Part shown: in pieces, positions 1 to 14,206 of the stretch | Position numbering within the stretch: position 1 is the stretch's first letter | How the letters are laid out: each line of letters starts with the position of its first letter | Assembly (NCBI GenBank): GCA_016840035.1 | Contig: JAEOTC010000169.1 | Location: 1-14,206, forward strand | DNA length: 14,206 bases | From: Candidatus Hodarchaeota archaeon | GTDB taxonomy: Archaea; Asgardarchaeota; Heimdallarchaeia; Hodarchaeales; Hodarchaeaceae | Direction of reading: 5' to 3' | Program-made: the position numbers and the translations under genes | Notes under the pieces: model-generated | Database searches by the model: none | What the model was told of the DNA's origin: nothing | What the model saw: the letters and a program-made list of their open reading frames with translations, nothing else

Positions 1-841
1 AATACAATAATAGTCCTGATTTGTTGATGACCATAAGTTTACGTAATCGATGGAATTGTAATAATCCTAGCGGTGCACTGACATAGGCTCGATATATGAG
101 CAAACTTCCCACTATAACACTTATATGCGAAGCAAAGTGTTGTAAAAAGATATGAAATTCGGGTTGTACAGCATTTTCTAAGAATCTAGCACTCACAACA
201 ACAACTAAAGGGATAGCAAAAAAGAAAATTATTGACATTTGAAGCATCAAGGATTGAGTTTTTTGCTTTTTAAGTGTAATCTGACCTTTAATCTTCTGAA
301 GAGAGTAAATTGATACGATAATTACGTATCCTACAAAATAAGCAGCAGGAAAGTTGGTTGTATAAAGAAGAATAAGTACCGTTAGGAGGATGGCAAAAAG
401 ATCCTCAATATCTCGAACGAAACTTAACTCAGTTGTCATGATATCTGGGAATAAAACAGGATAAATCATATTAAGAAGGAAAGCTCCGAGGAATATTCCA
501 TAAATTGCCGCATGAATAGGTGAGACTTGATCTTTCCGAAAGAATTCAATAAAAAGAAGAAAAACTCCAGAAGATAACCCACCATATAAGGGGAATAGAT
601 AGTTAACAATATTGCCTTCATTTCGATAAAATTGGACGGGATCTCCAATATTTAGGATGTAAAAGAAGAATTCAAATCCTACGAAAGCAATAAAGGCCAA
701 ATATAAAGCTATTAATATTCCAATAACAGGAATTCTTGTTTCTCGCCATCTAGTTCTCAGAGATAAAATTAAAAAGATGGAAACACCTATCTCCAGTGAG
801 AAAATAATAAATCCTATTATACTAAGTGTTCCAAATGCCAT
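1..841 (-). CDS. 7-transmembrane protein with the start of a probable C-terminal longin/roadblock-like domain (partial; runs off the window's left edge)
   Basis: Not in the ORF track; translated by hand. ATG at 841-839 opens a frame with no stop to the edge (280 codons): MAFGTLSIIGFIIFSLEIGVSIFLILSLRTRWRETRIPVIGILIALYLAF...HISVIVGSLLIYRAYVSAPLGLLQFHRLRKLMVINKSGLLLY. About seven hydrophobic segments are followed by a hhhhNKSGLLLY beta-hairpin typical of longin N-termini. Purine-rich AGGAAGGG lies just upstream on the minus strand. Confidence 0.85.
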   Translation of the reverse strand, partial: MAFGTLSIIGFIIFSLEIGVSIFLILSLRTRWRETRIPVIGILIALYLAFIAFVGFEFFFYILNIGDPVQFYRNEGNIVNYLFPLYGGLSSGVFLLFIEFFRKDQVSPIHAAIYGIFLGAFLLNMIYPVLFPDIMTTELSFVRDIEDLFAILLTVLILLYTTNFPAAYFVGYVIIVSIYSLQKIKGQITLKKQKTQSLMLQMSIIFFFAIPLVVVVSARFLENAVQPEFHIFLQHFASHISVIVGSLLIYRAYVSAPLGLLQFHRLRKLMVINKSGLLLY

Positions 842-854
842 TTAGCGACCCTTC

Positions 855-870
855 CTACCTTTAAAGGTAG
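855..870. promoter_or_regulatory. Perfect 16-bp palindrome CTACCTTTAAAGGTAG, candidate operator/TATA element
   Basis: Exact self-complementary sequence with a TTTAAA centre, 14-29 nt upstream of the 841 ATG, in the divergent intergenic region. Confidence 0.5.
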
Positions 871-980
871 ATAAGCAGAAATAACCTCAGAATTCCGATA
901 AGAGGATTTTTTTCAAAGTTCTTAAACACTTGGAAATTATCTGTCTCCTTACATCAGAATCTAAATAGAAGAACAGAATA

Positions 981-1757
981 ATGACATCTTTTCTTTCTCA
1001 AATAGTTGAGGAAACACTTTCATACGAATCCAAGTATTCTAATCTTAAATTTGAATCCGTCGTTATTGGTATTCGGTACACCTGTGTACTTCTTTCTAAC
1101 GGGTCGTGTGGTGTAGCATATACATTAATTGACAACAAGGCAAAAAAAGAATCCCAAAAGAAGTATCTGTCGGAGAAATTTATTTCTGAGCAAGATCTTC
1201 CTACTGTGATGAATTATTGCACCTCAAAATTTTCTATATTCCGAAGTATCGGTATTGCGGCACTCAATGCATTTTCACAGGCAAATTTAATTATCGATAA
1301 GACGCAAGAAAATGAGTTGTTTAGCATTTTCTCAGAGAAATCAGGTACTGTAGGAATGATTGGAGATATACGCCCTATTACCCAATTTTTCGTCCAAAAG
1401 GGATTTAATATAAAATTACTTGATAAATCTTCCTCACCTAGCGACAATCCTCAAATAACATCGATTGATAATATTTTGGAACTAAAAAACTGCAATCATG
1501 TTATAGTATCGGGTTCGGCTCTTGTTTTTGAGAATTTTGATCTTATTCGTGACATTCTGCCCACTATTCAAGGTGAGCGCGTTCTCATTGGCCCATCTGC
1601 TCAAATCTTCCCCAAAATAGCCTTTAAACATGGTTTTACGTTCATTGGAAGTTCCAGAATTATTGATACAACCTCAACAGTGAGAGCAATCATGGAAGGA
1701 GGCGGATATCGTGCTTTTAAAGAATTTACACAGAAATACTCTTTTCGAGATATTTGA
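981..1757 (+). CDS. DUF364 family Rossmann-like protein (DUF4213/enolase-N-like domain + DUF364; putative heavy-metal chelation)
   Basis: Motifs VVIGIRYTCVLLSNGSCGVAYT, RSIGIAALNAFSQ, VGMIGDIRP, VIVSGSALV, LIGPSAQIFP, IMEGGG match the DUF364 pattern; 258 aa. Confidence 0.85.
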   Translation: MTSFLSQIVEETLSYESKYSNLKFESVVIGIRYTCVLLSNGSCGVAYTLIDNKAKKESQKKYLSEKFISEQDLPTVMNYCTSKFSIFRSIGIAALNAFSQANLIIDKTQENELFSIFSEKSGTVGMIGDIRPITQFFVQKGFNIKLLDKSSSPSDNPQITSIDNILELKNCNHVIVSGSALVFENFDLIRDILPTIQGERVLIGPSAQIFPKIAFKHGFTFIGSSRIIDTTSTVRAIMEGGGYRAFKEFTQKYSFRDI

Positions 1758-1841
1758 CTCTCCTGTTAGAATTTTGTCGAAAAGACCCAATAAGCGTTGA
1801 TGACACGCTTTAATCATTGTTGGCACTTTTCGATATCTCGA
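1740..1841. repeat. Cluster of CTTTTCGA / TCGAGATAT motifs, including a 9-bp inverted repeat
   Basis: TCTTTTCGA 1740-1748 and TCGAAAAGA 1777-1785 form an inverted pair. CTTTTCGA recurs at 1826-1833, overlapping the near-palindrome TCGATATCTCGA 1830-1841. Confidence 0.5.
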
Positions 1842-1904
1842 TGTATTATCTATCAACAGTTCCAATATCTTAATCACGACAGAAATAATTGGAAGATTTC
1901 ACTC

Positions 1905-2168
1905 ATGTCAGTAACGACTCAATTTGGATTCAAAAAGTCCTTAGACCGTCTAATGCAACTAGTATATATTTCATCGAACTTTTTCACCGACCTTGAGGTT
2001 CAAAACCAGGTTTGTGCACTGAATGTCAAAGATACCTATTCCGAATCCGAAAAAAATCAATTATTAACTTATTTTTTGGATTTAGTTGAATCTCTTTCCC
2101 TTGAAAGAATCTATCTCACTCAAGATCCCAATGATGAGAACCGTTATTTCTACAACGGAGGGTTTTGA
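1905..2168 (+). CDS. Small hypothetical protein (87 aa)
   Basis: The track starts this ORF at 1797, but the N-terminal extension looks non-coding. ATG at 1905 gives MSVTTQFGFKKSLDRLMQLVY...RYFYNGGF, a plausible helical protein with no recognised family. Confidence 0.6.
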   Translation: MSVTTQFGFKKSLDRLMQLVYISSNFFTDLEVQNQVCALNVKDTYSESEKNQLLTYFLDLVESLSLERIYLTQDPNDENRYFYNGGF

Positions 2169-2247
2169 CTTGTATTCAGATTACTATACTGTACCCAATA
2201 AGAAATCAACTCCCAAGAATGTGATACACTACTGGAAGGAACCCCGA

Positions 2248-2610
2248 ATGAGCACACAGAAGACAAATCAAAAATCGGTGGAAAAGCAAGAAAGAGAAGC
2301 CGAGGCCTCACGATTAGCTGATAGAGCACTGTTATTACTTTCATTCAAAGATACTCCAAGTCAAAATCTTCATCATGTATTACAAGTTTTGGGAATTCAT
2401 TCTATAGAAGAAAAGAAAAGTATCTTGCAAGAAATTTTCCGATTAATCCGAGAAGGTATTGTTTATGTACCCAAGGGTCTACCTTTGCTTATCGATCAGG
2501 GGATAGATAATCTTGATAACATCTCTGAAATCGATCTAGTCCTTCTCAAACCCTACGATCAGTTGATATCAGAAATTCAACGAGATATTTCCATTTTTAA
2601 CAATGGTTGA
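2248..2610 (+). CDS. Hypothetical protein with probable winged-helix domain (120 aa)
   Basis: The track's start at 2086 overlaps the previous gene; ATG 2248 is preceded by GGAAGGA (SD-like). The segment ADRALLLL...NLHHVLQVLG...EKKSILQEIFRLIREGIVYVPKG has the helix-helix-helix-wing pattern (LxxEGxhYxP) of MCM/RPA32 C-terminal-type winged helices. Confidence 0.65.
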   Translation: MSTQKTNQKSVEKQEREAEASRLADRALLLLSFKDTPSQNLHHVLQVLGIHSIEEKKSILQEIFRLIREGIVYVPKGLPLLIDQGIDNLDNISEIDLVLLKPYDQLISEIQRDISIFNNG

Positions 2611-2616
2611 TTCCTT

Positions 2617-3036
2617 ATGCAGAAGTTGAAGAAACTACCGTCTCAAAATTCTGAATTGATTAGTACAGCACAAATGAACGAACTTAAAATTCATTTAAGA
2701 TTATCAAATAGTATATGTGATGATACATTGACAGCTAAATGGCAACATATTCAACACATGATGATTGATTTAGACCTAGATCCTAAAATGAATATTAAAG
2801 AATTGGCACAGCTTTATTATAAATTTGAAGACTTAATTGAGGTTTTTAAGCTAAATTCTTACACTTTTCGCCAACTTGAGAAACTTTTGATAGAAATCGA
2901 AACGGTAAGGGATATGTTAGATAATTCACGCGATGTTCCCCTTCAACAACTTGTCTTCCAACTATCATCGTACGATATTCCATCATTAGGGGTGGGGAAT
3001 AACTCAATTCTAGAAAAACTCATGAAATATTATTAG
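2617..3036 (+). CDS. Hypothetical alpha-helical protein (139 aa)
   Basis: Clean ORF starting 6 nt after the previous stop; amphipathic helical pattern; no recognised motif. Confidence 0.7.
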   Translation: MQKLKKLPSQNSELISTAQMNELKIHLRLSNSICDDTLTAKWQHIQHMMIDLDLDPKMNIKELAQLYYKFEDLIEVFKLNSYTFRQLEKLLIEIETVRDMLDNSRDVPLQQLVFQLSSYDIPSLGVGNNSILEKLMKYY

Positions 3037-3049
3037 TACTGTCTCTTTC

Positions 3050-3093
3050 TTCGAGATATACTCATTGTCACCCGTTTTCATCCTTTTCGAGAT
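3050..3093 (+). repeat. Two further TTCGAGAT motif copies (TTCGAGATAT 3050-3059; CTTTTCGAGAT 3083-3093)
   Basis: Identical to 1744-1753 and 1741-1751 respectively. Confidence 0.5.
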
Positions 3094-3109
3094 CTATTCT
3101 GGGTATAAT

Positions 3110-3131
3110 TTTTGATATAATAATATCAAAA
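3110..3131. promoter_or_regulatory. Operator-like inverted repeat TTTTGATAT-AATA-ATATCAAAA
   Basis: Perfect 9-bp arms with a 4-nt spacer, about 59 nt upstream of the 3190 ATG. Confidence 0.5.
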
Positions 3132-3189
3132 GAATAAAAAATCCACTTATAGTTCAGATGTTTGATACAGAAAAACAAGGTCATTTATT

Positions 3190-4716
3190 ATGTCACTCCC
3201 TTTTTCCATTAATTCAGCTCGAGATTGGATAACTAACGTTCCATCTTTTCTCACCTCCCTTGAGGAATATTCTGATTTTGTAAGAAATGCAGGAGCAACA
3301 AGCTATCTTGCAAATACTCTTGTTCAAGTCTTTAATGAAGCGAAAGAAGAACTTCTGTTAACAATTTATTCTATTCTCAAAGAATCGTCTGATGTAGGAA
3401 AATTTGTTATGGTTCAAGTACTTTTAAATGCTACAAATATCTGGACTGATATAGTTCAGTCCGCACAGATAAAACCTGCATTAACAGCCCTTGCTCTCTC
3501 ACCAGACAAGCTGTATACCAAAGACGCTATACACTTATCTCAAAAACTTGAGGAAATGTCAACAGGGGACATAATCAAGGATAAGCTCGAGGACTCTATT
3601 TCAAATATGATCGAAGAAAGAAAAATGGAAAAATCCGCGCCAGAGCCCTTAAGAGACGATGTTTTCGGATCGAGTGCACCAGAAAAGAAGAAAGCAAAGA
3701 GAAGCATACCTCCTCCATCCCCTGAACCTACTCTACCACCCCCTTCTCCCCAACCAGCTCCAAAAGCAGCTCCACCTCCAGCAGCACCTGCTAGGGTATC
3801 TGAACCATCCCCTCCACCCCCCTCCGTATCAGTTGGTGCAAAAGCGGCAGGAGCAGCAAGATCCAGATCTGTAGAGAAGGAAATGTTTGATGAGGTAGAA
3901 GAGGAACTAGAAGCAGCTATGGAAGAACCTACACCTGCTGAAGAAGCTTTTGATGATCAAGCTATTGAGGATTTGAAGTTTGAGGAAGGAGCTACTCCAG
4001 TTTCAGGTACTCTTGGTATTGCACCTGGAGCTCCACCCCCAAAAAGTGTTTTCACGCATGTTCATTATTTCAATCGAATGAATTCCAGAAAAACTTACCC
4101 CTTCACAGTCTCATTATCCAGTGCTGCGAAGAAAGTGAGAGCTCGGAAGATGCATATCCTTTCGGGTGAAAGGGAAACAGAGAAACAGGCTGAATTTGAA
4201 CTTGATCATCTCACGAGGCAGATTATGGTAGAATTACTTATTTCTGGGTGTCTAGTACAACCTAACTTTCAGTATGTTGATCCTGATAATTTACCTGTCG
4301 AGCTAACCTTTTATATTACCCCACTTGTAGAAGCAGGGTATGCAGCTTCCAAGATTCAAGGACAGTTATTACTCAAGAATGATGTTGGAATCGTTCTTCA
4401 GAACCTTCCACTCTCGGATATTTTCGTTGTCAGTAATCGGATTTCTAAAATTGCGGCGCTTGTAGGTGCAATTGGAGGAGGAACACTACCTGCTCTTGAT
4501 TTTCTCTTTGGTGTTAATTTACAGGAGGCATTAACAGGTCAACTAGAATACACGGCTCCTGATATAGCAAGTTCCATCGATATCCGATCAATGATTACAG
4601 TAAGTCAAATTGCCATCTTTATTGTCTTTATCAGTATAGGATTACTTTGGTGGTGGCGTAAAGGACGATCTCGGCGCGCCCCTGAAGAAAAACTATCACT
4701 TAGTCTACCTCAATAG
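3190..4716 (+). CDS. Membrane-anchored hypothetical protein: helical N-domain, polyproline tract, acidic tract, beta-sandwich domain, two C-terminal TM helices
   Basis: 508 aa. Pro-rich PPPSPEPTLPPPSPQPAPKAAPPPAAP...SPPPPS (about 3709-3825). Acidic DEVEEELEAAMEEPTPAEEAFDD. Beta-rich HYFNRMNSRKTYPFTVSL...VELLISGCLVQP...LTFYITPL. Hydrophobic IAALVGAIGGGTLPALDFLFGV and IAIFIVFISIGLLWWW followed by basic RKGRSRR. Confidence 0.85.
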   Translation: MSLPFSINSARDWITNVPSFLTSLEEYSDFVRNAGATSYLANTLVQVFNEAKEELLLTIYSILKESSDVGKFVMVQVLLNATNIWTDIVQSAQIKPALTALALSPDKLYTKDAIHLSQKLEEMSTGDIIKDKLEDSISNMIEERKMEKSAPEPLRDDVFGSSAPEKKKAKRSIPPPSPEPTLPPPSPQPAPKAAPPPAAPARVSEPSPPPPSVSVGAKAAGAARSRSVEKEMFDEVEEELEAAMEEPTPAEEAFDDQAIEDLKFEEGATPVSGTLGIAPGAPPPKSVFTHVHYFNRMNSRKTYPFTVSLSSAAKKVRARKMHILSGERETEKQAEFELDHLTRQIMVELLISGCLVQPNFQYVDPDNLPVELTFYITPLVEAGYAASKIQGQLLLKNDVGIVLQNLPLSDIFVVSNRISKIAALVGAIGGGTLPALDFLFGVNLQEALTGQLEYTAPDIASSIDIRSMITVSQIAIFIVFISIGLLWWWRKGRSRRAPEEKLSLSLPQ

Positions 4717-4757
4717 CCAATTACAATCTTTATAGGATCTCCTAAGTAACTAGATGA

Positions 4758-5609
4758 ATGCCTATGACCTTTCGTACTGGAATTACCATCCAAGCTATTG
4801 GTGACTTAACTCCATCCAATGTCGTTGATCTTGCCATGGCCATCAATCTCAGACATATAGAATTTGATCCTTCCGTTTTTTCGGACATCACAAGAGTCAT
4901 TGAAAGATTGAATTCTGACCAAACCACAATCCATGCTCCTTACATGGAAGATTACAAAATGGATCTTTCATCTCAAACTCCTGAAATTGATAAGCTAATT
5001 GAGGACATTAATCACTGGCAAACAAGGATGAATATCATAGGTGTGGTAGTCCATCCCCCCCTTGACGCAGGAGGAGACATGGGGAAATTCTATGATCGTC
5101 TAGACCTCCTACCCCTTCCATTACTTGAAAATATGCCGTATCAAACATGGGAGGATTTCTTGGAATTTTTTGATACAATTAAGTCTAATGTGAATAATCC
5201 GTTGGGAATGTGTTTTGATATTCCTCATTCCTTCATAACAAACGGTGATCAGTTTCTTGAAGTCCCAAAGGAGGTACATAACCATTTATCTTCAGCAAAT
5301 GGTTATATTCATATTTCTGGAGGAACGGCAGAAGAAGATACTCATTATCCTTTATTAACTGAAGGGAATATGCCATTCCAAGAAGTTCCAGCTTTTCTAG
5401 ACCGAATAGCATTCAAGGGAACGGTAACTATGGAACTGTATCCCCGTTCATTCCAGGACATAGATAAAATCCTTCGCTCATACATTATGATGCTTGGGAT
5501 ATCCAAAAGAAGGATGCATAAGCTTTCTGTTCAGATTAAACGTCCATTTATTATGCGAAGAATCAATAACCTTGCGAAAACTAAACAACTCCCCTCTCAG
5601 AAAAGCTAG
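4758..5609 (+). CDS. Sugar phosphate isomerase/epimerase / AP endonuclease family 2 (xylose isomerase-like TIM barrel) metalloprotein
   Basis: Characteristic motifs TIHAPY, VVVHP, LLENMP, CFDIPH, YIHISG, DTHYPL..G, GTVTMEL. Confidence 0.85.
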   Translation: MPMTFRTGITIQAIGDLTPSNVVDLAMAINLRHIEFDPSVFSDITRVIERLNSDQTTIHAPYMEDYKMDLSSQTPEIDKLIEDINHWQTRMNIIGVVVHPPLDAGGDMGKFYDRLDLLPLPLLENMPYQTWEDFLEFFDTIKSNVNNPLGMCFDIPHSFITNGDQFLEVPKEVHNHLSSANGYIHISGGTAEEDTHYPLLTEGNMPFQEVPAFLDRIAFKGTVTMELYPRSFQDIDKILRSYIMMLGISKRRMHKLSVQIKRPFIMRRINNLAKTKQLPSQKS

Positions 5610-5616
5610 GTAGTTT

Positions 5617-6129
5617 TTATCTACTCGGTTCTTCAAAAAGACTCGTACCGAATACATTCTTAATTTTCTCCGATCTTGGTAACATATAACCAATATATAT
5701 GGGAAGAAATAATAATAGATATAATAGTAGAAAATCAATATTAATTTGAGGATGGTAGAGCTGAGTAATGAGAAATAATAGAACAACTGATCCAAGATAA
5801 TAGAATTGGACTATTGTTCGCATTACACCTTGGACAAACCAATGAATAGGTAGATGCTTATTATGAAAGATGAAGTAATAATAACTTCCTAAAGAATAGA
5901 GAAATAATGTGACCCCTACTAGACAGCTACCAGCAAAACCAGATAACATGGATATTTTTCTCGCATAGATCATACCAGAGGAAAAAAGAAGAGACCAAAA
6001 TATTATACCAGCAATCATAAGCCCGTATCCCAACGTAAGAACTCCTAGTGCTCTTTGAATTTGAACTGGCTCTTGAGCACTAATTTTTTCCATTACGTTT
6101 TCGATTTCTTTTTTGTCCATTTCCTCCAC
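5617..6129 (-). CDS. Four-TM hypothetical membrane protein
   Basis: 170 aa with four hydrophobic segments; start is either GTG 6129 or ATG 6120. Confidence 0.75.
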   Translation of the reverse strand: MEEMDKKEIENVMEKISAQEPVQIQRALGVLTLGYGLMIAGIIFWSLLFSSGMIYARKISMLSGFAGSCLVGVTLFLYSLGSYYYFIFHNKHLPIHWFVQGVMRTIVQFYYLGSVVLLFLITQLYHPQINIDFLLLYLLLFLPIYIGYMLPRSEKIKNVFGTSLFEEPSR

Positions 6130-6230
6130 GGGAAGAAAAATTCATTAAGTCTTAGGTAGAGACAGTAAGATACCTTTTGGACAAACGAGTTCAAGAATTT
6201 TCTGATCGTGGCAGTTTAACGGTGGTCAGT

Positions 6231-7895
6231 GTGACGGTTCCTACTTCAACCCCTTGGTGGAAAAAATCAGTTTTTTATCAGATTTATCCCAGATCGTATT
6301 CTGATAGTACAAATAATGGAATAGGTGATCTTCGAGGAATTATCAACAAAATAAGAGGAGGATATTTAACAAAACTAGGTATTGATGCGATTTGGCTATC
6401 TCCCATGTATCCATCCCCACAAGAAGATTTTGGATATGATATTACGGATTTTAATGCAATTAATCCAGAATATGGAACAATGGATGACTTTGATGAACTG
6501 CTTGAAGTATTACACGCGAATAATATAAAAATCATTCTCGATATGGTTTTGAATCATACCTCACATAAACACAAATGGTTTAAACAATCAAAAACAAGTC
6601 TTACGAATCCCAAACGTGAATGGTACGTTTGGAAAAAGGGGAAGGGAAAGCATGGTAAATCACCTCCTAACAATTGGAAGGCAATTATTGGTGGATCCGC
6701 CTGGGAGTGGGATGAAACCACAGAGGAATTTTACCTTCACCAATTTCTTCCCTGCCAACCTGACCTTAACTGGCAAAATTCTGAAGTAAAAAAAGCAATG
6801 TTTAATTCTATGAAGTTCTGGCTAGACAAAGGTGTTGATGGGTTTCGACTGGATATCATTCACACAGTTTTCGAAGATACGCAATTTCGTGATAATCCCA
6901 GAAGTATATATCTTCTTCCATCTCATTTACGTCTTGATTCGCTTTTTCAGAATCCGATTTTCACTCAATTTTTACCTGAGACCGTTGATCTTTGTGTCGA
7001 TCTCCGTTCACTTGTTGACAACTACAATCCTGAAAGAGTTTTGATTGGTGAAGCTGCGGGTGGGCCCGAAATTATTTCTCCGCTATATGGAACTCCAGAA
7101 AAATCAGGATTAAATCTTGTTTTTGATTTCCAATTTGCAAACCAATCTTTTTCGTCAAAGAAATTTAAAAATTCGATTCTTGATTCAATAACTCATTTGA
7201 ATGACTTTTGGCCCTGTTATACCTTCTCAAATCATGATACTGTGAGAATGATTTCACGATATGGAAATAGTGAGAAAAAAGCAAGAGTTCTTACACTTTT
7301 ACTATTAACAGTCAGAGGAACTCCTGTAATCTATCAAGGAGAAGAAATTGGTATGCATCAGGGGAAAATACCACGAAACAAAGTAGTTGATCCGATAGGA
7401 AAATGGAAAATATGGGGTTTACCACTTGGTAGGTTCTTTGGAAGGGATGGATGTCGAACACCATTTCAATGGACTAACTCAAAGATCAACGCTGGATTCT
7501 CATCAAATCCAGATGTGAAACCTTGGTTGCCAATATCTTCAAATTTCCAAAAGATAAATGTGGAATCACAGGAAAAAAATGAGTATTCCATGTTTAATTT
7601 CTATCGAGAGTTATTACGATTTAGACACGAGAATGAATGGCTCCAGGAGGGGAAAATGGAATTTATAGAAACACAATCAAAACATTGTTTAGCTTTCTCT
7701 AGAAATCTAGGACCTAATTCAGGCATGGTTATCCTGAATTTTCATAAAAAGCCAATCCGAATTATAAATCCCTTTTTGAATTCAGAAAAAGTATTTTCAA
7801 CAGATACTTTATCACATTCAAAAGTATTGGAAAAGTACATTACTGTAAACAGGTATGAAGGGATTATTATTCAAAAGAAGAGCTTTCGTGATTGA
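6231..7895 (+). CDS. GH13 alpha-glucosidase (oligo-1,6-glucosidase/maltase-like group)
   Basis: WWKKSVFYQIYPRSY, DFGYD, DMVLNHTS, QPDLNW, catalytic GVDGFRLD, IGE and SNHD, plus YQGEEIGM and GRDGCRTPFQW. Likely start is GTG 6231 after GGTGG rather than the track's TTG 6177. No signal peptide. Confidence 0.93.
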   Translation: MTVPTSTPWWKKSVFYQIYPRSYSDSTNNGIGDLRGIINKIRGGYLTKLGIDAIWLSPMYPSPQEDFGYDITDFNAINPEYGTMDDFDELLEVLHANNIKIILDMVLNHTSHKHKWFKQSKTSLTNPKREWYVWKKGKGKHGKSPPNNWKAIIGGSAWEWDETTEEFYLHQFLPCQPDLNWQNSEVKKAMFNSMKFWLDKGVDGFRLDIIHTVFEDTQFRDNPRSIYLLPSHLRLDSLFQNPIFTQFLPETVDLCVDLRSLVDNYNPERVLIGEAAGGPEIISPLYGTPEKSGLNLVFDFQFANQSFSSKKFKNSILDSITHLNDFWPCYTFSNHDTVRMISRYGNSEKKARVLTLLLLTVRGTPVIYQGEEIGMHQGKIPRNKVVDPIGKWKIWGLPLGRFFGRDGCRTPFQWTNSKINAGFSSNPDVKPWLPISSNFQKINVESQEKNEYSMFNFYRELLRFRHENEWLQEGKMEFIETQSKHCLAFSRNLGPNSGMVILNFHKKPIRIINPFLNSEKVFSTDTLSHSKVLEKYITVNRYEGIIIQKKSFRD

Positions 7896-7902
7896 TCGAA
7901 TC

Positions 7903-9015
7903 TTATTCCAAATTAAATTCTTCCCCGAACGATAGGTACCCACCATATTTAGCATGAATGGCACAGGTTCCTTCAGAACCAACCATACATGGACCTACAG
8001 GGTTTTCGGGTGTACATTTATTATTAAAAAGACCACAATCACGAGGATATATTTTGCCAAGAATAACATCCGCGCATCGACACCCTTTTGGGATATCCCG
8101 ACCTTCAGACGGAGGAATATCTTCTTTCACCCGAATATTATACTCACTGAATTGATTAGCAAGCTCAAGACCTGAATTTTCGACCATTCCTATCCCTCGC
8201 CATTGAGAATCTACAGTCGTATAGGCATTATCAATCGCTTCTAACGCCTTTAAATTCCCTTCTCGGGTCACTACACGAGTATAAAGATTCTCAGTTTTGG
8301 GTTGATTTTGAATTAGTTGCTGCATGATCTCAAGGATACCAAACATCACATCTGCGGGTTCAAAGCCTGCAACTACGATGGGAATTTTATGTTCGTGGGA
8401 AAGAGGCTCATAAATACCAAAACCAGTGATAGCTGATACATGTCCGGGTGCAATAAAACCGTCGACACCAATCTCTGGTTGTCCAACCAATAATTTCATC
8501 GCTGGTGGTACTAATCGATGTGAAGATAGTATTGACACATTCGATGGAATTTGCTGATTTAATAATTCGATTGCCACCATGGGGGCAGTGGTTTCAAACC
8601 CAATGGAGAAAAAAACATATTTCACTGACGGGTTTTTCTTTGCTAAACGTATAACATCCAAAAAACTATATACGACTTGTATAGACGCTCCCTCAGCCCT
8701 TGCAGTCAACAAAGATCCTTGATTGCTAGGAACTCTCGACATATCTCCGAATGTTGTCAATGTGTAGCCATTTTTTGAAAGCCAGATGGCTTGCTCAATG
8801 TCTTCATTAGGGCAAATACAAACAGGACAACCTGGTCCGGCAATTACTTCTACATTTGCTGGTAATAAGGATCGAATCCCCCAATGAGAAATTGTATATT
8901 CATGTGTTCCACATACATGGCAAATTTTGATCTTTTTATCCCCCAATTCTAAGGCAAGAGCAGAAATTTTCTTGCCTAGGGTCTTAACGATTTCAGGGTC
9001 TTGATAAGATTTCAT
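7903..9015 (-). CDS. hypD: [NiFe]-hydrogenase maturation protein HypD
   Basis: All HypD signature motifs present: CGTHE, GPGCPVC, GFETT, PGHVS and the C-terminal 4Fe-4S Cys cluster GCRC...C...C..PVGPCMVGSEGTC. Confidence 0.97.
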   Translation of the reverse strand: MKSYQDPEIVKTLGKKISALALELGDKKIKICHVCGTHEYTISHWGIRSLLPANVEVIAGPGCPVCICPNEDIEQAIWLSKNGYTLTTFGDMSRVPSNQGSLLTARAEGASIQVVYSFLDVIRLAKKNPSVKYVFFSIGFETTAPMVAIELLNQQIPSNVSILSSHRLVPPAMKLLVGQPEIGVDGFIAPGHVSAITGFGIYEPLSHEHKIPIVVAGFEPADVMFGILEIMQQLIQNQPKTENLYTRVVTREGNLKALEAIDNAYTTVDSQWRGIGMVENSGLELANQFSEYNIRVKEDIPPSEGRDIPKGCRCADVILGKIYPRDCGLFNNKCTPENPVGPCMVGSEGTCAIHAKYGGYLSFGEEFNLE

Positions 9016-9047
9016 TAAATGCCGAGCTCTCCTAACTATCCTCAGTG

Positions 9048-9061
9048 TTTAAGTACTTAAA
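9048..9061. promoter_or_regulatory. Palindromic back-to-back TATA boxes (TTTAAGTACTTAAA) for divergent hypD and GNAT genes
   Basis: Perfect 14-bp palindrome giving TTTAAGTA on both strands, roughly 30-40 nt upstream of each start codon (9015 and 9087). Confidence 0.55.
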
Positions 9062-9086
9062 GAAGCTTCAGGCTAGATGGAAGATA

Positions 9087-9563
9087 ATGGATTCAATTTC
9101 AATTAGAAAAGCCACTATTTCTGATGTACCTTCATTGGTACGGTTACGACGCTTAATGTTTGAATCAATGGGACATAAAAATCCCGAATTATTGGAAGCT
9201 GGTGATATAGCAGCAGCAGGATTTTTTAAACAATTTATTCCCACAAAGGAGTATCAGGGATGGGTTGCGGAGGATTCCACAACAGGAGAAATTGTGAGTA
9301 ATATTGGAGCTGTAATTGATCACCATCCACCAGGGCCAAACAATTTAACGGGAAAAATTGCTTATTTGATGAATCTATGCACTTTGGAGGAGTATCGACG
9401 ACAGGGGATTGCCCGAAAACTACTTGAAGCCGCTTTGGAATGGGCTAAAGGAATGAAAGTAAGTAGAGTATCATTACATGCCACTGAGATAGGAAGGGAC
9501 CTTTATGAGCAATTGGGATTCACCCAAACTAATGAAATGCGTCTTAAGTTTGAAAAAAGCTGA
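9087..9563 (+). CDS. GNAT family N-acetyltransferase
   Basis: MDSISIRKATISDVPSL start (ATG 9087); acetyl-CoA motif A MNLCTLEEYRRQGIARKLL; motif B VSLHATEIGRDLYEQLGF. Confidence 0.92.
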   Translation: MDSISIRKATISDVPSLVRLRRLMFESMGHKNPELLEAGDIAAAGFFKQFIPTKEYQGWVAEDSTTGEIVSNIGAVIDHHPPGPNNLTGKIAYLMNLCTLEEYRRQGIARKLLEAALEWAKGMKVSRVSLHATEIGRDLYEQLGFTQTNEMRLKFEKS

Positions 9564-9585
9564 AAGGAATATGTTTCAAGTGATT

Positions 9586-10953
9586 CTATTGCAGTTTTTT
9601 CTCCAAATAGTCAGTAAGAGCAGTTAAATCGTCTTTGGAGAAAGATTTTACTTCCATTTTCTTTTTCTTGAAAGGTGACTCATCACCAAGAATAACAATT
9701 TCTTCGTATGAATCTTGAGAAAGGGCTTCTTCGATGCCAACGACAAACGAATCTTGAAATACGGGTTCTAAATCGGTTTGAGGGGGAATTGCAATTAAGA
9801 TACGCTTATTTTTTCCAGAAAGTGAAATCTGTATCCCATTATTACGCTGAAGAGCACCAATTGTAAATCCTTTAATTTTTCCAAGATTTTTCTTAATCTT
9901 TTTACTATATTCAGTCAAAAATTTATGATTTTTCCCAAGCTCCTTCAAGATAGGTGCTTTCTTTTCTTCCGTAACACCAGCCAGCCATTTTATTGCTTCA
10001 CGAGGATTTCCATGCGAATATGCATAAGCGGATTCAATATCAGATTTGCCTAAAGGCCATGTTGAATTTTCTTCTGTTAAGGTAAGATCGAATTTCTGAT
10101 GAAAATCTTTTAACATGTGTATACAGTAGTCTTGAATGTCTTTTTTTGTAAAACGTTTGAGTAATATTGGAGGTTCAATACGACTCTGAACAGCTGTGCT
10201 GGATAGGTCAAGAATCTTATCCCACAATGTTGCTAAGCATGCAAGGCAAAGAACAAAATTACTAGCTTCATTATGCATTTTTTTAATGCTTTCTAACAAT
10301 TGTAGTTCAGCTTCGGGCCCAAGAGCAATAAATAACGATTCTAGTTCATCAACAAAGAAAATCAAAGGCCTATCAACAGATTTCAAAATCACCTGCAAGG
10401 CCGCGAATGCTAGCTCTTCATCATCCATAATTGTTCTATTAAAGGATTTAGTCTCCTCATCCAGATCGAAACCTGTAAACCATTTTAATGCTAATTTAGA
10501 TTGCTTAGGATCCTTTAAAGCAAAAAATCCTTCGATCACTACGTTTCCAAGGCCAGGAAATTCAAATGCTGCATTCTCAACCTTCTTGTATTTCTCTACA
10601 AGATAATCTGCCACAAATTCTAGAAGAGCTGATCCTCCAGCCTTAACAGTTTCAAAATAGAAATGAGAATATATTCTATTGGGATTAGTAGGAACTGGAA
10701 CATAAACTACGTAAGCATTCGTAATCTGTTCGCGAACAACCCAATAAAAATGAGTTTTACCATAGCCAGCTTCAGCTATGACTGGAACGATCATTGATTC
10801 CCTCTTCTGTTTTCTTACTGTCTCCAAAGCATGAGAAATTCTATTTATGGCATCCTTATTAGGGCGGATCAAATTGAAAATTTCTGGTACATCTGCTCGA
10901 GCAGTGAAATTATGAAATGGGTTCTCAATAATTAGATTAGTTACTTGAGTCAT
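9586..10953 (-). CDS. AAA+ ATPase, Cdc6/Orc1- or BrxD(DUF2791)-like clade, resembling the ATPases partnered with cyanobacterial RcaD (RcaG-like)
   Basis: N-terminal NPF; Walker A variant IAEAGYGKTH (10779-10750); Walker B LIFFVDELES; arginine-finger-like VQSRIE; sensor-II-like GNPREAIK; extra C-terminal alpha/beta domain of about 100 aa. Confidence 0.85.
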   Translation of the reverse strand: MTQVTNLIIENPFHNFTARADVPEIFNLIRPNKDAINRISHALETVRKQKRESMIVPVIAEAGYGKTHFYWVVREQITNAYVVYVPVPTNPNRIYSHFYFETVKAGGSALLEFVADYLVEKYKKVENAAFEFPGLGNVVIEGFFALKDPKQSKLALKWFTGFDLDEETKSFNRTIMDDEELAFAALQVILKSVDRPLIFFVDELESLFIALGPEAELQLLESIKKMHNEASNFVLCLACLATLWDKILDLSSTAVQSRIEPPILLKRFTKKDIQDYCIHMLKDFHQKFDLTLTEENSTWPLGKSDIESAYAYSHGNPREAIKWLAGVTEEKKAPILKELGKNHKFLTEYSKKIKKNLGKIKGFTIGALQRNNGIQISLSGKNKRILIAIPPQTDLEPVFQDSFVVGIEEALSQDSYEEIVILGDESPFKKKKMEVKSFSKDDLTALTDYLEKKLQ

Positions 10954-10959
10954 TTTAAT

Positions 10960-11427
10960 CTAGGCCTCGAATATTAAATAGTAAAATACGCCTGTACCTG
11001 TATCGGATGTAATACCTCCATACCCTGCGTGCGATTTGGACATTGCTGTCTGTAAAGTTAGTACCCCTTGATCATGAAAAGATAGAACTTTTTTATCAAA
11101 GTACGGATCAGAGATCCGTTTTTCGGCTAGCTTTTCACGGATCTCTGGAATACGAACTAATGGTTTCATCGGGGTCGCAAGGGAGGTATATGCTTTTCGT
11201 AAAAGGGATAAAAATTGTTTATCACTCAGTTCGGTTTTCATCGGTTTTTGACCATTAAGATACTTCTCTCCCATGTTCGTTAAACAATATACGCTTTTTG
11301 TCCCTTTTTTAAGTTGAATCAGTCCTTTATCGGAAAGATCAGTCAATAAGCTCTTCTCATTTTCCGTTCTAGCGTAGTAACCAGTGTCTCCAAGAAAATG
11401 GATGATTTCGAGGTACGAAGTATGCAT
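10960..11427 (-). CDS. Tandem winged-helix DNA-binding protein, RcaD-like
   Basis: First wHTH: KSLLTDLSDKGLIQL...VYCLTNMGEKYL. Second domain: LSDKQFLSLLRKAY...LVRIPEIREKL..ISDPYFDKKVLSFHDQGVLTL...GI....G.FYYL. This matches, from recollection, the RcaD C-terminal pattern (SDEEIL...LPIFHLRQKL..LSRDELD.ALY.L...D.IEL...GI....GG.LFFI). Ends 6 nt upstream of the ATPase ATG. Confidence 0.75.
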   Translation of the reverse strand: MHTSYLEIIHFLGDTGYYARTENEKSLLTDLSDKGLIQLKKGTKSVYCLTNMGEKYLNGQKPMKTELSDKQFLSLLRKAYTSLATPMKPLVRIPEIREKLAEKRISDPYFDKKVLSFHDQGVLTLQTAMSKSHAGYGGITSDTGTGVFYYLIFEA

Positions 11428-11451
11428 AGTTACTAGTTAATGGGGGGAATT

Positions 11452-11477
11452 ATATTTGAGAATCATATTTAGGAATC
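11452..11477. repeat. 13-bp tandem repeat ATATTTGAGAATC / ATATTTAGGAATC
   Basis: Two adjacent copies, 11/13 identical, overlapping a TATA-like AAATATAAT (minus strand) about 25 nt upstream of the wHTH gene. Confidence 0.5.
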
Positions 11478-11571
11478 ATCAGGATAATATATTTTTATTA
11501 AACATTGGGGGCAAATTAATGAAAGGGGGATAAACCGAGCTGATTAATGACTGAACTCGTGGTTTTTTTAC

Positions 11572-12696
11572 ATGATTCTTGACGATTTACAGAAAATCTC
11601 TGGTTTAGATACTGACGACATGTTTGGGACGATGTTTTCCTGGCCTAGTTTAATTGAAACCATTATAAATAGTTCAATTGAGATTAAAACAAATGTTTCA
11701 GTAGGTAAATTTCATCTATCCTATACAAAACCCATATCGAGTATTCTAATTTGTGGGATGGGTGGATCCGCAGTAAGTGGAGATTATATTGCCACATATT
11801 TTGCCAAAACTCTTTCTCAACCGATACTTGTGCAACGAAATTATTCTCTGCCTAAATTTGTGTCTACGAACACTCTTGTTATAGCAATCTCATATTCAGG
11901 CAACACAGAGGAAACACTTGCTGGAATTAGGAAAGCCGTCCAGGTTGAATGTCCACTAGTTTGTATTGGAAGTGGGGGAAAGGTAGAAGATTTTTGTGTA
12001 AAAAACCGGATTCCATTCTTCAAAATTCCATCTGGAAATCAACCTCGTGCATCATTTCCATTATTATTATTTCCGATTCTAAAAATTCTTGGTGCTATGA
12101 GCATCGCAAAATTAGATGAAAATGTTATACAAGAGGTTATTCGTAATCTAAAGACAATGCGAGAACTCATACGGCCTCAAACTCCAACCTCCGAAAATCA
12201 AGCAAAACAAATCGCTGAAAGACTATTCAACCATATTCCCATAATTTGGTCCCCGTATTATTGCGTAGCTAATCGGTTTAAATGTCAAATAAATGAGAAT
12301 TCAAAGCAGCTTGCGATTGCAGAGGAATTACCTGAATTCAACCATAATCATATTGTCGGTTTTCAGAAGCTTATCAAAGAAAATCCTCATATAGTAGTAA
12401 TTTTTCGGTTTCCTTCCGAACATGCCAATGTTTCCCTTCGATTCGAAATTTCTAAGGAAATTGTTGAACCAAAGGTGGAGATACTAGAAATTCAAATCCA
12501 ATCTGGTGATTTACTTAGCCAACTCGTTACGGCAACTTACATTGGAGATTATATCTCAATATACCTGGCTTTACTCAACAACCAAAATCCGAATACGGTA
12601 GACAGCATTGATTTTCTTAAAGAACAGATGGAAAAGCGGGGAAAAACGCAATCTTCATTGATGAGTGAATTAGATAAATTATCATCAAGCGAATAA
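11572..12696 (+). CDS. pgi/pmi: Bifunctional phosphoglucose/phosphomannose isomerase (PGI/PMI, SIS fold)
   Basis: GMGGSAVSGD, SYSGNTEET, QPRAS, RFKCQINENSK and ELPEFNHNHI motifs. Confidence 0.93.
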   Translation: MILDDLQKISGLDTDDMFGTMFSWPSLIETIINSSIEIKTNVSVGKFHLSYTKPISSILICGMGGSAVSGDYIATYFAKTLSQPILVQRNYSLPKFVSTNTLVIAISYSGNTEETLAGIRKAVQVECPLVCIGSGGKVEDFCVKNRIPFFKIPSGNQPRASFPLLLFPILKILGAMSIAKLDENVIQEVIRNLKTMRELIRPQTPTSENQAKQIAERLFNHIPIIWSPYYCVANRFKCQINENSKQLAIAEELPEFNHNHIVGFQKLIKENPHIVVIFRFPSEHANVSLRFEISKEIVEPKVEILEIQIQSGDLLSQLVTATYIGDYISIYLALLNNQNPNTVDSIDFLKEQMEKRGKTQSSLMSELDKLSSSE

Positions 12697-12771
12697 CGGA
12701 AAAAGCAAACAAAAAAACTATAGTGAAATTTTGAAAGTCTTAGTTATCGCTGTATAGGAAAGATTTCAGAT

Positions 12772-14127
12772 ATGACCACTAATTATGACGTAGTAATCAC
12801 AGGTGCAGGAACCGCAGGCAGTATGGCGGCAGCTGCCCTTGCAAATAAGGGCCTTAAAGTTGCTTTGTTAGACAGACAACCAAAAGAAAAAATTGGAGTT
12901 AAAATTTGTGGCGATGCTACAAGTGGTGAACATTTCAAACGTATTCAGGACATAACCAAGGTCGATCCTCCCAAAGGAGATGAAGTAATTCAAAAGGTTG
13001 CTGGTGCTTGGTTATACTCTCCAGATCGAGAAGTGAAGCTCGAACTTGTTGAGGAAGGAGGGACAGGTATAATCATTGATCGATTTAAACTCGGTATGAG
13101 AATTCTGGACAATGCAATTGACTTTGGGGCCGAGCTGTTTGATGAATCGATGGTTAAAGAACCAATAATCACCGATGATTATGTTACTGGAATAAAGTAT
13201 CGGGGAAAGGATAAAAACATCCATGAGATGACAGGAAAAGTTATTATTGATGCCTCAGGGATCATCGGAGTTCTGAGAACGAAACTTAATCCCAATAAGA
13301 CATTTATGGATCTCGAGCTGGCACCAAAGGATGTATGTAATTGTTATCGGGAAATCCGTGATGTGGAACCTGAAATTGAATCCCCTGAATTTATTAGACT
13401 CATTTTTGATCAAGATGTTGCGAAGGGTGGATATATTTGGGAATTCCCGCGAGGGCCGCATTCTATGAACGCAGGGCTAGGAGTTATGCGGATAAATAAA
13501 ATGAATCCCCATAAACAGTTTGATGTATTCATTGAGCAGAGAAAAGAACTTTATGAGAACTCCAAATTAGTTCATGGAGGGGCATGGCGAGTACCACTAA
13601 GACGTCCTCAAGATAATCTTGTATGGAATGGCTTCATGCTTATTGGTGATTCTGGTACACAAGTCAAACCAACCGACGGTGGTGGAATAGGGATATCAGT
13701 AAATGCGGCAGCAATGGCTAGTAAAACTATTGTATCAGCATTAGAAAATGATAATGTTTCGATGGATGGTCTATGGGATTATAATGTCCAATTCATGCGC
13801 TCTATAGCTCCCATCAATGCTCCACTCGCAATCATGAAAGATTTTGTGATTCCCCTTCCTAGTTCGATTCTTAATGAAATTTTCCATAAAGAAATTTTGA
13901 CAGGTGACGACTTGCTCTATGGAAATGCTTCAGGAAATATTTCCAGTGGATTTATGGTCAACCTAGTGCGCGCATGGCGTGGGAAGAGAATTTTAGGAAC
14001 TTTATTTAAGTTCAGAGGAATTCTTAAACAAATGGATAGAGCTAGAACACTATACGAGAATTTTCCAGACAATTCAGAAGATTTTCAACCTTGGCGTTCC
14101 GAAATCATGAATATCTATGGTGATTAA
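12772..14127 (+). CDS. ggr: Geranylgeranyl reductase family FAD-dependent oxidoreductase (digeranylgeranylglycerophospholipid reductase-like)
   Basis: YDVVITGAGTAG FAD-binding motif, KICGDA, GGYIWEFP (YxWxFP) and IGDSGTQVKPTDGGGI. Confidence 0.88.
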   Translation: MTTNYDVVITGAGTAGSMAAAALANKGLKVALLDRQPKEKIGVKICGDATSGEHFKRIQDITKVDPPKGDEVIQKVAGAWLYSPDREVKLELVEEGGTGIIIDRFKLGMRILDNAIDFGAELFDESMVKEPIITDDYVTGIKYRGKDKNIHEMTGKVIIDASGIIGVLRTKLNPNKTFMDLELAPKDVCNCYREIRDVEPEIESPEFIRLIFDQDVAKGGYIWEFPRGPHSMNAGLGVMRINKMNPHKQFDVFIEQRKELYENSKLVHGGAWRVPLRRPQDNLVWNGFMLIGDSGTQVKPTDGGGIGISVNAAAMASKTIVSALENDNVSMDGLWDYNVQFMRSIAPINAPLAIMKDFVIPLPSSILNEIFHKEILTGDDLLYGNASGNISSGFMVNLVRAWRGKRILGTLFKFRGILKQMDRARTLYENFPDNSEDFQPWRSEIMNIYGD

Positions 14128-14142
14128 ATCTCCATAGACTAA

Positions 14143-14153
14143 TTCTTCTTTTT
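14143..14153 (+). terminator. Pyrimidine/oligo-T tract, possible archaeal terminator
   Basis: TTCTTCTTTTT about 15 nt after the GGR stop. Confidence 0.35.
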
Positions 14154-14206
14154 CAGAGAAATAAATCACTTATTTGTCTTAATTCAGGGGGACAGACCTG
14201 CAGATT

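Follow-up and report, generated by a model that had tools for sequence, protein, structure and literature searches.

Asgard archaea carry dozens of small GTPases, longin domains and roadblock domains in cells without obvious endomembranes. It is established that longin and roadblock domains, as dimers, serve as platforms for GTPases (Levine 2013, as relayed in PMC10933270). The expansion of both domains in the Asgard archaea, with lineage-specific fusions (GTPase-longin, longin plus two-component), is documented in two studies (10.1101/2020.10.19.343400; PMC10933270).

Among eukaryotic longins, TRAPPC4/Trs23 (synbindin) and TRAPPC1/Bet5 are soluble, about 20 kDa in size and part of TRAPP, a multi-subunit complex for Rab exchange, whereas the longin described here is the C-terminal tail of a seven-transmembrane (7TM) protein, shares 13% identity with the TRAPPC4/Trs23 type and has no PDZ-like insert. 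The fold of this tail is also that of the AP sigma and mu N-terminal domains, zeta- and delta-COP, Sec22b and VAMP7, Mon1-Ccz1 and Fuzzy-Inturned, with TMt 0.5-0.7 over 125-160 columns; unlike the present protein, none of these other eukaryotic longins is fused to a polytopic membrane domain. In the SNARE longins the order is reversed, with the longin at the N-terminus and a single TM helix at the C-terminus. We know of no eukaryotic 7TM-longin fusion. With respect to the function proposed below, an analogy is offered by the lysosomal SLC38A9-Ragulator-Rag system, where a polytopic sensor is likewise coupled to a GTPase-controlling roadblock/longin platform. That system is built from separate polypeptides, with an 11-TM transporter as the sensor and roadblock heterodimers, whereas the 7TM-longin protein is one chain with seven helices; no sign of amino-acid sensing or Rag binding was seen for it in this analysis. 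It has neither sequence nor profile membership in the GPCRs, the microbial rhodopsins or 7TMR-DISM/HisKA_7TM. It shares the phylum and the domain superfamily with the longin/roadblock proteins, soluble or fused, that are known from Asgard archaea.

A 7TM-longin fusion is not mentioned in the accessible parts of Liu et al. 2021 (10.1101/2020.10.19.343400) and Tran et al. 2024 (PMC10933270), and a full-text search combining longin domain, 7TM and archaea returned no paper; the asCOG tables of Liu et al. may already number the family. Asgard '7TM proteins' and GPCR-like clusters appear in recent surveys based on structure, which do not mention a longin fusion. In the gene analysed here, the longin domain is part of a membrane-receptor fusion not described before. 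Its product is a 393-aa integral membrane protein whose seven-helix bundle leads directly into a cytoplasmic longin domain, one of the TRAPPC4/Trs23-sigma-adaptin type.

Gene structure and family range

The window is the whole stretch of DNA that was analysed, 14,206 nt in length, and corresponds to contig C137 of a 4.3-Mb Hodarchaeales (Asgard) assembly (293 contigs, 87% complete). The ORF list gives a minus-strand frame of 280 codons at 2..841, with its ATG at 841, an in-frame TAA immediately 5' of the ATG, and no stop before the left window edge. This is the frame that an earlier sequence-only reading had described, and the residues quoted there were found: RLRKLMVINKSGLLLY corresponds to residues 265-280 (window 49..2, minus strand) and HIFLQHFASH to residues 230-239. 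Leftward extension, proposed in the same reading as a check, showed that the frame does not end at the edge. The left end of C137 overlaps the left end of C225, a 3.7-kb contig, by 127 nt in reverse complement, and these first 127 bases recur at the start of C225 and nowhere else in the assembly. Such an overlap is what an assembly break at k=127 typically leaves behind. In C225 the frame carries on for 113 further codons to a stop at L002:466-468, giving a protein of 393 aa.

2..841, minus strand: 7TM-longin gene, first 280 of 393 codons (ORF list, overlap, continuation and P0001)
L002:128-468, plus strand of that locus, outside the window on C225: 7TM-longin gene, last 113 codons and stop

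The gene is split over two contigs of a fragmented MAG, which could point to a chance ORF or a chimeric join. However, protein P0001, encoded on a separate 1.6-kb contig of another assembly, is also 393 aa long and differs from the joined product solely by Q226H, and the gene is uninterrupted at 12 genomic loci in other MAGs. Together with the unique overlap, these observations indicate that the join is real and the gene complete. Frame, length and start are all kept in 20 full-length orthologues of 46-85% identity, as expected of a conserved gene and not of a chance ORF. With hundreds of full-length matches across the phylum in addition, an artefact is considered vanishingly improbable.

When the N-terminal 280 aa were used as query, 31 proteins were retrieved, nearly all of 390-399 aa and none with a Pfam domain; the named ones were all from Hodarchaeales or Promethearchaeota. 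The C-terminal 155 aa, searched exhaustively with HMMER, yielded 113 cluster representatives at 50% identity, most of them 350-410 aa in length and matched at their C-terminus. The named family members belong to Hodarchaeota, Heimdallarchaeota and Odinarchaeota, and their database label is always 'hypothetical protein'. At E <= 1e-10, the profile of alignment A2, which comprises 104 full-length family members, found matches in 292 of the 301 Asgard genomes sampled and in all 90 high-quality genomes, and its full-length matches were spread over many families of the phylum. The present genome contains four to five paralogues (full-length on C36, C98 and C69, weaker on C227), and about 25 more of its ORFs carry the C-terminal domain alone. 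The 7TM-longin fusion is real, pan-Asgard, multi-copy and under purifying selection, and the family is unnamed.

The seven-helix bundle and the C-terminal tail

The structure predicted by AlphaFold2 from a 104-row alignment (mean pLDDT 87.4, pTM 0.81) contained seven long helices, and the topology was unchanged when 20 rows were used (pLDDT 69.7). The helices and the start of the tail map to the window as follows.

737..829, minus strand: TM1, residues 5-35 (AlphaFold2, conservation and charge alternation), running from outside to inside and ending in the conserved, cytoplasmic R31-[W/Y]32
653..730, minus strand: TM2, residues 38-63 (AlphaFold2)
533..610, minus strand: TM3, residues 78-103 (AlphaFold2 and conservation)
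452..520, minus strand: TM4, residues 108-130 (AlphaFold2)
281..400, minus strand: TM5, residues 148-187 (AlphaFold2 and charge alternation), long and kinked at T162-N163-F164-P165
182..271, minus strand: TM6, residues 191-220 (AlphaFold2)
80..163, minus strand: TM7, residues 227-254 (AlphaFold2 and conservation)
2..49, minus strand: start of the longin domain (beta1, NKSG turn, beta2); the domain spans residues 265-392, with the rest on C225

Orientation was read from the mean number of Lys and Arg residues in the 104 members. From the first loop to the last this number was 3.13, 0.38, 2.02, 0.46, 4.50 and 0.49, with 0.09 at the N-terminus and 2.67 behind TM7. This clean alternation indicates seven TM helices with the N-terminus outside and the C-terminus inside which, in agreement with the AlphaFold2 model, is the topology of the GPCR superfamily. 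The count of seven helices made from the sequence alone is borne out by both lines of evidence. A Lys-rich cytoplasmic loop (181-198) comes after TM5. At the outer face, the median length in the 104 members is 6 residues for the N-terminus and 13-16 for the loops; there is almost no extracellular part, and the protein is without an extracellular domain.

The positions conserved family-wide, namely R31-[W/Y]32, F97-x-[E/D]99-x-F101, G245, Y253 and Q262, lie at the cytoplasmic helix ends. Within the TM helices, the motif best conserved in the family is at the cytoplasmic end of TM3 (F97, [E/D]99 in 85 of 104 members, and F101), and in TM7 both G245 and Y253 are at the cytoplasmic end. Conservation was highest in the longin tail (0.43), followed by the cytoplasmic TM halves (0.36) and the outer halves (0.26), and no conserved polar or charged network was found in the membrane core across the family alignment. 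The histidines of TM7 (H230, H235 and H239) are subfamily-specific: H235 and H239 are invariant in 20 close orthologues and present in roughly one in four members of the wider family. This restriction rules out the pair as a family-wide metal site, and the suggestion in the sequence-only reading that the polar residues of TM7 might bind a ligand or metal is not upheld beyond the close subfamily.

No curated Pfam family, including Bac_rhodopsin, 7tm/GPCR, 7TMR-DISM_7TM and HisKA_7TM, matched the membrane part of this protein or of its 104 relatives. PDB profile matches to GPCRs reached just E 0.03-0.15. In the fold search, all seven helices of the bundle aligned with those of GPCRs and rhodopsins, a match that does not discriminate among the GPCR, microbial rhodopsin and prokaryotic 7TM receptor classes. 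In the Atlas feature search, the TM part scored 0.86 to a cluster with HisKA_7TM in 10% of its members; its scores in this search were below 0.9 and are leads only. Neither a DRY nor an NPxxY motif was seen in the protein by eye. Matches of alignment A2 to the photosystem II D2 profile (E about 1e-3, bias 6) were rejected as matches of TM helices by hydrophobic composition. Weak Pfam matches to Hpre_diP_synt_I, TgpA_N, PalH and DUF5985 were likewise not taken as homology.

For the tail, the AlphaFold2 model gave strands at 266-273, 278-283, 320-322, 327-332 and 336-342 and helices at 292-313, 347-370 and 376-390. The resulting order, beta-beta-alpha-beta-beta-beta-alpha-alpha, is that of a longin, the N-terminal helix of roadblock domains is absent from the model, and a first model of lower confidence had the identical order. 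G276 of the NKSG turn is present in 99% of the family. When the good model was searched with Foldseek, the best 50 matches were all longin or roadblock proteins. Yeast Trs23 ranked first, AP-2 and AP-1 sigma came next (TMt 0.63-0.70), and zeta-COP, TRAPP subunits, Mon1-Ccz1 and Sec22b (0.67) were also found. Longins of solved structure superposed over 125-170 columns (TMt 0.53-0.70), covering most of the tail domain, and roadblocks over about 85 columns only.

At the sequence level, the sole non-membrane PDB profile match was to Trs23 residues 3-48, aligned to the NKSG hairpin, with sub-threshold E values of 0.27 (alignment A1) and 0.03 (alignment A2). Sub-threshold Pfam matches among the 104 members were to Sybindin (13), Robl_LC7 (7) and Fuz_longin_1 (6); the best Sybindin E value, 0.0025, was in relatives, and none of the 104 reached the gathering score. 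This protein itself had no match to Sybindin PF04099, Fuz_longin_1 PF19036 or Robl_LC7 PF03259, and its ORF was not matched in genome-wide PF04099 and PF19036 HMM scans. From the longin fold and the sub-threshold scores together, the tail is placed as a longin domain by its predicted fold, closest to the sybindin type, and outside every curated sequence family. It is not a TRAPP subunit: TRAPP core subunits are soluble, of about 140-220 aa, and match the Sybindin profile; here the domain forms the end of a 7TM protein of 393 aa and falls short of the Sybindin cut-off. The sequence-only reading had anticipated a longin, with a PAS or kinase domain as the opposing outcome, and the model agrees with the former, its closest solved match being Trs23/TRAPPC4 (sybindin). 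Its phrase 'eukaryote-signature architecture' goes too far: the longin fold is eukaryote-like, but the domain is below the cut-offs of every Pfam longin family. When two copies of the tail (residues 258-393) were co-folded with alignment A2, the score was 0.25, under the mark of 0.42, which speaks neither for nor against a homodimer.

Reuse of the tail, GTPase linkage and possible functions

In this genome, the longin-like tail was also found on modules of other kinds.

C11:33180-34838, minus strand: MFS transporter with longin-like tail, 552 aa
C68:5269-6513, plus strand: CbiA/ParA-like (ParA/MinD-like) ATPase with longin-like tail, 414 aa
C246:355-2568, minus strand: TPR protein with longin-like tail, about 740 aa
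C262:6445-8658, plus strand: TPR protein with longin-like tail, about 740 aa
C40:5663-7900, minus strand: TPR protein with longin-like tail, about 740 aa
C28:141701-144319, minus strand: HerA/DUF87-like ATPase with longin-like tail, 872 aa
C11:6862-7824, minus strand: Ras-family domain and longin-like domain in one frame

The tail appears to behave as a portable docking module. Several other carriers of the tail, of 563-1458 aa, are without a Pfam domain. A single-frame Ras-longin fusion is a known Asgard architecture (10.1101/2020.10.19.343400; PMC10933270).

Ras-family (PF00071) matches number 61 in this genome, and a longin-like domain is carried by about 30 ORFs. Four of the 30 longin-like loci lay within 1.5 kb of a Ras-family gene, with 1.55 expected from random placement (P about 0.06), which is not above chance, and proximity at 0.5, 3 and 5 kb in this genome was not significant by the same model. 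At the 12 orthologous loci, which were found with alignment A1, a Ras-like gene was present within 6 kb in three cases, at varying positions, with about two expected by our estimate from gene density; no GTPase neighbour of the 7TM-longin gene is conserved among the 12. In Asgard archaea, GTPase genes do not as a rule share an operon with the genes for longin or roadblock proteins (PMC10933270), and no GTPase synteny is therefore to be expected.

It is proposed, in line with the sensor functionally analogous to a GPCR that the sequence-only reading had suggested, that a sensor bundle is coupled to a GTPase-docking longin tail. This proposal draws on the known role of longin/roadblock dimers as GTPase platforms, on the conservation gradient and on the expansion of paralogues. 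The reuse of the tail on MFS, ParA-like, TPR and HerA modules, the Ras-longin ORF and the Ras-family complement as a pool of candidate partners point in the same direction. Taken whole, the proposal is tentative, with a likelihood somewhat short of even. Rather less probable is that the seven helices serve mainly as an anchor and the tail as a structural or adaptor subunit of a non-GTPase assembly, by which a cytoplasmic TRAPP-like, coat-like or cytoskeletal complex would be tethered to the membrane. Structural longins that could serve as models are sigma-adaptin and zeta-COP in coats, the SNARE longins and SRX of the SRP receptor. Such a role is consistent with the matches to AP sigma and zeta-COP, which equal in quality the matches to longins of the GEF type, with the promiscuous recurrence of the tail at the C-terminus of TPR scaffolds and ATPases, and with the GTPase linkage having been found neither in the genome nor among the 12 orthologous loci. 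However, one or two helices suffice for an anchor, and a bundle of seven with conserved cytoplasmic ends and a diversifying outer half exceeds that need.

The fusion of the tail to an MFS transporter, and the weak Pfam matches to small-transporter-like families (Hpre_diP_synt_I in 7 of 104 members, best E 1.4e-4), would suit a bundle that is itself a transporter, channel or enzyme, with the profilin-like alpha/beta longin as a regulatory or ligand-sensing module by analogy with GAF and PAS domains. Yet no transporter or enzyme family was significant for this protein, the membrane core is without the conserved polar or charged network, and the fold search groups the bundle with GPCRs and rhodopsins; this explanation is unlikely. 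A further candidate is a retinal-binding microbial rhodopsin relative with an added tail, but GPCRs scored equally well and Bac_rhodopsin was not matched. As the sequence-only reading had noted, TM7 (227-254) of this protein contains no lysine, and no TM7 column has Lys in more than 6 of the 104 members. The missing Schiff-base lysine effectively refutes this identification, which is left highly improbable.

If a sensor bundle is indeed coupled to a docking tail, the 7TM-longin protein would sit in the membrane as a receptor or anchor and display a longin platform on the inner face. The variable outer half of the bundle may sense a small ligand, a lipid or the state of the membrane, and the conserved cytoplasmic helix ends listed above, from R31-[W/Y]32 to Q262, would relay sensing to the tail. 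The tail in turn may dock one of the Ras-superfamily GTPases, of which the cell has many, possibly as an exchange factor or GTPase-activating platform, and probably acts as a homodimer or as a heterodimer with paralogues. The whole would resemble a one-polypeptide version of the eukaryotic systems that combine a membrane sensor with a longin/roadblock platform. A more specific form, doubtful as it stands, is an archaeal single-polypeptide receptor-to-small-GTPase switch, with a GPCR/rhodopsin-type sensor wired to a TRAPP-type longin exchange or docking platform, whose paralogues heterodimerise and recruit Rab/Arf/Rag-like GTPases to defined membrane patches. If true, this would be a pre-eukaryotic prototype of signal-controlled membrane identity.

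The 7TM-longin architecture is certain, and a role as GTPase regulator is suggested, with no GTPase partner tied to the protein. The family provides a concrete, expressible membrane entry point into the Asgard GTPase/longin network. Should the tail bind a GTPase, membrane-anchored GTPase platforms would predate eukaryotes and a defined pair would be available for structural and biochemical work; should it bind none, another non-GTPase use of the longin fold would be at hand. In either case, a large family of 'hypothetical proteins' gains a domain-level annotation.

Gene neighbourhood and further observations

The remainder of the window and the C225 contig carry the following genes.

981-1757, plus strand: DUF4213/DUF364 gene (Pfam), upstream of and divergent from the 7TM-longin gene
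1797-2168 and 2086-2610, plus strand: ORFs without a Pfam family, 123 and 174 aa, overlapping by about 80 nt
2617-3036, 3190-4716 (508 aa), 5617-6129 and 10960-11427: ORFs without a Pfam family
4758-5609, plus strand: xylose-isomerase-like TIM barrel
6177-7895, plus strand: alpha-amylase
7903-9015, minus strand: hydrogenase maturation protein HypD
9045-9563, plus strand: GNAT acetyltransferase
11572-12696, plus strand: bifunctional-type phosphoglucose isomerase (SIS)
12772-14127, plus strand: geranylgeranyl reductase-like flavoprotein
L002:599-1408, plus strand, on C225: Mrp/NUBPL Fe-S P-loop ATPase, downstream of the 7TM-longin gene

The whole 12-kb region, including the DUF364 and Mrp/NUBPL genes, was collinear in four relatives at about 80% identity. 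In eight orthologous loci at 43-48% identity, nothing of this region, including the DUF364/Mrp-NUBPL arrangement, was retained, and the neighbours were an aldo-keto reductase, a luciferase-like monooxygenase, GNAT, a 2-hydroxyacid dehydrogenase, a CoA transferase or a PAS histidine kinase. The neighbourhood, made up of unrelated metabolic genes, is uninformative on function, and the synteny with DUF364 and Mrp/NUBPL was rejected as a functional clue, reflecting phylogenetic inertia only.

The 7TM-longin paralogue on C36 (G000:C36:6480-10553, L003) is in a different setting, the gene order being a Ras/Roc-family GTPase (182 aa), a YjeF_N protein, 7TM-longin and an LRR protein; the LRR gene (291 aa) is directly upstream of the paralogue on the same strand. 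In P0057, a protein of 1276 aa without TM segments from a 1.36-Mb contig (cluster member P0145, 1708 aa), residues 101-147 of the tail query were matched seven times. This may be a repeat protein derived from part of a longin-like fold, or a low-complexity match.

Two further features were seen in the window itself. The overlapping ORFs at 1797-2168 and 2086-2610 are about 80-87% conserved in four relatives, with the overlap identical, which could be a mis-called second start or a genuine overlap or frameshift. Between the 7TM-longin and DUF364 genes, a 19-nt element lies at 912-930 (AGTGTTTAAGAACTTTGAA on the minus strand). It is nearly invariant in five related loci, the flanks being variable, and may be a shared promoter (TATA/BRE-like) or an operator.

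Follow-up and report, generated by a model that had tools for sequence, protein, structure and literature searches.

A conserved Hodarchaeales gene pair encoding a tandem winged-helix protein and a predicted AAA+ ATPase of RcaD/RcaG-type architecture

The RcaD-RcaG pair of Calothrix/Tolypothrix (Fremyella) sp. PCC 7601 was named in 2002 (Noubir et al. 2002, via PMC2799420). According to the account given in PMC2799420, RcaD is encoded directly upstream of the P-loop ATPase RcaG and co-transcribed with it, binds the phycocyanin cpc2 promoter, and RcaG has been proposed to facilitate this binding. A broader set of Orc/CDC6 - HerA/FtsK "capture systems", which include an accessory protein with two to four winged helix-turn-helix (wHTH) units and are predicted to act against invaders, has been delineated by Rakesh, Aravind and Krishnan (NAR 2024, PMC10853773). 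In the same work the SspB-SspC proteins of the Ssp phosphorothioate system are presented as a multi-wHTH DNA-recognition subunit and an AAA+ ATPase of the Cdc6/Orc clade. The ATPase BrxD, according to PMC12839542, stands alone and is linked to a helicase and not to a wHTH partner.

In this work we have analyzed two genes lying on a 14,206-nt stretch of DNA, hereafter the window, from a member of Hodarchaeales, the Asgard lineage reported as closest to eukaryotes. As in RcaD-RcaG, the gene of the putative DNA-binding protein is located directly upstream of the ATPase gene. RcaD is 285 aa long, whereas its counterpart P0002 has 155 aa and two winged helices; RcaG-type ATPases of about 700 aa carry a C-terminal region of about 340 aa which is absent from the 455-aa P0001; and RcaD/RcaG have a cyanobacterial host, whereas the host of the window is an archaeon without phycobilisomes. 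The pairing of subunits resembles SspB-SspC as these are described, but the window contains no SspA, SspD or SspE genes. The pair had been put forward in an initial annotation as an undescribed system, which cannot be upheld since modules of this type received their name in 2002 and the wider class was predicted in 2024 (PMC10853773). No published description of this family in Asgard archaea was found in a literature search.

The gene pair and its conservation in Hodarchaeales

The open reading frames and coordinates agree with the arrangement originally described, that is two tightly coupled minus-strand genes, separated by 6 nt (10954-10959), between the plus-strand genes of a GNAT acetyltransferase (9045-9563) and a PGI-type SIS protein (11572-12696):

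10960-11427, minus strand: gene of the winged-helix partner (P0002), 155 aa, ATG start; tandem winged helix, RcaD-like
9586-10953, minus strand: gene of the ATPase (P0001), 455 aa, ATG start; predicted ORC/Cdc6-clade AAA+, short RcaG-type form

About 55 close homologues were found for each product (identity of 53-85% in the case of P0002). These homologues, together with the adjacency of the two genes in every searched genome of the order, indicate that both are real genes and not chance reading frames. A survey of the gene neighbourhood within the order bore out the conserved adjacency: the genes are adjacent and single-copy in 24 of the 24 searched genomes of the order Hodarchaeales. All 21 of the 21 genomes of the genus and both of the two from the sister family encode the ATPase, the partner gene adjoining it throughout, and where the assembly is intact each genome has one full-length ATPase copy, G064 being the exception. 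In the loci L001, L021, L063 and L065 the partner gene is likewise immediately upstream on the same strand, at a distance of 1-7 nt.

The genes of PGI, GGR and HypD are kept as neighbours of the pair in syntenic loci. Between the window and L001 the identity amounts to 67% for the ATPase and 58% for the winged-helix protein, as compared with 75% for HypD, 72% for GGR, 57% for PGI and 57% for the amylase; the pair thus evolves about as slowly as its housekeeping neighbours. Its GC content is the same as that of the flanks. A tblastn search with P0001 and P0002 against 72,556 plasmids gave no match. When the two most conserved partner peptides were scanned against 185,579 species genomes, 20 loci were recovered, all from Hodarchaeales/Heimdall MAGs, the scan being too strict to reveal distant homology. 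Fused or longer forms of P0002 (318-2000 aa) were not returned by two word-based searches, which is weak evidence, the 285-aa length of RcaD falling between their ranges.

The closest relatives of the ATPase are stand-alone Asgard forms of 520-650 aa with no recognisable partner; their neighbours match neither the profile of the P0002 family (A2) nor that of the RcaD-like upstream proteins (A6). The possibility that these long paralogues are fusions was considered and rejected, their C-terminal parts not matching A2.

The ATPase, its winged-helix partner and the predicted complex

The following features have been assigned to P0001:

10915-10923, minus strand: NPF motif (N11 P12 F13), invariant in 20 orthologues, located where the model has low confidence
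10753-10776, minus strand: Walker A, AEAGYGKT (residues 60-67); G63, G65 and K66 invariant across 20 orthologues
10339-10362, minus strand: Walker B, IFFVDELE (residues 198-205); D202, E203 and E205 invariant across 20 orthologues
10180-10182, minus strand: R258 in SRIE, candidate arginine finger, invariant in 20 orthologues
9997-10011, minus strand: sensor-2/lid motif GNPRE (residues 315-319), within SHGNPRE, invariant in 20 orthologues
9589-9882, minus strand: C-terminal alpha/beta domain (residues 358-455), about 100 aa, without conserved catalytic residues

All motifs listed for the 455-aa protein in the initial annotation (NPF, AEAGYGKT, Walker B, arginine finger and GNPRE) are accordingly present and invariant among the orthologues. 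Their conservation extends further: NPF is conserved to at least 90% in A4/A5, which are alignments of the superfamily, and does not vary in the alignment of RcaG-type ATPases (A7), although residues 1-24 of the AlphaFold model have a pLDDT below 50; K66 is invariant across 74 superfamily members and D202 across the ATPase superfamily; R258 aligns with the invariant R308 of the RcaG-type group, and R318 of GNPRE shows a conservation of at least 90% in the superfamily. Judged by its motifs, P0001 is an AAA+ ATPase with intact catalytic residues. It scored below the cut-offs of Pfam AAA_22 (23.3 bits, cut-off 27) and AAA_16 (18.7 bits, cut-off 32.6), families that are matched at E <=0.001 by 38/74 and 41/74 superfamily members, respectively. 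Sequence searches of solved structures with P0001, A1 and A3 yielded nothing useful. In a structural search with residues 20-339 the AAA+ fold resembled ORC/Cdc6, TnsC, MuB and BrxC, and the nearest structural relatives were all DNA-bound AAA+ proteins. The protein is acidic (pI 6.2), as is its large helical insert (pI 5.0).

The C-terminal domain has the secondary structure beta-beta-beta-alpha-beta-alpha-beta-alpha, with just two glycines nearly invariant among 18 members. At the level of sequence and profile it matched neither NucS_C, nor the C-terminal parts of RcaG-type proteins, nor PDB sequences. A degenerate NucS-like nuclease was considered for this tail and rejected, given the missing profile match and the lack of conserved acidic or lysine residues.

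The description of P0001 as a Cdc6/BrxD-like ATPase holds for the ORC/Cdc6- and BrxC-like AAA+ fold, but not for family membership, as the protein does not match PF10923 at E values up to 1. The whole genome yields a single match to PF10923 (18.8 bits, cut-off 22.2), which comes from a different contig, and none of the BREX genes PglZ, PglX and BrxHI is found near the pair. While BrxD is linked to a helicase, P0001 is linked to a wHTH protein. Similarly, Orc1/Cdc6, TnsC and MuB resemble P0001 in fold only, with no membership at the sequence level, and transposase genes of the kind accompanying TnsC and MuB in Tn7/Mu systems do not occur near the pair.

The pair had been likened to a split Orc1/Cdc6, and such a factor might work at a replication origin or in the segregation of chromosomes. 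We consider this very improbable. P0001 has no match to TIGR02928 (Orc1/Cdc6), and its C-terminal domain is of alpha/beta type, whereas Orc1/Cdc6 bears a winged helix on the same chain; in the window the winged helices are supplied in trans, and for one of them the predicted binding partner is the ATPase, not DNA. By profile the family joins the RcaG-type and BrxC/BrxD-like ATPases, not the initiators. Five bona fide Orc1/Cdc6 genes are located on other contigs of the genome, and in the complete relative, the start of whose record is arbitrary, such genes map at 1.49, 2.62, 2.72 and 3.82 Mb, a long way off the pair. Linkage of the pair to Orc1/Cdc6 or to an origin was not seen, and in its replication sense the suggestion is not supported.

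Two wHTH-like units had also been proposed for the 155-aa protein, and here the AlphaFold model (pLDDT 80) and the structural matches agree:

11242-11427, minus strand: WH1 (residues 1-62), MarR/PadR-like winged helix-turn-helix, presumed DNA reader
10963-11232, minus strand: WH2 (residues 66-155), C-terminal winged helix conserved in RcaD-like partners, predicted ATPase dock

WH1 superposes on DNA-bound MarR/PadR regulators with an rmsd of 1.5-2.0 over about 60 residues. Among the best structural neighbours of WH2 are winged helices that bind proteins (Rpa2 WH in complex with PolD, Stn1 and the MCM C-terminal WH), and Foldseek matches of the whole protein are tandem-WH scaffold proteins (RPC6/RPC34, ScpB, Nse, Vps25). 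WH1 and WH2 are equally conserved, and the protein is basic (pI 9.0). Matches of P0002 to allophycocyanin beta subunits among solved structures (E 0.2-0.7) and to NCBIfam apcB (E 0.12) were taken as chance.

Modelling of the complex, which had been recommended at the outset, places WH2 on the ATPase core beside the nucleotide site with an ipSAE of 0.62 (median of three runs), as against 0.00 for the best of three controls. The ipSAE mark was reached by 58/80 solved complexes and 2/110 mismatched pairs, counts which are only rough as own alignments were used. The runs share at least 91% of contacts, and the pLDDT of the partner is at least 81. The modelled interface comprises residues 86-154 of the conserved WH2 and, on the side of the ATPase, residues 59-62, 205, 209, 240-248, 256-269 and 310-319; 19 of the 28 ATPase positions and 16 of the 26 partner positions in it are invariant or nearly so, compared with 29% and 35% overall. 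The model supports, rather than demonstrates, binding of P0002 to P0001 through WH2. Since the predicted interface overlaps the arginine-finger and sensor-2 regions of P0001, the partner could cap the ATPase or regulate its oligomerisation instead of recruiting an oligomer.

A further alternative is that the pair does not act on DNA at all, the winged helices being protein-protein adaptors and the ATPase remodelling or assembling a protein complex. The protein-binding neighbours of WH2, the scaffold character of the whole-protein matches and the acidity of the ATPase and its insert would fit such a role, and DNA binding by P0002 is a prediction drawn from its fold, not demonstrated by sequence. 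It is set against the resemblance of WH1 to DNA-bound regulators, the basic character of the small protein, the DNA-bound state of all nearest structural relatives of the ATPase, the coupling of homologous modules to nucleases and DNA translocases, and the DNA binding reported for RcaD in the account of PMC2799420; on balance, we hold the adaptor role to be quite improbable.

RcaD/RcaG-type operons and conflict systems

Both genes are related by profile to operons of RcaD/RcaG architecture. The ATPase profile A1 aligned with ATPases of about 700 aa encoded in such operons (A7) over 322 columns (9-333), from NPF to the lid (hhalign 100%, E 2.2e-40), and the A1 HMM picked out those proteins, with E values of 1e-9 to 1e-22, from a library of 1.84 billion proteins; P0289 matched A1 at E 3.6e-12. 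The partner profile A2 aligned with the upstream proteins (A6) over P0002 residues 72-152, corresponding to WH2 (hhalign 96.6%, E 6e-10). The kinship to RcaD/RcaG claimed from motifs thus stands for the architecture and for both genes, whereas the identification of the three-gene operons with the rcaD-rcaG family itself is indirect, based on architecture, protein sizes and the account in PMC2799420. Three clusters of distant ATPase relatives bear Asgard or archaeal names or none, with no RcaG among them.

In the homologous operons L043 and L045 a small multi-WH protein and the ATPase are followed by a PDDEXK/Cas4 nuclease fused to DUF87 or FtsK (in L045 the order is 296 aa, 704 aa and nuclease-FtsK). 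In L042 a homologous ATPase lies beside Cas1/Cas2/Cas6, and in L044 it is fused to SLFN_AlbA_2. Capture systems combine an ORC/Cdc6-family ATPase with a multi-wHTH protein, as the window does, and L043 and L045 add the REase-HerA/FtsK fusion. Unlike them, the window and its syntenic loci are devoid of a HerA/FtsK translocase and of an active REase, neither being found among the window ORFs or in the syntenic loci L001-L003. An inactive-REase domain or a C-terminal wHTH was not recognised in the ATPase at the level of sequence and secondary structure. Capture systems occupy mobile neighbourhoods, whereas the window pair is a fixed core locus.

These relatives give weight to the reading that the pair is an anti-invader sensor, in which the winged-helix protein would recognise foreign or modified DNA and the ATPase would activate an unlinked effector or coat the invader. 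Besides the nuclease-HerA/FtsK operons, the CRISPR adaptation locus and the Schlafen fusion, superfamily members are fused to TIR, SEFIR, RNase_T, NucS_C and PDDEXK domains; 12 of 74 match Pfam BrxC_BrxD at E <=0.001, P0134 and P0167 passing the cut-off; the copy in L004 (42% identity) adjoins VapBC and a second ATPase; the genome encodes several HerA-like proteins on other contigs, unlinked to the pair; and such a role has been predicted for the class (PMC10853773). What counts against it is the locus itself, with an effector missing from the window and from all syntenic loci, the same chromosomal position in every searched genome of the order, a housekeeping-like rate of change with a conserved and not fast-evolving WH1, and a GC content like that of the surroundings. 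The comparison with known anti-phage systems was also negative, as no family of PADLOC-DB 2.0 matches P0001 and P0002 gives weak, chance-level matches only (LmuC, E 0.0025; RT_II-A, E 0.013). We therefore regard the sensor as unlikely, though the least improbable of the alternatives, and the defence role envisaged earlier is not supported for this copy, which lacks an effector and has the conduct of a core gene pair, single-copy and syntenic.

Proposed role and the conserved promoter element

As no effector is linked to the pair in Hodarchaeales, we read it as a domesticated DNA-binding/ATPase module and not as a mobile defence system; the absence of an effector from a single-copy, vertically inherited core locus makes a domesticated role the most likely one. 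TnsC, MuB, Orc1/Cdc6 and BrxC, the nearest structural relatives of P0001, assemble on DNA in an ATP-dependent manner where a partner directs them. P0002 would serve as an adaptor whose WH2 is seated on the ATPase core close to the nucleotide site, leaving WH1 free to read DNA, and the winged-helix protein would be loaded or stabilised at specific chromosomal sites in an ATP-dependent manner, the outcome being gene regulation or local DNA/chromatin remodelling. This would parallel RcaD at the phycocyanin promoter with RcaG as its helper, as recounted in PMC2799420. We give this domesticated, two-subunit RcaD/RcaG-type module about an even chance of being the right explanation. The acidity of the ATPase and its insert, which differs from the DNA-contacting inserts of ORC, counts against it, as do the predominance of conflict systems among the characterised or predicted relatives and the partnerless state of the closest, 520-650-aa Asgard forms.

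A stronger version, in which Hodarchaeales turned a conflict-system module into an indispensable chromosomal factor, a DNA loader or remodeller that is driven by ATP, acts at specific sites and has a conserved target, is offered tentatively and is rather less probable. If true, it would mean that a defence ATPase has been domesticated into core chromosome biology in the archaeal group nearest to the eukaryotic stem. The locus represents a minimal two-protein version (155 + 455 aa), without effector, which has become a fixed part of the core genome throughout an Asgard order; with it come a conserved promoter element and an interface model specific enough to be tested. The biochemistry of the RcaD/RcaG type, a question dating from 2002 that also concerns the predicted nuclease-FtsK capture systems, could be tractable here; the interest would be modest if the pair were a common transcription regulator assisted by an ATPase.

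Two elements have been identified upstream of the winged-helix gene:

11475-11500, minus strand: conserved promoter element of the operon, consisting of a TATA-like, AT-rich box (11487-11500) and, after it, the 12-mer TATCCTGATGAT (11475-11486)
11452-11477, minus strand: two tandem 13-mers, GATTCCTAAATAT and GATTCTCAAATAT, just downstream of the 12-mer and specific to this genome

The tandem 13-mers are not found in the closest relatives (L022-L025). The 12-mer occurs 15 times in the genome against 9.7 expected, that is without enrichment, and a genome-wide regulon motif was rejected on this ground and on the incoherence of the downstream genes. Autoregulation of the pair by way of the conserved promoter element may be envisaged. 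The TAYCCYSATGWT element is located 36-134 nt 5' of the start of the winged-helix gene in 18 of the 21 Hodarchaeales loci examined (19 of them scored against PGI), and it remains by this gene even where PGI is 1.1-2.7 kb off.

Organization and products of the winged-helix–ATPase operon

The initial annotation described two tightly coupled minus-strand genes between GNAT and PGI/PMI, and the open reading frames, separated by an intergenic gap of 6 nt, were confirmed in the following arrangement:

9045-9563, plus strand: GNAT acetyltransferase, flanking the pair
9586-10953, minus strand: gene of P0001, the 455-aa ATPase
10960-11427, minus strand: gene of P0002, the 155-aa winged-helix partner
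11475-11500, minus strand: candidate promoter element (AT-rich box, then TAYCCYSATGWT), conserved upstream of the winged-helix gene
11572-12696, plus strand: PGI-type SIS protein, flanking the pair

The wider surroundings are made up of housekeeping genes (HypD, alpha-amylase and geranylgeranyl reductase, GGR) and the GC content of the window is uniform. Open reading frames without a Pfam match lie at 3190-4716 and 2086-3036 (plus strand) and at 5617-6129 and 2-841 (minus strand), a 508-aa protein being among their products.

All ATPase motifs proposed for P0001 (NPF, AEAGYGKT, FFVDELE, SRIE and SHGNPRE) were recovered, and they do not vary among 20 aligned orthologues. In curated family libraries P0001 scores under the cut-offs of both AAA_22 and AAA_16, and P0002 weakly matches HTH_45; a search of solved structures by sequence gave no match for either protein. 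The AlphaFold2 model of P0001, built with the family alignment as input, is confident (pLDDT 84) and its residues 358-455 form an alpha/beta domain without conserved catalytic residues, for which sequence comparisons detected no relatives. The model of P0002 is likewise confident (pLDDT 80) and adopts a tandem winged-helix fold; with the whole chain Foldseek retrieved tandem winged-helix proteins, e.g. RPC6/RPC34 and ScpB, so that the two wHTH-like units seen earlier are borne out. The N-terminal winged helix (WH1) is as conserved as the C-terminal one (WH2).

Of 21 Hodarchaeales loci inspected for this element (19 scorable against PGI), 18 carry it 36-134 nt upstream of the start of the winged-helix gene. 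It stays with this gene where PGI is 1.1-2.7 kb away and therefore belongs to the winged-helix–ATPase operon. We consider it a candidate promoter plus operator; autoregulation of the pair through it is speculation, and its 12-mer showed no genome-wide enrichment. This 12-mer has partial palindromic symmetry (ATC.T.A.GAT), which fits a site for a dimeric winged-helix protein. In the window (11452-11500, minus strand) two tandem 13-mers, found in this genome only, come after the AT-rich box and TATCCTGATGAT.

Predicted complex of P0001 and P0002

Three prediction runs of the pair and three controls were performed with our own alignments as input. The median ipSAE was 0.62, against 0.00 for the best control; among solved complexes 58 of 80 attain this mark and among mismatched pairs 2 of 110, counts that are rough here since own alignments were used. 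The runs agreed in at least 91% of contacts, with a partner pLDDT of at least 81. The modelling thus supports, but does not show, direct contact of the two proteins. The partner contributes WH2 (residues 86-154), the same domain that is conserved in RcaD-like partners, and WH1 is left free. The ATPase contributes residues 59-62 (next to the P-loop), 205 and 209 (after Walker B), 240-248 (LWD segment), 256-269 (SRIEPP segment) and 310-319 (sensor-2 region). By our own count from the alignments and model, conservation at the interface is about double that of the remainder of either protein.

In the mechanism we propose, WH2 would be the ATPase-docking domain, WH1 would read DNA and P0001 would be an ATP-dependent assembly factor; for the pair we infer DNA binding, ATP-driven assembly and regulation. 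P0001 is acidic overall, a point against its direct contact with DNA. There is a slim chance that the pair is instead a protein-adaptor module. Throughout the superfamily the NPF motif shows little or no variation, yet in P0001 it lies within residues 1-24 (window 10882-10953), which are modelled with pLDDT <50 and do not belong to the predicted interface with P0002; the motif might act as a docking peptide towards a neighbouring protomer.

Kinship with RcaD/RcaG-type operons

RcaD has 285 aa, with the strongest conservation towards its C-terminus, and is reported to bind the cpc2 promoter; the ATPase RcaG, encoded downstream, has been proposed to assist this binding (PMC2799420). Operons were labelled RcaD/RcaG-type by architecture and protein sizes, and it is with these operons that the comparison was made. 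The ~700-aa matches of the ATPase profile search sit in operons of a multi-winged-helix protein and an ATPase, often with a nuclease gene behind them:

L042 (3118-10536): 231 aa, 713 aa, followed by a protein with PDDEXK_1; Cas1, Cas2 and Cas6 beside
L043: 221 aa, 707 aa, followed by a 726-aa protein carrying PDDEXK_1/Cas4 and DUF87 domains
L044: 207 aa, followed by a 770-aa protein that includes a fused Schlafen domain
L045: 296 aa, 704 aa, followed by a 677-aa protein carrying PDDEXK_1, FtsK_alpha and FtsK_SpoIIIE domains

In profile-profile comparison the P0001 family matched 20 RcaG-type ATPases from the NPF motif to the lid (probability 100%, E 2.2e-40), and the C-terminal winged helix proved common to P0002 and the upstream proteins of these operons (96.6%, E 6e-10). 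The kinship with RcaD/RcaG-type and ORC/BrxD-like proteins postulated in the initial annotation thus stands, but not the claim of an undescribed type of system. The module type is known: Rakesh et al. (2024) delineated a class in which an Orc/CDC6 ATPase is combined with inactive and active REase domains, with HerA/FtsK and with an accessory protein of 2-4 wHTH, and predicted an anti-invader role for it (PMC10853773). As a core-genome locus without an effector, the pair represents a new and minimal form of this known, biochemically uncharacterised module.

Some of 74 superfamily members carry RNase_T, TIR, SEFIR, NucS_C, PDDEXK or Schlafen domains as fusions, and 12 of the 74 matched Pfam BrxC_BrxD (E ≤ 0.001), P0134 and P0167 being above the cut-off among those tested. 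In a quick FastTree of the ATPase core (midpoint root, SH-like supports) the short, partner-associated forms, including that of the window, form a clade (0.99), whose sister is the 520-650-aa stand-alone Asgard forms (both together 0.97); the RcaG-type clade has a support of 0.88. No recognisable partner, neighbouring or fused, accompanies the 520-650-aa ATPases.

In L042 the RcaD/RcaG-type pair and PDDEXK_1 nuclease lie between Cas6 and Cas1-Cas2; a link of some members to CRISPR adaptation loci is suggested. In one other Asgard family (L065:3974-4762 of G398; G399:C165:3634-4239) the partner has 262-284 aa, which approaches the length of RcaD; it is enlarged by an N-terminal extension plus an insert and may be a three-winged-helix intermediate. 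Judged by sequence, a 779-aa open reading frame on another contig of the window's genome (C9:66886-70299) appears to be a second, distant superfamily member; its N-terminal part weakly matches the P0001 family profile (E 2e-5, positions 10-102) and reaches 18.8 bits against BrxC_BrxD, below the cut-off.

Distribution and probable role of the pair

Word-based searches gave ~55 close homologues per protein, with Hodarchaeales/Heimdall MAGs as the source of almost all of them. When 1.84 billion representative proteins were searched exhaustively with the profile, just 286 relatives came up (E ≤ 0.001), hence a small, distinct family. In six-frame HMM searches of 400 Asgard genomes all 21 genomes of the genus and both genomes of the sister family contained the ATPase, as a single full-length copy where the assembly is unbroken, and the pair occurred in three further genomes from two other families. 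The partner lies directly upstream of the ATPase in all genus and sister-family genomes except G064, and the coupling is kept in more distant pairs at ~41% identity (L021, L004), so adjacency is conserved across these Asgard archaea. Synteny with PGI, GGR and HypD is order-wide. Between the window and the complete genome CP070695.1 the identities are 67% (ATPase) and 58% (partner), against 75% for HypD, 72% for GGR and 57% for both PGI and amylase; the pair is therefore evolving at much the same pace as the housekeeping genes around it.

The earlier suggestion of anti-virus defence fits this picture poorly. The locus does not look like a defence island and PADLOC gave no usable match for either protein; a defence role with an unlinked effector is unlikely, since the pair is effector-less, fixed, single-copy and syntenic and WH1 stays conserved. 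For the same reasons we favour a domesticated regulatory or chromosome-associated role, to which we give an even chance. An origin-related role is very improbable: five genuine Orc1/Cdc6 genes lie elsewhere in the window's genome, and none is near the pair in a complete relative.

In G064, a single-contig relative 70% complete, the ATPase (C1:2106963-2108285) and the first 85 residues only of the partner (C1:2179604-2179858) are ~72 kb apart, owing either to a rearrangement or to faulty assembly; this ATPase has an Orc1/Cdc6 gene at a distance of 11 kb. The 42%-identity copy of L004 (1130-5636) adjoins a VapBC toxin-antitoxin pair and an ATPase_2 gene, and its ATPase gene overlaps (ATGA) that of a 256-aa coiled-coil protein absent from the window's locus.
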